A stretch of 64,000 nucleotides of DNA from Candidatus Hydrothermarchaeota archaeon (GCA_046760505.1 JBHIEG010000002.1:32001-96000), one strand, 5' to 3'; positions 1 through 64,000 are shown, counted from the first letter of the stretch. The notes: generated by a model not told the origin, from the letters alone. Translations and numbers: made by a program.

Positions 1-69
1 CAGCTCTATATTTTACAAATATTCAATGGAATAATGACCTTAGCAATAGCCATTTTATTCTTGAGGTGA
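1..69 (+). CDS. 3' end of a membrane protein gene (partial)
   Basis: Frame 1 reads QLYILQIFNGIMTLAIAILFLR then TGA at 67-69; hydrophobic; the stop overlaps the GAGGTGA RBS of the next gene. Confidence 0.5.
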   Translation, partial: QLYILQIFNGIMTLAIAILFLR

Positions 70-73
70 TTCC

Positions 74-1387
74 TTGAGGGTTTTATGTGTAATAGGAAGC
101 AGACCAGAAATAATAAAGATGGCCCCGGTGATTGAGGAGTTCGTGGAGGAGGAATTATGGATAATACACACAGGTCAGCACTACGACTATCTTATGTCCA
201 TGAGTTTCATAGAGGAACTGGGATTGCCAGGCATAGACAAAAACCTCGAGGTCGGATCTGGTACGCATGCATACCAGACTTCGAGTATGATCATTGGCTT
301 AGAAAGAATTTTCAATGAATTTAAGCCTGATGTCGTAATCGCTGAGGGGGATACAAACAGCGTTGTAGCAACCTCCCTTACTTGCTCCAAGTTGCTGTTA
401 CCCTTTGCTCACGTAGAGTCCGGATTGAGATCTTTTGATATGACCATGCCCGAGGAAGTAAATAGAATCCTGGCTGATCACTGCTCTGAGCTCCTTTTTG
501 CTCCCACTGAAATATCTGCGCTAAATTTGATTGATGAGAACGTATCTCCCAGTAAGATATTCATAACTGGGAATACTATCGTGGATGCATGTAAAAAAAA
601 CCTATCTCTTGCCCTAAAAAAGCGAACATACGATAATTTAGATTTGGATGATTTTATACTCATGACACTGCATAGAGCAGAAAATGTTGACGACAAAGAA
701 AGATTGAAAGAGGCAATAGAAGGTTTAAAATCAATAGATTGCGAAATAGTTTTTCCAGTACATCCAAGAACAGAAAAAAGACTGAAAGAATTTAATTTGT
801 ACAAAGATTTAGTTGATTCAAATATCACAATGATAAAACCCTTAGGATATCTTGATTTTTTGAATTTGCTCTATCATTGCAAGTTTGTTATGACCGATTC
901 AGGAGGAATACAAGAAGAAGCGATTATTCTCAAAAAACCCTGCCTCACATTGAGAGAGAATACAGAAAGACCTGAAACCGTAATGCTCGGAGCAAATATA
1001 CTGGTGGGAATTGATAAAGAAAGAATGAAAAAATATGCGAATTTACTTCTAGACAGTGAAGAATTCTATAAAAAAATGACAAATGTAGAGAATCCATATG
1101 GAGATGGAACCTCAGGAGAAAAAATAGCAAAAATCATAAGAGAAAAATTTGAGAAGGGAGAATTAAAAATAAAAAGACCTGATTTTAGGGATGAATTGCC
1201 CTTCCGAAAATTTATGAAATTGGGAGATAGACACGATAACAAAAGCGTTGAAGAAATTGAAGAGGAAGAGAATATAGAAATTATGCTTATCATAGACGAA
1301 GCTGGTGTTAAATATTTCCCAAGAAAGGATTTTATTTTAAAAAGAGGAAGTATCGTGGATTACAGGAGAAGGTGGAAAATTTGTTAG
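74..1387 (+). CDS. wecB: UDP-N-acetylglucosamine 2-epimerase (non-hydrolysing) with C-terminal extension
   Basis: GSRPEIIK, HTGQHYD, HVESGLRS, PEEVNR, TDSGGIQEEA, TERPE and NPYGDG motifs. Confidence 0.95.
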   Translation: MRVLCVIGSRPEIIKMAPVIEEFVEEELWIIHTGQHYDYLMSMSFIEELGLPGIDKNLEVGSGTHAYQTSSMIIGLERIFNEFKPDVVIAEGDTNSVVATSLTCSKLLLPFAHVESGLRSFDMTMPEEVNRILADHCSELLFAPTEISALNLIDENVSPSKIFITGNTIVDACKKNLSLALKKRTYDNLDLDDFILMTLHRAENVDDKERLKEAIEGLKSIDCEIVFPVHPRTEKRLKEFNLYKDLVDSNITMIKPLGYLDFLNLLYHCKFVMTDSGGIQEEAIILKKPCLTLRENTERPETVMLGANILVGIDKERMKKYANLLLDSEEFYKKMTNVENPYGDGTSGEKIAKIIREKFEKGELKIKRPDFRDELPFRKFMKLGDRHDNKSVEEIEEEENIEIMLIIDEAGVKYFPRKDFILKRGSIVDYRRRWKIC

Positions 1388-1626
1388 GCTTAAGGTCAAA
1401 GAAAGAGATTTTCAGGTTCTTAATGTTTCTATTTTTCTTTTCCTTGATCCTTATTAGCTTGCTGCTCATGTTATTTTTGGGAAAATTTTTACTTGCAGGC
1501 AGGCTAAAGGTTACATTTGTCCAGCCATGGATTTTGAAGAGATTGATTGCGAGTATTGTACTAATATTATGGGCTTCTTTCTGGATTTTTTTGTTTAGAA
1601 CACTGGTATATCTAGATATTCTTTAA
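1372..1626 (+). CDS. small membrane protein (2 TM)
   Basis: 84 aa, two hydrophobic segments, overlaps the wecB end. Confidence 0.6.
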   Translation: MENLLGLRSKKEIFRFLMFLFFFSLILISLLLMLFLGKFLLAGRLKVTFVQPWILKRLIASIVLILWASFWIFLFRTLVYLDIL

Positions 1627-3015
1627 CTATGTTTTCTCAACAAGATTTTTGCCATATTTTAGAAGTGCTTTCAGTTCATCTCTGTCATTAGATTCAGCAT
1701 ATATCCTGAACAATGGCTCTGTTCCTGATGGTCTAAGCAAAAGCCAAGCATCATCTAGTATAATCTTCAATCCGTCGATCGTATTTATTTCCCTTACATT
1801 TTTCCCAAGGATTTTATCGGGTTTTTCGGCCAGGATTTTACTTATTAAATCAATTTTTTCTTTTTCTTCACAGTAAACACCTATTCTTTCACTGTAGATT
1901 TCACCGTAGATTTCGGTTAGGGAAGCGTAAATTTCAGAGAGAAAACCCTTTTCAGCGACCATGTTTGCCACGAGGAGAGATGCAAGGATTCCATCCTTTT
2001 CTGGAATATGTCCTCCGATGCTGAATCCTCCACTTTCCTCACAGCCAATCAAAACGTCTTTTTCCCTAAATAATTCTCCGACGTACTTAAATCCAACAGG
2101 CGTTTCGTAAACCTTTAAATTAAAGTTTTGCGCTATCCTATCAAGCATGTGCGTGGTAGCAATCGTTCTTACCACCGCGCCTTTTTTTCCTTTTTCTGCT
2201 AGATATTCCAAGAGCATGGAGAAGATTTGATTGGGGTTGTAAAACCTTCCGTTCTCGTCTACCACTCCCAATCTATCTGCGTCTCCATCTGTTGCCACTC
2301 CTATGATTGCACCAGTTTTTTTAACACACTCTACCAGATCTTTTAGATTTTCCGGGTCCGGGTCTGGTGTTAAACCACCAAAGTTTGGATCCACTTCATC
2401 GTGAATTGTATAGACCTCGCAATTCAGATCACTCAATATTGTGTTTATGTATCCATTTCCAGTTCCGTAGAGAGGATCGTAACAGACCTTGATGTTTAAG
2501 TTTTGATCCAAAAATTTTTTAACGTGCTTTATATATTCAATACTCGGGTCAACAAACTCTAAAAGATCTTCTTTCTCTAAATTTTCGAAATTTAATGATT
2601 TTATACTTTTTAAATTAAATATCTCATCTTCTATCTTATCTGTTATGTCTTTTGTAGCTGGTCCCGCATACTCAGGGATGAACTTTATTCCATTATATTC
2701 AGGAGGATTATGAGAGGCAGTGATCATAATCGCCCCGCATGCCCTTCTTACCCTTATGTAGAAAGCGGTTACAGGAGTGGGACAATTTCTCTGTGGAAAA
2801 AAAGATTTTATTCCATTCCCTCCAAATATTTCAGCACATCTCTTAGCAAAAGAATCAGAATTTTTCCTTGTATCATATCCTATGAATATTCCTCTATCTT
2901 CAATTCCTCTGTCTATTATATAGTTTGAGATTGCCTGACAAACTATCGATACATTTTCCAACGTAAAGGACTCATCCATTCTGGCTCTCCATCCATCCGT
3001 ACCAAAGGATATCAT
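1627..3015 (-). CDS. phosphoglucomutase/phosphomannomutase family protein
   Basis: FGTDGWR, TASHNP (phosphoserine), DGDADR, GCEESGG and RPSGTEP motifs. Confidence 0.95.
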   Translation of the reverse strand: MISFGTDGWRARMDESFTLENVSIVCQAISNYIIDRGIEDRGIFIGYDTRKNSDSFAKRCAEIFGGNGIKSFFPQRNCPTPVTAFYIRVRRACGAIMITASHNPPEYNGIKFIPEYAGPATKDITDKIEDEIFNLKSIKSLNFENLEKEDLLEFVDPSIEYIKHVKKFLDQNLNIKVCYDPLYGTGNGYINTILSDLNCEVYTIHDEVDPNFGGLTPDPDPENLKDLVECVKKTGAIIGVATDGDADRLGVVDENGRFYNPNQIFSMLLEYLAEKGKKGAVVRTIATTHMLDRIAQNFNLKVYETPVGFKYVGELFREKDVLIGCEESGGFSIGGHIPEKDGILASLLVANMVAEKGFLSEIYASLTEIYGEIYSERIGVYCEEKEKIDLISKILAEKPDKILGKNVREINTIDGLKIILDDAWLLLRPSGTEPLFRIYAESNDRDELKALLKYGKNLVEKT

Positions 3016-3134
3016 GAGATCAACTCCGAACTAAAATCATACATCTGAAGGTATCCACAAAGAGCATACTACTAATCGCATAATTTTTTTGATATAATTT
3101 TTATGCGAAATCTGTTAGCGTGAAATCAAATAAA

Positions 3135-3977
3135 TTAAACCAGCCCTAATTCTTGAGATATCCTTGATGTGGGTTTCTCAAGGATTTCCATGATTCTTTC
3201 AGAATTTTTTATTTCTGCAGAGTCGGCTGGTGGGATGATAAAAGTATCCTGAGGTTTCAATATGTTTATTAGGTCAGATACTCTTGCAATTTTTATCTGA
3301 GAAATTAACTCGATTGCATCCATGAAATCATCTGGATCATAGAGGAGAAGTCTGTTTGGTGCAGCTATTATAACAATACCCGGCTCGATAACTGGGGAAG
3401 TGTAAACAAAATTCTGTAAACCCTCTATCATGATTATATCGTATTTCTTCCTTAGAGCCTCGTGAGAGCTTTTAATTGCTTTTGTATACATACCTATATG
3501 TTCCTCTAACCCGAACTGGTCTCTCACCTCAACTTTCTCGTCCATTGGAGAAAAGAATTTTTCCACCAAATTTTCTGGAATGATTGAGAGATGTCTCTCC
3601 TGATTGAGAAATATGGTTGTCTTTTTGGAGATTGTAACCCTATCTATTACGAAGATATCCTCTGAATTTTTCATGGGAGCCTTAAAGATATCCAGTGGAG
3701 ACCACAATCTATGTATCGGATTAATCAACTGGATTGACTCGTTGGCATTAATAGTATCAACAAGGGTTTCTGCATCTTTGCTGTACAGAAGCCTTTTTTT
3801 AAGGCATTTTTTTGTATGCTCATAGTGATACCAGTAATTGTGACCAGATCTCGGTTTGAAGACTATGAAGTTTACTCCTTTTTTCTTTAAATTTAATGCT
3901 ATTCCCCTTGCGATGGTAGTTTTTCCGGAATCTTTGGGTTCTGTTCCAAGGATGATTATGTCGGTCATTTCGATCAC
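3135..3977 (-). CDS. archaeal predicted P-loop ATPase/GTPase (COG4028-like, BioD-fold)
   Basis: N-terminal DSGKTT, FKPxSGHNYW and IEG motifs; true start probably the ATG of MTDII. Confidence 0.7.
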   Translation of the reverse strand: MIEMTDIIILGTEPKDSGKTTIARGIALNLKKKGVNFIVFKPRSGHNYWYHYEHTKKCLKKRLLYSKDAETLVDTINANESIQLINPIHRLWSPLDIFKAPMKNSEDIFVIDRVTISKKTTIFLNQERHLSIIPENLVEKFFSPMDEKVEVRDQFGLEEHIGMYTKAIKSSHEALRKKYDIIMIEGLQNFVYTSPVIEPGIVIIAAPNRLLLYDPDDFMDAIELISQIKIARVSDLINILKPQDTFIIPPADSAEIKNSERIMEILEKPTSRISQELGLV

Positions 3978-4084
3978 CTTACTGGGGGTACTTTTAAGAT
4001 CGGTAAAAGATAAGAATAAATATCTGCTTTACTTTATTACCCTATGGTATACTTCATGGGAAATGGTCTACCAGAACCATGAGG

Positions 4085-4159
4085 GCGGTCGTAGTCTAGT
4101 GGTCAGGACATAGGCCTCCCAAGCCTAAAGCCCGGGTTCGAATCCCGGCGGCCGCGCCA
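4085..4159 (+). tRNA. tRNA-Gly(CCC), CCA encoded, no intron
   Basis: Acceptor stem GCGGTCG/CGGCCGC, anticodon arm TAGGC-CT-CCC-AA-GCCTA (anticodon 4118-4120), T arm CCGGG-TTCGAAT-CCCGG, CCA at 4157-4159. Confidence 0.96.
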
Positions 4160-4227
4160 TGCTCTGAACAATAATTTTTTCGATAATGATATATTGAAGC
4201 TCCTACTTAATCTCTCTGGGAAAAATC

Positions 4228-4596
4228 ATGAAAGGAAAAAAGATCCTATTCTGCCTGATGGTATTTTTGCTCCTCCTTTCTATGGCTTCGGGTACTGTAT
4301 ATCAGAGAGTAGGGGTAAAAAAACCAATCGTTAAGTTAGACACCGAAGTCACTTCGGAAAACAAGGCGAACTATAACTTGATTTTAGTTGGAGGTCCAAA
4401 TGTAAATTCGCTCGTAAGAGAATTGGATGAGGCAGGCAAAATACCAGTAGATATTGCAGCAGCTCCATCAGGCGAAGGATTTCTCATACTTCTAGAGGAT
4501 CCATGGGGAACAGGCATGAACGTCTTGATAGTCGCGGGACCTGATAGGGAAGGAACAAGAAAGGCGATGCTTGAATTATTCGACCTGTTGCGATAA
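4228..4596 (+). CDS. small secreted protein consisting of an S-layer C-terminal-type domain
   Basis: Signal peptide plus NLILVGGPNVN and VAGPDREGT motifs; aligns by eye with the C-terminus of the protein at 24480-26042. Confidence 0.75.
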   Translation: MKGKKILFCLMVFLLLLSMASGTVYQRVGVKKPIVKLDTEVTSENKANYNLILVGGPNVNSLVRELDEAGKIPVDIAAAPSGEGFLILLEDPWGTGMNVLIVAGPDREGTRKAMLELFDLLR

Positions 4597-4692
4597 TCAA
4601 ACCATACTGACATTCACTCTTAAATCTTGCCAATATGGCCTAGGTTTTTTCCGACGGTAAAATTATCATTCAAAAAATAAACTGTTTTTATC

Positions 4693-5352
4693 ATGAAGAA
4701 GAAAATCTTCATAACTATTAGTGTAGGATTTTTACTTGGACTACTCCTTGCATTAACAGGAAAAGATCTTTCTCGCATACTTGCATACAAGATTTACTTC
4801 TTAGAAAGACTCTTCTCATTTGTAGATTCAGAAAAAAAACGTGATCTTATTATAATAGAAACATCCAATATTCTATCCTGTTTTATCATCGTTTGGGGCG
4901 GGATTGTCTTATCCAAACTCGAATTCTCTGTGTATACGGGATTAGGAAGCGAGAAATATCAAAAATTGGATAAACCGTGGGATATATTTTACAGAGCCCT
5001 TTCCAAGATGGACGAAAAATTCAAGACTCCTTCTCCTGTGCGATCCTGCAATCTTTATATCAGCATAATTCCGTTGTTGGGTTTATTCTACAATGCTCTT
5101 ATCTTCTTTTACTTTGAGACAAATTATTATATGACTCATGAAGATCTCCTGATAAGTCTTGCAATGCCCTTTGAGTTTTTGTTTTTAATTTTTTCATGTT
5201 TCCTTGGTTTAAGTTTAGAAAAACATGTTGAAATTAAAGAAAGGTCCATTTCGACTAGAATTCCCTGGAAGTTCTATATTTTATTCCTTTTCGTCATTTT
5301 AAATTTTTTACTTATTGGTTATATTGAGTTGTATTATATTTACGGTCGATAG
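4693..5352 (+). CDS. multi-pass membrane protein, unknown function
   Basis: 219 aa, about 5 hydrophobic segments. Confidence 0.7.
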   Translation: MKKKIFITISVGFLLGLLLALTGKDLSRILAYKIYFLERLFSFVDSEKKRDLIIIETSNILSCFIIVWGGIVLSKLEFSVYTGLGSEKYQKLDKPWDIFYRALSKMDEKFKTPSPVRSCNLYISIIPLLGLFYNALIFFYFETNYYMTHEDLLISLAMPFEFLFLIFSCFLGLSLEKHVEIKERSISTRIPWKFYILFLFVILNFLLIGYIELYYIYGR

Positions 5353-5407
5353 AGCAAAAAAAATTTAAATAAATAAAAATAGGAGGCTCTACATGGAGGG
5401 GTAGTAC

Positions 5408-5587
5408 ATGCCGGTGAGGATTATTGTTGAAGAGTGTATAGGTTGCGGCGCATGCGTGGATGTATGCGAACAATATGTTCTAGAAATGGAAGACGATGTA
5501 GCTGTTGTAGCAAATCCAGAAGACTGCATAGACTGCTACATGTGTGTTGACGAATGTCCAAATGAATGTATTGAAATAGAAGAGTGA
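5408..5587 (+). CDS. 2[4Fe-4S] ferredoxin (59 aa; absent from the ORF track)
   Basis: Manual translation MPVRIIVEECIGCGACVDVCEQYVLEMEDDVAVVANPEDCIDCYMCVDECPNECIEIEE; two CxxCxxCxxxC motifs; GGAGGGG RBS. Confidence 0.95.
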   Translation: MPVRIIVEECIGCGACVDVCEQYVLEMEDDVAVVANPEDCIDCYMCVDECPNECIEIEE

Positions 5588-5593
5588 TCTACA

Positions 5594-6655
5594 TTGAAGT
5601 TTAGCGTTGGTATCCTTGGTGCTACCGGAACGGTAGGTCAGAGATTTATTCAGATGCTGAGCAGGCACCCTTGGTTCGACTTAAGGGTACTGGCAGCATC
5701 CAAAAGATCAGCGGGAAAAAAATACGCTGAAGCGGCAAACTGGCTTCTCGATACAGAAATACCTGATGAGATTGCAAATGAAGAAGTAGTGCTTACCGAT
5801 GTAAAAGAAGTAAGAAAAGTGGACGATGTAGATATCGTATTCTCGGCTTTACCTTCTGATGTTGCAAGAGGAATAGAGATGGATTTCGCTAGTGAAGGAG
5901 TAATTGTTTCCAGCAATTCAAGTGCACTAAGGATGGAAGAGGATGTTCCATTGGTTATTCCCGAAGTGAACCCTGATCATTTAAAAATAATTGATTATCA
6001 AAAAGAGAAAAGAAATTGGGAGGGCTTTGTAGTAACAAATCCAAATTGTAGCGCTATACCTCTTACATTGGTCCTGAAGCCGATATACGAGAAATTTGGT
6101 ATTGAGAAAGTATGGGTAACCACGATGCAGGCTATATCAGGAGCAGGATATCCCGGTGTTGCCTCGATGGAAATACTCGATAACGTAATACCTTACATAT
6201 CAGGGGAAGAAGACAAAGTAGAGAAAGAACCTCTAAAAATACTCGGAAAACTAGAAAACAACAAATTTGAATTTGCAGAGTTCACAATTAGCGCCAGTTG
6301 TAATAGAGTCCCCGTTATGGATGGACATTTGGAATCTGTCTTTTTAATAACCAGAGAAAAGGCAGATTTAAATGAGATTATAAATATTCTGAAAAACTTC
6401 AGATCATTGCCCCAAGATTTAGGCCTGCCCACGGCTCCAAAGAACCCCATATACTTGTTTGAAGAAAAAAATAGACCTCAACCCAGACTTGATAGGAACT
6501 TGGAAGGAGGCATGTCCGTCTCAGTGGGAAGGATAAGGAGAGATATATCCTCAGAAAAAGGAATAAAGTTTACTGTATTAGGTCACAACTCCATAAGGGG
6601 CGCGGCTGGTGCCTCGATTTTGAATGCTGAACTCATCATCGAAAAGTATTTGTAG
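5594..6655 (+). CDS. asd: aspartate-semialdehyde dehydrogenase (archaeal type)
   Basis: GATGTVGQ, PEVNPDH, NPNCS (catalytic Cys), QAISGAG and HNSIRGAAG motifs. Confidence 0.96.
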   Translation: MKFSVGILGATGTVGQRFIQMLSRHPWFDLRVLAASKRSAGKKYAEAANWLLDTEIPDEIANEEVVLTDVKEVRKVDDVDIVFSALPSDVARGIEMDFASEGVIVSSNSSALRMEEDVPLVIPEVNPDHLKIIDYQKEKRNWEGFVVTNPNCSAIPLTLVLKPIYEKFGIEKVWVTTMQAISGAGYPGVASMEILDNVIPYISGEEDKVEKEPLKILGKLENNKFEFAEFTISASCNRVPVMDGHLESVFLITREKADLNEIINILKNFRSLPQDLGLPTAPKNPIYLFEEKNRPQPRLDRNLEGGMSVSVGRIRRDISSEKGIKFTVLGHNSIRGAAGASILNAELIIEKYL

Positions 6656-6701
6656 ATGAACCTTGGCTTTATCATCTGAAATCTAGCGATGGAGGTGTTC
6701 A

Positions 6702-6977
6702 ATGTTGGCAGAAGAAAACATTGTGTACATCGGCGGAAAACCCGTAATGAACTATGTTTTGGCTGTCGTAACCCAGTTTAACAACAATGCGAACGAAGTT
6801 GTAATAAAGGCAAGAGGAAGAGCCATTAGTAGAGCCGTGGATGTTGCGGAAATAGTAAGAAACAGATTCTTGACAGATGTGTCTGTTAAAACAATCGAAA
6901 TAGGAACTGAAGAACTACCAACGGAAGGAGGAAGCGTAGCAAACGTATCTGCGATAGAAATTACCCTTGCTAGGTAG
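6702..6977 (+). CDS. albA: chromatin protein Alba
   Basis: [13 protein letters not shown] and [15 protein letters not shown] signatures. Confidence 0.97.
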
Positions 6978-6988
6978 AGTTCCAAATA

Positions 6989-7023
6989 GCGGGAATAGAA
7001 AAACCCTCCCCGCGTCTTTTTTT
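6989..7023 (+). terminator. hairpin plus oligo-T terminator after alba
   Basis: GCGGG (6989-6993) pairs with CCCGC (7009-7013), followed by a T7 run. Confidence 0.55.
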
Positions 7024-7134
7024 AATTTCCAACCAAAAAAATCACCCTCATACTTATTCTAGAGTAGATGACAAGAAATTTATAATAGCGGTACTGAAAC
7101 TAAAAACATCAAAATTTTTGGGGCAAAAGATAAG

Positions 7135-7710
7135 ATGATAGAAATCAGATTCCATGGAAGAGGCGGTCAGGGAGCGGTTACAGCTGCTCAATTGCTTGCT
7201 GAGGCTGCTTTTAATGAGGAAAAATTTACTCAAGCATTCCCCTTATTCGGAGTAGAGAGAAGGGGTGCACCAGTAATGGCATTTACAAGAATAGATGACA
7301 AGCCCATCCGAATAAGAGCACAAATTTACAATCCCGATCACGTAATCGTGTTGGATGAAACCTTGCTGGAAGCCTGTTCGGATTTAACGGACCCCTTGTG
7401 TCCGGCTCATGGAATTAAAGATAACGGGACCATACTCATAAACTCTCAAAAAGAGGCAGAGGATATAACCCGCGACTTACGCCTAAACGTTAAAAACCTA
7501 AATACAGTGAACGCTACAAGGATTGCTCTAGAAACACTCGGAGTACCAATTGTAAACACCGTCATACTAGGTGCATTTATTGCTTTTACTGATCTAATTG
7601 GTTTAAATTCCCTTAAAAAGGTTATAAAGGATAAATTCCCCGGAAAACTTGCTGAAAGAAATGTAGATGCAATTGAGATCGCCTTCGAAGAGATGAGGTT
7701 CAGGATATGA
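7135..7710 (+). CDS. porG: pyruvate/2-ketoisovalerate:ferredoxin oxidoreductase gamma subunit
   Basis: [16 protein letters not shown] and [10 protein letters not shown] motifs. Confidence 0.95.
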
Positions 7711-7967
7711 GGGTAACTGTGGCGGGTATAATAAAAGACCCTGGAAGCAGTATTAAAAATAGGACAGGTGACTGGCGTACATTTAGACCAGTATTAAATC
7801 ATCATCTTTGTATAGCATGCGGTAACTGTCATAACTTCTGCCCAGATGGGTCGGTCAATCAAAAAGGCGATAAATATGAAATAAATTATGATTACTGTAA
7901 AGGTTGCGGAATATGTGCTAACGAATGTCCGGTCGATGCTATAGAAATGATAAGAGAGGAAAAATAA
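7707..7967 (+). CDS. porD: pyruvate:ferredoxin oxidoreductase delta subunit
   Basis: TGDWRTFRP plus two [4Fe-4S] motifs ([13 protein letters not shown]). Confidence 0.95.
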
Positions 7968-9155
7968 ATGGCCAGTAAGAAAATTTTATCCGCGAACATT
8001 GCCGCTGCGGAAACAGTGAGGTTAATTAAGCCTGACGTGATAGCAGCCTATCCTATAACACCTGCTACGAGTATTGTAGAGGCCCTTGCAAGTTTTTGCG
8101 AGCAGGGTTTATTAAAAGCGGAGTTCATTCCCACGGAATCAGAGCACAGTGCAATGAGCGCACTGGTAGGGGCATCCGCAACTGGAGCAAGAACATTTAC
8201 TGCCTCATCTTCTCAAGGAATCCTTCTAATGCACGAAATATTGTTTGCTGCGGCCGGAATGAGATTACCAATAGTTATGGCTGTAGGAAACAGAGCAGTG
8301 AATTCTCCTCTGAATATATGGTGCGAGCATACAGACTCTTTGGCGCAAAGAGATACCGGCTGGATACAAATATACGCCGAAAATAATCAGGAAGTAGTCG
8401 ATTCCCTGATCATGGCCTATAGAGTAGCTGAAGATAAGGAGGTATTGACACCAGCAATGGTATGTTTGGACGGATTCTTTTTGACTCATACCTATGAGCC
8501 GGTTGAAATACCTGAAGAGGGGGAAATAGACGATTTTTTGCCTCCCTACGAACCTTCGCATGCATATCTAGACGTAGAAAATCCAATTACACAGGGACCT
8601 GTGGTTGGACCGGATTTCTATACTGAAGTCAAGTATATCCAAGAGTTGGGGATGAAAAATTCCAAAAAAGTAATGGAAAAAGTACATGAAGAGTTTTTAA
8701 ACTGCTTTGGTCGAAAATATGGATTCATAGAAGAATACAAAATGGAAGATGCTGATATAGCCTTCTTTACTATAGGCTCCATGTCAAGTACAGGAAAAGA
8801 GGCAGTAGATCTTTTAAGAGACAGGGGTGAAAAGGTAGGATTGATAAAATTAAGGGTGTTCAGACCCATACCTGATAAGGAAATAATAGAAGTCTGCAAA
8901 GATTTAGCTGGAATAGCAGTATTTGATAGGAATTTTGGCTTTGGAAGTGGAGGGATAATATTTTCAGAGATAAAATCTTGGTTATATAAAAAAAAGATGC
9001 ATCCGGCAATTCAAGACTTCATCATTGGTCTGGGGGGGAGAGACATTAGATTAGAGGATTTCTTAAATGCATACGAAATCCAAAAAGAAGCTACAAAAAA
9101 AGGTGAATATCAAGAAATAATTTGGCTACAACTCAAAAAAGAAATGGTAGATTAA
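7968..9155 (+). CDS. porA: pyruvate:ferredoxin oxidoreductase alpha subunit
   Basis: [24 protein letters not shown] and GLGGRD motifs. Confidence 0.93.
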
Positions 9156-9156
9156 A

Positions 9157-9996
9157 ATGGAGCTGTTTGCGCCAGGCCATAGAGCGTGCGCAGGATGTGG
9201 AGGAACGATAGCTGCAAGGTTATTCCTAAAGGCTCTGGGAAAAAATACAATTGTGGTAAATGCCACAGGTTGTTTGGAAGTTGCCACAACCATGTACCCT
9301 GAGACTTCTTGGCGAGTGCCATGGATCCATGTGGCATTCGAAAATACCGCTGCGGTGGCCGCTGGTATAGATGCAGCACTTAGGACAATGGGGAAAAGAG
9401 ACAATATAAATATAGTCGCCTTTGCTGGAGACGGTGGAACCGCTGACATAGGGCTCCAAGCACTCTCAGGGGCAGCAGAAAGGGGACATGATATAATCTA
9501 CATCTGCTACGACAATGAAGCCTACATGAACACCGGAGTTCAAAGAAGTGGACTCACCCCCTATGGTGCCATAACCACAACTTCTCCCTCTGGTAAGGTT
9601 CAAAAGAAGAAAGATATTCCAATGATCATGTCATCCCACAACATATCATATGTTGCCACTGCTTCGATTTCTTATCCGAGGGATTACATGAAGAAGGTAA
9701 GGAAAGCATCTGAGAAGAAAGGTTTATCATACATTCATGTCCACGCTCCATGCCCAACGGGCTGGGGCTTTCCAAGTGAAAAGTCTATTGAAATAGGTAA
9801 ACTAGCGGTTAAGTCAGGAATGTGGATTCTTTATGAGATAGAAGGCGGTGTCTTCAAACTGACCCATAAACCAACCAAAAGGATCCCTGTTAGAGAGTAC
9901 CTCACCGCTCAATCGAGATTCAGACACCTAACAGAGAACGAAATAGAGGAATTACAAAAAGAAATTGAAGACAGATTTATAAGGTTGGAAAAGTAG
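9157..9996 (+). CDS. porB: pyruvate:ferredoxin oxidoreductase beta subunit
   Basis: [19 protein letters not shown] motif, DNEAYMNTG and PCPTGW. Confidence 0.93.
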
Positions 9997-10320
9997 GTGG
10001 AAAGAAAGATACTCTCTAGGTTAGAGGCTGAAATAGACTTACTGAAAAGACATTTAGAAATACTCAAATTAGTAATAGAAAAACAACCAATTGGAATCAT
10101 AAAACTCTCTGAAATAACCGGTCTTCCACAGCATAAGGTGAGATATTCCCTCAGGATACTTGAACAGGGCAATTTAATCGCTCCCTCCACCCAAGGAGCC
10201 ATTTGTAAGAGTATTCCTAAAGAATTTTTTGTTAAACTTTCTAAGAGAATAGAAGAAATCAGTGAGGATATATCTAATTTGAATGAACTGATCAACAGAA
10301 TAGATACATCAAAACTGTAA
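9997..10320 (+). CDS. winged-helix transcriptional regulator (COG3388-like)
   Basis: RHLxIL..V...QPIGIIKLSE.TGLP.HKVRYSLR.LE pattern. Confidence 0.8.
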   Translation: MERKILSRLEAEIDLLKRHLEILKLVIEKQPIGIIKLSEITGLPQHKVRYSLRILEQGNLIAPSTQGAICKSIPKEFFVKLSKRIEEISEDISNLNELINRIDTSKL

Positions 10321-10389
10321 CAAAAAATTTTTATGCTACTTGTTTTCATGGTACATGCTAACAAGTATCAAGAAAAAAAAGTGATTGGT

Positions 10390-11181
10390 ATGGTGGGTAA
10401 AAAAATAAGGATGGAAAGAATAACAAATAGGGAAACCGGAAATACTCTTATAGTTCCGATGGACCATGGCGTCAGTTCTGGTCCCATAAAAGGTCTGATA
10501 AATATGCCAGAAACCGTAAATAAGGTAGCAGAGGGTGGTGCAGATGCAGTACTTCTTCATAAAGGAATTGTTCCCTACGGACACCGGGGTTACGGAAGAG
10601 ACATTGGATTGATAGTGCACCTGTCAGGAAGTTCTTCTCTGAATCCCGATCCAAACCATAAAGTTCTGGTCACTACAGTAAAGAGAGCCATAAAACTGGG
10701 AGCAGATGCGGTATCGGTTCACGTTAATGTAGGAGCGGATTACGAGGGAGAGATGTTTCAAAAACTGGGTATGATCTCTGAGGAATGCGACGAGTGGGGA
10801 ATGCCTCTAATCGCTATGATGTATCCCCGAGGGAAAAAGGTCGTGGACGAGCATGAAGTGGAGGTTGTAAAGTTAGCAGCCAGAGTTGGAGCAGAATTAG
10901 GAGCAGATATAGTAAAAACAAACTATACAGGAAGTCCTGATACATTTGAAGAAGTGGTAAAAGGCTGCCCGGTCCCTGTTGTAATTGCAGGTGGGCCCAA
11001 GATGGTTACCGATAAGGACGTCCTAGAAATGGTTGCAGGTGCAATGGAGGCAGGAGCAAGGGGCGTGGCAATAGGCAGAAACATTTTTCAGCACAGAAAT
11101 CCAATTGCCATGGTGAGAGCAATAGCAAGAATAGTGCATGAAAAAGCAAGTGTAGAAGAAGTTCTTCCTTTGTTAAGGTGA
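10390..11181 (+). CDS. aroA': 2-amino-3,7-dideoxy-D-threo-hept-6-ulosonate synthase (class I aldolase)
   Basis: [20 protein letters not shown] (Schiff-base Lys), GRNIFQ; adjacent to DHQ synthase II; start reassigned to ATG 10390. Confidence 0.92.
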
Positions 11182-12275
11182 AGAGGATGAAGGAAATATG
11201 GGTTGATGTAAGAGACCTCTCGTGGGAGGAAGCAAAGCCCATCGTAACCACTTCCCTAGAAAGCGGCATAAACTGCTTTCTATCAACGCATGAATTGGTT
11301 GAAAAAATCGCTGACCTCGGAAAGGCAAGAATAGCAGTATTTGGAGAAAAATTAGATGATTTCAAGGAAACTGATATAATCATAACGGATTCAGAAGAAA
11401 TTCTAGAAGAACTCAAGGTCTTAGGTAAAGAAACAGGGTATTATGCAGAGATATTTGATAAGAAAAGTGAAAGAAAGGCTGCTAAATTGGGTCCCAAAGT
11501 GGATTATTTGCTCGTAAAAAATGAGGATTGGACAATAATTCCTTTAGAAAATTTGATTGCAGAACTACAGAAAGTTGATACAAAGATTGTAGCATGCATA
11601 AAAAATGCGGATGAAGCCAGAATAGCATTCAAAACTCTGGAAGTTGGAGTAGATGGTGTTTTAATTAAAACACCGAATTTGAATGAAATAAAAAAACTGG
11701 CAGAAACCATTCGTGAATTAACAGCCGAAAAACTTGAGTTAAAAGTAGCGAAGGTAAAAACAGTAAGGCCTGTAGGTATGGGAGACAGGGTTTGCGTGGA
11801 TACTTGCTCTTTGATGAATATAGGAGAGGGAATGCTAATAGGATCTCAAAGCAATGGACTGTTCTTGGTACACTCAGAGTCAGTCGAAAACCCTTATGTA
11901 GAGACCAGACCATTCAGGGTAAACGCAGGTCCTGTGCATGCTTACATAAAGGTCCCTGAAGAAAAAACACGTTATTTGAGCGAGTTAAAAGCAGGGGATG
12001 AGGTTCTAATCGTTGATTCTAAGGGAAATACACGTATAGCTGTGGTAGGCAGAGTAAAAATAGAAAGGAGACCTCTAATGCTAATAGAAGCAGAGGTGAA
12101 CGGTGAAATATTTAGTACACTGGTTCAAAATGCAGAGACAATAATGCTCGTAAATGAAAACGGAAATCCGGTTTCTGTTACGGATATAAAAATTGGCGAC
12201 AGGGTTTTGGTATATCTTGAAGGCTTTGGAAGGCATTTTGGTATTTCTATCGAAGAGACCTTAGTAGAACGGTGA
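11178..12275 (+). CDS. aroB': 3-dehydroquinate synthase II
   Basis: [36 protein letters not shown] and RHFG motifs. Confidence 0.95.
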
Positions 12276-13012
12276 AAAAATTGGTGAATATCGGAGACGT
12301 AACTATAGGAGAATGCCCGGTTATATGTGCTTCCATTAAAGGAAAAGACCCTGATGAAATTCTAAGAAAAGTTGACATGGCAAACCTCTCGGATATTATA
12401 GAAATAAGATTGGACGGTTTTCCAATATCTGTTTCAGAATCAAAAAGAATGCTAAGATCTATAAAACAAAGGACTGACAAACCAATATTGATTACAAACC
12501 GTATGGAAGCCGAAGGAGGTACGTTTGCAGGTTCAGAACAAGAAAGAATAAACATAATCAAAGAGGTAAGCTTATTTGCAGATGCAATAGATATCGAACT
12601 CAGAACAGAGGAGCGCCAGAGAAAAGAAATTATAGAGATATGTAAGGAGAGAAGAAAAACTGCAATTATCTCATATCATGATATGCTGACTTCTCATTCA
12701 GTTGAGGAGATATCTCTCATATTTCATAGAATGGCAGAAACTGGAGCGAATATAGCAAAAGTTGCAGTCTTAGCAAATACATTGGAAGACGTTTTGAATC
12801 TTTTAATGGCAACTTTACAAACGAAGAGTACCCTTTCAATACCTCTTGTATCAATTCCTCTCGGGGAGAAATGGAAATTTGCCCGCCTATGCAGCGTGCT
12901 CTTTGGATCGAGCATACTTTATTGCTCGGTAGATGAATTAAGCAAAACAGCCCCAGGACAGTTAACGGTAGAAGACGCCTTTGAGATACTGAAAAGGCTA
13001 GGGTTAAGATGA
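12272..13012 (+). CDS. aroD: type I 3-dehydroquinate dehydratase
   Basis: EIRLD, TNR..EGG, DIEL, SYH, KVA and APGQ motifs. Confidence 0.93.
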   Translation: MKKLVNIGDVTIGECPVICASIKGKDPDEILRKVDMANLSDIIEIRLDGFPISVSESKRMLRSIKQRTDKPILITNRMEAEGGTFAGSEQERINIIKEVSLFADAIDIELRTEERQRKEIIEICKERRKTAIISYHDMLTSHSVEEISLIFHRMAETGANIAKVAVLANTLEDVLNLLMATLQTKSTLSIPLVSIPLGEKWKFARLCSVLFGSSILYCSVDELSKTAPGQLTVEDAFEILKRLGLR

Positions 13013-13854
13013 TTAATGGCTCCACAAAAATATTCGGAATAATTGGTTTTTCTCTGGAACATTCTCTCTCACCTCTGATGCATAATTACGTGTTTAACTA
13101 TATGAAATTAAACTGTGTTTATGTCCCTTTTCCAGTAAAAAGAGATCTGAAAAAAGCAATTATTGGATTGCACGAACTTGACGTAAAAGGAGTCAACATA
13201 ACTATCCCTTACAAAGAAGAGGTTATAAATTACATTGATGAGTTAGATGAAAAATCAAGGAAGATTGGGTCTGTTAATACAATAAAATTCACCGATAAAA
13301 AGATCGGATACAACACAGATGGCATAGGCGCTATTAAGGCACTAAAAGATGGAAATATAGAGGTAAAGGGAAAAAAAGTTATGTTGCTGGGAGCAGGTGG
13401 GGCTGCAAGATCTATAGCCTTTCAGTTGGTCTTTGAAGGTTGTTCAGATCTTTTAATATTGAACAGGACAAAAGAAAGGGGAGACAAACTGGCTCGAGAA
13501 ATAATGGAAAAAGCCGACTTTTCGTGTAAATCAATGAAATTGGACCAGAAAATTCTCTCTGAATACATTCATGATGTTGATATACTGATAAATTCAACTT
13601 CTCTGGGAATGTATCCTAATGTAAATGAATCTCCGGTTCCCAAAGAAATTCTACACGATGAACTAGTTGTATTCGATATAGTGTACAATCCATTGAAGAC
13701 CAAACTCCTCAAAGAAGCAGAGGAAATGGGAGCAAAAACCATCGATGGTCTGGGTATGTTGGTACATCAGGGAGCCGAGAGTCTTAGGATCTGGCTAGAC
13801 ATAGATCCTCCAATAGATTTAATGAAAAAGGTCCTTTTATCGCATCTTAAATAG
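13009..13854 (+). CDS. aroE: shikimate dehydrogenase
   Basis: HSLSP, NITIPYK, SVNT, NTDG, GAGGAA, DIVYNP and ML..Q motifs. Confidence 0.96.
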   Translation: MINGSTKIFGIIGFSLEHSLSPLMHNYVFNYMKLNCVYVPFPVKRDLKKAIIGLHELDVKGVNITIPYKEEVINYIDELDEKSRKIGSVNTIKFTDKKIGYNTDGIGAIKALKDGNIEVKGKKVMLLGAGGAARSIAFQLVFEGCSDLLILNRTKERGDKLAREIMEKADFSCKSMKLDQKILSEYIHDVDILINSTSLGMYPNVNESPVPKEILHDELVVFDIVYNPLKTKLLKEAEEMGAKTIDGLGMLVHQGAESLRIWLDIDPPIDLMKKVLLSHLK

Positions 13855-15147
13855 GGAGTTTATAATTTCTTCCGTCCTTCTGAACACCTCATCTCCATAA
13901 ATAGAGGGGGATACAACCCTCAGAGTTATGCTTTTCTTTCCTTCAGGAATCTGCGGACCCTTGTACTCATCTATTATCTCTACAGAGGTTACATTGGGGA
14001 TGAGAGAGAAGACATACCTTATTATCTCATTATCAGCCTTTTCTTCGACCACAAAAGAGAAATCTCTATTTTTCTTTGGAAAATTCTGGATTATCCAGTT
14101 ATTCGCATCTTCATCGCTGAGTACTTCTATGTTTGATGTTTTAAGTGTTATATCGCCTTTTTTTGTTTCTAAAATAACATTTTCCGGATCAACATGTTTT
14201 AGTTTTCCATAATGAAAATTTTTTGAATAAACATGCCTTAGAACAACGTTTTCTCCCAGCTTAGATTTCAACAATTCAAGTTCCTTATATAAAGATCTGA
14301 TTGCCTTGTCAGATCTCCTCAATGCACCTTCTACATCTCCTAATTTTCTTGCCGCTTTACTCATTTTTTCAACGAAGTCTTCTTTACGGCCTTCTATTAT
14401 GATTTTCCTTAGTGACTCGGCATTTTCAATAAATTTGGAGTGGATATCGAAGTTTCTTGGATTGTAGATCTGGATCATCGCATACATGTGAGGATCCTGA
14501 CCAACAATCCTCGCTATCATATCGAGCATCATTTGATATACTGGAGAGGCGAAACGTTTCGTGTATTCTACATCCACGTTGAGATCTCCAAGTGTGATTC
14601 CCGTAGCTATATAAACGAAATGAGTGAGCCCCTGAATGATGCTCATGATCCTGTCGTGTTCTTCTGGCGTAGTTATGTGAACTCTGGCGCCTTCTTTTTC
14701 CAAAAAACTCTTGACCCTTGGGAGCCAGATCTCAGATCTTAGGGGGGTCAATAATACAACCTGTCCTTTTAAATCAGGGGCGCTAGGACCAAACATTGGA
14801 TGGGCTGGTATCAATTCCACACTTTCTTTTGCATACTTTAGCATTGCATTTGCCGGACCCTCCTTTATGGAGGCAATATCCATCAACAAAGATCCGTCTT
14901 TCATGTGAGGAGCTATTTCTTTAATTACTTCTTCTGTAACAGAAATAGGAACAGATACAATAACTACATCGGCTTCCTTAACAGCCTCGACATTATCGGT
15001 GAAAAATTCTACTCTCATCTTTCTTGCAAATGCTTCCCCCACTTTTGCGTTCCTACCTGAGATTCTAACCTCAAAGCCTTTCTCCTTTAGAAGTTTAACC
15101 AACCATCTTCCCATTGCCCCATATCCGCCTACGATGGTTATGATCAA
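13837..15147 (-). CDS. tyrA: prephenate dehydrogenase with long C-terminal extension
   Basis: GGYGAMG, DIASIK, HPMFGP and EEHD.IM..IQGLTH motifs; about 150 extra C-terminal residues. Confidence 0.92.
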   Translation of the reverse strand: MIITIVGGYGAMGRWLVKLLKEKGFEVRISGRNAKVGEAFARKMRVEFFTDNVEAVKEADVVIVSVPISVTEEVIKEIAPHMKDGSLLMDIASIKEGPANAMLKYAKESVELIPAHPMFGPSAPDLKGQVVLLTPLRSEIWLPRVKSFLEKEGARVHITTPEEHDRIMSIIQGLTHFVYIATGITLGDLNVDVEYTKRFASPVYQMMLDMIARIVGQDPHMYAMIQIYNPRNFDIHSKFIENAESLRKIIIEGRKEDFVEKMSKAARKLGDVEGALRRSDKAIRSLYKELELLKSKLGENVVLRHVYSKNFHYGKLKHVDPENVILETKKGDITLKTSNIEVLSDEDANNWIIQNFPKKNRDFSFVVEEKADNEIIRYVFSLIPNVTSVEIIDEYKGPQIPEGKKSITLRVVSPSIYGDEVFRRTEEIINSLFKMR

Positions 15148-15968
15148 ATGTCTCCCCGCCTGTAAGATCCAAATATCTTCAACATCTCAGTTTTTGGTTT
15201 TAATTCTTCCAAGGCTTCTTTTACCTTTTTGTCTTCTCTATGACCCTCAAGATCAACAAAAAAAATGTATTCGCCCAAAACTCTTTTCGAAGGCCTCGAT
15301 TCAATCTTTGTTAGATTTATGTTTTTCAAAGCAAATGGTTCCAATGCTTTGTACAGCGATCCAGGCTTGTTTTCAAGTAGACCGAAGGCTATCGATGTTT
15401 TGTCATACCCACTTGGTTCTGAGTCCTCTTTTCCAATAATCACAAACCTAGTGAAGCTCTGATATGGAGTTGGAATGTTTTCTATCAGTATTTTAAGAGC
15501 ATATATCTCAGATGCAATGGGTGAGGCAATAGCTGCGATATTTTTGTTTTTTTCTTTAGAAACTTTTAGAGCGGCCTCTGAAGTGCTCAAAGTATTTATG
15601 AACTGACATCTTGGGAATTTTTCTCGCAAAAAATCTCTTACTTGAGCTATGGCATGGGGATGAGACAGAATAACCTCTATATCTTCTGTGTTGGCGCCTT
15701 CTTTTCCCAAAAGACAGTGGGATATCTCTATTATTATTTCTTCTTTGATCAACAAATTGCTCTTTGCCAATAGATCCAGAGTTAGGTTTACCGAACCTTC
15801 CAACGAATTTTCTAAGGGTACCAGGCCGTATTTCGCAACATCGCTCTCAACTTTCTCAAATATTGATGGAATATCATTTAAGAAAAGCAGATCTTCTTCT
15901 CTGATTCCTGCCTCCAAAGCTGCTTGATGAGCGAAACTTCCTCTTGGACCTAGGACGGCTATTATGAT
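15144..15968 (-). CDS. pheA: prephenate dehydratase with ACT domain; N-terminus extends upstream of the ORF-track TTG
   Basis: PLENSLEG, SHPHAIAQ, TRF and NLTKIESRP motifs; the upstream in-frame IIIAVLGPRGSFAHQAA is the conserved PDT N-terminus. Confidence 0.93.
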   Translation of the reverse strand: MIIAVLGPRGSFAHQAALEAGIREEDLLFLNDIPSIFEKVESDVAKYGLVPLENSLEGSVNLTLDLLAKSNLLIKEEIIIEISHCLLGKEGANTEDIEVILSHPHAIAQVRDFLREKFPRCQFINTLSTSEAALKVSKEKNKNIAAIASPIASEIYALKILIENIPTPYQSFTRFVIIGKEDSEPSGYDKTSIAFGLLENKPGSLYKALEPFALKNINLTKIESRPSKRVLGEYIFFVDLEGHREDKKVKEALEELKPKTEMLKIFGSYRRGDI

Positions 15969-16050
15969 GGATCCCCCTTCAATGATTAGGTTTATGATTT
16001 ATAAAGTATTTTTATGAATATCTGTTTTTCATGCCAGAGGGATCGACGAT

Positions 16051-16347
16051 ATGGCTAAGTTCAAGTATCTGAAAAGGGGTGTGAAAAGAAAACACAGGGT
16101 CATAGAGGGGTTACTTCCAATACTTGAAGAGATAGCAAGCATAGATGGAGTAAGCAAAGTTATCCCGGCAGAAATATCTTACTCTCCACTGAGAAAAGCC
16201 AGATCTCCCTCAATTAAAATCACGAGAGAGACAAAATCAGGGTTTAAGTTACTTGCGCATAGCAAGGGTTCTATTCAAGAAGTATTTGTTGTGGTTGAAG
16301 GAAAAAAGGAAGATGTGAGAAATAAAATTGAATCCATGAATTTATAA
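16051..16347 (+). CDS. DUF2103-like small basic protein
   Basis: KH.VI.GL...LE.IA..DGV.KVIP and G.KLLA...GSIQEVFVV pattern. Confidence 0.7.
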   Translation: MAKFKYLKRGVKRKHRVIEGLLPILEEIASIDGVSKVIPAEISYSPLRKARSPSIKITRETKSGFKLLAHSKGSIQEVFVVVEGKKEDVRNKIESMNL

Positions 16348-16365
16348 AATCAGTTGGTTCAACTT

Positions 16366-16836
16366 TTATATTTCTTCAACAAGCTCTTTCCTTGGATAGA
16401 AAAATATTACCATCGTTATCATCCAAATTAGGGTAAATGTCAGTGAAATTTTCAAAGAGGCTTCTCTTGGCAGAGTTTTGGATATGAATCTCGCGAATCC
16501 AAAGAAGATGAGAAAAGAAATGGATAGGTTAAATGGATTAAACAGGTCATCAGACTTTTTCTTTGACATTGATACGCCGTCAATGATCCAGAGCAATCCT
16601 ATTGCCAGAAGAATCGGAAAGAATACAGATTCGCTAAATATCCCTATGAAATATATTAAAGAGCCGATTCCAACAGATACCATCCAGAGATTTTCGATGT
16701 ACCAGTTGAAGGCAAGAATTGAGCTAAATCCTCCAATTAACAGGAGAAATGCAGTAAAAACTTCTCCAAGTTTGGAGAAGTGATAAAAGAATGCCAATCC
16801 TGCTATACCCAAGATCAAGGACTCAGGTCTCTTCAT
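16366..16836 (-). CDS. membrane protein, unknown function
   Basis: 156 aa, almost entirely hydrophobic segments. Confidence 0.7.
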   Translation of the reverse strand: MKRPESLILGIAGLAFFYHFSKLGEVFTAFLLLIGGFSSILAFNWYIENLWMVSVGIGSLIYFIGIFSESVFFPILLAIGLLWIIDGVSMSKKKSDDLFNPFNLSISFLIFFGFARFISKTLPREASLKISLTFTLIWMITMVIFFYPRKELVEEI

Positions 16837-17228
16837 ATTATTACCTTTTTAAAGTTATCTTGCGTGTCTAAGCCTTAATTTTCTTCTTACTTAAATAAAT
16901 TTTCATTTTCACATCACTATTTGGATTTTTTCAGAGCAACGATAAGCCTTTATTTTTTAAATAAAAATCTAATACTTCTTAGATATTAAATTCAAACCTG
17001 AATATTTATTTGATATAATATTCCAAATGGTAAAATGATTTTTTAAGTCGCTTCTTTACCCCAAACTTTTTATATGAGAAATAATATATAGAACTCAATG
17101 CAAGGATCTAAAGCATTACTTTTACCTGTAATTCGGCTCTATGTATTGACTAAATCTAACCATCTTCTCACTGAAGGTGTATGACCAGTGTCAGAAGATT
17201 TTTGACATGTTAGGAGGTAAAACAGAAT

Positions 17229-18773
17229 ATGGAAGGCACGATTGCTTACGAACTTGCAAAGAAACAGAAGGAAATAAGCGTATCCGAATTTTTCTCAAAA
17301 AACAGAGCAATGCTGGGCTTTGATAACCCGCAGAAAGCATTGTTTATAAGCGTGAAAGAAGCGGTAGATAACTCTCTTGATGCGTGCGAGGAGGCTAAAA
17401 TACTTCCAGACATAATTGTTAAAGTAAGTGAAGTTAAAAATGGGCTCTACAGTGTATGTGTAGAGGACAATGGTCCTGGAATTCTGCCTGAACAGATTCC
17501 TCTGATATTCGGCAAGTTACTATACGGTTCAAGGTTTCATACCCGAAAACAAACGAGGGGGCAACAAGGAATAGGAATTTCAGGCGCTGTCCTGTACTCA
17601 AACCTCACGACAGGTCATGGTGCGATCGTAGAATCTTCTATAGGAAAGGGAAAACCGACCTACAAGTTTGAGGTGTCTGTAGATCTGCACAAGAATCAGC
17701 CACGTTTCAAAAAATTAAATGAATCCTTTAATTCTAGAGCCCATGGAACAAGAATCGAGATACTCGTTAAAGGTGCTTACAGGAGAGGAGAGAGATCAAT
17801 AGATTCTTATATAGAACAAACCGTCACCGCTAATCCTTGGCTAACGCTCACTTATATAAATCCGGAGGGAAAGAAGGTAGTGTATCAACGTTCATCTAAC
17901 CAGCTACCTCCAGAACCCAAGGAAATACCCATACACCCTCACGGCATAGATGTTGGGGAGTTAATGCTTCTTTTAAGATTAAGCAGTCACAAAAAATTGA
18001 GGTCGTTCCTAATAGAAACTTTTAGCAGGATAAGTACTACGAGCGTAGAAAAAATAGGTGCAATATCCGGAGTTAATCTAAGTAAAAAACCTTCTAAGAT
18101 AGATTTAGAGGAGGCGAAAAGATTAGTAAGTGCTTTCAAAAAAATAAAATTCATACGCCCTCCTACAGATTGTTTGTCCCCCATAGGACCAGATCTTATT
18201 GAAAAAGGTATTTTAAGAGTTCATGATGTAGATTTTGTTGCAAAAAGTATTCGTGAACCCACCGTATATTCTGGGAACCCGTTTTTGATTGAGTGCGGAC
18301 TCGGCTATGGTGGAGAACTTCCCAGAGAAAACAGAGTAAAAATATTGAGGTTCGCAAACCGGGTTCCACTACTTTATCAGGAAGGGGCGGATGTAATTAC
18401 TCACACGATAGAAAAAATTGACTGGCGAAAATATGGGCTAAATCAGCCAGGTGGAAAGGGCATTCCCCATGGACCTGCCTTAATTATGGTGCATGTTGCA
18501 AGCGTTTACGTACCATTTACATCAGAAGCCAAGGAAGCGATAGGAAATATAACAGAAATAGCAAAGGAGATCAGACTCGGGCTTCAGGAATGCGGTAGAC
18601 AACTCAGAATTTATCTGAGCAAGAAGAGAAGAGAGGAAAAACTTAAAGAGAGAGCAGATTGGGTCAGGGAATATGTTCCTTTAATACTCCAAAAAGCCGC
18701 TGAAATTACAGGGGAAGAGGCACCAGATCCAACTCCGATTATTCATAGAATTTTGGGGAGACCACTCGAATGA
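17229..18773 (+). CDS. top6B: DNA topoisomerase VI subunit B
   Basis: GHKL motifs [28 protein letters not shown]; RFANRVPL; [10 protein letters not shown]. Confidence 0.97.
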
Positions 18774-19849
18774 AAGAAGAAGAAGTAATAACTAGACTCT
18801 TAAGCTTGCCGAAAAAATTAATCGACCAAGGAAGGGAAGTAAAGATACCCCATCTCAGACTGCCATCCAGAACGAAAGGAAATATTATATTCGACGAAAA
18901 ATTTAGGGTCTGGGTTTATGGAAATAAACTTACTACAAGAAGTGCAAAGAAAAAAGACGAAGCAATAGGGATACTCAAAACATTGTACGTCATAGACTTC
19001 TTTAAAAATCAAATAGAAACAGGAAAATCATCTACTCTAAGAGAATTGTATTATATATCTGAGAACTGGGGAAAACTGATAAGGTTCAACGAACAACAAG
19101 AAAGCGACAAGCTTATAGAAGATATCGAAATAATGCTTCATCTCCAAAGAGAAGATTTTAAAATGTATCCTGAAGAAGACGGGGCCAGCGTCCTTGGAAA
19201 TCTTAGAATCAGGGAGCCTACTAATCGAGGTATCAGAGAAATCCACTGTATAGATGATGTAGGTGAGACTGGATACGCGATACCCACAAACGTGGATAAA
19301 CTAGAGTTCTTAGATTATGATGCTGATTTTGTCATAGCGGTAGAAACCGGAGGCATGTTTATGAGGCTAAGAGAGGAAAAATTCGATGAGAAATTTCGAT
19401 CAATCCTAGTTCATTTAAAAGGCCAACCTGCTAGAGCCACAAGAAGATTTTTGAGGAGACTTAACACAGAACTGGGATTGCCTGTAGTGGTATTCACAGA
19501 TTGCGATCCTTGGTCATTCAGAATTTATGCCTCCCTGGCATATGGTGCCATAAAGACCGCTCACTTGAGCGAATATCTCGCTACTCCAAACGCGGTGTTT
19601 TTGGGAGTAAAGCCCAGCGATATAGTTGAGTACGATCTTCCAACGGATAAGCTCAAAGAACAGGATATAAACGCTCTGGAATCGGAATTAGAAGATCCTA
19701 GATTTCAAACTGAGTTCTGGGAAAGAGAAATTAAACTTCAGTTAGAGTTAGGGAAGAAATCTGAGCAGCAGGCACTAGCGAAATACGGTCTTAGCTACGT
19801 CGTTGAAGAATATTTGCCAAATGAACTTTCGAAGATCGGAATAATTTAA
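18770..19849 (+). CDS. top6A: DNA topoisomerase VI subunit A
   Basis: STLRELYY (catalytic Tyr), AVETGG, KGQP, TDCDPW TOPRIM and EQQAL motifs. Confidence 0.97.
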
Positions 19850-19890
19850 ATGTTATTTTTTCATGTAACATTCCTTCAAGGGTTGATTGG

Positions 19891-21543
19891 ATGCCGGTCA
19901 TATCCTTCAGGTACGATGAACTGATAGAGGCTCTGGGAAAAGATTTTCCCCTAACTTACCTTATTGAAAAGATTCCCATGTTAGGTAGCGACATAGAGGA
20001 CTACGACGAAAACAAAATAGACATAGAACTTTTTCCAAACAGACCAGATCTCTATAGTTTAGAAGGATTGGTTCTTGCACTAAAAGGTTTTTTTGAGATT
20101 GAAACTGGTTTGCCTGTATTTAATACAAAAATGAGTAATATAGAAGTAGAAGTTGATCCGAGTGTAAATGAAGTGCGCCCCTACATCGTTTGCGGCATTG
20201 TAAAGGGACTTAATCTCACGGACAGAGAGATAGAAAGACTCATAGAGTTTCAGGAAGATTTACACTGGGCTATCGGAAGAGATAGGAGTAAAGCATCCAT
20301 TGGAATTCACGATCTGGATAAGGTAAAGCCTCCATTTAAATACCATGCGATAAATCCTGAAGAAATAAGTTTTGTCCCATTAGATATGGAAGAGGAAATG
20401 AACCTTGAGGAGATACTTAGATATCATCCGAAAGGAATTGAATACAGGCATATAGTCATGTCTCATTCGAGATACCCCATAATCACAGATATAAATCATG
20501 ATGTACTGTCTTTCCCACCCATTATAAACGGTGAATTAACTAGAGTGACAGAGGAAACAAAAAATATATTTATAGATATCACAGGCACGGATTTCAGGGC
20601 AATAGAGAATGCATTAAAAATTTTGATAACTTCTTTCCACGAGAAAGGAGAAATCTACAGTCTAAAAATAATCTATCCTGAGAAAGAGATTATTACTCCG
20701 GATCTTAGTCCTACAGAAATGACCTTATCTAAAGATTTTGTTAAAGATCTGTTAGGCAAAGAATTTGAAATGGATGAGATCAAGCATGCCCTAGAAAAGA
20801 TGAGGTATGGCTGTACTATCGAGAAAGATATGGTAAAGGTTAAGATACCTTGTTATCGTGTGGACATACTTCATCCAGTGGATATCGTTGAAGACGTTGC
20901 TATTGGCTATGGATACGAGAAGTTCTCCGAGAAACTACCTGAAACAATGACATTCGGGGAAAAACATCCGGTGGAAGAAATATCAGAGGATGTTAGAGAA
21001 CTCATGATATCTCTAGGCTTTCAGGAGGTAATGACCCTATCCCTAACAAACGAGGCAGATCACTATGAGAAGATGAATCTTAAAAAATGTGAATCGGTAG
21101 AGATAGAAAACCCTGTTACAGAAGAACATACAATAGTGAGGACTTCTCTCTTGCCTAATCTAATGGAGCAACTGAAGTTGAATAAAAGATTTGATCTTCC
21201 TCAGAGGATATTTGAGATTGGTGATGTCGTATTGTTAGGTGAAACGGAAACTGGGGGAGTTAATGTAAGAAAGGTGTGCGGAGTAACGATTCATCCAAAA
21301 TCAAACTTCTCTGAAATAAAGTCTGTTGTGATAACCTTGCTGGATAATCTTGGAGTAGATTATCGTATTGAACCTCGTGTTCATGGTTCCTTCATAAATG
21401 GAAGATGTGCAAAGATTATATCGAATGAAAGAGAAATAGGTGTATTCGGTGAAATACATCCAAAAGTTATCGTAAACTATGGGCTTGCACATCCTGTGGT
21501 GGGATTTGAGATTTCAATTGAAGATCTGAGGGAAATAATATGA
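19891..21543 (+). CDS. pheT: phenylalanyl-tRNA synthetase beta subunit (archaeal type)
   Basis: PNRPDL, QEDLH..IGRDR, SFPPIING, RVDILHPVDIVED and GEIHP motifs. Confidence 0.96.
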   Translation: MPVISFRYDELIEALGKDFPLTYLIEKIPMLGSDIEDYDENKIDIELFPNRPDLYSLEGLVLALKGFFEIETGLPVFNTKMSNIEVEVDPSVNEVRPYIVCGIVKGLNLTDREIERLIEFQEDLHWAIGRDRSKASIGIHDLDKVKPPFKYHAINPEEISFVPLDMEEEMNLEEILRYHPKGIEYRHIVMSHSRYPIITDINHDVLSFPPIINGELTRVTEETKNIFIDITGTDFRAIENALKILITSFHEKGEIYSLKIIYPEKEIITPDLSPTEMTLSKDFVKDLLGKEFEMDEIKHALEKMRYGCTIEKDMVKVKIPCYRVDILHPVDIVEDVAIGYGYEKFSEKLPETMTFGEKHPVEEISEDVRELMISLGFQEVMTLSLTNEADHYEKMNLKKCESVEIENPVTEEHTIVRTSLLPNLMEQLKLNKRFDLPQRIFEIGDVVLLGETETGGVNVRKVCGVTIHPKSNFSEIKSVVITLLDNLGVDYRIEPRVHGSFINGRCAKIISNEREIGVFGEIHPKVIVNYGLAHPVVGFEISIEDLREII

Positions 21544-21821
21544 AAACGCCAACGAAGATTAGTGTTTCGGTAGAAGAATCTGAGGTAATTCCTGTAAAGG
21601 CAGGGGGAAAGCATACTGGAGAAGAATTGATAGTGATTAGATCAATAACCAGAGTTGGAGATATTGAGGCAACAGTAAAGAGACCGATTGCCATAAAGGA
21701 CAAGGAAAACAGGATCATACCTTTGGACGTAAAACTAGAAGCATTGGAATTGATACTACATGATATGAGGGAGAGATGCCTCCAGATTTTAGAGGAAAGA
21801 AGGGCCTCCAAGAAATCATGA
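21540..21821 (+). CDS. hypothetical protein
   Basis: 93 aa ORF with ATGA overlap to the pheT stop. Confidence 0.6.
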   Translation: MKTPTKISVSVEESEVIPVKAGGKHTGEELIVIRSITRVGDIEATVKRPIAIKDKENRIIPLDVKLEALELILHDMRERCLQILEERRASKKS

Positions 21822-21918
21822 GTTTATATAATTCCATTATCAAAAAATTTATATCATTGATATTGTTTGTAAATGATTGATCAAATGATGGAAAAGATGT
21901 CAGGGAGGTGAATGGTAG

Positions 21919-22905
21919 ATGAGGAGGAGCGTAAAAGGATTTTTACTGGTTATAATAATTTCTACTGTGCTTTTCTCTGGTTGTACAGCGAAACCACCAG
22001 AAAAACCAGAGAAGGTAAAAGTTAGGCTAGGATACTTAACCGCAGACCTGCACCAGCTAGCATACTATGTAGCAAAGAAGAAAGGCTGGTACGAAGAAGC
22101 AGGAATAGAAGTAATTCCTGTTGAATACATAAACGGAGCCTTTGAAATGGATGGTTTTAAGGCAAATGAGATAGATGTGGGTTATCTAGGTACTGCGCCA
22201 GCCACCATTAAGCATGCTAACCTAGACATACCAATCCAGATTCTCGCTCAGGTGAACAATGAAGGCTCTGCAATAGTCGTGGGAAAGGATAAGGGCATAA
22301 AATCTGTAAAGGATTTGAAAGGAAAGAACATAGGAATACCTGGTCCAGGAACAGTACAGCATTTTCTCTTATTGAAAGCACTTTCCCAAGTAGGATTAGA
22401 ATCTAAAGATGTATCATTAGTTTATCCAATGCCTGGAAAAAGCATGTTAGACAACCTAAAAACAGGCACAATAGATGCGTTCGTAGGATGGGAACCTTTT
22501 AACGCCGCAGCAGTAGAAGGGGGATATGGCGAAATATTGATAACTTCCCACGAAATATGGCCAAGCCACCCTTGCTGTGTACTAGCGACAAGGATGGATT
22601 TCAAGAGAAATAATCCAGAAACAATTCAAAAGCTCGTAGATATCCACGTCAGAGCAACGAAATGGATAAAAGAAAATCCTGAGGAAGCGGTCAGGTATGG
22701 GGTTGAATTTACAGGAAGAAGCGAAGAAGCAGTGAGACTGGCTATGAAAAACATAGACTTCGCCTACGAGCCAAATGAGGAGGGAACAAAAACTTATCTG
22801 ACCGAACTGCTAGAATTCGGAATTATAAAACAAGAGAAGGTTCCAGACAAGGATCAATTTATCAGAGATTTCTTTGATAAAAGTTTCGTCGAAAAAACAT
22901 CCTAA
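21919..22905 (+). CDS. ABC transporter substrate-binding lipoprotein (nitrate/sulfonate/bicarbonate, NMT1-like)
   Basis: Lipobox LFSGC, GYLG.AP, WEPF and HPCC motifs; GGAGGTGA RBS. Confidence 0.88.
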   Translation: MRRSVKGFLLVIIISTVLFSGCTAKPPEKPEKVKVRLGYLTADLHQLAYYVAKKKGWYEEAGIEVIPVEYINGAFEMDGFKANEIDVGYLGTAPATIKHANLDIPIQILAQVNNEGSAIVVGKDKGIKSVKDLKGKNIGIPGPGTVQHFLLLKALSQVGLESKDVSLVYPMPGKSMLDNLKTGTIDAFVGWEPFNAAAVEGGYGEILITSHEIWPSHPCCVLATRMDFKRNNPETIQKLVDIHVRATKWIKENPEEAVRYGVEFTGRSEEAVRLAMKNIDFAYEPNEEGTKTYLTELLEFGIIKQEKVPDKDQFIRDFFDKSFVEKTS

Positions 22906-22930
22906 TCCTTTTTTATTTTTTGGTGATTCA

Positions 22931-23725
22931 ATGCCAATAAAAATAGAGAAAACAACAAAGTGGGTTTCCCCAGTTATAGCGATCTTTCTATGGGAGATAC
23001 TTGCTATCTTAATTTCAGATCCATCAATTTTACCCTATCCCCTTGAAACGTTTAAGTTTTGGTATAAACTAGCGGTAGAAGGTTATATGGGAAATACACT
23101 TTTTCAGCATACAACAATGAGTCTTATCAGGGTTTTGCTAGGATTTACCATGGCAAGCATTATAGCAATTCCGATGGGCATAATTATGGGCTGGATAAGG
23201 TATGCAGAAAGTGCATTGGGAACGATTATAGAAACTTTAAGACCTATCCCTCCTTTGGCATGGATACCTCTGGTTTTGCTGTGGTTTGGAGGAACGAGTA
23301 TTCTCTCGCAGGCGATAATCATTTTTATCGGGGCATTCTTTCCAATACTCCTGAATACAATTTCTGGAGTGAAGAGCACGCCAAAAATACTGGTAGAGGC
23401 AGCCTATACTCTTGGGACAAACGAGAAAGAGCTGGTGAGAAAAGTTGTGATCCCTTCTTCTTTACCCTATGTGATAACAGGTCTCCGCATCGGGCTGGGC
23501 ATTGGTTGGATGTGTCTCGTAGCCGCTGAATTCATGGGGGTAAAAAACGGTTTAGGCTTAGGAGCAATGATGATATTTTTCCATGGCGCCGGTATTCCGG
23601 AAGGGATAATAGTTGGAATGCTAATGATAGGTATAATAGGATTAATAATGAACGAGATAGTTATATTTGTGGAGAAAAGAACTCTGGTATGGAGAGAGGA
23701 GGTCGGTTTGAGATTGGGAGTATAA
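22931..23725 (+). CDS. ABC transporter permease (SsuC/TauC-like)
   Basis: [13 protein letters not shown] loop (VEAAYTLG) and W..LVAAE; start reassigned to ATG 22931. Confidence 0.9.
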
Positions 23726-24483
23726 GGCTAGAGAACATCTCAAAGGTATTCGTTGACGAAGATGGAGAAGAAGTTCTGGCCTTAAAGAATGTTTCATTTG
23801 AAGTTAATGACGGCGAATTTGTTTGTATTGTAGGTCCAAGCGGATGCGGTAAGACAACTCTACTTAGAATAGCAGCTGGCTTAGAAAAACCCACTGCTGG
23901 GAAGGTATATTTAGATGGAAAAGAGGTAAAAGGTCCTGGCTCGGAAAGAGGAATGGTTTTCCAAGAATATGCTCTTTTTCCCTGGAGAACTGTTAAAAAG
24001 AATATAGAATTTGGTCTTGAATTGAAAAATGTACCTAAAAAAGAAAGAGAAGAAATCATAAAGAGATACGTCGATCTGGTAGGGCTCAACGGATTTGAAA
24101 GCAGTTATCCTCATGAACTATCGGGTGGCATGAAGCAAAGAGTCGCTTTAGCGAGAGTCCTAGCAAACGATCCCGATGTTCTCTTGATGGACGAGCCTTT
24201 TGGTGCTTTAGATGCTCAAACGAGAAATGTGATGCAGGAAGAATTGCTGAGAGTATGGCAAAAAGCAAGAAAAACCGTCCTTTTTGTAACCCACAGCGTG
24301 GACGAAGCTGTTTATCTAGGTGATAAGGTAGTTGTCCTTACCGCAAGACCAGGAGAGGTTAAAGGTATCTTTGAGATCAATGTCCCGAGACCCAGGAATA
24401 GAACTGCCTGCGAACCCATTGTGCTTACAAGGGCAAAGATCCTTGATATACTAACGGAAGAAGTTAAAAAAACCCTGATTTAG
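23689..24483 (+). CDS. ABC transporter ATP-binding protein (SsuB/TauB-like)
   Basis: [25 protein letters not shown] and VTHS motifs. Confidence 0.95.
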
Positions 24484-26042
24484 GCTTTAAACAAAATTAT
24501 TTCGGCTGTTTTTGAGTCTATCCACCTGACGTGAATTAAATCGTCTCTCAACTTTGAGACATAGTCATACTTAGATAAAACTATAGAACCTGCTCTCGTC
24601 CCGTATCTGTCGCTTCCTGCCACCACAACGATATCGCCATCTCCCAAAGGTTTTTCTAGGTAAGCTATAATCCCTTCTCCAGGCTTCATCTTGTTAAAGT
24701 CTACTTTTAACTTGCCTTTTTCAATCAAAAGTTTGGTTATTTCATTTGCTTCGGGTCCGCCCACTAAGACGAGATTTTTATCGTATAATTCTTTTTCGCT
24801 TAACTCGTCGTCCAATCTTGCTACAGGCTCGACAAATCTGAATTCTCCAGTCTGTCTTTGCAGTGTCAAGGTTTCACCAATTTTGGCTTCGTATACTTCT
24901 TCATCTATCCTAAGATCCACGTAATCTTTATGAATTTTTTCAAGCAAAATTTTAGAGCCAAATTCTATCTCATCTCCCTCTTCAAGTTCTACTCTTTTTT
25001 CTCCCAATCTCTCAACATGCCAACGAGCAAGATCATCTATGCGCTCATCAAAGACTATTTTAGTTCCATCAATAAATTTGACGTAATCATTCTCCTCCAA
25101 TAACTGAGCAGTTTTCTTAATTAATGATATCTCATCTTTTTTTAGGACGTACTCATAACCCGCGTCAAAATCGTCTCCGTCGTATATTCTCCTATCTTTC
25201 TGGTAAACCCTTATCTGGGCCTTGTAGTCTCCAACTACTGATCTAAAAGTACCCAGAAGCTCAATATAAATGTCTTCATAATTGAAAGGTCTTTCTAATC
25301 TTATTACGTCTTCAATCAGTAACTTATCATGCTTGTAAAGTCTAAAGGATGCGGACTCGGTCCTCGTATTAATTCCAGTTATCTCTAATTGGTATCCATC
25401 GAATGATTTCGTTTGATGTAGCGGTATGAGATCCTCTAATAATATCTTTCCGGTCGTCATATGCTCTTCTGGCTCGTAATCAACCAAATAAAGTTCTTTA
25501 TCCAATATCTTAATCCTCGTTGGCAACAAGTTATATACATTATCAGAAAACTCTAAAGTATAGGTAAAATCATCCACTTTCAATTCTCTGCCATCATATT
25601 TTATTCTAAAAGAGATTTTTTCTTTCTCTTCGAATTCTTCTTTATTTTCTGTTTCCAATTTAATTTCCTTTAAGGAAGGTAACTCCTCCTGAGTAAGCTC
25701 CTCAAGTCTGTATCCGTTCTTCTCGATTTTTCTATCAGTTGAGGAAACAGCAGCCTCTATATGCAATTCTGCCGTATCGCTGTCTATATCAATTAATTCA
25801 AGGGTCCCTATTTTCTTCCATGTGCTGAGAAAATAGAATCCCTTTATTATGTTTATTGCACTTATTGAATCCATGGGGGGGCTATTTTTCCCTATAACTA
25901 TAATCGAGTTCTGTTCACTTCCCTTTACGAAAGGGCTCGGATAATCTGAGAGATCGTAGGCAAATGAGGATGAAAGCAGGCAAGGTATCAGGAGTGAGAT
26001 GATGAGTAATCTTAGGTTCATGGAGGAATACAACTCAACCAT
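24480..26042 (-). CDS. S-layer family protein
   Basis: Signal peptide; N-terminal DLSDYP.PF..IVIG....D..SA and C-terminal [19 protein letters not shown] halves of the archaeal S-layer domain around an acidic beta-rich insert. Confidence 0.8.
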
Positions 26043-26065
26043 GTATATAATTTTAATGTTTCTAA

Positions 26066-26551
26066 TTAGCCGAATTTGTACCCTATCTTCCTTAAGAATT
26101 CCTTTCTCTTTTCAATGTCTTCTTCTTCCTCTACACCTTTTGGTGGAAAACCATCTATAACCCCTAAAATTCCCCTTCCTTGCTCCGTCTCAGCTATTAC
26201 AACTTGAAGAGGATTTGCGGTTGCACAATAAATCGAACAGACTTCTGGAACGCTTTTTATGGTGTTCAGTATGTTAATCGGAAATCCTTCTCTCATGAAT
26301 ATGATAAAAATGTGACCACACCCGAGTTTTAGTGCGTTTTCCTCTGCTATCTTTTTCAATTCTTCATCGTTACCTACACTTCTGATGAGACAAGGACCCG
26401 AAGCCTCGGAAAAGGCGATGCCAAACTTGCTGTTTGGAATCGTATTCATGAAAGCCTCGTACAGGTCTTCTATTGTTTTTATAAAATGAGTTTGTCCCAA
26501 TATAACATTACATCCCTCAGGAATCTTTATTTCTTCAATTTTAAGTTCCAC
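26066..26551 (-). CDS. adenosine-specific kinase family protein (DUF355/COG1839)
   Basis: [27 protein letters not shown] and [10 protein letters not shown]; start reassigned to GTG 26551 after an AGGAGG RBS. Confidence 0.88.
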
Positions 26552-26696
26552 AGGACCACCCCTCCTGATTAATAGAAAAATGATATAAATAATTTTCAGT
26601 GATTGATAAGTCCAAATCATTTATTTGTTTTATTCTCGGTTTTATCGTCTGACAATCGTCTTAAACACATTTATATACCTGTTTTTAAAAATCTAA

Positions 26697-27176
26697 ATGA
26701 TAAAAGGGATTAATATGCTAAAAGAACATCAATTAGTTGAATGTGAATGCAAGAATAAACTTTTCAACCATTACTGCCTGAAATGCAATCTCGAGGTTGA
26801 ATCAGACTTAAGAGAATTCAGAAAAAAACTACTGGATTGTTCTTTTGAACTAATTTTCAAATGCATAGAGAGGTATAAAGAAATTTATCGAATTTTAGAG
26901 CAAAAAGTTACCATTGAGGAATTGAACGAACTTGAGAAGGAATACAAAGATTTTTATGATGATATCAAAAATGGAAGGGTGAGTAAGGAAAAGGAAACTC
27001 TCTTTCTTGATCGCATAATCTTTAAACATATGAAAAGAATATTGAAACAAATGAATAGCGAACTTTATACCTATCTAAAGGAAAATTCAGACATATTGGA
27101 GGGATATACTGACGAGAGAGCAAAATATCTCTGGAATCTCATCGACGGCATGGTTGGAAAAAGTATCATTTGGTAA
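26697..27176 (+). CDS. hypothetical protein with N-terminal Cys cluster (possible Zn finger)
   Basis: CEC...HYCLKC followed by a helical region. Confidence 0.6.
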   Translation: MIKGINMLKEHQLVECECKNKLFNHYCLKCNLEVESDLREFRKKLLDCSFELIFKCIERYKEIYRILEQKVTIEELNELEKEYKDFYDDIKNGRVSKEKETLFLDRIIFKHMKRILKQMNSELYTYLKENSDILEGYTDERAKYLWNLIDGMVGKSIIW

Positions 27177-27224
27177 CTGAATATTTTACCTAAAGAATTA
27201 AAATAATACCTCCATATTAAATTC

Positions 27225-27965
27225 ATGTTTGTCACCATTTTGGGAACCGGAGTTTTGATTCCCGAGCAGAACCGGGCACAGGCAGGTATCCTTGTAGAAT
27301 CAGAGGATACTCTGGTTTTGTTTGACTGCGGGAATGGTGTTCTGAAAAGAATAATCCAAGCAGGATATGACCACGAAGATATACAGCACGTGTTCATTTC
27401 GCACATTCACATAGATCATACGAGCGATATACCGCCTCTCTTGGGAGCTAATTTTTTAAAAGGAAAGCTTGATTTTAAATTGTACGGACCAAAGGGCACA
27501 AAAGACTGGCTAACTAAGATACTCGAAGCATACGACTACATTGAGAGAATAAACTTCCAAGTCAATGAAATAAAGGATGAAGAACTCATCGAATTGGGAG
27601 ACCTTAGGATAAGATGCAGATATGTTTCTCACGGAGTTCCTTCCCTAGGCTTTAGAATTGAATGCGACTCTTCCATGGTTTATTCAGGCGATACAGAAAC
27701 ATGCAACGGGATGAGAGATCTATGTTCGAAGAAAACAGATTTGTTGATTCACGAATGCTCTTTCCTGGATGATTTTCCCCGCAGATACGGACACACGACG
27801 CCTTCTGCCCTATCTGAATTTTTAAAGAATTTGAATGTAAGCTCTTTGATCGTTACCCACATTTATCCAGAATCAAGACACGAAGAGCTTATAATCAAAG
27901 CCATAAGGAAGAATTATCAGAATGAATTAATGATCGGTGAGGATCTGCTCAGGGTAGAAATATAA
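27225..27965 (+). CDS. metallo-beta-lactamase fold hydrolase, RNase Z-like
   Basis: LGTG, DCG, SHIHIDH, YSGDT, HECS, GHT and THIY motifs. Confidence 0.88.
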   Translation: MFVTILGTGVLIPEQNRAQAGILVESEDTLVLFDCGNGVLKRIIQAGYDHEDIQHVFISHIHIDHTSDIPPLLGANFLKGKLDFKLYGPKGTKDWLTKILEAYDYIERINFQVNEIKDEELIELGDLRIRCRYVSHGVPSLGFRIECDSSMVYSGDTETCNGMRDLCSKKTDLLIHECSFLDDFPRRYGHTTPSALSEFLKNLNVSSLIVTHIYPESRHEELIIKAIRKNYQNELMIGEDLLRVEI

Positions 27966-28696
27966 TGGATGCAGTAATCTTGGCCGCTGGAAAGGGAAAA
28001 AGACTCATGCCAATAACTGAAAGGATTGCAAAACCTCTTTTACCAATAGATGGTAAGCCAGTAATAGAGCAAATAGTTATTTCTTTAAAAAAATTGGGTT
28101 TTAAACGTATTTTTATAATAATCGGACATCTTGGAAACCAAATAGAAAAATATCTTGGAAACGGATCGAAGTATAATATAAAGATAGAGTACAGAAGACA
28201 GGTTCCTCTGGGGACCGCTCATGCACTGAGATGCGTAGAAAATGATATAAAGGGAGACTTTCTGGTAACAGCAAGTGATTCCATATTCCCTTTAAGCCAT
28301 ATCAGAGACTTGGTTAAGAAACATAAGAAAGAGAGATGCGATGCGACGATAAGCCTAAAAAAAGTAAATATTAAAGATATACCATCCATGAGTACCGTAA
28401 CTCTGCAAGGAGACAGAATCTTAAAGATAGTAGAAAAGCCAAAAAAAGGACAAGTGTTGAGCAACATTTCCGCATCCCCCCTATATGTTTTTGGCGATGT
28501 TGTTTTTGATTTCTTAAAAGATGTAAGAATATCTGAAAGAGGAGAATACGAGTTACAGGACGCTATTCAAAAAATGATTGATTCTAACTTATGTGTAAAG
28601 GGGGTATTTTCTGAGAAATGGAAGCATCTTACAGATATAAACGATCTGATCGAACTGAACTTTCCTTATCTCATAGAATTCATGAAAGATCTGTAG
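27965..28696 (+). CDS. sugar-phosphate nucleotidyltransferase
   Basis: ILAAGKGKRL.P, KPL, LGTAHA, EKP and RGEYELQD motifs. Confidence 0.9.
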   Translation: MDAVILAAGKGKRLMPITERIAKPLLPIDGKPVIEQIVISLKKLGFKRIFIIIGHLGNQIEKYLGNGSKYNIKIEYRRQVPLGTAHALRCVENDIKGDFLVTASDSIFPLSHIRDLVKKHKKERCDATISLKKVNIKDIPSMSTVTLQGDRILKIVEKPKKGQVLSNISASPLYVFGDVVFDFLKDVRISERGEYELQDAIQKMIDSNLCVKGVFSEKWKHLTDINDLIELNFPYLIEFMKDL

Positions 28697-28748
28697 GTGC
28701 GCTTTCGTATTTCAGCCTATTATGTTTAAGTAGTATTGAAATTAAGGT

Positions 28749-30299
28749 ATGCACATGAACTTAATAAAGCTCTTGTCGGGTTTATTGCTACTTATTACTT
28801 CCTACCTTGCTGGTGAAAGCCTGATTTTCAAAAAAGTTTCACTTTTAAATCCTTACTTTGATAATCTGTTATTTGCATTTGCAATTGTATTTCCTATTTT
28901 TTTCTTCTCTAGGAAAGATGGGGAAATAAAGGAAAACAATGATTTTATATTGATTTTTTTAACTGTTTTTTCTCTCATATTCAGACTTTTTTTTAGAAGT
29001 AAGGGTCTTCTGCATATGGATTCTATTGCGTACATAGGGTCAGCAAAAGGACTTATAGAATCAGGAAGGCTGCAATACGCCCATTCTCCGGGCTATCCGG
29101 GTGTAGGAATTATATTTGGGCTCTCTAATCTCTTCTTGGATCTTCCAATGGATAGAGTTTCAATATACACGTGTGCAATAATTGGATCTTTATCTGTTCC
29201 TTTGATGTATCTTTTTGCCTTTAGATTTACCAAAAACAAGAGAATTGGCCTCATTACAGCTCTACTTCTTATGGTAAATCCCTTACACTGGTCTCTGAGC
29301 GAGCAAGCCTTGGGCGACGTCCTCTCTTTTTTCTTCTTAGTTTTTAGTGCTTATATGCTTACCTTCAATAATAGGGTAAGGATACTAAGCGCGCTGGTAT
29401 TTGGAGTAGCCATTGCCATTAGATTGACAAACATATTGTTCTTTCCGTTTTATCTCTTTTTGCTCGTGAGAGAAAGAAAAATTAATTATATTCTAGCAGG
29501 CTCTATTTTAAGCCTAACAGGATTTTTTTTCTACATTCCTGCATACCTCATGCATGGATTTGAGTACTTCTTAAGCCCAGTAGTTTATAACAGGTTTTTC
29601 CCAAAGTTGTTTCTTTCAATAAAAGACTATCTCTTGGACATTTTTTGTGTTTCCCTTAGCACAGCTTTCATTCCTCTCACCCTATTTGGAATAGCAATAA
29701 TTTTGAGGGACAGGAAATACTTCCATCTTACTGCTTTGGCTCTATGGATTTTTCCATACTTCTTTTACTTCGGAAATATAATCACCTTTTCTGCGAGATT
29801 TTTCCTCCCGATTATTGCTCCACTCTTGCTCTTAATGGCCGTTAGTCTAAGTAAAATAGAGAAAAAAGCAGGGATGCTTCTTGTCCTCTTTATAATTACA
29901 CAATCTATGGGTTATATTTATCCTGTTTTAGATTCACGTGCAACTCATTCTTATCAGGAGGAATTCGCCCTTTTTGTAAAAAATAACACTGAAGAAGACT
30001 CATTAATCATTGTAAGTGAGGAAAGAGCCTTTATTAGCTATTATGGAAACAGAACCACAATTCCTACAAACGTATCGTTAACAGAATCATATCTCAAGGA
30101 GGGAAAACCAGTCTACTTGATCTCCAGTGCATTTTTCACAAGAGGAGGAAGAGAAAAAGAAGAGAAATTTAAAGAAAATTTTAACTTTACATTAATTGGA
30201 ACTAAATTAAACGAAGATTTTCACCATAAATCCATATATTCTGGATTTTTCGATGAGTATCTCTATGAATTAAAATTAAAGAATACCACAAAAAGTTAG
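28749..30299 (+). CDS. GT-C (PMT/ArnT-like) membrane glycosyltransferase
   Basis: More than 10 TM segments, DS..Y loop, HSPGYP, ALLL.VNPLHW and RF.LP. Confidence 0.75.
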   Translation: MHMNLIKLLSGLLLLITSYLAGESLIFKKVSLLNPYFDNLLFAFAIVFPIFFFSRKDGEIKENNDFILIFLTVFSLIFRLFFRSKGLLHMDSIAYIGSAKGLIESGRLQYAHSPGYPGVGIIFGLSNLFLDLPMDRVSIYTCAIIGSLSVPLMYLFAFRFTKNKRIGLITALLLMVNPLHWSLSEQALGDVLSFFFLVFSAYMLTFNNRVRILSALVFGVAIAIRLTNILFFPFYLFLLVRERKINYILAGSILSLTGFFFYIPAYLMHGFEYFLSPVVYNRFFPKLFLSIKDYLLDIFCVSLSTAFIPLTLFGIAIILRDRKYFHLTALALWIFPYFFYFGNIITFSARFFLPIIAPLLLLMAVSLSKIEKKAGMLLVLFIITQSMGYIYPVLDSRATHSYQEEFALFVKNNTEEDSLIIVSEERAFISYYGNRTTIPTNVSLTESYLKEGKPVYLISSAFFTRGGREKEEKFKENFNFTLIGTKLNEDFHHKSIYSGFFDEYLYELKLKNTTKS

Positions 30300-30321
30300 G
30301 TTGGGGTTTGATGAAAATGGT

Positions 30322-30984
30322 CTATTTTTTCATCTTCCTTGATATGAAGAATGCTCCGATTATCACTAAGAATACAACTAACATTATTCCAACGTAGTTG
30401 GTTGGAAAGTTACCTGTATTTTCATCTCTTTCATACGTAAACTCGATCCTCGGATCCACCAGTTCATAGTACCATATCTCATTGTCTGTTCTAAAGTCAT
30501 AATCTGGAGAAACAGAAAGAATTTTCACATTCTTGGGGAAAATATAAATTCTTTTAGTCTGAAGGTAGTATCCCTGTCTAATGCCGCTTTCCAGCCTTCC
30601 ACTTCCGAACAAAACGTATTTTTCATCTTCCTTTCTCACGTAGTTCTCTAGGTTATACCAAACTTCCGCTATGTATTCTCTATTTCCAGGAGAAATGTCA
30701 GCGGTAAACTTCATGGTAAAATTTTTTACAATGACCCCCCTCTTGCTCCAAGCATCCTTCAAATCTTTTAGAGACTTTCCGCTGTTATATTCGTTTTTCA
30801 TTTTTTCTAGCTTTCTATAAGCATCGGGCTCGGATGGAGGAGTATCTGGTATGATAGAGAATTTTCCGTAATACGAGACAATTCCATTCTCATGGATCGT
30901 ATAAGTCCCCGAATACTCGTACAGTAATTTAGATGTGGTCGGTATGGCAGATAATGCTAAAAAGATGAGGAGTAATCTTTTCAT
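30322..30984 (-). CDS. secreted protein with C-terminal membrane anchor
   Basis: Signal peptide, beta-rich core (FP.NVKILSVSP), TM helix plus basic tail. Confidence 0.7.
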   Translation of the reverse strand: MKRLLLIFLALSAIPTTSKLLYEYSGTYTIHENGIVSYYGKFSIIPDTPPSEPDAYRKLEKMKNEYNSGKSLKDLKDAWSKRGVIVKNFTMKFTADISPGNREYIAEVWYNLENYVRKEDEKYVLFGSGRLESGIRQGYYLQTKRIYIFPKNVKILSVSPDYDFRTDNEIWYYELVDPRIEFTYERDENTGNFPTNYVGIMLVVFLVIIGAFFISRKMKK

Positions 30985-31045
30985 GTGACCATAACTATTA
31001 CTGCATATTTAAAAGCATTTTGGTATCAGATATAAAAACTCAACT

Positions 31046-31321
31046 TTAATCCATTGGCTTGAGTCCGGTTAATCTGTTCCTTATTATTGCGAGTTCATCT
31101 GTTGTTAAAGAAAAGTCTGAGCGCAACATAAAGAACTTGTTTTCAATATAACTTACATGGTTCCATAACAATAAGTTTAGAAATAGGCTCAAACCAGCTA
31201 CCAGAATTAACTCCAGGCGGATGAATAGGTTATCCTCAATCGGGATGATTCTTAATTTCTGCAGTACAATAAAAAAGACAGATAAGATCACGATGAAGGG
31301 TAACTTTGCTCTCATAATCAA
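31046..31321 (-). CDS. small membrane protein
   Basis: Two TM segments; GGTGA RBS before ATG. Confidence 0.5.
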   Translation of the reverse strand: MIMRAKLPFIVILSVFFIVLQKLRIIPIEDNLFIRLELILVAGLSLFLNLLLWNHVSYIENKFFMLRSDFSLTTDELAIIRNRLTGLKPMD

Positions 31322-31392
31322 CCATATTAATCTAACTTTAATTATCGTTTTTGCTCAACTTCTGAATACAAAAAAATAACTGGATTTTTTTA

Positions 31393-32094
31393 TCAAATGC
31401 GTATCCGTTCAGCTTTCTTTAGGGCACTTACGGTAAGCTTGTGGTATCCAAAAACAGGCTTAATTATTATATCAGCTGCATTTATCCTCTCAAGGTTCAT
31501 GTCACCTAAAACATCCACTACAACGTGTCTTAATCCTTCTTCGCAGTAGCCTATTAAAACTGGCGTCCTTGCGTCGAGCATCTCTTCGTACCTCTTCTCC
31601 AGTGTATTGTATTCCACCGATGAGTCATGATGGACTACTCTCACGTTCAAGCCATCTTCTATTGATGCGGGGCGTATTTCTATGTATCCATCTTTAAATC
31701 TTTCCTTAACCCTGTTTTTTATAGTGAAATATTCGTCTTCTCTAAGTTCCTTCCTATTTTCAAGCAAAAGTCTCCAAACATCTCCTCCCGCTCTGCCATC
31801 TCCACTTCCAAGGACTACTGATGGAGAGAATCCATCTCTTACTGCATCTCTATGGGAGGGTCTCGAGGGGTCGAACGATGAGATTCCTCTGATATCACAG
31901 TACATGTTTAAAATTCGAAGGGTACCCAAAATATGCTCTACAAGATACGCCGCTTTTTTGTTCTCCCTCAAATCCACCCTTTCATATGCTTTTATGACCT
32001 TGCTTACGGATGGAACTATTCCGTTCAGGTATATTTCATTTGAGGGTTTAACCTCCAGAGTTTGGGTGGATATTGTTCCGCTAACTGTAAACAT
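31393..32094 (-). CDS. hypothetical protein
   Basis: 233 aa ORF with normal composition; no motif recognised. Confidence 0.6.
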   Translation of the reverse strand: MFTVSGTISTQTLEVKPSNEIYLNGIVPSVSKVIKAYERVDLRENKKAAYLVEHILGTLRILNMYCDIRGISSFDPSRPSHRDAVRDGFSPSVVLGSGDGRAGGDVWRLLLENRKELREDEYFTIKNRVKERFKDGYIEIRPASIEDGLNVRVVHHDSSVEYNTLEKRYEEMLDARTPVLIGYCEEGLRHVVVDVLGDMNLERINAADIIIKPVFGYHKLTVSALKKAERIRI

Positions 32095-32151
32095 CTTTAA
32101 TTCCCGGGATTAAACTTTTATATAATGTTTTATAAACTTTCTTCGAGAAAT

Positions 32152-33177
32152 ATGAATCCTCAGGTAATTCAAGAGATAGTTAAAAGTTTAAGAGATATAG
32201 AGGAGAAAAGGAGGCGTATCGGCGAAAAAATCCGATCTCTGAAAAACGACTTATCCAAATCTTTGATATTAAAGGTAAACCCGCATCCTCTAGACCGCTT
32301 AACCGTCTTGGGAGTTGATGGGTCTATTGTTTCTCACGAGTATCATGATCTCCTGCTAATTATGGTCAGGAGTATAGCGGTTTTTTTCTCTTTCGAAGAC
32401 AACACGCTGTCAGAATGCTTCTATTACCCCAATTCCACTCCAGAAATCGAAGTATGTCCGATATACGGTTTTCAATCGGATGAGATAAAGAGTATATCTT
32501 CCCAAAGGAGGTTGGAATCTGAGGTTAAAATGGCAATTGAAGCAATAGATGAATTCAAACCTGATATAATTTTACTTGATGGGTCTATAGTGCCTCAAAT
32601 ATCCGATAAGCCAAAGAAAAAATTAATAAGGCTGTATGAGAAATTATATGCAAGGTGTATGGATGATGGCCTGTCCTTGGCTGGTGTAATCGAGGACAGC
32701 AGGGGTACGAGGTTCGTAAATATGTTGCTGAACGAAATCATGCCAAATAAATTCAAAGACAAAGAAGAGTTCTTTCAAAAATCAAATGACACCAACATAT
32801 TGAACCATGTCCTCGATGCCGGAGAAAGGACATTCGGTTTTCCGTATTCTGATGCTCCAGGAGATCACCCGGTTTTGAAGGAATTTGATCCTGAATACGC
32901 AGGAAAAATTTACTCATTTTACATGAAAACAGTGGATTTTGATAGACCCCTCAGAGTAGAATACTTAAGACATGATAACGATGATTTCATAGCAGGAACA
33001 GTGTTCTCATTATCTATGTTTCATTCGGACTATGGCTTTCCCAGTATTTTAATAGAAGCCGATGAAAGAGTCAGAATCTCAAGGAAAGATCTAGACCACC
33101 TTTACAGAGTTCTCATAGAAGAACTCGGAGACATATCTTCAATTATGCGTATGAGGAGGGAAAGAAGACCATTTTAA
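32152..33177 (+). CDS. nurA: NurA 5'-3' nuclease
   Basis: GVDGS, LLDGSI and YGFPSILIEAD motifs; directly upstream of herA. Confidence 0.9.
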   Translation: MNPQVIQEIVKSLRDIEEKRRRIGEKIRSLKNDLSKSLILKVNPHPLDRLTVLGVDGSIVSHEYHDLLLIMVRSIAVFFSFEDNTLSECFYYPNSTPEIEVCPIYGFQSDEIKSISSQRRLESEVKMAIEAIDEFKPDIILLDGSIVPQISDKPKKKLIRLYEKLYARCMDDGLSLAGVIEDSRGTRFVNMLLNEIMPNKFKDKEEFFQKSNDTNILNHVLDAGERTFGFPYSDAPGDHPVLKEFDPEYAGKIYSFYMKTVDFDRPLRVEYLRHDNDDFIAGTVFSLSMFHSDYGFPSILIEADERVRISRKDLDHLYRVLIEELGDISSIMRMRRERRPF

Positions 33178-33187
33178 AGGTGATTGA

Positions 33188-34696
33188 ATGAAAGAGATAG
33201 GAACCGTAATATCTGAACCAAGCCCTTCTCCAAGCGAATTCGCTTTTGTATTAAACGTTGATGGTTTGGCAGTAAGAAAGGGAAATTTTGTACAGTTAGA
33301 AACAGAAGAAGGAACAATGATAGCAAATGTGAAGGATTTATACAAATCTAACCGATATTTTGAGAAAGCAGAGACGGTGAGAGAATATGAAAGAAGTGGA
33401 AGGCCTTTAAGCAGCATATTCCCCGCACCCCGATGGGAGATAACGGTCGGAATCGCTAGACCACTTGGAGTTTTTTCATCCGAGACTTTGAATCGAGCAA
33501 CCTATCCTCCATCCACAGGTACAAAGGTGTATCTAGCAGATGAAGGTTTGCTTTCCAAATTTTTGGGAAGTGAGGAGAATGGTATTAATGTAGGGACCTT
33601 AAGGTTTCATGATCTTCCAATAAAATTGAATATGACTCGATTGTTTCAAAAACACCTTGCCATACTGGCTATGAGCGGAGCAGGGAAATCTTATCTTGTT
33701 TCTGTACTTTTAGAAGAGTTACTGAGCAGGAAAGAGGGGGGAAGGCTCGGCGTAATAATATTTGATGTTCACGGTGAGTATACGGGATTTTCAACAATCC
33801 CTCCTCAAGGGTATGTTGATTACAGCGGGAGTGTCAATGTATTTTCTGGGGAAGATATAAGTATTGGCGTCCCTAATTTAAGTGCAGGTGATTTCTCCAA
33901 GTTATTGCCCAATATAACACCCGTTCAAAAAAGAGAATTGAGCAGGATTTTGAACAACCTCAAAATGACCTTTGACTCATATTCACTAGAAGATATTGTC
34001 GAATTTATTCAAAAAGATCCTGACATGAACAAAAAAACAAAAGAGGCGATGATAAGCTGGCTTATTGGACTGGATGACCTGGGTCTATTTGGAAAATACG
34101 ATTATCCTTCTCTTAAAAAAATAGTCGAGCCAAGAAGGGCAACGATTTTCGACCTAAGCGATATAATCGATATGCAAAGGAAACAAATAATAGTTGCTCA
34201 CATAGCGAGAAGACTCTTCAATCTAAGAAGATCTGGAGAAATTTGTCCATTTCTCATTGTTTTAGAGGAGGCACACCAGTTTATACCAGAAGGAGAAAGA
34301 GTTGCAAGAATAACAAGGGAAATATTTGAAACCATTGCAAGGGAAGGAAGAAAATTCTATGCTTCCCTTTGCTTGGTAAGCCAGCGACCAATAAAACTCT
34401 CAACAACGGTTCTCTCTCAGTGTAACACCCATATAATTCTAAGGGTGACAAATCCCTACGATCTCGACCATATAGGAAGGTCATCAGAGGGAATCACTCG
34501 AGATGTTCTGGACCAGATATCTACCCTTAGAGTCGGCGAGGCTCTGATTGTTGGAGAAGCTATAAATCAACCGATATTTGTAAAGGTAAGAGAGAGAACT
34601 TCACAGCCACCGTTGCACAGTCTAAGTCTTGAAGAGGCGTGCATACTCTATGAAAATAAAGAAAAAGAAGAGCTAGAAGATTCTGACATATACTGA
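33188..34696 (+). CDS. herA: HerA bipolar helicase/ATPase
   Basis: N-terminal HAS barrel, HLAILAMSGAGKS, EEAHQF, AREGRKF and SQRP motifs. Confidence 0.92.
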   Translation: MKEIGTVISEPSPSPSEFAFVLNVDGLAVRKGNFVQLETEEGTMIANVKDLYKSNRYFEKAETVREYERSGRPLSSIFPAPRWEITVGIARPLGVFSSETLNRATYPPSTGTKVYLADEGLLSKFLGSEENGINVGTLRFHDLPIKLNMTRLFQKHLAILAMSGAGKSYLVSVLLEELLSRKEGGRLGVIIFDVHGEYTGFSTIPPQGYVDYSGSVNVFSGEDISIGVPNLSAGDFSKLLPNITPVQKRELSRILNNLKMTFDSYSLEDIVEFIQKDPDMNKKTKEAMISWLIGLDDLGLFGKYDYPSLKKIVEPRRATIFDLSDIIDMQRKQIIVAHIARRLFNLRRSGEICPFLIVLEEAHQFIPEGERVARITREIFETIAREGRKFYASLCLVSQRPIKLSTTVLSQCNTHIILRVTNPYDLDHIGRSSEGITRDVLDQISTLRVGEALIVGEAINQPIFVKVRERTSQPPLHSLSLEEACILYENKEKEELEDSDIY

Positions 34697-34773
34697 AAAC
34701 ATGCAATTTTTGACATGAATACGAAAATTTGTATACGACAAATATATATACATCCTTATAGTTTTATTTATAC

Positions 34774-35067
34774 ATGGCAACATCGACATATGACGTATTA
34801 ACAGACGTGAGCCAGATAAGGCCAAAGTACCTTGCATCCTCAAATATATCTGAGCTATATACAGATGGAAAGAACACCCTCATACTGCTTAACAATGGAG
34901 AAAAACTTATCAGACCATTCAAATTTGGCATAACTCATTTAGAAAGGAATTTTAATATTAAAATAACCGGTAAGCCAAAAACCGTGATAAAATACTCTGA
35001 AAACATAACCTTCAAAATAATTCACACGATGGGCAAAATACTTGTGAAGATTTTAAGAAAAGGCTAG
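34774..35067 (+). CDS. hypothetical protein
   Basis: 97 aa ORF preceded by a TATA-like box. Confidence 0.5.
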   Translation: MATSTYDVLTDVSQIRPKYLASSNISELYTDGKNTLILLNNGEKLIRPFKFGITHLERNFNIKITGKPKTVIKYSENITFKIIHTMGKILVKILRKG

Positions 35068-35274
35068 CTACAATCTGAATTTTGCTCCACACTTTTGACA
35101 TCTAAAGGTAATTCCTTCGTAGTGAGATATATCTCCCACCACCACGCAACAGTTATCTTTACACTCAGGACATAGGATTCTTTTTTCGTTTGAAGCATGG
35201 GTCGCTAAACAAATTGCCCTTTTTAGAGCGGAATCGTAAAGACATATCTCTTCTTCATTTGTATCAGGCATCAC
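35068..35274 (-). CDS. small Zn-ribbon protein
   Basis: CPEC...CQKC; its stop abuts the convergent ORF. Confidence 0.65.
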   Translation of the reverse strand: MMPDTNEEEICLYDSALKRAICLATHASNEKRILCPECKDNCCVVVGDISHYEGITFRCQKCGAKFRL

Positions 35275-35341
35275 AAACCCTCAATTATTTACCTACCACT
35301 CTTTTATTTTATTTAATATAAACTTTGTCTTTTAAAAAAAA

Positions 35342-35755
35342 TTAATCAACCCAGTACTCCTTAGATTCTGTGTATTCTTTCTTCCATATGGGTGCTTCTT
35401 CCTTTAGACGATCTATCATTTCTCTGACTGATTTAAAGCATTCTTCTCTGTGCCTAGAGGCTACAACGATATATATAATGTCTTCGCCGGGATATAATTC
35501 CCCTATTTTATGTGCTACTCTTATATCCAATATGCCGTATTTTTCCATCAATTCTTCGATAATCTCATCCAACTTGGATTCAGCCAATTCCCTGTAACTG
35601 TCGAATTCTAACTTCATTACTCTTTCATTTTCAGATAATCCCCTCACCACACCAATGAAACAGCAAATCGCTCCGCATTCATTTTTGTTCTTTTTAATAT
35701 CCTCAATTAATTCGCTTATCCCGGGAACTTCTTCGTCGACAATAACTCTCCTCAT
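35342..35755 (-). CDS. moaE: molybdopterin synthase catalytic subunit
   Basis: GAICCFIGVVR, HKIG.L..G, S.HR and KEEAPIWKKE motifs. Confidence 0.93.
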   Translation of the reverse strand: MRRVIVDEEVPGISELIEDIKKNKNECGAICCFIGVVRGLSENERVMKLEFDSYRELAESKLDEIIEELMEKYGILDIRVAHKIGELYPGEDIIYIVVASRHREECFKSVREMIDRLKEEAPIWKKEYTESKEYWVD

Positions 35756-36027
35756 AAAAAGCCACCAGAAACAGGGGGAAATATTGCAATTTCATCGTTT
35801 TCCCCTATTTTTTTATCTATTTCATCTATTTTTACTATTTTGCTGTTCAACAGTATGGTAACGTAATCCCTGAGATTTCCCCTCTCGTCAAATATGAGTT
35901 TTCTCATTTCGTCTCCGTACTGATCTGCGATTTCATTTAAAATCTCTTTTATGGTGCCTCCTTTAATATTTTCTTCTCTTTTTTTAGTTTTCTCTTTGAA
36001 CACTGCAAAATATTTTACCTTAGGCAT
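35752..36027 (-). CDS. moaD: MoaD/SAMP ubiquitin-like sulfur carrier ending GGFL
   Basis: VKYFA..E, ILLN and DEIAIFPPVSGG; ATGA overlap with moaE. Confidence 0.9.
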   Translation of the reverse strand: MPKVKYFAVFKEKTKKREENIKGGTIKEILNEIADQYGDEMRKLIFDERGNLRDYVTILLNSKIVKIDEIDKKIGENDEIAIFPPVSGGFL

Positions 36028-36111
36028 ATTTCCACCTTAGGGTCTTAACTCCACTTATATAATTTATCCTCGTAACCGCATCGTGAAGGTTATTTGATAT
36101 AATTATTTAAA

Positions 36112-36125
36112 TATAACTAGTTATA
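36112..36125. promoter_or_regulatory. perfect 14-bp palindrome TATAACTAGTTATA, candidate operator
   Basis: Lies just downstream of TATA-like TTTAAATA in the divergent moaD/trmB intergenic region. Confidence 0.4.
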
Positions 36126-36152
36126 ATTTTATTTACAACAGAGGGATTTCAT

Positions 36153-36968
36153 ATGTATGTCAGGAAGGAAATATACGAGGCACTGCAAACATTAGGCTTG
36201 AATGAACATGAGGTAAACACATACATAGCACTTGTAGCGGGAGGATCACTTACCGCAAGCGAGATAAGCGATGCTACGGAAATAGTGAGACCTAGAGTTT
36301 ACGGAATACTTGAAGATCTGGAGAAAAAAGGGCTTGTAAATATTCAGCATAGCAGACCAATGAGATTTAGAGCTGTTTCACCAGAAGAGGCGATCAAAAA
36401 CCTTAGATCTATCATTGAAAGAGAATATGCATGCAAAATGTCAGAACTCAAAAAGATAGAGGAGAACATGCTATATGAATTAAAAGGGTTATTCAACAAA
36501 AGTTTAGAATTGACAAGACCTGAGGATATATTTTGGACACTAACCGGGAGAAAAAACATATATCACAAACTTGATGAATCCATTAGAAATTCCAAGGAGA
36601 GAATTATACTTATAAGCAGAGGCGATGGAATAAACAGGTGCGTAAAATATCTATATGATCCGCTAGAGCAGGCGAGGAAAAACGGCGTATTAATCAAAAA
36701 CATAGTTCCTATAAAGAAAGAAAACCTTAATGATATCATGAAACTCTCTAAAATCATGGAAATAAGACATATAGATAATGTTTATGCAAAATTCTGGGTT
36801 TTTGACGACAAAGACGTTATGATATTTACCGACATCGAGAGCAAGCCTGGTTTTGATATCGGCGTTTGGACCAAGCATAAAAATGTCGCAGCCATGTTCG
36901 ATTTCTTTTTTGATTGTGCATGGAGAGGTTCAAAGTCTTTGGAAGAAAGAGTGGCTGAACTGAAATAA
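36153..36968 (+). CDS. TrmB family transcriptional regulator
   Basis: LGL...E...Y..L, RPRVY..L..LEKKGLV wHTH plus C-terminal effector domain. Confidence 0.92.
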   Translation: MYVRKEIYEALQTLGLNEHEVNTYIALVAGGSLTASEISDATEIVRPRVYGILEDLEKKGLVNIQHSRPMRFRAVSPEEAIKNLRSIIEREYACKMSELKKIEENMLYELKGLFNKSLELTRPEDIFWTLTGRKNIYHKLDESIRNSKERIILISRGDGINRCVKYLYDPLEQARKNGVLIKNIVPIKKENLNDIMKLSKIMEIRHIDNVYAKFWVFDDKDVMIFTDIESKPGFDIGVWTKHKNVAAMFDFFFDCAWRGSKSLEERVAELK

Positions 36969-37055
36969 TCTCGGGATTTCATTTATTAACTTTTATTTCT
37001 CACTTCATAAAAGTTTATTAAGGAAAAAGATTCATTCCCCATATAAGGTGATTGG

Positions 37056-37931
37056 ATGAAATACGCTCCACACATATTTTTCATTTTAATTATTTCTTTC
37101 ACATCTGTTGCCTTTTCACAGTCCATAAGTGTGAGTTCAAGTTACCCTGATTTCATAGCTCAGGGTGACAAAGGTGTAGTCCTTTTAACCATTAAAAACG
37201 ATTTTGATAAACCCAGAGAAGTATCTATTTTCATTCATACATCTGCTTTTGATGTAATCGGGCACAATCCGGTTAATTTTACGATCCTCCCTATGACAAC
37301 GAAGAGCGTTCCATTCGTTCTAACACCAGTAAAAGAGCCTGGTTACTACAAGGTAGACGTCATAATTAGCGTAGACAATAAGATAAAGGGACAAGAATTC
37401 TACATAGAAATAAGGAAACCGATGATGGTAATCAATTTTCCAAGAATTGCCATTTTCATACTGTTTATTTTTGCCTTCTATCTTGTACTTGCTTTTTTAA
37501 GGGGAGAATCATTAAGAAAAGAGTTCAACGAACTCGTTAAGTCTCTTGTTTTTGCATTGGCCCTTTATTTTGTATTAAGCAGTTTATTAACTTATGCTTT
37601 TAATTCAGATACACCCATAGTCGCTGTTGCGTCAGATAGCATGGTTCCGACATTAAATAGGGGGGACGTTTTGTTTGTAAAGGGAGGAGAAGACATAAAT
37701 GAAGGAGATATTATAGTTTACAGAAGTCCGGTTGGAAACATACCGATTATCCATAGGGTTATAAAAGTTAAAGACAACCAGACATATATAACTAAAGGAG
37801 ATGCGAATCCAGCACCAGATCCATGGGAGGTAAAGAAAAGTTGGGTAACCGGCAAGGTAATTATGATAGATCATAGACCCCTTCTCATTCCATGGATCGG
37901 TAAGTTGCGTTTGATCCTCTCTGGCTTGTGA
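37056..37931 (+). CDS. signal peptidase I (S26, Sec11/SipW type) fused to an N-terminal secreted Ig-like domain
   Basis: VASDSMVP (Ser), RGD, IIHRV (His), TKGDAN..PD; N-terminal signal peptide, about 100 aa beta-sandwich-like region, 2 TM. Confidence 0.88.
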   Translation: MKYAPHIFFILIISFTSVAFSQSISVSSSYPDFIAQGDKGVVLLTIKNDFDKPREVSIFIHTSAFDVIGHNPVNFTILPMTTKSVPFVLTPVKEPGYYKVDVIISVDNKIKGQEFYIEIRKPMMVINFPRIAIFILFIFAFYLVLAFLRGESLRKEFNELVKSLVFALALYFVLSSLLTYAFNSDTPIVAVASDSMVPTLNRGDVLFVKGGEDINEGDIIVYRSPVGNIPIIHRVIKVKDNQTYITKGDANPAPDPWEVKKSWVTGKVIMIDHRPLLIPWIGKLRLILSGL

Positions 37932-37932
37932 G

Positions 37933-38277
37933 GTGATTAAAATAGAACTGATAAAAATACCGAAGACAAGATGTATCGTATGTAGTCAGATGCATAAAAG
38001 AAAAAAAATAGAATTTGAGGAATTACACTGGGACATCGTAAGCGGCGCATTTTCTGAAGAACAAATATACTTCTGCCCTGCTCATATCGATGAATTCGTG
38101 GATTGGATAATAAAAAATCCCAAGATGCTTGAGAAAAAAATTCCTGCAAGCGGATTAATGATCAATGCCGAAATAGCAACTCCAATTGATGTATTGGGAT
38201 TATTAAAAAAGAGAATAAATGAAAAAATCGAGTTCTATAAAAAAATAGATGAAAAACTGGAGTTCTTGAACAAATAA
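37933..38277 (+). CDS. hypothetical protein with CxxC...CxxH putative Zn site
   Basis: CIVC and CPAH; directly follows the peptidase gene. Confidence 0.6.
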   Translation: MIKIELIKIPKTRCIVCSQMHKRKKIEFEELHWDIVSGAFSEEQIYFCPAHIDEFVDWIIKNPKMLEKKIPASGLMINAEIATPIDVLGLLKKRINEKIEFYKKIDEKLEFLNK

Positions 38278-38347
38278 AGTATTTCCCATCAGGGAAAAAT
38301 CAAAGCAATTTCGCGGGATGATTGATAGATAAAGGAGGCTTCACTGT

Positions 38348-38932
38348 TTATTTTAAGTTTCTTATTCTAAATAAATCCGGATAAAATAAAAAAATCATGC
38401 CCAGAGAGATTAAGATTAGAGATATCCAAAATAGTTTAAGATGTATCCTAGATGAGAGAATTATGAAATCAAATATGAAAAGAATTATCCCCAAATGCAA
38501 TAGACCAGAGCCAAGCTGTAGGGTAAACCCGATCTTCTTAAAAAATAGTTTCTTTCTTTGAATCAATGCAATTATCAAATACAATTGAATCGTCAATAAA
38601 ACAATAAAAAGGAATGCAAGAGCGAATTTTAAATCGTAAATGGAAATAAATAAGGTTGATACTAAAATTAATGAGATTATTCTGATAATTTTCTCGTAAA
38701 AAATTCTTTTTGGAATGCAAATTCCCAAAAGGATGACTATGACCAGTATAAAGGGTAAAGATAACTTGGTCAGATGCTGAACGTAATTATCATATAACGG
38801 AGTCTGTTCCCAGTTCACAAACCTCAAACTGTATGTATGCCCTAGGATAACACCGTAGAAAAAGACAATTCCCAGTAAGAATAGTACACAAAACGTAATC
38901 TCTTCTAGGCTTTCATGGATTCTTTTATGCAT
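38348..38932 (-). CDS. membrane protein, probable C-terminal part of a split CcmF-like heme lyase
   Basis: About 6 TM; GSGLLHLGIILF resembles the CcmF G...HLG motif; overlaps the upstream ccmF-like stop. Confidence 0.55.
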   Translation of the reverse strand: MHKRIHESLEEITFCVLFLLGIVFFYGVILGHTYSLRFVNWEQTPLYDNYVQHLTKLSLPFILVIVILLGICIPKRIFYEKIIRIISLILVSTLFISIYDLKFALAFLFIVLLTIQLYLIIALIQRKKLFFKKIGFTLQLGSGLLHLGIILFIFDFIILSSRIHLKLFWISLILISLGMIFLFYPDLFRIRNLK

Positions 38933-39854
38933 AGGTGTGAACTCCTTTTACGTAATATGAGATAAGGAATGTAAAAATCAAAGAAATGTAACAAAATATT
39001 GCAACGCCTGCGATTACTTTTTTGTTCCTGTTTGTCAATCGAAGATGTAAGTAACCAGTGTAGAATAACCATAGCATTATGGAAGCGTTTATTTTTGGAG
39101 AAAACCACCATTTTTCGTCTTTCCATGCTTCAATTGCCCATGGATAACCAATTAGTAATCCTATGGTTAGCAAAAAATATCCAAACTTCGCGTAAGAAAT
39201 CGCTGTCTGATCTCCTTTATCTTTAATCAATACCAGGCCAGACATGGAAAAATTCAAAAAAAGCGATCCATAAGAAGCAAATAACAAAGGTGGATGTATC
39301 CACATGTAGGATGAGTTGTAATAGTAGATCGCCTTTGAATAAAGGCGGGAATACGCATAGAATATTGTCTGATAATCGTAGTAAGCAGCATGAGAAGATT
39401 GAATAACCCAACCGTACAACTCTTTAGAAAAATTTGGAAGTGGTTCCAGAAATGGATTTGAGTATATGCATACGATCAATGTAAAAATCGCTATTGGAAT
39501 GCTAGCTGCAATTTTTTCTTCTCTTTTAATTGGAATCGAGAGTAAGACTGCGATAAAACACCAAAAGTACAATTTTTCGTTTTCAATCCATAGAGGAATC
39601 TTAAATCTAAAGTAAAAGTCGGAATAAGGATTTTTAATTATCAACTGGGATATTTTATAGTGAAAGAATGCCAAGAAGATGAATCCGAGTAAAAAAAGAG
39701 AAGCATGTATGTATAGCGGTATTTCCGACTTAGATTTTTTTAAAGAAAAGAAAATAAGAGAAAATGAGGACAAAATAAGTAAAGGAGTTAAAATTTCTCC
39801 AAAACCTATGGTTAGATCAAGGATCTCCATGTAATTAGCCCATAGTGTAGACAT
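38925..39854 (-). CDS. ccmF: cytochrome c biogenesis protein, CcmF N-terminal/CcsA family
   Basis: NPF, WIHPPLLFASY, LTIGLLIGYPWA..AW...WWFSPK (WWD-like), WL.YTGYLH and C-terminal GVH. Confidence 0.82.
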   Translation of the reverse strand: MSTLWANYMEILDLTIGFGEILTPLLILSSFSLIFFSLKKSKSEIPLYIHASLFLLGFIFLAFFHYKISQLIIKNPYSDFYFRFKIPLWIENEKLYFWCFIAVLLSIPIKREEKIAASIPIAIFTLIVCIYSNPFLEPLPNFSKELYGWVIQSSHAAYYDYQTIFYAYSRLYSKAIYYYNSSYMWIHPPLLFASYGSLFLNFSMSGLVLIKDKGDQTAISYAKFGYFLLTIGLLIGYPWAIEAWKDEKWWFSPKINASIMLWLFYTGYLHLRLTNRNKKVIAGVAIFCYISLIFTFLISYYVKGVHTYA

Positions 39855-39944
39855 ATCCTTACTCTGAACCTACCGACTTAAATGTTTTGATATAAAATAA
39901 TTTATACTCCAAAAAACATTTTTATAAACAAGGGCGTGCGCTAG

Positions 39945-40256
39945 ATGAAGTACGATGTTAAATGCAATAAATGTTCAACCAGATTTGTGGTTGAAAAAAA
40001 TCCTAGTTGTCCAAGAAAAAAACCCAAACATCTGCTAGCACTCTGTCCAACATGTAACGTAACCAGAAAAACCATAGTCTCACTTTCTAAAGATAACTAC
40101 GAAAATACAAGGGCTCTATCCAAATTGTTATATATGTGTGCGTTGATTTATTTCGCATATATGATCGTAGAGATTTATTTAGTAAATGCAATAAATCTGG
40201 CAGATATATTGCTGTTGTTTGTACTCGGCATGAGCGGATATATAACATCAAGGTGA
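39945..40256 (+). CDS. Zn-ribbon plus 2-TM membrane protein
   Basis: CNKC...CPTC then two hydrophobic helices. Confidence 0.7.
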   Translation: MKYDVKCNKCSTRFVVEKNPSCPRKKPKHLLALCPTCNVTRKTIVSLSKDNYENTRALSKLLYMCALIYFAYMIVEIYLVNAINLADILLLFVLGMSGYITSR

Positions 40257-40261
40257 ATAAA

Positions 40262-40729
40262 ATGGCTATACTCGAAAGCAAAGAAGACAAGCAGTGGAGG
40301 GAATTTTTAAGCTGGATAGCAGGTAAAAAATTTAAGGATGTGGATGGCGCATTCGAATGGCTTGGTATAGAGGCCAAGAAGTTGAATGTGGATCCTCACA
40401 AATACATGGAATTACTCGGTCTCCTAGCAAAAACAATAAGTGCTTATGATAGCGCGGAGTTGATGGGGGCCGGCTTGCCAGAGTTTTTGAAGTCATACAA
40501 TAAATTGAAAGAAGAAGCAAGCGATGAATTTCCAAATGTCATAAGAACTATATTGGTAGGACTACAAATGAGATTTGTCGGAGATGCCATCTCTGTGGGC
40601 GGTGAGAAAGGTTTCATGCGACTTTCCATTACATTGGGCTCAAGGATGATCGAACAAATTTTGTTTGGCGATAATCAGGTAAAAGAATTTCCATGGAGAG
40701 AAATCATAGAACTTGTGAAGGAAGAGTAA
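40262..40729 (+). CDS. hypothetical helical protein
   Basis: Start reassigned to ATG 40262 after an AGGTGA RBS; 155 aa. Confidence 0.7.
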   Translation: MAILESKEDKQWREFLSWIAGKKFKDVDGAFEWLGIEAKKLNVDPHKYMELLGLLAKTISAYDSAELMGAGLPEFLKSYNKLKEEASDEFPNVIRTILVGLQMRFVGDAISVGGEKGFMRLSITLGSRMIEQILFGDNQVKEFPWREIIELVKEE

Positions 40730-40982
40730 TGCGGGAGTCTGATTAAAATCCAATTTCTACCACCTTGCCTAGCTCTGTTGCAAGAGATCAGTCAAAAAAA
40801 GCTTTTGATATAGAATATCCTCATCATATGTGAAAACTTCTTAGAAATGTTTAAAAGAAGAATTTTTTAGAGTAATAAACAAGAGAATAACATGCACCAT
40901 TCGCTCTTCAAAACCAGATAACATAGATTTTAAATATTATCCATGAATTTTTTAAAATTAGACTTGTAACGCAGGTGTATGT

Positions 40983-41360
40983 ATGCAAGAGGATGAAATG
41001 TGGCATGTTATGTGTAGGGTTTGCGGGAATAAATTCTACATAAAAAAACCTGCCAGAGAGTATGAGTTCCTTCTTAATCAATGCACGACCTGTAATGCAC
41101 TTAGAAGAGTTTATGTTCTGGAAAAAGGTAAGCGGCGAGTCTTAAAGTATTATTATTTCCCCCGTATCAAAAAATTGGCAAGTCACCTCTTTACCTCAGT
41201 ATTTTTTTTAGTGATGCTCGGAATCATGTTCCTTGGAGGGGGTCTGGCATACTTGGCCTATACAGCTCAGTACGACTTTGGAGGCCATATAGGACTAGCA
41301 GCAATAGCCGTTGCTCTATTCTTGATCATCGACAAAGTATATGAACTTAAATTTGGATAG
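40983..41360 (+). CDS. Zn-ribbon plus 2-TM membrane protein (paralog of 39945-40256)
   Basis: CRVC...CTTC then two TM helices. Confidence 0.72.
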   Translation: MQEDEMWHVMCRVCGNKFYIKKPAREYEFLLNQCTTCNALRRVYVLEKGKRRVLKYYYFPRIKKLASHLFTSVFFLVMLGIMFLGGGLAYLAYTAQYDFGGHIGLAAIAVALFLIIDKVYELKFG

Positions 41361-41369
41361 TGGTAAGTC

Positions 41370-42065
41370 ATGGCTATTCCAGAAAAATTGAAAGAAGCAG
41401 ATAAAATACTGTACGTTGAAATGGCATTCGGAGTGCTCCTACTTTTTTTTGCCATATACGGTATAGTTAACGCCTTTGATTATTTTGCCTCCGCATGGAT
41501 GGGTCACATGGGAGACAGACTTGTTAGCAGGAGTGAAATTATTCCGTTTTGGAGAAGCGCCTTGGCTTCATGTGTGAGAATGGTTATTGTCGCCTTCATA
41601 GGAGGAGTGCTCACCGCTCACTCAGCGATAGGTATTTTCGGAGAAGAAAGGTTATATGGACCCATTGCATCTGCGATGGAACAGATTACGTCAAAAGAGA
41701 GAAGTGGTAAGATAAAAATATCCGACGGTATTTCTTTTATAACGGCTAAACTACACCGAAAAAACGCTCCGAGAACTGTTAATGCTTTATTAAATAAATT
41801 GCCATTATCGGTTGAGAAAGTCGAAGTGTACAACGACAACGTTTTACTTTTAAATTTTGAACTTGATGTTGAAGGTGAAAACCAACGGATAACCATAAAA
41901 AATGGAGAAATAGGTTATATACCAGAGTTAAAACAAATTTGCATTGCAATCAATGAGGAAAGGATGATTTCCCCGGTGAATATAATCGGTAAAGTGGAAG
42001 AAGGAGATGCTTCTGCTCTACAAATAGATAGAGGACTATCTATTAAAACATCGATGGTGGAATAA
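41370..42065 (+). CDS. membrane protein with C-terminal cyclophilin-like (DUF369/DUF3830-type) domain
   Basis: 2 TM then AP.TV..L...LPL, GEIGY.P....ICI and PVNIIGKV pattern. Confidence 0.7.
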   Translation: MAIPEKLKEADKILYVEMAFGVLLLFFAIYGIVNAFDYFASAWMGHMGDRLVSRSEIIPFWRSALASCVRMVIVAFIGGVLTAHSAIGIFGEERLYGPIASAMEQITSKERSGKIKISDGISFITAKLHRKNAPRTVNALLNKLPLSVEKVEVYNDNVLLLNFELDVEGENQRITIKNGEIGYIPELKQICIAINEERMISPVNIIGKVEEGDASALQIDRGLSIKTSMVE

Positions 42066-42071
42066 TGATAG

Positions 42072-42281
42072 ATGGATAAAGACATTAGGATCTTAATAAT
42101 CCTCCTCTGCATTATTATTGGTTTTTTGATTTTAAGAGGTGTGGGATTTATACTTGCTGGCACATCTCTCATCATAATCTTTGGTTTCTCTCATCATCAT
42201 TCTACCCTAACTTACATTCTTGAAGTACTCGGGATAATGTTCGTATTGTATGGAATAATAAGACTATACAGGGAGATTTGA
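42072..42281 (+). CDS. small membrane protein
   Basis: 69 aa, three hydrophobic segments with a central HHH. Confidence 0.6.
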   Translation: MDKDIRILIILLCIIIGFLILRGVGFILAGTSLIIIFGFSHHHSTLTYILEVLGIMFVLYGIIRLYREI

Positions 42282-42686
42282 TAGAAAAATCTTTAATCTA
42301 CCAACCTTTGGCAGTTTCACAATATGATTCTCGATGGTATAAAGTTTTCCAGATATCTTTGTGTTTTGAATTAAAAATGGACCCTTTAAACGACTTTTTC
42401 CTGAAATCGGATAGCCGACTAAATAGACCTTCCCCTTAATATCCAAGACCTCCATAATCACAGGAAAATTCATATCTACCACAACAAAATCTCCTTTTTT
42501 AATATTTATCGGACTTTCTACCAGCAGAATGTCACCACGATTTATAATCGGGCTCAGTAAATCATTTTCTTGAATATAAAAAGGTCTTTCAGTATTTAAA
42601 GCAATTACAAACGAATTAAAAATCACAAAAACAAGCAATATGCCGGATACTATAATTTTGATAAGTAACTGTAACTCTTTGCTCAT
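42264..42686 (-). CDS. degenerate S26 signal peptidase-like protein (catalytic Ser/His absent)
   Basis: TM, L.TERP, P.INRGDILLV, I.KGD.VV, I.GK and KLPKVG.LK align with 37056-37931, but the SxSM and HR motifs are missing. Confidence 0.7.
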   Translation of the reverse strand: MSKELQLLIKIIVSGILLVFVIFNSFVIALNTERPFYIQENDLLSPIINRGDILLVESPINIKKGDFVVVDMNFPVIMEVLDIKGKVYLVGYPISGKSRLKGPFLIQNTKISGKLYTIENHIVKLPKVGRLKIFLSNLPV

Positions 42687-42782
42687 TTATACCAGCTCAG
42701 CTTTGTGGGGTTTTAATCTCTTTCTTATAGCCCAAAACCCCAAAAACGTTGCGGCTCTTTCAAGATGTGATTTCCTTAGCAT
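42687..42782 (-). CDS. putative 31-aa small ORF
   Basis: MLRKSHLERAATFLGFWAIRKRLKPHKAELV; TAA directly abuts the next ATG; TATA-like CTTATA about 25 nt upstream. Confidence 0.3.
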   Translation of the reverse strand: MLRKSHLERAATFLGFWAIRKRLKPHKAELV

Positions 42783-42850
42783 GAAAAAAATTCTAAAGCG
42801 GATATAAGTATAAGATTTATCTATGGAGATGTATCTTTTCAAAAATTTCG

Positions 42851-42870
42851 GAGGGGGCTGAGCCCCTTTT
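42851..42870 (-). terminator. GC hairpin terminator after the major tetraheme cytochrome gene
   Basis: GGGGC-3nt-GCCCC about 15 nt past the stop, followed by TTTTT on the minus strand. Confidence 0.55.
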
Positions 42871-42880
42871 GTGCAAAGAA

Positions 42881-43540
42881 TTATGTCTTACTTGTTACTG
42901 TCCAACTGAACGACTGATTTGCTACGTATCCACTACCCCAAGTCACAGTATCGGTTTGTGCATTGTATGTTATATTGAAGCCCATTTTATTAGTCCACGT
43001 GATTCCTACGGGTACTTGCGTATGACATGTTACACATCCCCTAGAAGTGTTACTCATCTGGTTCAGTGCGATCTTCGCATCAGAAGCCCAACCCATGCTA
43101 CCGGTTGCGTTTCTTACCATAGGTCCGTGAGCACTAGAGTTAAGCCAGAGAACTCTGTTTGAGTAACCTGCTGCATCCCCTTTTATGTGACATCTCGCAC
43201 AATCCGAATATGTTACATTGTGGCCGTGAACACTTACAGAAGGATCGTAAGAGCCGGCATCCATGCCTTCAGTCGAATGGCACCACATGCAAGCAGTGTT
43301 GTTAATATTGCTAGCGTTCCAGTGGGGGATTGTCCCGCTACCAGCAAAATCGGCCGAGGCAGCCTCCGTTGCCTCTGCTGAATGACAACTCCTACATTTT
43401 GGAATAACCCACGTGTGACTCCCTTGATACCTTGCTAGGGTAGATGGTATTGCTACGAAGACTATTAGTACCAGCAGAGCAAGCAATAATGCAAATGCAG
43501 CTAACCTTCTCCTTGCCCTCCTCCTCATGTATTCCGCCAT
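42881..43540 (-). CDS. secreted tetraheme c-type cytochrome (candidate major nanowire subunit)
   Basis: CRSCH, CMWCH, CARCH, CVTCH; signal peptide ending PSTLA|RYQGSHTW; 8 N-x-S/T sequons; GAGGTGA RBS. Confidence 0.92.
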   Translation of the reverse strand: MAEYMRRRARRRLAAFALLLALLVLIVFVAIPSTLARYQGSHTWVIPKCRSCHSAEATEAASADFAGSGTIPHWNASNINNTACMWCHSTEGMDAGSYDPSVSVHGHNVTYSDCARCHIKGDAAGYSNRVLWLNSSAHGPMVRNATGSMGWASDAKIALNQMSNTSRGCVTCHTQVPVGITWTNKMGFNITYNAQTDTVTWGSGYVANQSFSWTVTSKT

Positions 43541-43544
43541 GTAA

Positions 43545-43610
43545 GTTTCACCTCGCTATATTATATATTAAAGCGATCCATATATATAATTTTTGATAGA
43601 TATATCTACG
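43545..43610 (-). promoter_or_regulatory. promoter of the major cytochrome (BRE/TATA, upstream palindrome, RBS)
   Basis: Minus strand reads TAGATATATCTA (12-bp palindrome, 43597-43608), then CAAAAA-TTATATATA, then GAGGTGA before the ATG. Confidence 0.6.
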
Positions 43611-43650
43611 CATTTGCTCCAAACACCGGTGATGGACGAAATATAGGTCG

Positions 43651-44190
43651 TTAACGTCTGAATAAAGATAATTTGATGATTCTTGAAAATGCCTGCAGAG
43701 ATCTAAATGCATCTCTCTTCCTTTTTTCCAGATCCGGTTTGCTTAACTTGTACTTTGTAAGAAAATTACCTTTTGCGACGGATAACTTTTCCATAAGAAG
43801 ATCAGGAGTCCTTAAAAGTCCTACCCACGGAATACGTTCGACAACCTTACCTTCAATAGCCTCAAATGGTATGAAACCATCATCCATAGGAACGTTGTCT
43901 CCTTTGGTTATCACACCTCCTTCTTTTATATTTATGATTCTGTGGGTAACAGTAGTTTTTCCTGATTTATAAACGACTATATCTCCTACGTTAAGACTTC
44001 TCTCATCAACGTCTTTGTAAACGACGATATCTCCCATCTTTAGTGCAGGTACCATACTCTCGCTTGAAACGTATGAAAAATCGTAGAGATAAAAGACAAT
44101 GAGTGTGAGGCCAATCAGCAGTAGAACAACTGTTAAAGGGACGTACCTTCCTATAGACTTAACCTTTCTAGATAAATACCGTCGCCGCAG
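43651..44190 (-). CDS. signal peptidase I (S26, SipW-like), probable CTG start
   Basis: Manual extension gives (M)RRRYLSRKVK, a TM helix, then VSSESMVP (Ser), GD, VTHRI (His), TKGDN and IEGKV..IPWVG. Confidence 0.88.
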   Translation of the reverse strand: MRRRYLSRKVKSIGRYVPLTVVLLLIGLTLIVFYLYDFSYVSSESMVPALKMGDIVVYKDVDERSLNVGDIVVYKSGKTTVTHRIINIKEGGVITKGDNVPMDDGFIPFEAIEGKVVERIPWVGLLRTPDLLMEKLSVAKGNFLTKYKLSKPDLEKRKRDAFRSLQAFSRIIKLSLFRR

Positions 44191-44193
44191 ATT

Positions 44194-44610
44194 TCATCCT
44201 CTCCATGTAAAGTTGACCTTTACATCGGTATGGCATGCCATACAGCCTTCTGATCTAGTCAATTGGCTGTGTATGCTGTTGTTTAGAGATTTAGATTGGT
44301 TAGTTCCACTATGGCAATTCATGCATTCTGTCAGAGTTACGTTATGGCCAAATTGGTGACATTCTTTGCATTGAGTTTGATTTATTTCGGTAAAGTAATA
44401 ATGAGGCCAGATAGATGATTTTGTTTTATTTAATTCCTCAACAATGTCTACGTGACAAACAACACAGTTTGGACTAGATATCCATGTGTGGGAACCCATG
44501 TACCTCGATAGGGTTGTTGGCAAAAGCAATAAGGCGATTAAAATGATTAATGAAAATGCTGCAAATATTTTAACCGTTTTCCTCAAGAATGATTTTCCCA
44601 CATAGATCAC
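44194..44610 (-). CDS. secreted tetraheme c-type cytochrome (short paralog)
   Basis: CVVCH, CKECH, CMNCH, CMACH; signal peptide ending PTTLS|RYMGSHTW; 6 N-glycosylation sequons. Confidence 0.92.
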   Translation of the reverse strand: MIYVGKSFLRKTVKIFAAFSLIILIALLLLPTTLSRYMGSHTWISSPNCVVCHVDIVEELNKTKSSIWPHYYFTEINQTQCKECHQFGHNVTLTECMNCHSGTNQSKSLNNSIHSQLTRSEGCMACHTDVKVNFTWRG

Positions 44611-45230
44611 CTGAGTAGGGCTATAAAATCATGCCAGAATGATAGATCAAAAATCTTATTTATAGCATCTCTAATCGTGGGTGATTTAATTTCATATCCA
44701 ACTGGGGTCTCAGGTTTAATTTCTTCTATTTTTTCACTTTTTCCATGACATGCATCACAAGGCTTTTTATTCTCATGTATTCCATGCAAGTCCTCACCAT
44801 GACATGCTATACAGTTATTCAATGGTTTGTAAATTTCCTCTTCACCACCGTGGCATCTTACGCAATCCACACTTATGTGTATCTCATGAGGATTAGACCC
44901 GTGACACCTCCAGCACAATTCTTTATTTCCGGAATGGGCTTTTTTATAATCATGACAAGCACACCTTATTCTCTCAAAACTCTTTGGAGAGTGGCACCAG
45001 TTGCAATCATGGATAGGGTTATCCAAATGAAACCAAGAAATGCCTATGTCGTATCTCTCATGACATGTCCTACAGTAAGTATCGAAGTGATCAGGATTGA
45101 AATGGGGTATCCTCTTGGAGAAATCCAAATTGCTATGGCAAGAAAGACAGTTCCTGCCCCTAAATTCAAGTCTTGTTAAACTTGGTGCGATCAAAAGGAC
45201 CATGATGATAAGAGCTACAAGTTTTTTCAT
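44607..45230 (-). CDS. secreted multiheme c-type cytochrome (7 CxxCH plus 1 CxCH)
   Basis: CLSCH, CRTCH, CNWCH, CACH, CWRCH, CVRCH, CIACH, CDACH; signal peptide from ATG 45230; amphipathic C-terminal tail. Confidence 0.9.
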   Translation of the reverse strand: MKKLVALIIMVLLIAPSLTRLEFRGRNCLSCHSNLDFSKRIPHFNPDHFDTYCRTCHERYDIGISWFHLDNPIHDCNWCHSPKSFERIRCACHDYKKAHSGNKELCWRCHGSNPHEIHISVDCVRCHGGEEEIYKPLNNCIACHGEDLHGIHENKKPCDACHGKSEKIEEIKPETPVGYEIKSPTIRDAINKIFDLSFWHDFIALLR

Positions 45231-45243
45231 ATAAAATAAACTA

Positions 45244-45290
45244 TACTGAGACACGCATATATCTTACGGTGTTCTCAGTAGTTTACTGAG
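45244..45290. promoter_or_regulatory. three TACTGAG half-sites upstream of the cytochrome operon
   Basis: TACTGAG 45244-45250, CTCAGTA 45274-45280, TACTGAG 45284-45290. Confidence 0.45.
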
Positions 45291-45340
45291 GCATCACCTT
45301 TTTGGTTTACAATCTCTCACTAAATATTCCAAATTAGTAT

Positions 45341-45685
45341 CTACTCTGAGATCTTTTCTTTAAATTCTCTAAGCGTATTGTTTCCCGTCTCCAACTCTTC
45401 TCTTATTATTGAAAACATTTCCATTATCATTGCAGTTCTGCCTTCTTTGTAGTTCATCTCTACCATTTGCAAAAAATATTCGACAATGGCGATGTTTTTA
45501 ACAAAAGACTCCGTAATATTTGAGTTTCTTGCCATATTCAGAAGAGAGCGGGTCATGATCAGCGTCTCTTCCAGATGGAATTCCCAGCCCTCGTCCATGT
45601 ATAAAGGATCTTCTAGTTTTTTTGTAGATTCCATTATGTTTTTAAGTGTAAGTTCCATTTTATCAATTTGGCTCTCCGAGACCAT
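45341..45685 (-). CDS. hypothetical helical protein
   Basis: 114 aa, acidic, Met-rich. Confidence 0.6.
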   Translation of the reverse strand: MVSESQIDKMELTLKNIMESTKKLEDPLYMDEGWEFHLEETLIMTRSLLNMARNSNITESFVKNIAIVEYFLQMVEMNYKEGRTAMIMEMFSIIREELETGNNTLREFKEKISE

Positions 45686-45736
45686 TAGGTAAAAAAGTGA
45701 TGATATTAAAAGAAAAATGTTTTGGTAGTGATTAGA

Positions 45737-46396
45737 ATGCTTGAAATAATCGTAGACAAGCGGGAGATGCGATCATTTATCCCGGATCTGCTAGCAGAAA
45801 AGGGCATAGGTATTAAGGTGGAGCATCTTACCGTAGCGGATTATATTGTCTCTGATAGAATCGCGGTGGAGAGAAAAGGTGTCTCTGATTTCCTGAATTC
45901 GTTGTTCAAAGGCAGGTTATTCGATCAAATAAACAGATTAAAGGATGCCTATGAAAAGCCTATTTTAGTTTTGGAAGGTCATATCTCGGAGCATCTAATC
46001 GATAGAATGATAGAGCCAAATGCAGTATGGGGATGTCTAGCTAGATTACAGATAAACATGGAGGTCCCTGTTTTTCAGACTCTCAACTCAAGAGAGACCG
46101 CTGATCTCTTGGTGACGCTATGCAAAAGAGAGCAGGAAGAAAGAAACAGAGTACCTAATATTAGACCTAAACCAAAGCTGCTTACCTTGAGAGAAAAACA
46201 GACATACTTAATAACAGGACTTCCGGAGGTTGGTCCTATGCTGGCTAAAAGACTTCTCGAGGAGTTTGGCACTCCTAGGAAAGTGCTTACATCAAACGAA
46301 AAGACCTTGACTAAAGTAAAGGGAATCGGTAAAAAAACAGCCAAAAAAATAATAGAAGTCTTAGATACGCCATATAAGAGGAGACCGTATCTATGA
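45737..46396 (+). CDS. xpf: short XPF/ERCC4 structure-specific endonuclease (nuclease plus HhH2)
   Basis: IVDKRE, ADY.....VERK...DF and HhH motifs GVGP.LA / GIG.KTA. Confidence 0.9.
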   Translation: MLEIIVDKREMRSFIPDLLAEKGIGIKVEHLTVADYIVSDRIAVERKGVSDFLNSLFKGRLFDQINRLKDAYEKPILVLEGHISEHLIDRMIEPNAVWGCLARLQINMEVPVFQTLNSRETADLLVTLCKREQEERNRVPNIRPKPKLLTLREKQTYLITGLPEVGPMLAKRLLEEFGTPRKVLTSNEKTLTKVKGIGKKTAKKIIEVLDTPYKRRPYL

Positions 46397-47460
46397 GAAT
46401 ACTTAGCGTGGACATAGGAGTGGGAACCCAGGAAATATTGTTGTACGATGAAGATACATCCATAGAAAATTGTACAAGGTTTATTCTCCCATCACCGACT
46501 AGAATCTTCGCAAATAGGGTTAGAAAAGCTACAAAAATGCGCAAAAATCTTGTCTTCTCCGGATGTACCATGGGGGGCGGACCAGTATCTAATGCGATAA
46601 ATAATCATTTAAAACATGGACTGAGAGTCATGATGACTGAAGAAAGCGCTAGAACGATTAGAGACGATATAGAACAGGTCAAATCAATGGGCATAGAAAT
46701 AATAGAAGAAAATGAAGTTGAAAATTTAAAATCTAAAGGATATGAACATATATTCACATATGACTTTGATGTCTCCAGTTTTCTTTCATGGATTAGAGCA
46801 TACGGCATTGATTTTGATTTTGACGTTCTAGCGATAGCAGTTCAGGATCACGGATTTACCAAAGGGATAAGGGACAGGATCAACCGTTTTTCTATTCTCA
46901 AAGAACTGATCCACAAAAATAATAGAGATCTAAGAACTCTTGCCTGGATAGACAATGTTCCTTCCCATCTAACAAGAATGAAATCTCTGTTAGATTTCGT
47001 AAAATCTTCCATTTCTAAAAAAATTCTCTTGTTGGACACAGGTATCGCCGCGATGCTCGGAATATTATCTGATCCCTCTTGCTTTTCCGATCCTGCCATT
47101 CTTGTGAATGTAGGCAACGGACACACGATTTGCTGTACTATAGAAGATAGACGCATCTTAGGAATGTTCGAGCATCATTCTAGATTTATTACCCCAAAAA
47201 AATTTGATTTATTGGTTAAACGTCTCTGCGAAGGTACTCTTTCAAATGAGGATGTACTAAACGACGGAGGGCATGGCGCCTTAGTTTTTGAGACTGTTGA
47301 CTATGAAAAAGTGAGAATGACCTCCGTGGTAGGACCAAATAGAGAGTTACTCAGGACTTGCAATAAAGTCTCCTTAGTCTCGCCCAAGGGGGATACCATG
47401 ATGTCTGGACCCTTTGGACTCGTATACGCGTGTAAATACAATTTGGGGAGAGAAACATGA
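46393..47460 (+). CDS. DUF1786 family protein (actin-like/ASKHA fold)
   Basis: DIGVGTQ, TMGGGP, AVQDHG, DTG.AA, NVGNGHT, FEHH and DGGHG motifs. Confidence 0.85.
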   Translation: MRILSVDIGVGTQEILLYDEDTSIENCTRFILPSPTRIFANRVRKATKMRKNLVFSGCTMGGGPVSNAINNHLKHGLRVMMTEESARTIRDDIEQVKSMGIEIIEENEVENLKSKGYEHIFTYDFDVSSFLSWIRAYGIDFDFDVLAIAVQDHGFTKGIRDRINRFSILKELIHKNNRDLRTLAWIDNVPSHLTRMKSLLDFVKSSISKKILLLDTGIAAMLGILSDPSCFSDPAILVNVGNGHTICCTIEDRRILGMFEHHSRFITPKKFDLLVKRLCEGTLSNEDVLNDGGHGALVFETVDYEKVRMTSVVGPNRELLRTCNKVSLVSPKGDTMMSGPFGLVYACKYNLGRET

Positions 47461-48170
47461 AGGGTTATCTATTAGAACATCTTACTTGGAGAGATACGGA
47501 ATCTCTCCTGCCAAATAAGGTGGTCTTAATACCGATTGGCGCTACCGAAGAGCACGGATATCATCTTCCGCTTGGCACAGACACAACAATCGTTAGTGAA
47601 ATAGCAAAGAAATTAGCGGAAGAAATAGACGTAATTGTTGCTCCTACCATTTCCTACGGAAACTCTTTGAGTTTAATGGACTGGTCTGGAACGGTTTCTC
47701 TCGAGCCAGAAACCATCATCAAGATGTTGGAAGATACGATGATGTCTTTAATAAAACATGGAGTGAAGAAAATAATTTTCTTAAACGGTCACGGAGGAAA
47801 TACTAGTGCGATAAAGATTGCTGGAAAGAGAGTTAATTCCAAGACTGGAGCAAAAATAATCCTTATAAACTGGTGGGAATTGATAGAAGAAAGGATCAAG
47901 GAGGTTTGTGAGAAAGAAGGATTGCACGCTGGAGAGGCAGAGACCTCCCTGATGCTTGCGCTGAGATCGGATTTAGTCAGGAGTAGAGATATGAAAGAAG
48001 AACAAAGAACGTTAAAAAAGATCAAGAAAATCCATATTCTTGAGAAATTTCACATAGAAGACATACCAAGCGGTACAATAGGCGATCCTTCACTGGCAAG
48101 CGAAAAAAAAGGTAAAATACTATTGGAAACGATAATAAAAGAAGTTAAACGTATAATAAAAGACTTTTAA
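47457..48170 (+). CDS. creatininase/creatinine amidohydrolase family protein
   Basis: GATEEHGYHLPLGTD, NGHGGN, HAGEAETS and GDP motifs. Confidence 0.92.
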   Translation: MKGYLLEHLTWRDTESLLPNKVVLIPIGATEEHGYHLPLGTDTTIVSEIAKKLAEEIDVIVAPTISYGNSLSLMDWSGTVSLEPETIIKMLEDTMMSLIKHGVKKIIFLNGHGGNTSAIKIAGKRVNSKTGAKIILINWWELIEERIKEVCEKEGLHAGEAETSLMLALRSDLVRSRDMKEEQRTLKKIKKIHILEKFHIEDIPSGTIGDPSLASEKKGKILLETIIKEVKRIIKDF

Positions 48171-48183
48171 ATGGAGGAAGATC

Positions 48184-48465
48184 ATGAGGTACAAAGTAAG
48201 GAAAATATATTTAACCAAAGCATTTAAAAATTTGTTGCTCGTCTACTGCTTTTTTGGTCTCTTTTTGGGTATTTTAATCGGATCGCTGGTTAAATTTACA
48301 AACATCGGATACTTTGGTAAATCTGCATATTTTATCTCTTTGTTGGGCGGACTGATTGGAATAATTTGCGGGTTTTTATTTACTTTAGCGAGTACAATAC
48401 TGCTCGCTTTTTATAACTTTGCAGCAGATAGGGCAGTAATGTTCGAATTAGAATTAGAGGCTTAG
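48184..48465 (+). CDS. small membrane protein (DUF3566-like)
   Basis: 2 TM then YN..A....E.E pattern; GGAGG RBS. Confidence 0.6.
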   Translation: MRYKVRKIYLTKAFKNLLLVYCFFGLFLGILIGSLVKFTNIGYFGKSAYFISLLGGLIGIICGFLFTLASTILLAFYNFAADRAVMFELELEA

Positions 48466-50988
48466 AGTCTTTTTAAACTCAAAGAATAAGAATATCAAAG
48501 AAGATACTATTAGTATCTCAACCCAATCCGTTACTCCTATGGAGATCGTCCCGAATATTTCCTGTAAAGGAGGTAGGTACACAGCGGCAAATTGCATGAG
48601 AATAACGACAACGATAGAAACTAAGAGATACTTGTTTGATAATGCTCCAAGTCTAAAGAAAGACTTATCTCTAGACCTACAGTTCAAAGCATTGAATATC
48701 TGGAACATTACGAATGTAGAAAATGCTAATGTCTGTGCTTTTTTCAGGGGAGCCCCGCTCGATATTTCCATATAGAATATTCCCAGCGTACCTAAACTCA
48801 TTATTAGCGCCATTAGAATCATGTCCTTTAGAAGTTCCCTTGAGATTATCTTTTCCTTGGGATCTCTTGGAGGTCTCTTGATGATATCTGGATCTGCGGG
48901 TTCTACTCCTAAACTCTGTGCTGGAGGGCCATCCATGACTACATTTATCCAAAGTATCTGGATTGGATTTAAGATCAAATTCCCACTTATCATACCGCCC
49001 AAAATCGTAGATATTGCGCCTATGCTAGTTGATAGTTGAAAAAGAAGGAAATTCTTTATGTTGTTGTAAATAGATTTACCCTCCTCTATTGCTCTTACAA
49101 TTGTCGCAAAATTATCATCGGTTAAGATAATATCCGAAGCTTCCTTTGCTACGTCGGTACCTGTCTTGCCCATCGCTATTCCAATATCGGCCATCTTTAA
49201 GGCTGGTGCATCGTTTACTCCATCTCCGGTCATTCCTACTATGTATCCCTTCTTCTTAAGTGCCTTCACAATATCTACCTTGTGTTCTGGAAAAACCCTT
49301 GCACAAACTTCAATATTCTCTATATTCTCTAATTTATCCAAATCTATTTCATCAGAAAAAGAAATAACTGTGCCGTCATTTAATATCCCCAATTCCTTTG
49401 CTATGGTAATTGCCGTCTCTTTTGAGTCTCCCGTTAACATTATGATCTTGGCGCCTGTTTCTTTGAATTTTTTTATTGATTCCTTTGCCTCTTCTCTAGG
49501 AGGGTCATGCATCCCCACGAATCCAAGAAAGACCATTTCGCTCTCCAATTCTTCTCCGGCGGTTATATCTTTGTAGGAGAATGCAAGTACGTGCATGCCT
49601 TTTCTAGCCATCTTGGTGTGAATTTCTTGTATTTCCCGCTTTTTATCAGCAGTTAGTTCTACAATACCTTCATCCGTAAAAATATAGGAGCATAGATCAA
49701 GTATTGCTTCAGGTGCTCCCTTCGTGCACACCAGCTCTCTTTCGTTGTATTTATGGATTGTAGACATCCGCTTTCTCAAAGAATCAAATTCCAGCACGTT
49801 TATTCTTTTGTAAACTTTTTCAAGTTCATCTTTTTTTATGTTGAATTTGTTGGCCAAAACTAGCAAGGCTCCCTCTATAGAGGACCCTATTACATTAATT
49901 TCACCATTAAACTCGTCTAGTTCCGCGTTATTGCATAGAGTTGCGACTTTTAGCAAAAGAGAAAGATGCCTGTCTTCCTTTGGATTTATTATCTTTCCTT
50001 TTTTTGTAAGAGTTTCACCAACTTCTATGATATCGTTTGTATAAATTTGTTTGACGCTCATTTCATTTTTTGTTAGGGTGCCGGTTTTATCGGTGCATAT
50101 GATTGAGGCGCTTCCTAACGTTTCTACAGAAGGCAGTCTTCTCACTATGGCGTTATGCTTTGCCATTCTATTTACTCCAAGTGCCAGAGTTATCGTTGTT
50201 GCAACAGGCAATCCTTCTGGTATAGCTGCAACCGCAAGACTGATCGCTGCAGTGAACATCAAAAGTTTATCCATTCCCTGAAATACCCCGATGATAAAAA
50301 CGAGTATGGATACAAGAACTGCGATTATGCTTATTTGCTTTCCCAGTTCCGCTAGTTTAATTTGCAAGGGGGTCTTTTCCTCTTCGATTTGAATTGCCTC
50401 CGCTATTTTTCCTAACTCAGTATTCTTGCCTGTGGAAATAACTTCCCCCAGCGCCCGACCGTAGGTAACGATTGTGCCCATGTAGACTGTATCTCCGGTA
50501 CTCTTTGAAACTGGAACAGATTCTCCCGTGAGGATGGACTCATCTACCTCCAGAACCGCAGAATCCAATATTCTAGCATCGGCAGGTATTTTATCCCCTG
50601 TTTCTATAAGAATGATATCTCCCACAACTACTTCTCTTACAGGGATTTTTTTTCTTCTTCCTTCTCTGATAACCTTTGCTTCCGGTATTACGATTTCTTT
50701 AAGATCCTGAATAGATTTTTCTGATCTGTATTCTTGGGAAAACCCCAACGTACATACCAACAATACCGCAACACTTATCGCAAGAGCATCATGAATATTA
50801 TTGATTAAAACAGATATTAAGGCAGATATCAATAGGAGAACTATCAGAGGATCCTTAAATTGTCTTAAAAATATTAAGCTAGGTTTAATTCTTTTTTTCT
50901 CTTCAATTTCATTGTATCCTAATTTTTCTAATCTTCTTCTAGCCTCTTCCTCATTTAATCCCTTATAAACCCGTGTTTCCATTGACAA
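48454..50988 (-). CDS. P-type cation (probably Ca2+) translocating ATPase
   Basis: TGES, PEGL, DKTGTLT, KGAPE, DPPR and TGDGVNDAPAL motifs. Confidence 0.95.
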   Translation of the reverse strand: MSMETRVYKGLNEEEARRRLEKLGYNEIEEKKRIKPSLIFLRQFKDPLIVLLLISALISVLINNIHDALAISVAVLLVCTLGFSQEYRSEKSIQDLKEIVIPEAKVIREGRRKKIPVREVVVGDIILIETGDKIPADARILDSAVLEVDESILTGESVPVSKSTGDTVYMGTIVTYGRALGEVISTGKNTELGKIAEAIQIEEEKTPLQIKLAELGKQISIIAVLVSILVFIIGVFQGMDKLLMFTAAISLAVAAIPEGLPVATTITLALGVNRMAKHNAIVRRLPSVETLGSASIICTDKTGTLTKNEMSVKQIYTNDIIEVGETLTKKGKIINPKEDRHLSLLLKVATLCNNAELDEFNGEINVIGSSIEGALLVLANKFNIKKDELEKVYKRINVLEFDSLRKRMSTIHKYNERELVCTKGAPEAILDLCSYIFTDEGIVELTADKKREIQEIHTKMARKGMHVLAFSYKDITAGEELESEMVFLGFVGMHDPPREEAKESIKKFKETGAKIIMLTGDSKETAITIAKELGILNDGTVISFSDEIDLDKLENIENIEVCARVFPEHKVDIVKALKKKGYIVGMTGDGVNDAPALKMADIGIAMGKTGTDVAKEASDIILTDDNFATIVRAIEEGKSIYNNIKNFLLFQLSTSIGAISTILGGMISGNLILNPIQILWINVVMDGPPAQSLGVEPADPDIIKRPPRDPKEKIISRELLKDMILMALIMSLGTLGIFYMEISSGAPLKKAQTLAFSTFVMFQIFNALNCRSRDKSFFRLGALSNKYLLVSIVVVILMQFAAVYLPPLQEIFGTISIGVTDWVEILIVSSLIFLFFEFKKTLSL

Positions 50989-51091
50989 GAGGAGATAACC
51001 TATTTTTTATATACTTTTTGACTTATATTTTCAATATATGATCGATATAATGAGGAGCGCTACAGATCGCTGAGAAGCATGGAAGAATTTC

Positions 51092-51277
51092 ATGAAAGGA
51101 AGTGGTTATATGCTTTTTTGTCCGAGGTGTGGCAGCGGAAAATTGAAGTATGCGGTAGATGGCTCCACAGTAAATCTATACAAGTGCAGAGAGTGTGGAT
51201 ACACGGGATCCTTCGTAATTGAAGGATATGAACTCGCAAAAGAAATAAGAAAGAAGTATTTAGTAAAAGAAGATTGA
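51092..51277 (+). CDS. small Zn-ribbon protein
   Basis: FCPRCGS...YKCRECGY. Confidence 0.8.
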   Translation: MKGSGYMLFCPRCGSGKLKYAVDGSTVNLYKCRECGYTGSFVIEGYELAKEIRKKYLVKED

Positions 51278-51317
51278 AGATTAGAAATAGAACGAAGAGA
51301 ATAAAAGAGATGATGGA

Positions 51318-51389
51318 AAACAAAATAAAAGAAGGGGGGGTTTGAGGGCATCTCTTTTTGATTGGGGAAGGCAAGCGATGCCCTCTGCC
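51318..51389 (-). ncRNA. candidate small RNA 1 (GC stem, C-rich loop)
   Basis: BRE/TATA AAAAA-TTTTATAAG (about 51420-51407); perfect 9-bp stem 51385-51377/51352-51344; loop contains CTTCCCCA; then C7 and a T-rich tail. Confidence 0.45.
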
Positions 51390-51452
51390 AAAATACAACA
51401 AATTCACTTATAAAATTTTTGCTCCTGAGTCGGTAATTATTCGAGTACAGTT

Positions 51453-54251
51453 TTAGTCCCAGAATCTTCTTGTTCTGGCAAATGTTCTCTCTGCTTCAAT
51501 CAAGTCTTTCAAAAAACCTTCATAATCTTTATTTTGAGAGAGTACCCTTGAGCCTATCTCTGGACCCACTCCTCTAGCAGCTAATGCAATCAAGGCTCTC
51601 TTACCATAGTTCATATAGAGATTTGCTGTCTTCCATGCCTTCTTTACTTTTTCCTGCTCCTGTTCATCCAGTATTTTCCCATTTTTATATTTTTTAATTA
51701 ATCCCGGCATTTCTTTGTCCCAAGTTCTTACTATTGCTAAAAACTTTGATCGGCAATTCGGACACGCCATGTCATCTGGCACACTCTTTATTCTTAGAGT
51801 TGTGTTCCATTTTCCACAGTAAACACAAAGAAGCATGACTCTTTCATTAAGTAATCTGTTTTCGACTATCTTCAATATCGCTCTGTCTGCCCTTTTGGGA
51901 GACATGAGTTCTCTGGTTGCATCCATACCAAGTCTTGATATGGGCGATAGAGTAGATGTCCTTACTACTGAAAGCTTAATTTCTCCACTTTTTAATTTTT
52001 CAAGTACGTACTCCGCTTTCTTTATGTCAAGTTTCTCCTGCAGTAGTTCTCTAAAAGTTTCCTCGTAAAGAGGAGTATTATCATACAGAGCAAGAGCCTT
52101 TTTTACGTCGAAATCACTTAGGGTGGCATCCTTTTCAATCACGCCGAATCTTCTACATACATGCAGTAATTTCCAGAAAAACATTGGACTGCGCTTTAAG
52201 GTCTTCTCTAATATTAAAGATAGATGACTCGGTTCTAGCATATCTATTATCTCCAAAAAAGCCTCAGGTCTGTTTACTGGCAGCTCAAAAATGATTCGAT
52301 ACGGATCTACCTGCAAAGAAACACTTGCTCCGAACCTTGCTGTTAAAAGGTCTGCAATAATTCTTCCCAAGGTTTCATTTGTTAGAGAGCCAAAACACGC
52401 GTTAACTATAATGTAGTTATCGCATATTTCAACCACAATCTCATCATGAGAGGCGAGAGGTACACCTAATTTTTTATGCTGATTTATTTTGTTTATGGCT
52501 CGCAATATAGATTTCTCATCCACAGGATAATGTTTGCAGAAGATTTTTGCGATTTCCTTTGGTTTTAGATACTCCAGATATTTCATTATCATTTTCCTAA
52601 CGTAGCCGACTTCTTGAGCCACTTCAAAGGGCACTGGAATCTCTTCTCCTACCCACGAGGGAATAGCCCCCCTTACCTCATCTATGTTTTGAACCACTAT
52701 CGTATCATCTTTTACATCAAGAATCTGCCATGTATGGCCTTTGCATATAAAAGTAGTACCTATTTCAGCGTAATTTACCACAAAAGATTCATCCAGTACG
52801 CCAATCGGACCTTGGGAGACGTCATTTATTTTATACTTCTTTTCATCAGGTATCATGGAGAGATTCTGATAGTAGTAGGTCCATGTTGACCTTGTTCGGT
52901 AAACCTTATCTCCGTATGTCCGCAATAAACCTGATTCGGATAGGATAGATAATACTTCATCGAATTTTTCTCTAGAAAGTGTTTTAAATGGATAGGCTCT
53001 TTTAATTATACGGTAGATTTCTTCTTTACTAGTATCGGATTTATCCAAGGTTATCCCTGCTATTTGATGAGCAAGTACGTCTAAAGGATTTTGATGGATT
53101 TTTGGGTCTTCTAAGTTCGCATTTAATGACCTTCTTGAGATAACCATTGATTCCAAGATATCATCCGCATTTGTTGAGATAATCACTCCTCTGCTCAATC
53201 TGTCAATGCCGTGGCCCGATCTACCAACTCTTTGAATTAATCGGGTCACCTGCCTTGGGGACATGTACTGTATAACCAGGTCCACAGATCCAATATCGAT
53301 TCCAAGTTCCATGGAAGAAGTGCAAATTATGCCTTTTATTTCTCCGCTCTTAAATGCGTTCTCTGTATCTATTCTCACTTCCTTAGAGAGCGAGCTGTGA
53401 TGAACAGATAAAGGAATGTCCTTGTCAATGAGCCTAAATCGTGAACCCAGTATCTCTGCCAATTCCCTTGTATTTACAAAGATCAGGAGAGAAGTGCATT
53501 CTTTCATGAGTTCTTTTATTCTCCTTATTCTTGCTCCAACCGCCAAAGGGGTGTGTAAAATAGAGGCAAGTTCTCTATCTCCCTTTTTTAAAATTGGACT
53601 TTCTACTTCAAGAGATAGTTCCTTTGAAACGTTCACCTCTAAAATTTCTACGTTTTTACCTAGGAAATCTGCTATTTTTTCTGGGTTTCCTATCGTAGCG
53701 GAAAGTCCTATTCTCTGGAAATTTGGTCTAATTTCCTCCAACCTTTCTAGAGCAACAGTTAATTGAGACCCTCTCTTATTATCCGCAAGTTCATGTATTT
53801 CGTCTACAACTACCCACTTCAAAGATTTAAGATTCTCTCTCATCCTCTTACCTGGAAGTATTGCTTGCAGCGTCTCAGGGGTGGTTATTAAAATGTCTGG
53901 GGGAGCCTCCCTTTGTTTTCTTCTTTCAGCACTTGTTGTATCCCCATGCCTCACTGAGATAGAGATGCCTAACTTCTCGCACCACCACCTCATTCTCTCA
54001 AGTAAATCTCTATTGAGAGCTCTCAGGGGAGTTATGTAAAGAATTTTAATCCCTTTTTCTTCTTCACCTGATTTCAATAACATATCGAATACTGGAAGGA
54101 GAACTGCCTCTGTTTTTCCCATACCTGTTGGTGCCACCAATAGAAGGTTCTTTCCTCTCAGAATTAATGGAATCGCCTGTGTCTGGGGTTCAGTAAACCT
54201 TTCAAACCTCGAATCAATTAAATTTTTGATACGCTCTGAAAGCAGATCCAT
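51453..54251 (-). CDS. lhr: Lhr-family DExH helicase with C-terminal Zn finger
   Basis: APTGMGKT, TPLRAL, DEIH, SAT, HHSSL, ELGID and QRVGRSGH; CVYC...CPNC. Confidence 0.92.
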   Translation of the reverse strand: MDLLSERIKNLIDSRFERFTEPQTQAIPLILRGKNLLLVAPTGMGKTEAVLLPVFDMLLKSGEEEKGIKILYITPLRALNRDLLERMRWWCEKLGISISVRHGDTTSAERRKQREAPPDILITTPETLQAILPGKRMRENLKSLKWVVVDEIHELADNKRGSQLTVALERLEEIRPNFQRIGLSATIGNPEKIADFLGKNVEILEVNVSKELSLEVESPILKKGDRELASILHTPLAVGARIRRIKELMKECTSLLIFVNTRELAEILGSRFRLIDKDIPLSVHHSSLSKEVRIDTENAFKSGEIKGIICTSSMELGIDIGSVDLVIQYMSPRQVTRLIQRVGRSGHGIDRLSRGVIISTNADDILESMVISRRSLNANLEDPKIHQNPLDVLAHQIAGITLDKSDTSKEEIYRIIKRAYPFKTLSREKFDEVLSILSESGLLRTYGDKVYRTRSTWTYYYQNLSMIPDEKKYKINDVSQGPIGVLDESFVVNYAEIGTTFICKGHTWQILDVKDDTIVVQNIDEVRGAIPSWVGEEIPVPFEVAQEVGYVRKMIMKYLEYLKPKEIAKIFCKHYPVDEKSILRAINKINQHKKLGVPLASHDEIVVEICDNYIIVNACFGSLTNETLGRIIADLLTARFGASVSLQVDPYRIIFELPVNRPEAFLEIIDMLEPSHLSLILEKTLKRSPMFFWKLLHVCRRFGVIEKDATLSDFDVKKALALYDNTPLYEETFRELLQEKLDIKKAEYVLEKLKSGEIKLSVVRTSTLSPISRLGMDATRELMSPKRADRAILKIVENRLLNERVMLLCVYCGKWNTTLRIKSVPDDMACPNCRSKFLAIVRTWDKEMPGLIKKYKNGKILDEQEQEKVKKAWKTANLYMNYGKRALIALAARGVGPEIGSRVLSQNKDYEGFLKDLIEAERTFARTRRFWD

Positions 54252-54305
54252 GGATTAAACTAGAAAAGGATAACTATAAATCTCGCGCACTCCATAGTAG
54301 GATCG

Positions 54306-54965
54306 ATGAAAGTCAGTGTGGTAATACCTGCTTACAACGAAGAACGATTTATAGGCAATTTGCTAGAAAAAATACCAAAAAAATATCAAATTATAGTGGT
54401 AGATGATGGATCCACTGATAACACTAGTAAAGAGGCTCAAATCCATGATGTAGAGGTTATCAGACATGATGAAAATAAAGGAAAAGGAGAAGCTATAAAA
54501 ACCGGACTCGGGAAAGCAAACGGAGATGTTGTTGTGTTCATGGATGCTGACTTCCAGCATGATCCTTCTCACATAGAGAGAATTATAGAGCCTATTTTAA
54601 GGGATGAAGCAGACGTTGTAATCGGTTCTCGGTTGTTATCAAACTATAAAGGCATGCCCTATCAGAGAAGATTAAGCAACTGGATTTCATCCCTCACTTT
54701 TAGGTTGATTACGGGATTAGAGATTAGAGATGTCCTCTGTGGTTACAGAGCGTTCAAAAAAGATGCGCTATCCAAAATAGATATCACAGGAAGTAGATAC
54801 GAAGTTGAGATGGAAATGCTAATCAAAGCAGCTAAAAGTGGTCTCAGAATAAAGGAAGTTCCAATAGAAAAGAAATACGGTGAAGAAAAATCAAACATAA
54901 CCATATTGGACTTCCTCAGAACTATCAAAAAGATAATTGAACTTAAAAGAAAGGGTCTTATATGA
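54306..54965 (+). CDS. GT2 glycosyltransferase (DPM1-like)
   Basis: IPAYNE, VDDGSTD, GKG, MDAD.QH and GSR motifs. Confidence 0.9.
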   Translation: MKVSVVIPAYNEERFIGNLLEKIPKKYQIIVVDDGSTDNTSKEAQIHDVEVIRHDENKGKGEAIKTGLGKANGDVVVFMDADFQHDPSHIERIIEPILRDEADVVIGSRLLSNYKGMPYQRRLSNWISSLTFRLITGLEIRDVLCGYRAFKKDALSKIDITGSRYEVEMEMLIKAAKSGLRIKEVPIEKKYGEEKSNITILDFLRTIKKIIELKRKGLI

Positions 54966-56089
54966 TAGTCTATTTATGCTTGCTAATCTCTTTCTCTGGT
55001 GCTCTCTATGCAGGATATTCCGATCTAAAGAGAGGTATAATTCCCAACAAACTGACATTTCCTATGATAGCTACAGGAATCATAATTCACGCACTCCATG
55101 GCGCTTACATCTCGGACTTGCGCGTAGTTATTTCTGGTATCCTAGGGGCATTGGTCTCATTCGTTTTTGGATATGTGCTATGGTTACTCGGTGCTTGGTC
55201 AGGAGGAGACGTAAAACTGCTAACCGGATTTGGAGCTCTGCTTCCTTATGGTATTCCTAAAGTTAGCGATTATCCTGCACTTTCACCCTTTCCACTGGTT
55301 GGTTTTGCCCCTTATCCCTTCTTCTTAACAATATTTCTCAATAGCGTAATCGGAATTGCTCCGTTCCTTCTATTCTATGTTTTTTATGTTGGTAGGGATA
55401 AAAAGGATGAACTTAAAAAGATATTTGAACCTTTTTTAAAGCCGTGGGGTATTTTTGAAACCTCTTTTGTACTGATGGGATTTGGATATGCTGGAATACT
55501 AATTTCTGCCCTCCTTAGATTGAGATTCGCCTTCATCATTGTCTTACCCATGCTCTTCTTGGCTTATCGTCTGGAAATCAGGATAAGAAGATTACTTACC
55601 TTACTTTTCTTAGTTTTGATGTTGATCTCTTATTCCTATGTCTCCAAAGTTCTGGTAATCTGGCTTTACATTTTCTTCATGATATTGATCGTTCAGTTTA
55701 TCATAACCTTTGCGAGTGTTACAAGAACAAAGATACTTGTCGATAGGAAAAGGATTTCCGAATTAAAAGAAGGTGAAATTTCTGGAGAAACCATTTATTT
55801 CAAGGAAGGAAAAGTAATTAGAGAAAGGGGATATGGGATAAAAGAGATCGTTGACATGATACTCAAAGGGGATTTTGATATGTTAAAATCGAGAGACGTT
55901 ATAGTAAGCAGTAAAAGCGCAGCAGGAGTTACACAGGAACAAATAGAGACTCTAAATAAATTAGTAAAAGATGGGAAATTGGAGGACGAAATCATCGTAA
56001 AAAAGGGAATGCCCTATGGACCTGCCTTGTTTTTGGGGCTCTTTATCTCGATGATATTTGGTGATCTGTTCTGGGCGGTCCTGATTTGA
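54962..56089 (+). CDS. A24 prepilin/prearchaellin peptidase, long EppA-like form
   Basis: SDLK..IIPN, GGDVKL aspartyl motifs, extra TM helices, C-terminal GMPY.PAL. Confidence 0.85.
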   Translation: MIVYLCLLISFSGALYAGYSDLKRGIIPNKLTFPMIATGIIIHALHGAYISDLRVVISGILGALVSFVFGYVLWLLGAWSGGDVKLLTGFGALLPYGIPKVSDYPALSPFPLVGFAPYPFFLTIFLNSVIGIAPFLLFYVFYVGRDKKDELKKIFEPFLKPWGIFETSFVLMGFGYAGILISALLRLRFAFIIVLPMLFLAYRLEIRIRRLLTLLFLVLMLISYSYVSKVLVIWLYIFFMILIVQFIITFASVTRTKILVDRKRISELKEGEISGETIYFKEGKVIRERGYGIKEIVDMILKGDFDMLKSRDVIVSSKSAAGVTQEQIETLNKLVKDGKLEDEIIVKKGMPYGPALFLGLFISMIFGDLFWAVLI

Positions 56090-56204
56090 TTTATTGTAGT
56101 ATCAAGCATGCACTTCGCAGGTTTTAAATAGTATCTATTGGTACCCTTTCGCTGGAGCGTAGGGTTTATACAATCACCACCAAGGTAACGGGTGAAAAGA
56201 GAAA

Positions 56205-57002
56205 ATGAAAGAGAATAAAAATATGCTAAAAGGAGTCATGGTGGTTCTGTTTACAGCGATAGTTGTTGCCGTTGTTTTGTGGATAATACCTAGCCTAACT
56301 CCTGTCTCCATAACACAGGAGCTTAAAGAAGATAGACTTTACTCCATTGATCGAGAGGGTCGTCTGATCAGTATTGATCCCCAAACTGCTGAATACACTA
56401 TTGTTACTGGGCTTTACGGTCAAAACCCTGTGCATACTTCACTGGCCTTCAGCCCGGATGGAAAGTTGTTTGGGTATACTAAAACAATAGTAGGATGGGA
56501 GCTCTGTGTGATAGACGTCTCCACAGGGAAAGTAAAATCCATTGGGAAGCCGAATCCAGTATTAGGATTGTTAGGAGGTCTTGCATTTGATCGGCAGGGG
56601 AATTTCTATGGTTTGGGTGCCGGTGCCTCTGCATTGTACTCCATAGATCCAGTAACAGGTGATACCAAACTAATAGGCGAAACTGGTCTAGATGCACTTT
56701 ATTATCATGGATTGGCGATTGATTTTAAGACTGACGAACTCTATGCAGTAATAGGAGGAACTGTAGGTCTCTCAGACAAGCTTGTTCACATTAATAAGAC
56801 TACTGGTAAAGCAACTGTTGTTGGTCTTTTAGATGTATACTATCCATGGGTTGGTGTTGAATTCAGCCCCGTCACGGGTGAGTTGTTTGCAGTTCGCAAC
56901 GGAAACATCCTAATGAAAGTTAATGTCAGCACCGGCAAAGCAACCTATATTGGTACAATGAAGGGGATTGACGTAGCAGGTCTTGCTGCTATCTGGCCGT
57001 AA
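56205..57002 (+). CDS. membrane-anchored beta-propeller protein
   Basis: N-terminal TM; repeated LAF..dG.LY..L..ID..TG blades. Confidence 0.75.
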   Translation: MKENKNMLKGVMVVLFTAIVVAVVLWIIPSLTPVSITQELKEDRLYSIDREGRLISIDPQTAEYTIVTGLYGQNPVHTSLAFSPDGKLFGYTKTIVGWELCVIDVSTGKVKSIGKPNPVLGLLGGLAFDRQGNFYGLGAGASALYSIDPVTGDTKLIGETGLDALYYHGLAIDFKTDELYAVIGGTVGLSDKLVHINKTTGKATVVGLLDVYYPWVGVEFSPVTGELFAVRNGNILMKVNVSTGKATYIGTMKGIDVAGLAAIWP

Positions 57003-57057
57003 AAGCTTACCTGCCACTAGGGATTGCAATCTATACAGGGCTCTTCGAATGTCAGCA

Positions 57058-57741
57058 TCAAAAAATCAAGTGTTTAAATACCAAGTATGTGATTCTGATT
57101 CCTGCTTTCACGCCCTCTAAAGTCCTTCCAGTAATCTTTGACTCTCCAATTCTTTTTCTATACCTCACAGGAACTTCTAAAATTCTTAAATCTCTTCTAG
57201 CAGATTTCAATATCATTTCTGCAGTCCAGCCATAGCCACCTTCCTTCATCCGAAGAGTGATGAGGGAACTGTACCTAATCGCTCTGAATGGAGAGATGTC
57301 GGTTATTTTGACTTTATAAATAGACGAAACTAATTTTGTGAACAATTTGTTGATTAGAATGGATAATTGAGGCATGGAACCCTCTTCCCTTTCGCCTAAG
57401 ATTCTCGATCCAAGAACTAAATCGTATTCGTCATTCATAATGGGTTTTACTAACTTTTCAATTTCTTCAGGAAAATAACTGTAATCTCCATCCATAAAAA
57501 CAACTATGTCCGGTGGGGATTTCTTTATGTAATTCACTCCTGCCAGACAAGCCCTTCCATAGCCTCTTTCTGGCTCAAAAATAACTTCGGCTCCTCTTAT
57601 TTCCGCTACTTCCGCAGACTTATCGTTACTTCCATTGTCAACAACTAGTATATCGTCCACCAATTCTTTAGGTATCTCATCTATGACCTTTCCAATTGCC
57701 TCCTCTTCGTTCAGTACCGGTATTATAGTCGAGACTTTCAT
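57058..57741 (-). CDS. GT2 glycosyltransferase
   Basis: IPVLNEE, VDNGS.D, RGYG.AC, MDGD and GSR; start reassigned to ATG 57741. Confidence 0.9.
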   Translation of the reverse strand: MKVSTIIPVLNEEEAIGKVIDEIPKELVDDILVVDNGSNDKSAEVAEIRGAEVIFEPERGYGRACLAGVNYIKKSPPDIVVFMDGDYSYFPEEIEKLVKPIMNDEYDLVLGSRILGEREEGSMPQLSILINKLFTKLVSSIYKVKITDISPFRAIRYSSLITLRMKEGGYGWTAEMILKSARRDLRILEVPVRYRKRIGESKITGRTLEGVKAGIRITYLVFKHLIF

Positions 57742-57852
57742 GATCTCACTTGAAAGAGATTCCTCACACAAATCTTTGATTGATCTGGTCGTATAAATTT
57801 TTCTATTTAGAAAAATTGCTCTCAGTAAAAACTAAGCCAAGATCATTTGTCT

Positions 57853-59016
57853 CTAGCTTAATTTTCTTGTTTTTCCACTTCTGTACTTCTCTATGTTCTC
57901 TTCATGAAGCTCAACGCCAAGTCCTGGTCCCTTTGGAACGTACAAGTTGCCATTTTTATATTTGGGAGGCACCTCTACTATATCCATATCAAAACCTTTA
58001 CTCTCTGTGATACCAAAGATCTGCAAAGGTCCGTCGAACCCGAAGCCAAATCTATCAATAAGATACTCGGTAGAGCAGGCAAAGTGAGCGTTCGCTGCCG
58101 TGCCTATCCCAAGTTCTGTCATGCTGCATGCAATACACCCTATTTTAAACTTCTTTGCTATCTCTACTATCTTTCTAGTTGGAAAAAAGCCACCGCTTCT
58201 CATGAGTTTAATCAAAAAAAGTTTACAAGCGCCCAATTGCGCGAAATTCATGGCCTCTTGAGGAGTAGGTACGCTTTCATCCACCATTATAGGAATCTCG
58301 GAATTTTCGGTCAGGTATTTATATCCTAAAATGTCCCATCTTGGAAGGGGCTGTTCTAGCACTTCTATGTAATTCTTTAGTGCATTTATTATTTTTATGG
58401 CTTCATCTACACTGTATGCCTGATTAGCATCAGCTATAAGAGGAATTTCTCCTGAAACTTCTCTAATGGCTTTGACTCTTTCTACATCGTCCTCAATCTT
58501 TTTTGAACCTATCTTTACTTTCAGGTGTCTGTAGCCTTTTTTCAAGTATTTCACCGCATCATCGATCATTCCTCTATTTCCTCCTCCCCAGCTGATCGTC
58601 CATAAAATTGGTAGTTTTCCTCTTAATTTCTCTCCAAAAAGATTATAAACAGGAATTCCCATGGATTTAGCCTTTAAATCGTGTAGAGCAATATCTAATC
58701 CACTCTTGGCACATGTATGTCCCAATAGCAGATTATCCATAAGATTCCAAATGCTTTCTATGTTCGTTGGATCTTTTCCAATCAAGTTGGGACCCAATGT
58801 TTTATAAATCGTGTAGATAGCTGTTTCCTGTGTTTCGCCCGAGTAAGATGGTATCAAAGGAGAAACCTCTCCTAGACCGTATTCTCCTTCATCCGTGTTT
58901 ATTATTACGATCAGATTGTTTGCCTCTTTGTTTATCCCAACATGAATCGGTATCGGTTTTACATAGGGAACTTTAACAGGGATAAGTTCAATGCCAACTA
59001 TCTTCATTTTTCCCAC
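57853..59016 (-). CDS. mandelate racemase/muconate lactonizing enzyme superfamily protein
   Basis: G.GE, DIALHDL, KVK, DAN, EQP, DES, K and PKGPGLG motifs. Confidence 0.9.
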   Translation of the reverse strand: MGKMKIVGIELIPVKVPYVKPIPIHVGINKEANNLIVIINTDEGEYGLGEVSPLIPSYSGETQETAIYTIYKTLGPNLIGKDPTNIESIWNLMDNLLLGHTCAKSGLDIALHDLKAKSMGIPVYNLFGEKLRGKLPILWTISWGGGNRGMIDDAVKYLKKGYRHLKVKIGSKKIEDDVERVKAIREVSGEIPLIADANQAYSVDEAIKIINALKNYIEVLEQPLPRWDILGYKYLTENSEIPIMVDESVPTPQEAMNFAQLGACKLFLIKLMRSGGFFPTRKIVEIAKKFKIGCIACSMTELGIGTAANAHFACSTEYLIDRFGFGFDGPLQIFGITESKGFDMDIVEVPPKYKNGNLYVPKGPGLGVELHEENIEKYRSGKTRKLS

Positions 59017-59196
59017 CGACTCTTCATTTTTCGTATCAACAATTCTTCCTAAATTGTAATTTTACATGGTAAAAAGTATGGGCAAATGGAAATAAATATT
59101 GGGTCAAATTTGCAAATTTTTAGACAAATTAGTTTAGAAAAGTCTTTTGTAGGATTTCGTCTCCTAATTAAATGAGAGAAAAACAAGGAGATGCCT

Positions 59197-59313
59197 ATGG
59201 AATTTGCGTACCATCACAGGAGTTTAAGGATTATAGGTTCCGTGGTTCGATTTATATTTATACTCTCAGTACTGCTGGTGATTTTTACCCTTTCTTTATT
59301 AATTCTTTTTTAA
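59197..59313 (+). CDS. putative 38-aa single-TM peptide (absent from the ORF track)
   Basis: MEFAYHHRSLRIIGSVVRFIFILSVLLVIFTLSLLILF; AAGGAG RBS 6 nt before the ATG. Confidence 0.5.
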   Translation: MEFAYHHRSLRIIGSVVRFIFILSVLLVIFTLSLLILF

Positions 59314-59380
59314 AATTGGATTAAAGGGAGCTAGGAGGGGGATGGCAGAAAAGGTGGGGAAAGTTCTTTCTAGCTCCCAT
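59310..59380 (-). ncRNA. candidate small RNA 2 (GC stem, C-rich loop)
   Basis: BRE/TATA GAAA-TTTTTATC (59409-59402); perfect 9-bp stem GGGAGCTAG/CTAGCTCCC (59378-59370/59334-59326); loop contains TTTCCCCA. Confidence 0.45.
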
Positions 59381-59452
59381 GGTATTATGGGATCACCTGT
59401 TGATAAAAATTTCCCAGAATTATGCCTTTTTTATTCCAAATTAGTTCCAAAT

Positions 59453-59755
59453 TTATCTGTAAACCACATAGAGGAATATGAGCAGGCCGAAGAATTCAAA
59501 TAGAGATGCCGATGTATGGTAAACTTCGTTAGGACAATTCACAGTGGCGCTTGTAATTTTAAAGAAAAGTGGACATGAAAATAATGCGCTCAAACCCATA
59601 ATTCCGGCAAACAAAAGAAGTCCAAGGGTGAACCTTGATTTTATACTCTTATAATTTCTTAAGAATATTATGAAAAGTAGCAACAAGATAAGTATATTGA
59701 TAAAGCTTACCAAAAGGTGTATTTCGAACAGCATATTCGACAATTCTCCTTTCAA
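59453..59755 (-). CDS. 3-TM membrane protein partnered with the ArsR-like regulator
   Basis: NI.ILL.L..I..RNY..IKS.FT.GLL.FA pattern; probable start ATG 59734. Confidence 0.75.
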   Translation of the reverse strand: MKGELSNMLFEIHLLVSFINILILLLLFIIFLRNYKSIKSRFTLGLLLFAGIMGLSALFSCPLFFKITSATVNCPNEVYHTSASLFEFFGLLIFLYVVYR

Positions 59756-59760
59756 TTAAT

Positions 59761-60042
59761 TTACTTTTTCCCAATTTTTTTCCAAATCTCATCAAATAAC
59801 TCAAAATTTTCCTCCATTTTTTTAGACAGAAAGTACATCGCCCCATACTTCTCGCCAGATGTTGTAATGATTTTATTCTCCAAAAGAACGTCGATATGAT
59901 GTCGAACAGTTTTGTAGTCTAGATCCAACAACTCTGCCAACTGGTTTGCATTGTATGGTCTCTCTCTTAGGGCATTTATGATTTTGGCACGATTTATACC
60001 TCCTTTAGTGCCAGCAACTAACCACCACAGTAATCTTTTCAT
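59761..60042 (-). CDS. ArsR-like winged-helix regulator
   Basis: LLWWL.AGTKGG.NR..I...[20 protein letters not shown] signature. Confidence 0.9.
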
Positions 60043-60106
60043 CGATTTAACTTTTAGTACAGTGCTTTTATATTTTTCTTGGGAAAATTAAAGATTCGGT
60101 GGGAAA

Positions 60107-61015
60107 GTGAAAAAAATAAAAATCAAGCAGGTGGATGCTTTCACGAGATATCCCTTTGGTGGTAATCCAGCCGGCGTAGTTATCGATGCGAAGGATTTAA
60201 ATGAATATGATATGCAAAATATTGCTAAAGAGATGAACCTATCCGAAACTGCTTTTGTTTTCGATCCAGATGATCCAAAAGCAGATTTTAAGGTGAGATT
60301 TTTTACTCCCAAAAATGAGGTGGACCTCTGCGGTCACGCCACCATAGCAACTTTCCACGCCCTGGTGGAGGAGGGAAAAATCGAATTAGAAGGTTTTAAA
60401 GTTATTTTAAAACAAGAAACAAGAGCAGGCGTGTTGCCTGTGGAAATTTCCTTGAAGAAAGGAATGATCAATATAATGATGACTCAAACAATCCCTAAAT
60501 TTAGAGACGCAAATGTAGAGAGGAAAGAAGTTGCCCAAGCATTAAGAATAGAGGAAAAATATATTTCAGAAGATCCTCCCATGGAGATCGTTTCAACTGG
60601 TCTGTGGCATTTAATCGTTCCTATAAAGAATTTGAAAGCTCTGGAGAAAGTTGATCCAGATTTTTCAAAACTTTCTAAAATAAATAATGAATTAGGCGCT
60701 GAAACCACTCATCTCTTTACCTTTGAGACGTTAAATCCAGACTCAACCGTTCATACCAGAGATTTTGCGCCTCTGGTGGGCGTAAACGAGGATCCTGCTA
60801 CTGGAACAGGAAATGGTGCTTTGGGTGCTTATCTCGCTAAGCATAGATTGATAGAAATCAAAGAACCAGTCACCGAAATAATTGCGGAACAAGGTTTTGA
60901 GATAAAGCGTCCAAGCGAGATTTTTGTGGAGATTAATACCGAGAACGAAGAGATTAGAGATGTAAAGGTAGGTGGTTTTGCTGTTACAGTTCTCAACGGG
61001 GAAATTATTTTTTAA
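60107..61015 (+). CDS. PhzF family isomerase/epimerase
   Basis: VDAF...PFGGNPAGV, NLSETAF, EVDLCGHAT, EDPATG and EQG motifs. Confidence 0.92.
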   Translation: MKKIKIKQVDAFTRYPFGGNPAGVVIDAKDLNEYDMQNIAKEMNLSETAFVFDPDDPKADFKVRFFTPKNEVDLCGHATIATFHALVEEGKIELEGFKVILKQETRAGVLPVEISLKKGMINIMMTQTIPKFRDANVERKEVAQALRIEEKYISEDPPMEIVSTGLWHLIVPIKNLKALEKVDPDFSKLSKINNELGAETTHLFTFETLNPDSTVHTRDFAPLVGVNEDPATGTGNGALGAYLAKHRLIEIKEPVTEIIAEQGFEIKRPSEIFVEINTENEEIRDVKVGGFAVTVLNGEIIF

Positions 61016-61074
61016 AAAGGATGTCTGCCGCTTGTCTTAAAAATTATTTTATATGGTCACATACTAATTGAATA

Positions 61075-62562
61075 ATGTTTAAAATGGAAGTGATAGGACA
61101 GATTTTTGGCGAAGTTGGATCTTCAGGATTCAATATACTAGTGAGAGACTCAAGCGTCTCTAAAGGATCTTATGTTAAGGTAAAGCATGAAGTCAACGGC
61201 TGGGTCTTAGCTCAAATCAGATCTTTGAAAAGATACAACGAGAAATACCAGCTGAGTGACGAAATAAGAGAGAATAAGGAGAGAATCATTGCAAGAATAG
61301 AAGTTATTGGATTTAGAAACGACCAAAATGTTTTGGATTTTCCAAAAACGCCCTTTAGACCTGGAGAGTATGTTTATCTCGCAGACAAAAAACTCATAAT
61401 GAATACGCTAGGATTGAACGTGAGAACGTCGAAAGGAATATACTTGGGATTACTGGAACACACGGATATACCGGTATACCTCGATGCAAACAGAGTAGTA
61501 CAAAAACATGTAAGTATTCTGGCAAAAACCGGTGCAGGAAAGAGTTATACGGTTGGAGTTTTGGTAGAAGAACTTTTAGAAAAAGGAGTTCCTGTGTTAA
61601 TTATTGACCCCCATGGAGAATATCACACTCTCAGATATCCAAATAAAAATGAAAATATGGAAAAATTTGGTATTAAACCGAGAAGTTACGATACTTTAGA
61701 ATACTCACCACTTCCAGATATTAATCAATGCGATAAAGGATTCTACCTAAGCCACAAGAACCTTGATGCTTGGGAAATCCAAGAATTACTCCCCAAACTT
61801 ACAGCCACCCAAAAAGGTATATTATATCAAGCCGTAAGGACTCTTCAAGAGACTAAAAAGAACTATGATATGTACGACATAATAAACGAAATAGTCGATC
61901 ACCAAAGCAAATCGAAATGGGGACTCATAGAGCATTTAGAGGAACTTTTGAGTTATCCTTTCTTTAAGGCTAGAGCCACAAAAATAAAGAACTTGATTAA
62001 TAAAGGAGTCGCAAGTATAATTAATCTGCGAGGATTGCCCTCAGATATGCAATCTTTGATCGTTGCAAGACTGGGAAGAGGTCTTTTCGAGGCTAGAAAA
62101 CTAAACAAAGTCTTACCATTTTTGTTTTTGATAGAGGAAGCCCATAATTTTGCCCCGGAGAGAGGGTTTGGAGAAGTTCCATCATCAAAAATATTGAGAA
62201 TTATAGCGAGTGAAGGCAGGAAATTCGGTCTTGGACTGTGCGTGGTAAGCCAAAGACCTGCCAGAGTAGATAAAAATGTCCTTTCTCAGTGCAATACACA
62301 AATAATATTGAAAATAACAAATCCAAACGATCTGAAGGCGATAAGTCAATCCTTAGAAGGATTTACGCCTGGACTTGAAAGAGAAATTAAAAGATTGCCC
62401 CCAGGTACCGCATTGGTGGTTGGAGAATCTTTAGAAACACCTGTATTTGTAAAAATAAGGTTAAGAAAGTCGTTACACGGAGGAGAAGGTGTTTCCGTTA
62501 TATCCCGAGTACAGGAAAGGAAGAGTATCATAGATGTGTTCGGTGAAATTTTTAGGCGTTAA
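61075..62562 (+). CDS. second HerA-family ATPase
   Basis: HAS barrel, HVSILAKTGAGKS, DPHGEY, EEAHNF, ASEGRKFG and SQRP motifs. Confidence 0.9.
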   Translation: MFKMEVIGQIFGEVGSSGFNILVRDSSVSKGSYVKVKHEVNGWVLAQIRSLKRYNEKYQLSDEIRENKERIIARIEVIGFRNDQNVLDFPKTPFRPGEYVYLADKKLIMNTLGLNVRTSKGIYLGLLEHTDIPVYLDANRVVQKHVSILAKTGAGKSYTVGVLVEELLEKGVPVLIIDPHGEYHTLRYPNKNENMEKFGIKPRSYDTLEYSPLPDINQCDKGFYLSHKNLDAWEIQELLPKLTATQKGILYQAVRTLQETKKNYDMYDIINEIVDHQSKSKWGLIEHLEELLSYPFFKARATKIKNLINKGVASIINLRGLPSDMQSLIVARLGRGLFEARKLNKVLPFLFLIEEAHNFAPERGFGEVPSSKILRIIASEGRKFGLGLCVVSQRPARVDKNVLSQCNTQIILKITNPNDLKAISQSLEGFTPGLEREIKRLPPGTALVVGESLETPVFVKIRLRKSLHGGEGVSVISRVQERKSIIDVFGEIFRR

Positions 62563-62595
62563 ATTTAAATTCTTACTCGGTTGCAAAGGAGTATC

Positions 62596-64000
62596 ATGCG
62601 TTACATAATGAAGTTCGGGGGCACCTCGGTAAGTGATGGAGAGCAAATAAGAAGAGTGGCAAATATCATTTCATCTTATATTAAAGAACACGAAATCGTA
62701 GTGGTAGTCTCAGCCATGGCAGGCGTAACTGACAGCCTGATTGAGATTTCTGAAAATTTGATTAAAAGAAAGAAAGGTGTGGACTACATAGCAAGTATTC
62801 GCGAGTTCATTGGACAACTGGAAGAGAGGCATGCAGAGGCTGCTAAAGTTTCAATAAAAGATAAAAAATTGCTTAATGAGGTTTTAATTGAGATTCACGA
62901 ACTAATAAAGGAACTGGAGAGAGTTTTAACCGGAATTTACTTTCTTGGAGAATTGACCAGTCGCTCTTTGGATTATGTAATGTCGTTCGGAGAAAGGCTT
63001 TCCGCACCAATTCTAGCATATACTTTAAGGGATCTTGGGATAAACGCGAAACATTACACTGGGAGCGAAATTGGAATAGTAACAAACTCTGATTTTGGAA
63101 AAGCTAAACCTATACTCCATACTACGAAAAGATTGGTAAAGGAGCGAATTGAAAAGATTATGAAAGAAGGTATTATACCGGTGGTAACAGGATTTATCGC
63201 CGCTGATACTCGTGGCGTATTAACCACTCTAGGAAGGGGAGGATCAGATCTTACCGCATCCTTGTTAGGCGTATCAATAAAAGCGGACGAGATCTGGATT
63301 TGGACTGATGTTGATGGAATTATGACATGCGATCCAAAACTTGTCCCGGAGGCCAAAACAATACCTGTTATCTCATATTTAGAGGCTTGCGAGCTCGCTT
63401 TCTTTGGCGCAAAGGTATTGTATCCCAAAACACTAGAGCCAGCCGTGGAGGAGGAATTGCCTGTAAGAGTGATGAATACCTTCAATCCAGACGGATGCGG
63501 GACTTTGATTGTAAAAGAACAAGAAAAACACGATGAAATTGTTAAGGCAATAAGCTCTATTCAGAACGCCTCTTTACTAACAGTTTCTGGAGTAGGAATA
63601 GGAGGCGCCCCCAGAGTTGCTGCATCGATATTCTCTGCTTTAAGTGAAGAAAATATAACGGTTATCATGTTTTCTCAGGGCTCTTCAGAAACAAACATAT
63701 CTCTTGTAGTTCTCGAAAACGAATTGGAAAGAGCTGTAAAGGCTCTCTACAAAGAGTTCGACAAGAGTGATAACGTGATAAAAGAGATCATATATGACGA
63801 AGATGTCTGCGTAATAGCTGTCGTTGGGGCAGGAATGAGAGGTACTCCTGGGGTGGCAGCGAGGGTATTCAATGCAGTTGCGAAGAAGGGAGTAAATATA
63901 ATCATGATATCTCAGGGCTCTTCTGAGGTTAATATATCCTTTCTCATTAGAAGAGAAGACGCAAAAAAAGCGGTTGAGGCTTTACATGAAGAATTTAAAC
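62596..64000 (+). CDS. lysC: aspartate kinase with ACT domains (runs off the window end)
   Basis: Manual translation MRYIMKFGGTSV, VVSAM, SFGERLS, TTLGRGGSD, WTDVDG and GAKVL; AAGGAG RBS. Confidence 0.95.
   Translation, partial: MRYIMKFGGTSVSDGEQIRRVANIISSYIKEHEIVVVVSAMAGVTDSLIEISENLIKRKKGVDYIASIREFIGQLEERHAEAAKVSIKDKKLLNEVLIEIHELIKELERVLTGIYFLGELTSRSLDYVMSFGERLSAPILAYTLRDLGINAKHYTGSEIGIVTNSDFGKAKPILHTTKRLVKERIEKIMKEGIIPVVTGFIAADTRGVLTTLGRGGSDLTASLLGVSIKADEIWIWTDVDGIMTCDPKLVPEAKTIPVISYLEACELAFFGAKVLYPKTLEPAVEEELPVRVMNTFNPDGCGTLIVKEQEKHDEIVKAISSIQNASLLTVSGVGIGGAPRVAASIFSALSEENITVIMFSQGSSETNISLVVLENELERAVKALYKEFDKSDNVIKEIIYDEDVCVIAVVGAGMRGTPGVAARVFNAVAKKGVNIIMISQGSSEVNISFLIRREDAKKAVEALHEEFK

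Follow-up and report, generated by a model that had tools for sequence, protein, structure and literature searches.

The minus-strand gene block at 42264-45254 of an uncultured deep-sea-vent archaeon, Candidatus Hydrothermarchaeota, probably encodes an extracellular cytochrome filament of the type formed by Archaeoglobus veneficus, with subunits processed by an S26 signal peptidase encoded between them and loaded with heme by the Ccm system. The A. veneficus extracellular cytochrome nanowire (AvECN) was reportedly described by Baquero et al. in 2023 and corresponds to PDB 8E5G. The case for the filament is built on homology, ligand conservation, gene linkage, and selection, and it concerns a phylum of just two genomes.

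The window is the whole 64,000-nucleotide stretch of DNA that was analyzed, and positions are counted from its first letter. An earlier note on this DNA had named two tetraheme cytochromes, a 7-8-heme cytochrome, three S26 genes, and a CcmF-like pair, and all of these open reading frames (ORFs) were found where it had placed them. The genome carrying the locus is designated G000 and a comparison genome of the same genus G001; TM denotes transmembrane.

37056-37931, plus strand: signal peptide, probable Ig-like domain, two TM helices, and active-type S26 peptidase, 291 aa (TIGR02228, 98.2 bits)
37933-38277, plus strand: Cys/His-motif protein, 114 aa, with a paralogue on contig C24
38348-38932, minus strand: five-TM partner of the CcmF-like half, 194 aa, with one conserved TM His
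38925-39854, minus strand: CcmF-like N-terminal half, 309 aa (PF01578, 70.5 bits), with WIHPP His, WWD-like loop, TM His, and terminal VH-type His
39945-40256, plus strand: Zn-ribbon protein with two TM helices, 103 aa
40259-40729, plus strand: soluble protein without an assigned family, 156 aa
40983-41360, plus strand: second Zn-ribbon protein with two TM helices, 125 aa, its gene immediately preceding that of the TM-cyclophilin protein
41370-42065, plus strand: two TM helices and a cyclophilin-like domain (PF04126), 231 aa, with a conserved His in TM2 and a conserved Trp
42072-42281, plus strand: two-TM protein, 69 aa, conserved in G001
42264-42686, minus strand: catalytically dead S26 paralogue, 140 aa, one TM helix (25.8 bits)
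42881-43540, minus strand: long AvECN-family tetraheme subunit, 219 aa, with four CXXCH and four conserved distal His
43548-43554, minus strand: perfect GAGGTGA ribosome site before the long subunit, in G000 only
43579-43596, minus strand: AT-rich BRE/TATA-like element ahead of the long-subunit gene, with the same sequence in G001
43651-44190, minus strand: S26 peptidase between the two subunit genes, 179 aa, one TM helix, Ser and His intact (TIGR02228, 75.2 bits)
44194-44610, minus strand: short AvECN-family tetraheme subunit, 138 aa, with four CXXCH
44607-45254, minus strand: secreted cytochrome with seven CXXCH and one CXCH and a C-terminal amphipathic helix
45341-45685, minus strand: 114-aa protein upstream of the cytochrome block; the G001 contig ends before this gene

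These features form at least four gene blocks in opposing orientations, which rules out a single operon for 37056-45685. The dN/dS values range from 0.04 to 0.25 across all 15 genes compared between G000 and G001, so that none of them is a chance ORF or a pseudogene. Both the long and the short subunit, a peptidase, a pseudo-peptidase, and a candidate anchor fit into approximately 3 kb, and this compactness leaves each role open to co-expression testing. A promoter scan with a sigma-70 model, which is ill-suited to archaea, found 33 sites against 38.0 expected, nothing above chance.

The top PDB match of both tetraheme proteins is 8E5G (E-values of 2.9e-4 for the long and 1.5e-6 for the short subunit, which are modest and go with a low sequence identity), and a family profile of 49 rows matches 8E5G at an E-value of 4.5e-54, the next match being at 1.4e-10. 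Homology to AvECN spans the full length of the proteins, and all eight heme-ligand histidines, four proximal and four distal, including that of the N-terminal G-x-H, are invariant and occupy positions that are also His in 8E5G. The profile match and the retained histidines bear out the earlier note's view of these proteins as nanowire-type cytochromes. The likeness to AvECN extends to the signal-peptide/G-x-H-x-W junction, the four CXXCH and four distal His, the C-H-T-x-V-x-(I/V)-x-W heme-4 end, and the occurrence of tandem paralogues. In AvECN, three of the four hemes obtain their distal His from another subunit (available text of PMC12203936), and retention of this type of distal-His set implies oligomerization. 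The locus differs from AvECN in possessing a conserved short form, in a host that falls outside the Halobacteriota-type organisms to which the surveyed ECN literature refers, and in the placement of its subunits in a separate, supported subclade of deep lineages (99/96; 14 of 41 rows) in a tree that did not include 8E5G. Heme-free models of the subunits have pLDDT values of 73 and 64; a fold search with the long-subunit model returned 8E5G first, at an E-value of 1.2, and a wide search matched the signal helix alone, while the short-subunit model gave three matches at E<=10, none of them relevant.

The signal peptide is a single hydrophobic helix (residues 12-31) followed by P-x-T-x-A/S, P-S-T-L-A in the long subunit, where cleavage would be expected. 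After heme 4 the long subunit continues for 46 residues, a beta-rich C-terminal arm that may function in assembly. The corresponding tail measures 27-93 residues in 43 of the 49 family rows, and the short subunit stops 11 residues past heme 4, without the arm. Judged by sequence, the short subunit belongs to a recurrent arm-less form of the family, and a short-form group is recovered in the subunit tree with support of 82/84. The 219-aa protein is the probable major filament subunit, and the 138-aa protein is a candidate initiator or cap. When the short subunit was used as a single query against genome contigs, only the G001 locus and six weak bacterial multiheme matches were returned; a metagenome scan yielded four loci, two of them relevant. 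N-glycosylation sequons are enriched in both tetraheme subunits (eight in the long subunit versus 3.0 in shuffles, p 0.002), and none occurs in the 7-heme cytochrome.

Of the 18 other ECN-positive genomes, 10, from seven of nine families, have an S26 gene no farther than 10 kb from ECN genes, where at most 0.88 would be expected, in a count whose kin genomes are not independent. The survey set comprised 401 genomes, 19 of them ECN-positive, G000 included. The synteny survey that the earlier note had proposed as a check thus places S26-ECN linkage well above chance. Furthermore, a short subunit gene is directly followed by an S26 gene in an unrelated metagenome contig, L085, whose S26 matches the middle S26 of the locus over its full length, including the C-terminal tail (E 3e-19).

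The catalytic Ser and His are aligned in the S26 proteins of 37056-37931 and 43651-44190, and both proteins score above the TIGR02228 cut-off of 51.85 bits. The middle S26 (43651-44190) has no ATG, GTG, or TTG ahead of its TM helix, and it probably starts at CTG 44190, since the upstream frame is kept in G001, where most of the changes fall on third codon positions. The contigs of four out of four runs, all from one study, have no indel in this region, which together with the frame conserved in G001 rules out a frameshift at the start. This protein is the best candidate for the subunit-processing peptidase. The earlier note had likened these enzymes to SipW, an assignment that does not hold: they score 39.9 and 26.6 bits against the NF046067 cut-off of 190 (the second from an internal ATG), and the TIGR04088 signal of SipW-cognate substrates is unmatched at the ECN genes of five of five genomes at E<=10. 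Genome G163 is TIGR04088-positive elsewhere, and its SipW-cognate genes adjoin a different S26 clade.

We propose that the 42264-45254 block gives rise to an AvECN-type filament as follows, where the cleavage site, the cutting enzyme, polymerization, the way in which electrons flow, and all accessory roles are what we infer. Sec would export the subunits unfolded, and the cell's Ccm system would attach four hemes. The middle S26 would cut after P-x-T-x-A/S and free an N-terminal x-Y-x-G-S-H strand, upon which the 219-aa subunits would stack head to tail, giving distal His to their neighbors as in AvECN. The 138-aa subunit, for want of the C-terminal arm, would be a probable minor initiator or cap, and the 7-heme cytochrome, held by its amphipathic tail, the probable base through which the wire contacts quinol oxidases of the membrane, whose genes lie elsewhere. 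Probable non-catalytic helpers would be the dead S26 and the TM-cyclophilin-like protein, and the left half (Ig-fused S26, split CcmF-like pair, and Zn-ribbon proteins) would offer nearby extra secretion and maturation capacity that need not be wire-specific. In TasA/SipW and TafA/TafD, too, the genes for filament subunits adjoin an S26 gene of their own. The TasA cleavage motif has small residues at -3 and -1 and an aromatic residue at +2, a likeness also seen here, whereas the present subunits are heme proteins rather than donor-strand pilins and leave the SipW and SipW-cognate models unmatched. Processing of TafA, another archaeal filament, requires a locus-encoded S26, according to the available part of PMC11821415.

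The 7-heme protein resembles the 5-6-heme membrane-anchored cytochrome of other ECN loci and is an anchor or base candidate. A profile of nine homologues from other genomes scores it at an E-value of 9e-11, and other multiheme proteins of G000, which has 15 multiheme ORFs, also score. Its CXCH is kept in G001, and its start may be ATG 45230.

A narrower account of the locus, to which we give slightly less than an even chance, keeps the filament core and dispenses with dedicated machinery: the housekeeping S26 of contig C6 and Ccm would mature the subunits, and the extra S26s and the CcmF-like pair would be a general envelope-biogenesis island that came to lie next to the ECN genes in this genus. 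This account bears on how far the module extends and leaves room for a filament. G000 indeed encodes full CcmABCE, a full CcmF, another split CcmF, and the housekeeping S26 elsewhere, so that the "self-contained" module of the earlier note was overstated. The Ig-fused S26 is nearest in G000 to the C6 protein (E 5e-31), and a tree that unites these two, the Ig-fused and dead S26s, with the housekeeping lineage loses 0.31 lnL (p-AU 0.47), versus 19.4 lnL (p-AU 0.075) when the two are joined to the ECN-linked S26s. Two S26 trees, one with all 42 rows and one minus six (one long branch and five near-duplicates), placed none of the three locus S26s with ECN-linked clades at strong support. Additionally, five of the 18 ECN-positive genomes (G025, G026, G048, G315, and G335, 88-98% complete) have only S26s outside the ECN clade, which suggests that the system may do without a dedicated peptidase. 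The far-above-chance linkage of S26 to ECN genes and the recurrence of the short subunit-S26 pair in L085 argue, however, for a specific association.

The CcmF-like pair points in both directions. The CcmF-like gene is present in 10 of the 401 genomes, nine of which are ECN-positive, although one family dominates this count. The pair adjoins ECN genes in two of the ten carriers, and in seven other ECN-positive genomes it lies away from them among housekeeping genes, which favors the absence of dedicated machinery and weakens the case for calling it the wire's own heme lyase. Aligned with the full CcmF of G000, the N-terminal half has a degenerate WWD loop and all three N-half His, of the 173/261/303 type (available portion of PMC3884852); it has no match among PDB sequences. 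The partner adjoins this half in G001 and in six of seven other loci, and its TM His, a candidate for the 491-type one, is conserved in eight of eight rows. It is colinear with the CcmF C-half, at 2.4 and -0.1 bits versus up to 5.8 in shuffles, and is probably a minimal version of that half. CcmF also lies in two genes in Methanosarcina acetivorans, where the WWD half of CcmF1/CcmF2 carries the catalytic His (PMC9084895); the partner here differs in being 194 aa with no periplasmic domain, and the pair is an extra paralogue rather than the sole lyase.

The trio of active, Ig-fused, and dead peptidases to which the earlier note drew attention is real and is found only in the host genus, where the Ig-fused and dead members are both under purifying selection. 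In the dead S26, Ser is replaced by Asp and His by Glu at the catalytic columns of G000 and G001 alike. Its dN/dS of 0.19 rules out a pseudogene, and its Atlas model predicts that the fold is kept (TM-score 0.83-0.84 to signal peptidase clusters). A homologue search returned two matches only, both in the host genus. The "Ig" label for the domain in 37056-37931 is a tentative one drawn from its sequence pattern and a weak match to a macroglobulin domain (E 0.15); the region has no significant match in Pfam.

We regard as doubtful the bolder idea of a distinct assembly route in which the arm-less subunit starts or ends the filament and all three S26s (active, Ig-like-fused, and dead) form a hetero-oligomeric platform. 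Together with the TM-cyclophilin-like protein, this platform would replace the usual pair of peptidase and membrane partner and pass holo-subunits, once processed, on to the growing wire, and all this in a phylum for which electroactivity is not yet known. A parallel is the signal peptidase complex of eukaryotes, with its catalytic and scaffold subunits. A search of G000 did not recover the membrane partner that accompanies ECN-linked S26 genes in other genomes.

It is unlikely that the tetraheme proteins form only a redox layer on the cell surface or short oligomers attached to the cell, with the short subunit halting growth before micrometre wires arise. Filaments are proven for AvECN and PcECN only, and the Methanoperedens ECN is not resolved as a filament (available text of PMC13748539); the subclade of these subunits is, moreover, divergent. 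The long subunit nevertheless retains the C-terminal arm and every interfacial ligand, and its gene appears to have its own promoter, the BRE/TATA-like element being a putative one. A hairpin after this gene is kept in G001 and is not significant (z -1.08). Less probable still is a filament that serves adhesion, biofilm scaffolding, or charge storage. In its favor, the long subunit, at 63% identity to G001 the lowest of the 15 genes, is the most variable of the locus, like surface antigens, and growth of the organisms that make AvECN and PcECN did not involve extracellular acceptors (PMC13748539); against it, the rich multiheme and quinol-oxidase inventory of the host and the lack of a detected Mcr or DsrA as internal electron sink favor respiratory electron transfer.

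A respiratory AvECN-type filament would add to the hosts of such wires a vent lineage of phylum rank that has Wood-Ljungdahl genes and in which searches for Mcr and DsrA found neither, a combination that suggests mineral- or partner-linked electron transfer. G000 encodes two CdhA as well as NapC/NirT, cytochrome b, and NrfD modules, and its quinol-oxidase-type cytochromes could feed electrons outward. The available text of PMC13748539 leaves the physiological role of AvECN itself unresolved, and MmcX, an ECN family member, acted as an electron importer in Shewanella, for which the accessible part of PMC11176372 reports no filament.

The core combination, an additional signal peptidase next to ECN genes, is not new and is partly in print, and both a signal peptidase dedicated to cytochromes and a split CcmF have already been described: in ANME, Ferroglobus, and Geoglobus, an extra signal peptidase and an "8x TMH" protein cluster with cytochrome genes and were proposed to act in cytochrome maturation, and extra and split CcmF paralogues (CcmF3) occur (Chadwick et al. 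2022, PMC9012536). In contrast, the ECN-adjacent S26 described here has one TM helix and no detectable membrane partner, and two more S26 genes are present, one Ig-like-fused and one dead; the CcmF-like pair and the membrane partner of other ECN-linked S26s may correspond to CcmF3 and "8x TMH", respectively. What is distinctive is the two-genome phylum, the Ig-like-fused and dead S26s, the linked TM-cyclophilin-like protein, and the lack of any sign of the usual membrane partner. A literature search, from which subscription journals were largely absent, gave no account of a short ECN subunit, of dead or Ig-fused S26 at ECN loci, or of a TM-cyclophilin partner. Baquero et al. (2023) may already show ECN gene neighborhoods with S26 genes. 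With its arm-less subunit and three S26s, one of them inactive, the locus offers testable leads on nanowire building. Secretion, initiation, and termination of cytochrome nanowires are stated as open in the available part of bioRxiv 10.1101/2025.10.22.684050.

The TM-cyclophilin-like gene adjoins ECN genes in G000, G001, G025, and L085, and the TM part of its product is found in three of the 401 genomes, all three being seed genomes; the protein may be an ECN-linked accessory. The phylum of G025 is a single genome. Finally, the 103-aa Zn-ribbon protein is homologous to the N-terminus of a tetraheme cytochrome on contig C15 (E 9.7e-11).

All open reading frames named in the earlier note were found in the window, where they form four blocks of opposing orientation:

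Block 1, (+) strand: the Ig-fused S26 peptidase (37056-37931) and a 114-aa ORF, following a TrmB regulator
Block 2, (-) strand: the CcmF-like pair (38925-39854, 309 aa; 38348-38932, 194 aa)
Block 3, (+) strand: two Zn-ribbon/TM genes, a 156-aa ORF, the TM-cyclophilin-like gene (41370-42065) and a 69-aa ORF
Block 4, (-) strand: the 7-haem cytochrome (44607-45254), the short tetraheme (44194-44610, 138 aa), the middle S26 (43651-44190), the long tetraheme (42881-43540, 219 aa) and the catalytically dead S26 (42264-42686)

This is a genuine extracellular cytochrome nanowire (ECN) locus of the Archaeoglobus veneficus type (AvECN), with a core typical of the family. What is new is the short form of the subunit, the three S26 genes taken together, the TM-cyclophilin partner, the apparent absence of the usual membrane partner and the phylum-level host. 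Gene order is identical in G001, the sole other genome of the genus and phylum, and dN/dS between the two is 0.04-0.25 for 15 of the 15 genes compared. The window DNA is present in four runs, all hydrothermal vent metagenomes of one study, three of them flagged as possible sources. AvECN (PDB 8E5G), whose structure is already solved, is the top PDB match of both tetrahemes (long, E = 2.9e-4; short, E = 1.5e-6), followed for both by PcECN of Pyrobaculum calidifontis. A representative search gave 78 matches. Both proteins of the window were aligned with their G001 orthologue and the N-terminally matching hits in 43, later 49, rows, and the 49-row profile matched 8E5G over its full length at E = 4.5e-54, the next match standing at 1.4e-10. 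In a 41-row tree both tetrahemes belong to a supported subclade (99/96) of 14 rows, shared with proteins of G001 and of two further archaeal genomes (G025, G026) and with unnamed metagenome proteins. N-glycosylation sequons are enriched in both subunits (8 versus 3.0 and 6 versus 1.8).

Homology, ligands, linkage and selection are demonstrated; beyond them we infer a route that is, taken as a whole, probable: the tetraheme subunits would leave the cell via Sec, Ccm would attach their haems, the middle S26 would cleave them, and long subunits would stack, His-swapped, on a cytochrome anchored in the membrane, while the short subunit would serve as initiator or cap.

ECN-family genes occur in 19 of 401 archaeal genomes (E<=1e-8). 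The linkage to S26 genes for which the earlier note proposed a synteny survey recurs in other genomes: a TIGR02228 match lies within 10 kb of ECN genes in 10 of the 18 genomes besides the window's own (G000), in nine of these within 2.4 kb, and spans seven of nine families, against an expectation of at most 0.88 genomes, kin not being independent. Three further genomes of the 18 carry an S26 of the ECN-linked clades on another contig, and in five the sole S26 type is of a non-ECN clade. ECN-linked S26 proteins of three genomes open with a QYQYQY repeat (L037:2923, L040:8455, L047:12005). For ANME, Ferroglobus and Geoglobus, Chadwick et al. 2022 (PMC9012536) describe a signal peptidase that clusters with genes for cytochromes, a membrane partner that lacks annotation, and a CcmF split in two. 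The window likewise has a linked peptidase and a CcmF-like pair. The membrane protein that adjoins ECN-linked S26 genes in other genomes was not found in G000 (best match a 71-aa ORF, E 0.003). A split CcmF is functional in Methanosarcina (PMC9084895), and TafA is processed by the S26 of its own locus (PMC11821415); related work includes PMC13748539, PMC10598746, PMC12954529 and bioRxiv 2025.10.22.684050.

The middle S26 is intact, probably starts at CTG, and aligns end to end with an S26 encoded directly after a short subunit on a metagenome contig (L085). A housekeeping S26 is encoded on contig C6 of G000. Trees of this short domain are poorly resolved. In topology tests (36 of 42 rows, LG+G4) the middle S26 can be placed with the ECN-linked clades (p-AU 0.38), and the Ig-fused and dead proteins appear to fit the housekeeping lineage better than the ECN-linked set (p-AU 0.47 versus 0.075). 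The trio of active, Ig-fused and dead peptidases, unfamiliar to the earlier note, is indeed present; its novelty is judged from two genomes of one genus, to which word-indexed searches of limited reach confined the Ig-fused and dead forms. The suggested kinship with SipW-type peptidases fell away, neither the SipW nor the SipW-cognate models giving a match above threshold.

A minimal heme lyase belonging to the locus had also been proposed. The 309-aa protein does have the three N-half CcmF histidines (numbered as in PMC3884852), and its WWD loop is degenerate. A single TM histidine is conserved in the 194-aa partner, which is colinear with the CcmF C-half minus the periplasmic domain, in an alignment that does not beat shuffles. 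The 309-aa gene is found in 10 of 401 genomes, nine of them ECN-positive. Among its loci in nine of these ten genomes (all but G175), those of G000 and G001 are the only two where it adjoins ECN genes. Elsewhere G000 encodes CcmABCE, one complete CcmF and a further split CcmF (ORF sequences and PF01578 matches). A minimal lyase belonging to the locus is therefore no more than a possibility. The TM-cyclophilin-like protein adjoins ECN genes in G000, G001, G025 and L085, and its TM part occurs in three of 401 genomes (G000, G001, G025), themselves the search seeds. That the accessory genes are not dedicated to the wire, a reading compatible with a filament, has a little under an even chance. Elsewhere in G000 (C15:29317-30024; L089:2318-3022) a tetraheme cytochrome begins with a Zn-ribbon (two CXXC) homologous to window ORF 39945-40256 (E 9.7e-11), then a TM helix; a cytoplasmic metal ribbon and an outside multihaem in one protein is an odd architecture.

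Both tetrahemes keep four proximal and four distal histidines. In AvECN, according to a review (PMC12203936), the distal histidine of three of the four haems is donated by another subunit; retention of this ligand set argues for oligomerisation and also accounts for the poor haem-free monomer models. That the tetrahemes make short oligomers is unlikely. In the favoured His-swapped stack, the 7-haem cytochrome would be the membrane-attached base: it aligns with proteins of 5-6 haems encoded close to ECN or S26 genes at 10 loci beyond G001, and like them it ends in an amphipathic helix. Its CXCH motif (window 44950-44965), kept in G000 and G001 and found at a different haem position in three homologues (L025, L032, L035), may mark an atypical haem site and may explain an extra CcmF. 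Giant cytochromes (23-68 haems) flank ECN arrays elsewhere (L022-L025, L032); none was seen in G000, where the largest has 13 CXXCH.

Six short forms cluster weakly (82/84) inside the 14-row subclade; the short subunit ends 11 residues past haem 4, and 43 of 49 family rows run on for 27-93 residues. An 18-base AT-rich element, identical in G001, lies upstream of the long gene, a perfect ribosome site precedes it, and the gene is the locus's most divergent (63% identity to G001). We infer that the long subunit is the major and the short the minor one. At window positions 42700-43404, a minor contig of run X2 (depth 6.8) agrees with the window in the flanks and over the signal peptide, with most of the long subunit replaced or diverged; it has been read as a co-occurring strain or species that would have a different wire surface. 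At L011 (G025:C22) a near-duplicate long subunit at the contig start faces the original, with hexahaem and TM-cyclophilin genes between. At L048:9745-11947 (G001:C15) an extra 130-aa two-haem protein with an ECN-type N-terminus adjoins a cytochrome with at least 18 haems; neither of these two proteins was found in the G000 assembly.

G000 has 15 ORFs with at least two CXXCH, and its inventory includes two 12-haem proteins of the NapC/NirT type, a pair of cytochrome b genes, an NrfD module, two CdhA and an MqnC near the cut-off (411.5 versus 428.1 bits); Mcr and DsrA were looked for and not found in this genome (completeness 100, contamination 5.67). Judged by gene content, this inventory fits quinone-linked extracellular electron transfer in either direction, and the ECN family member MmcX served electron import in Shewanella (PMC11176372). 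A non-respiratory filament is very doubtful. On contig C10 (L092:6389-8989) an NrfD membrane subunit is fused to an FAD-linked oxidase; a ferredoxin gene and two genes for multihaem cytochromes share its cluster.
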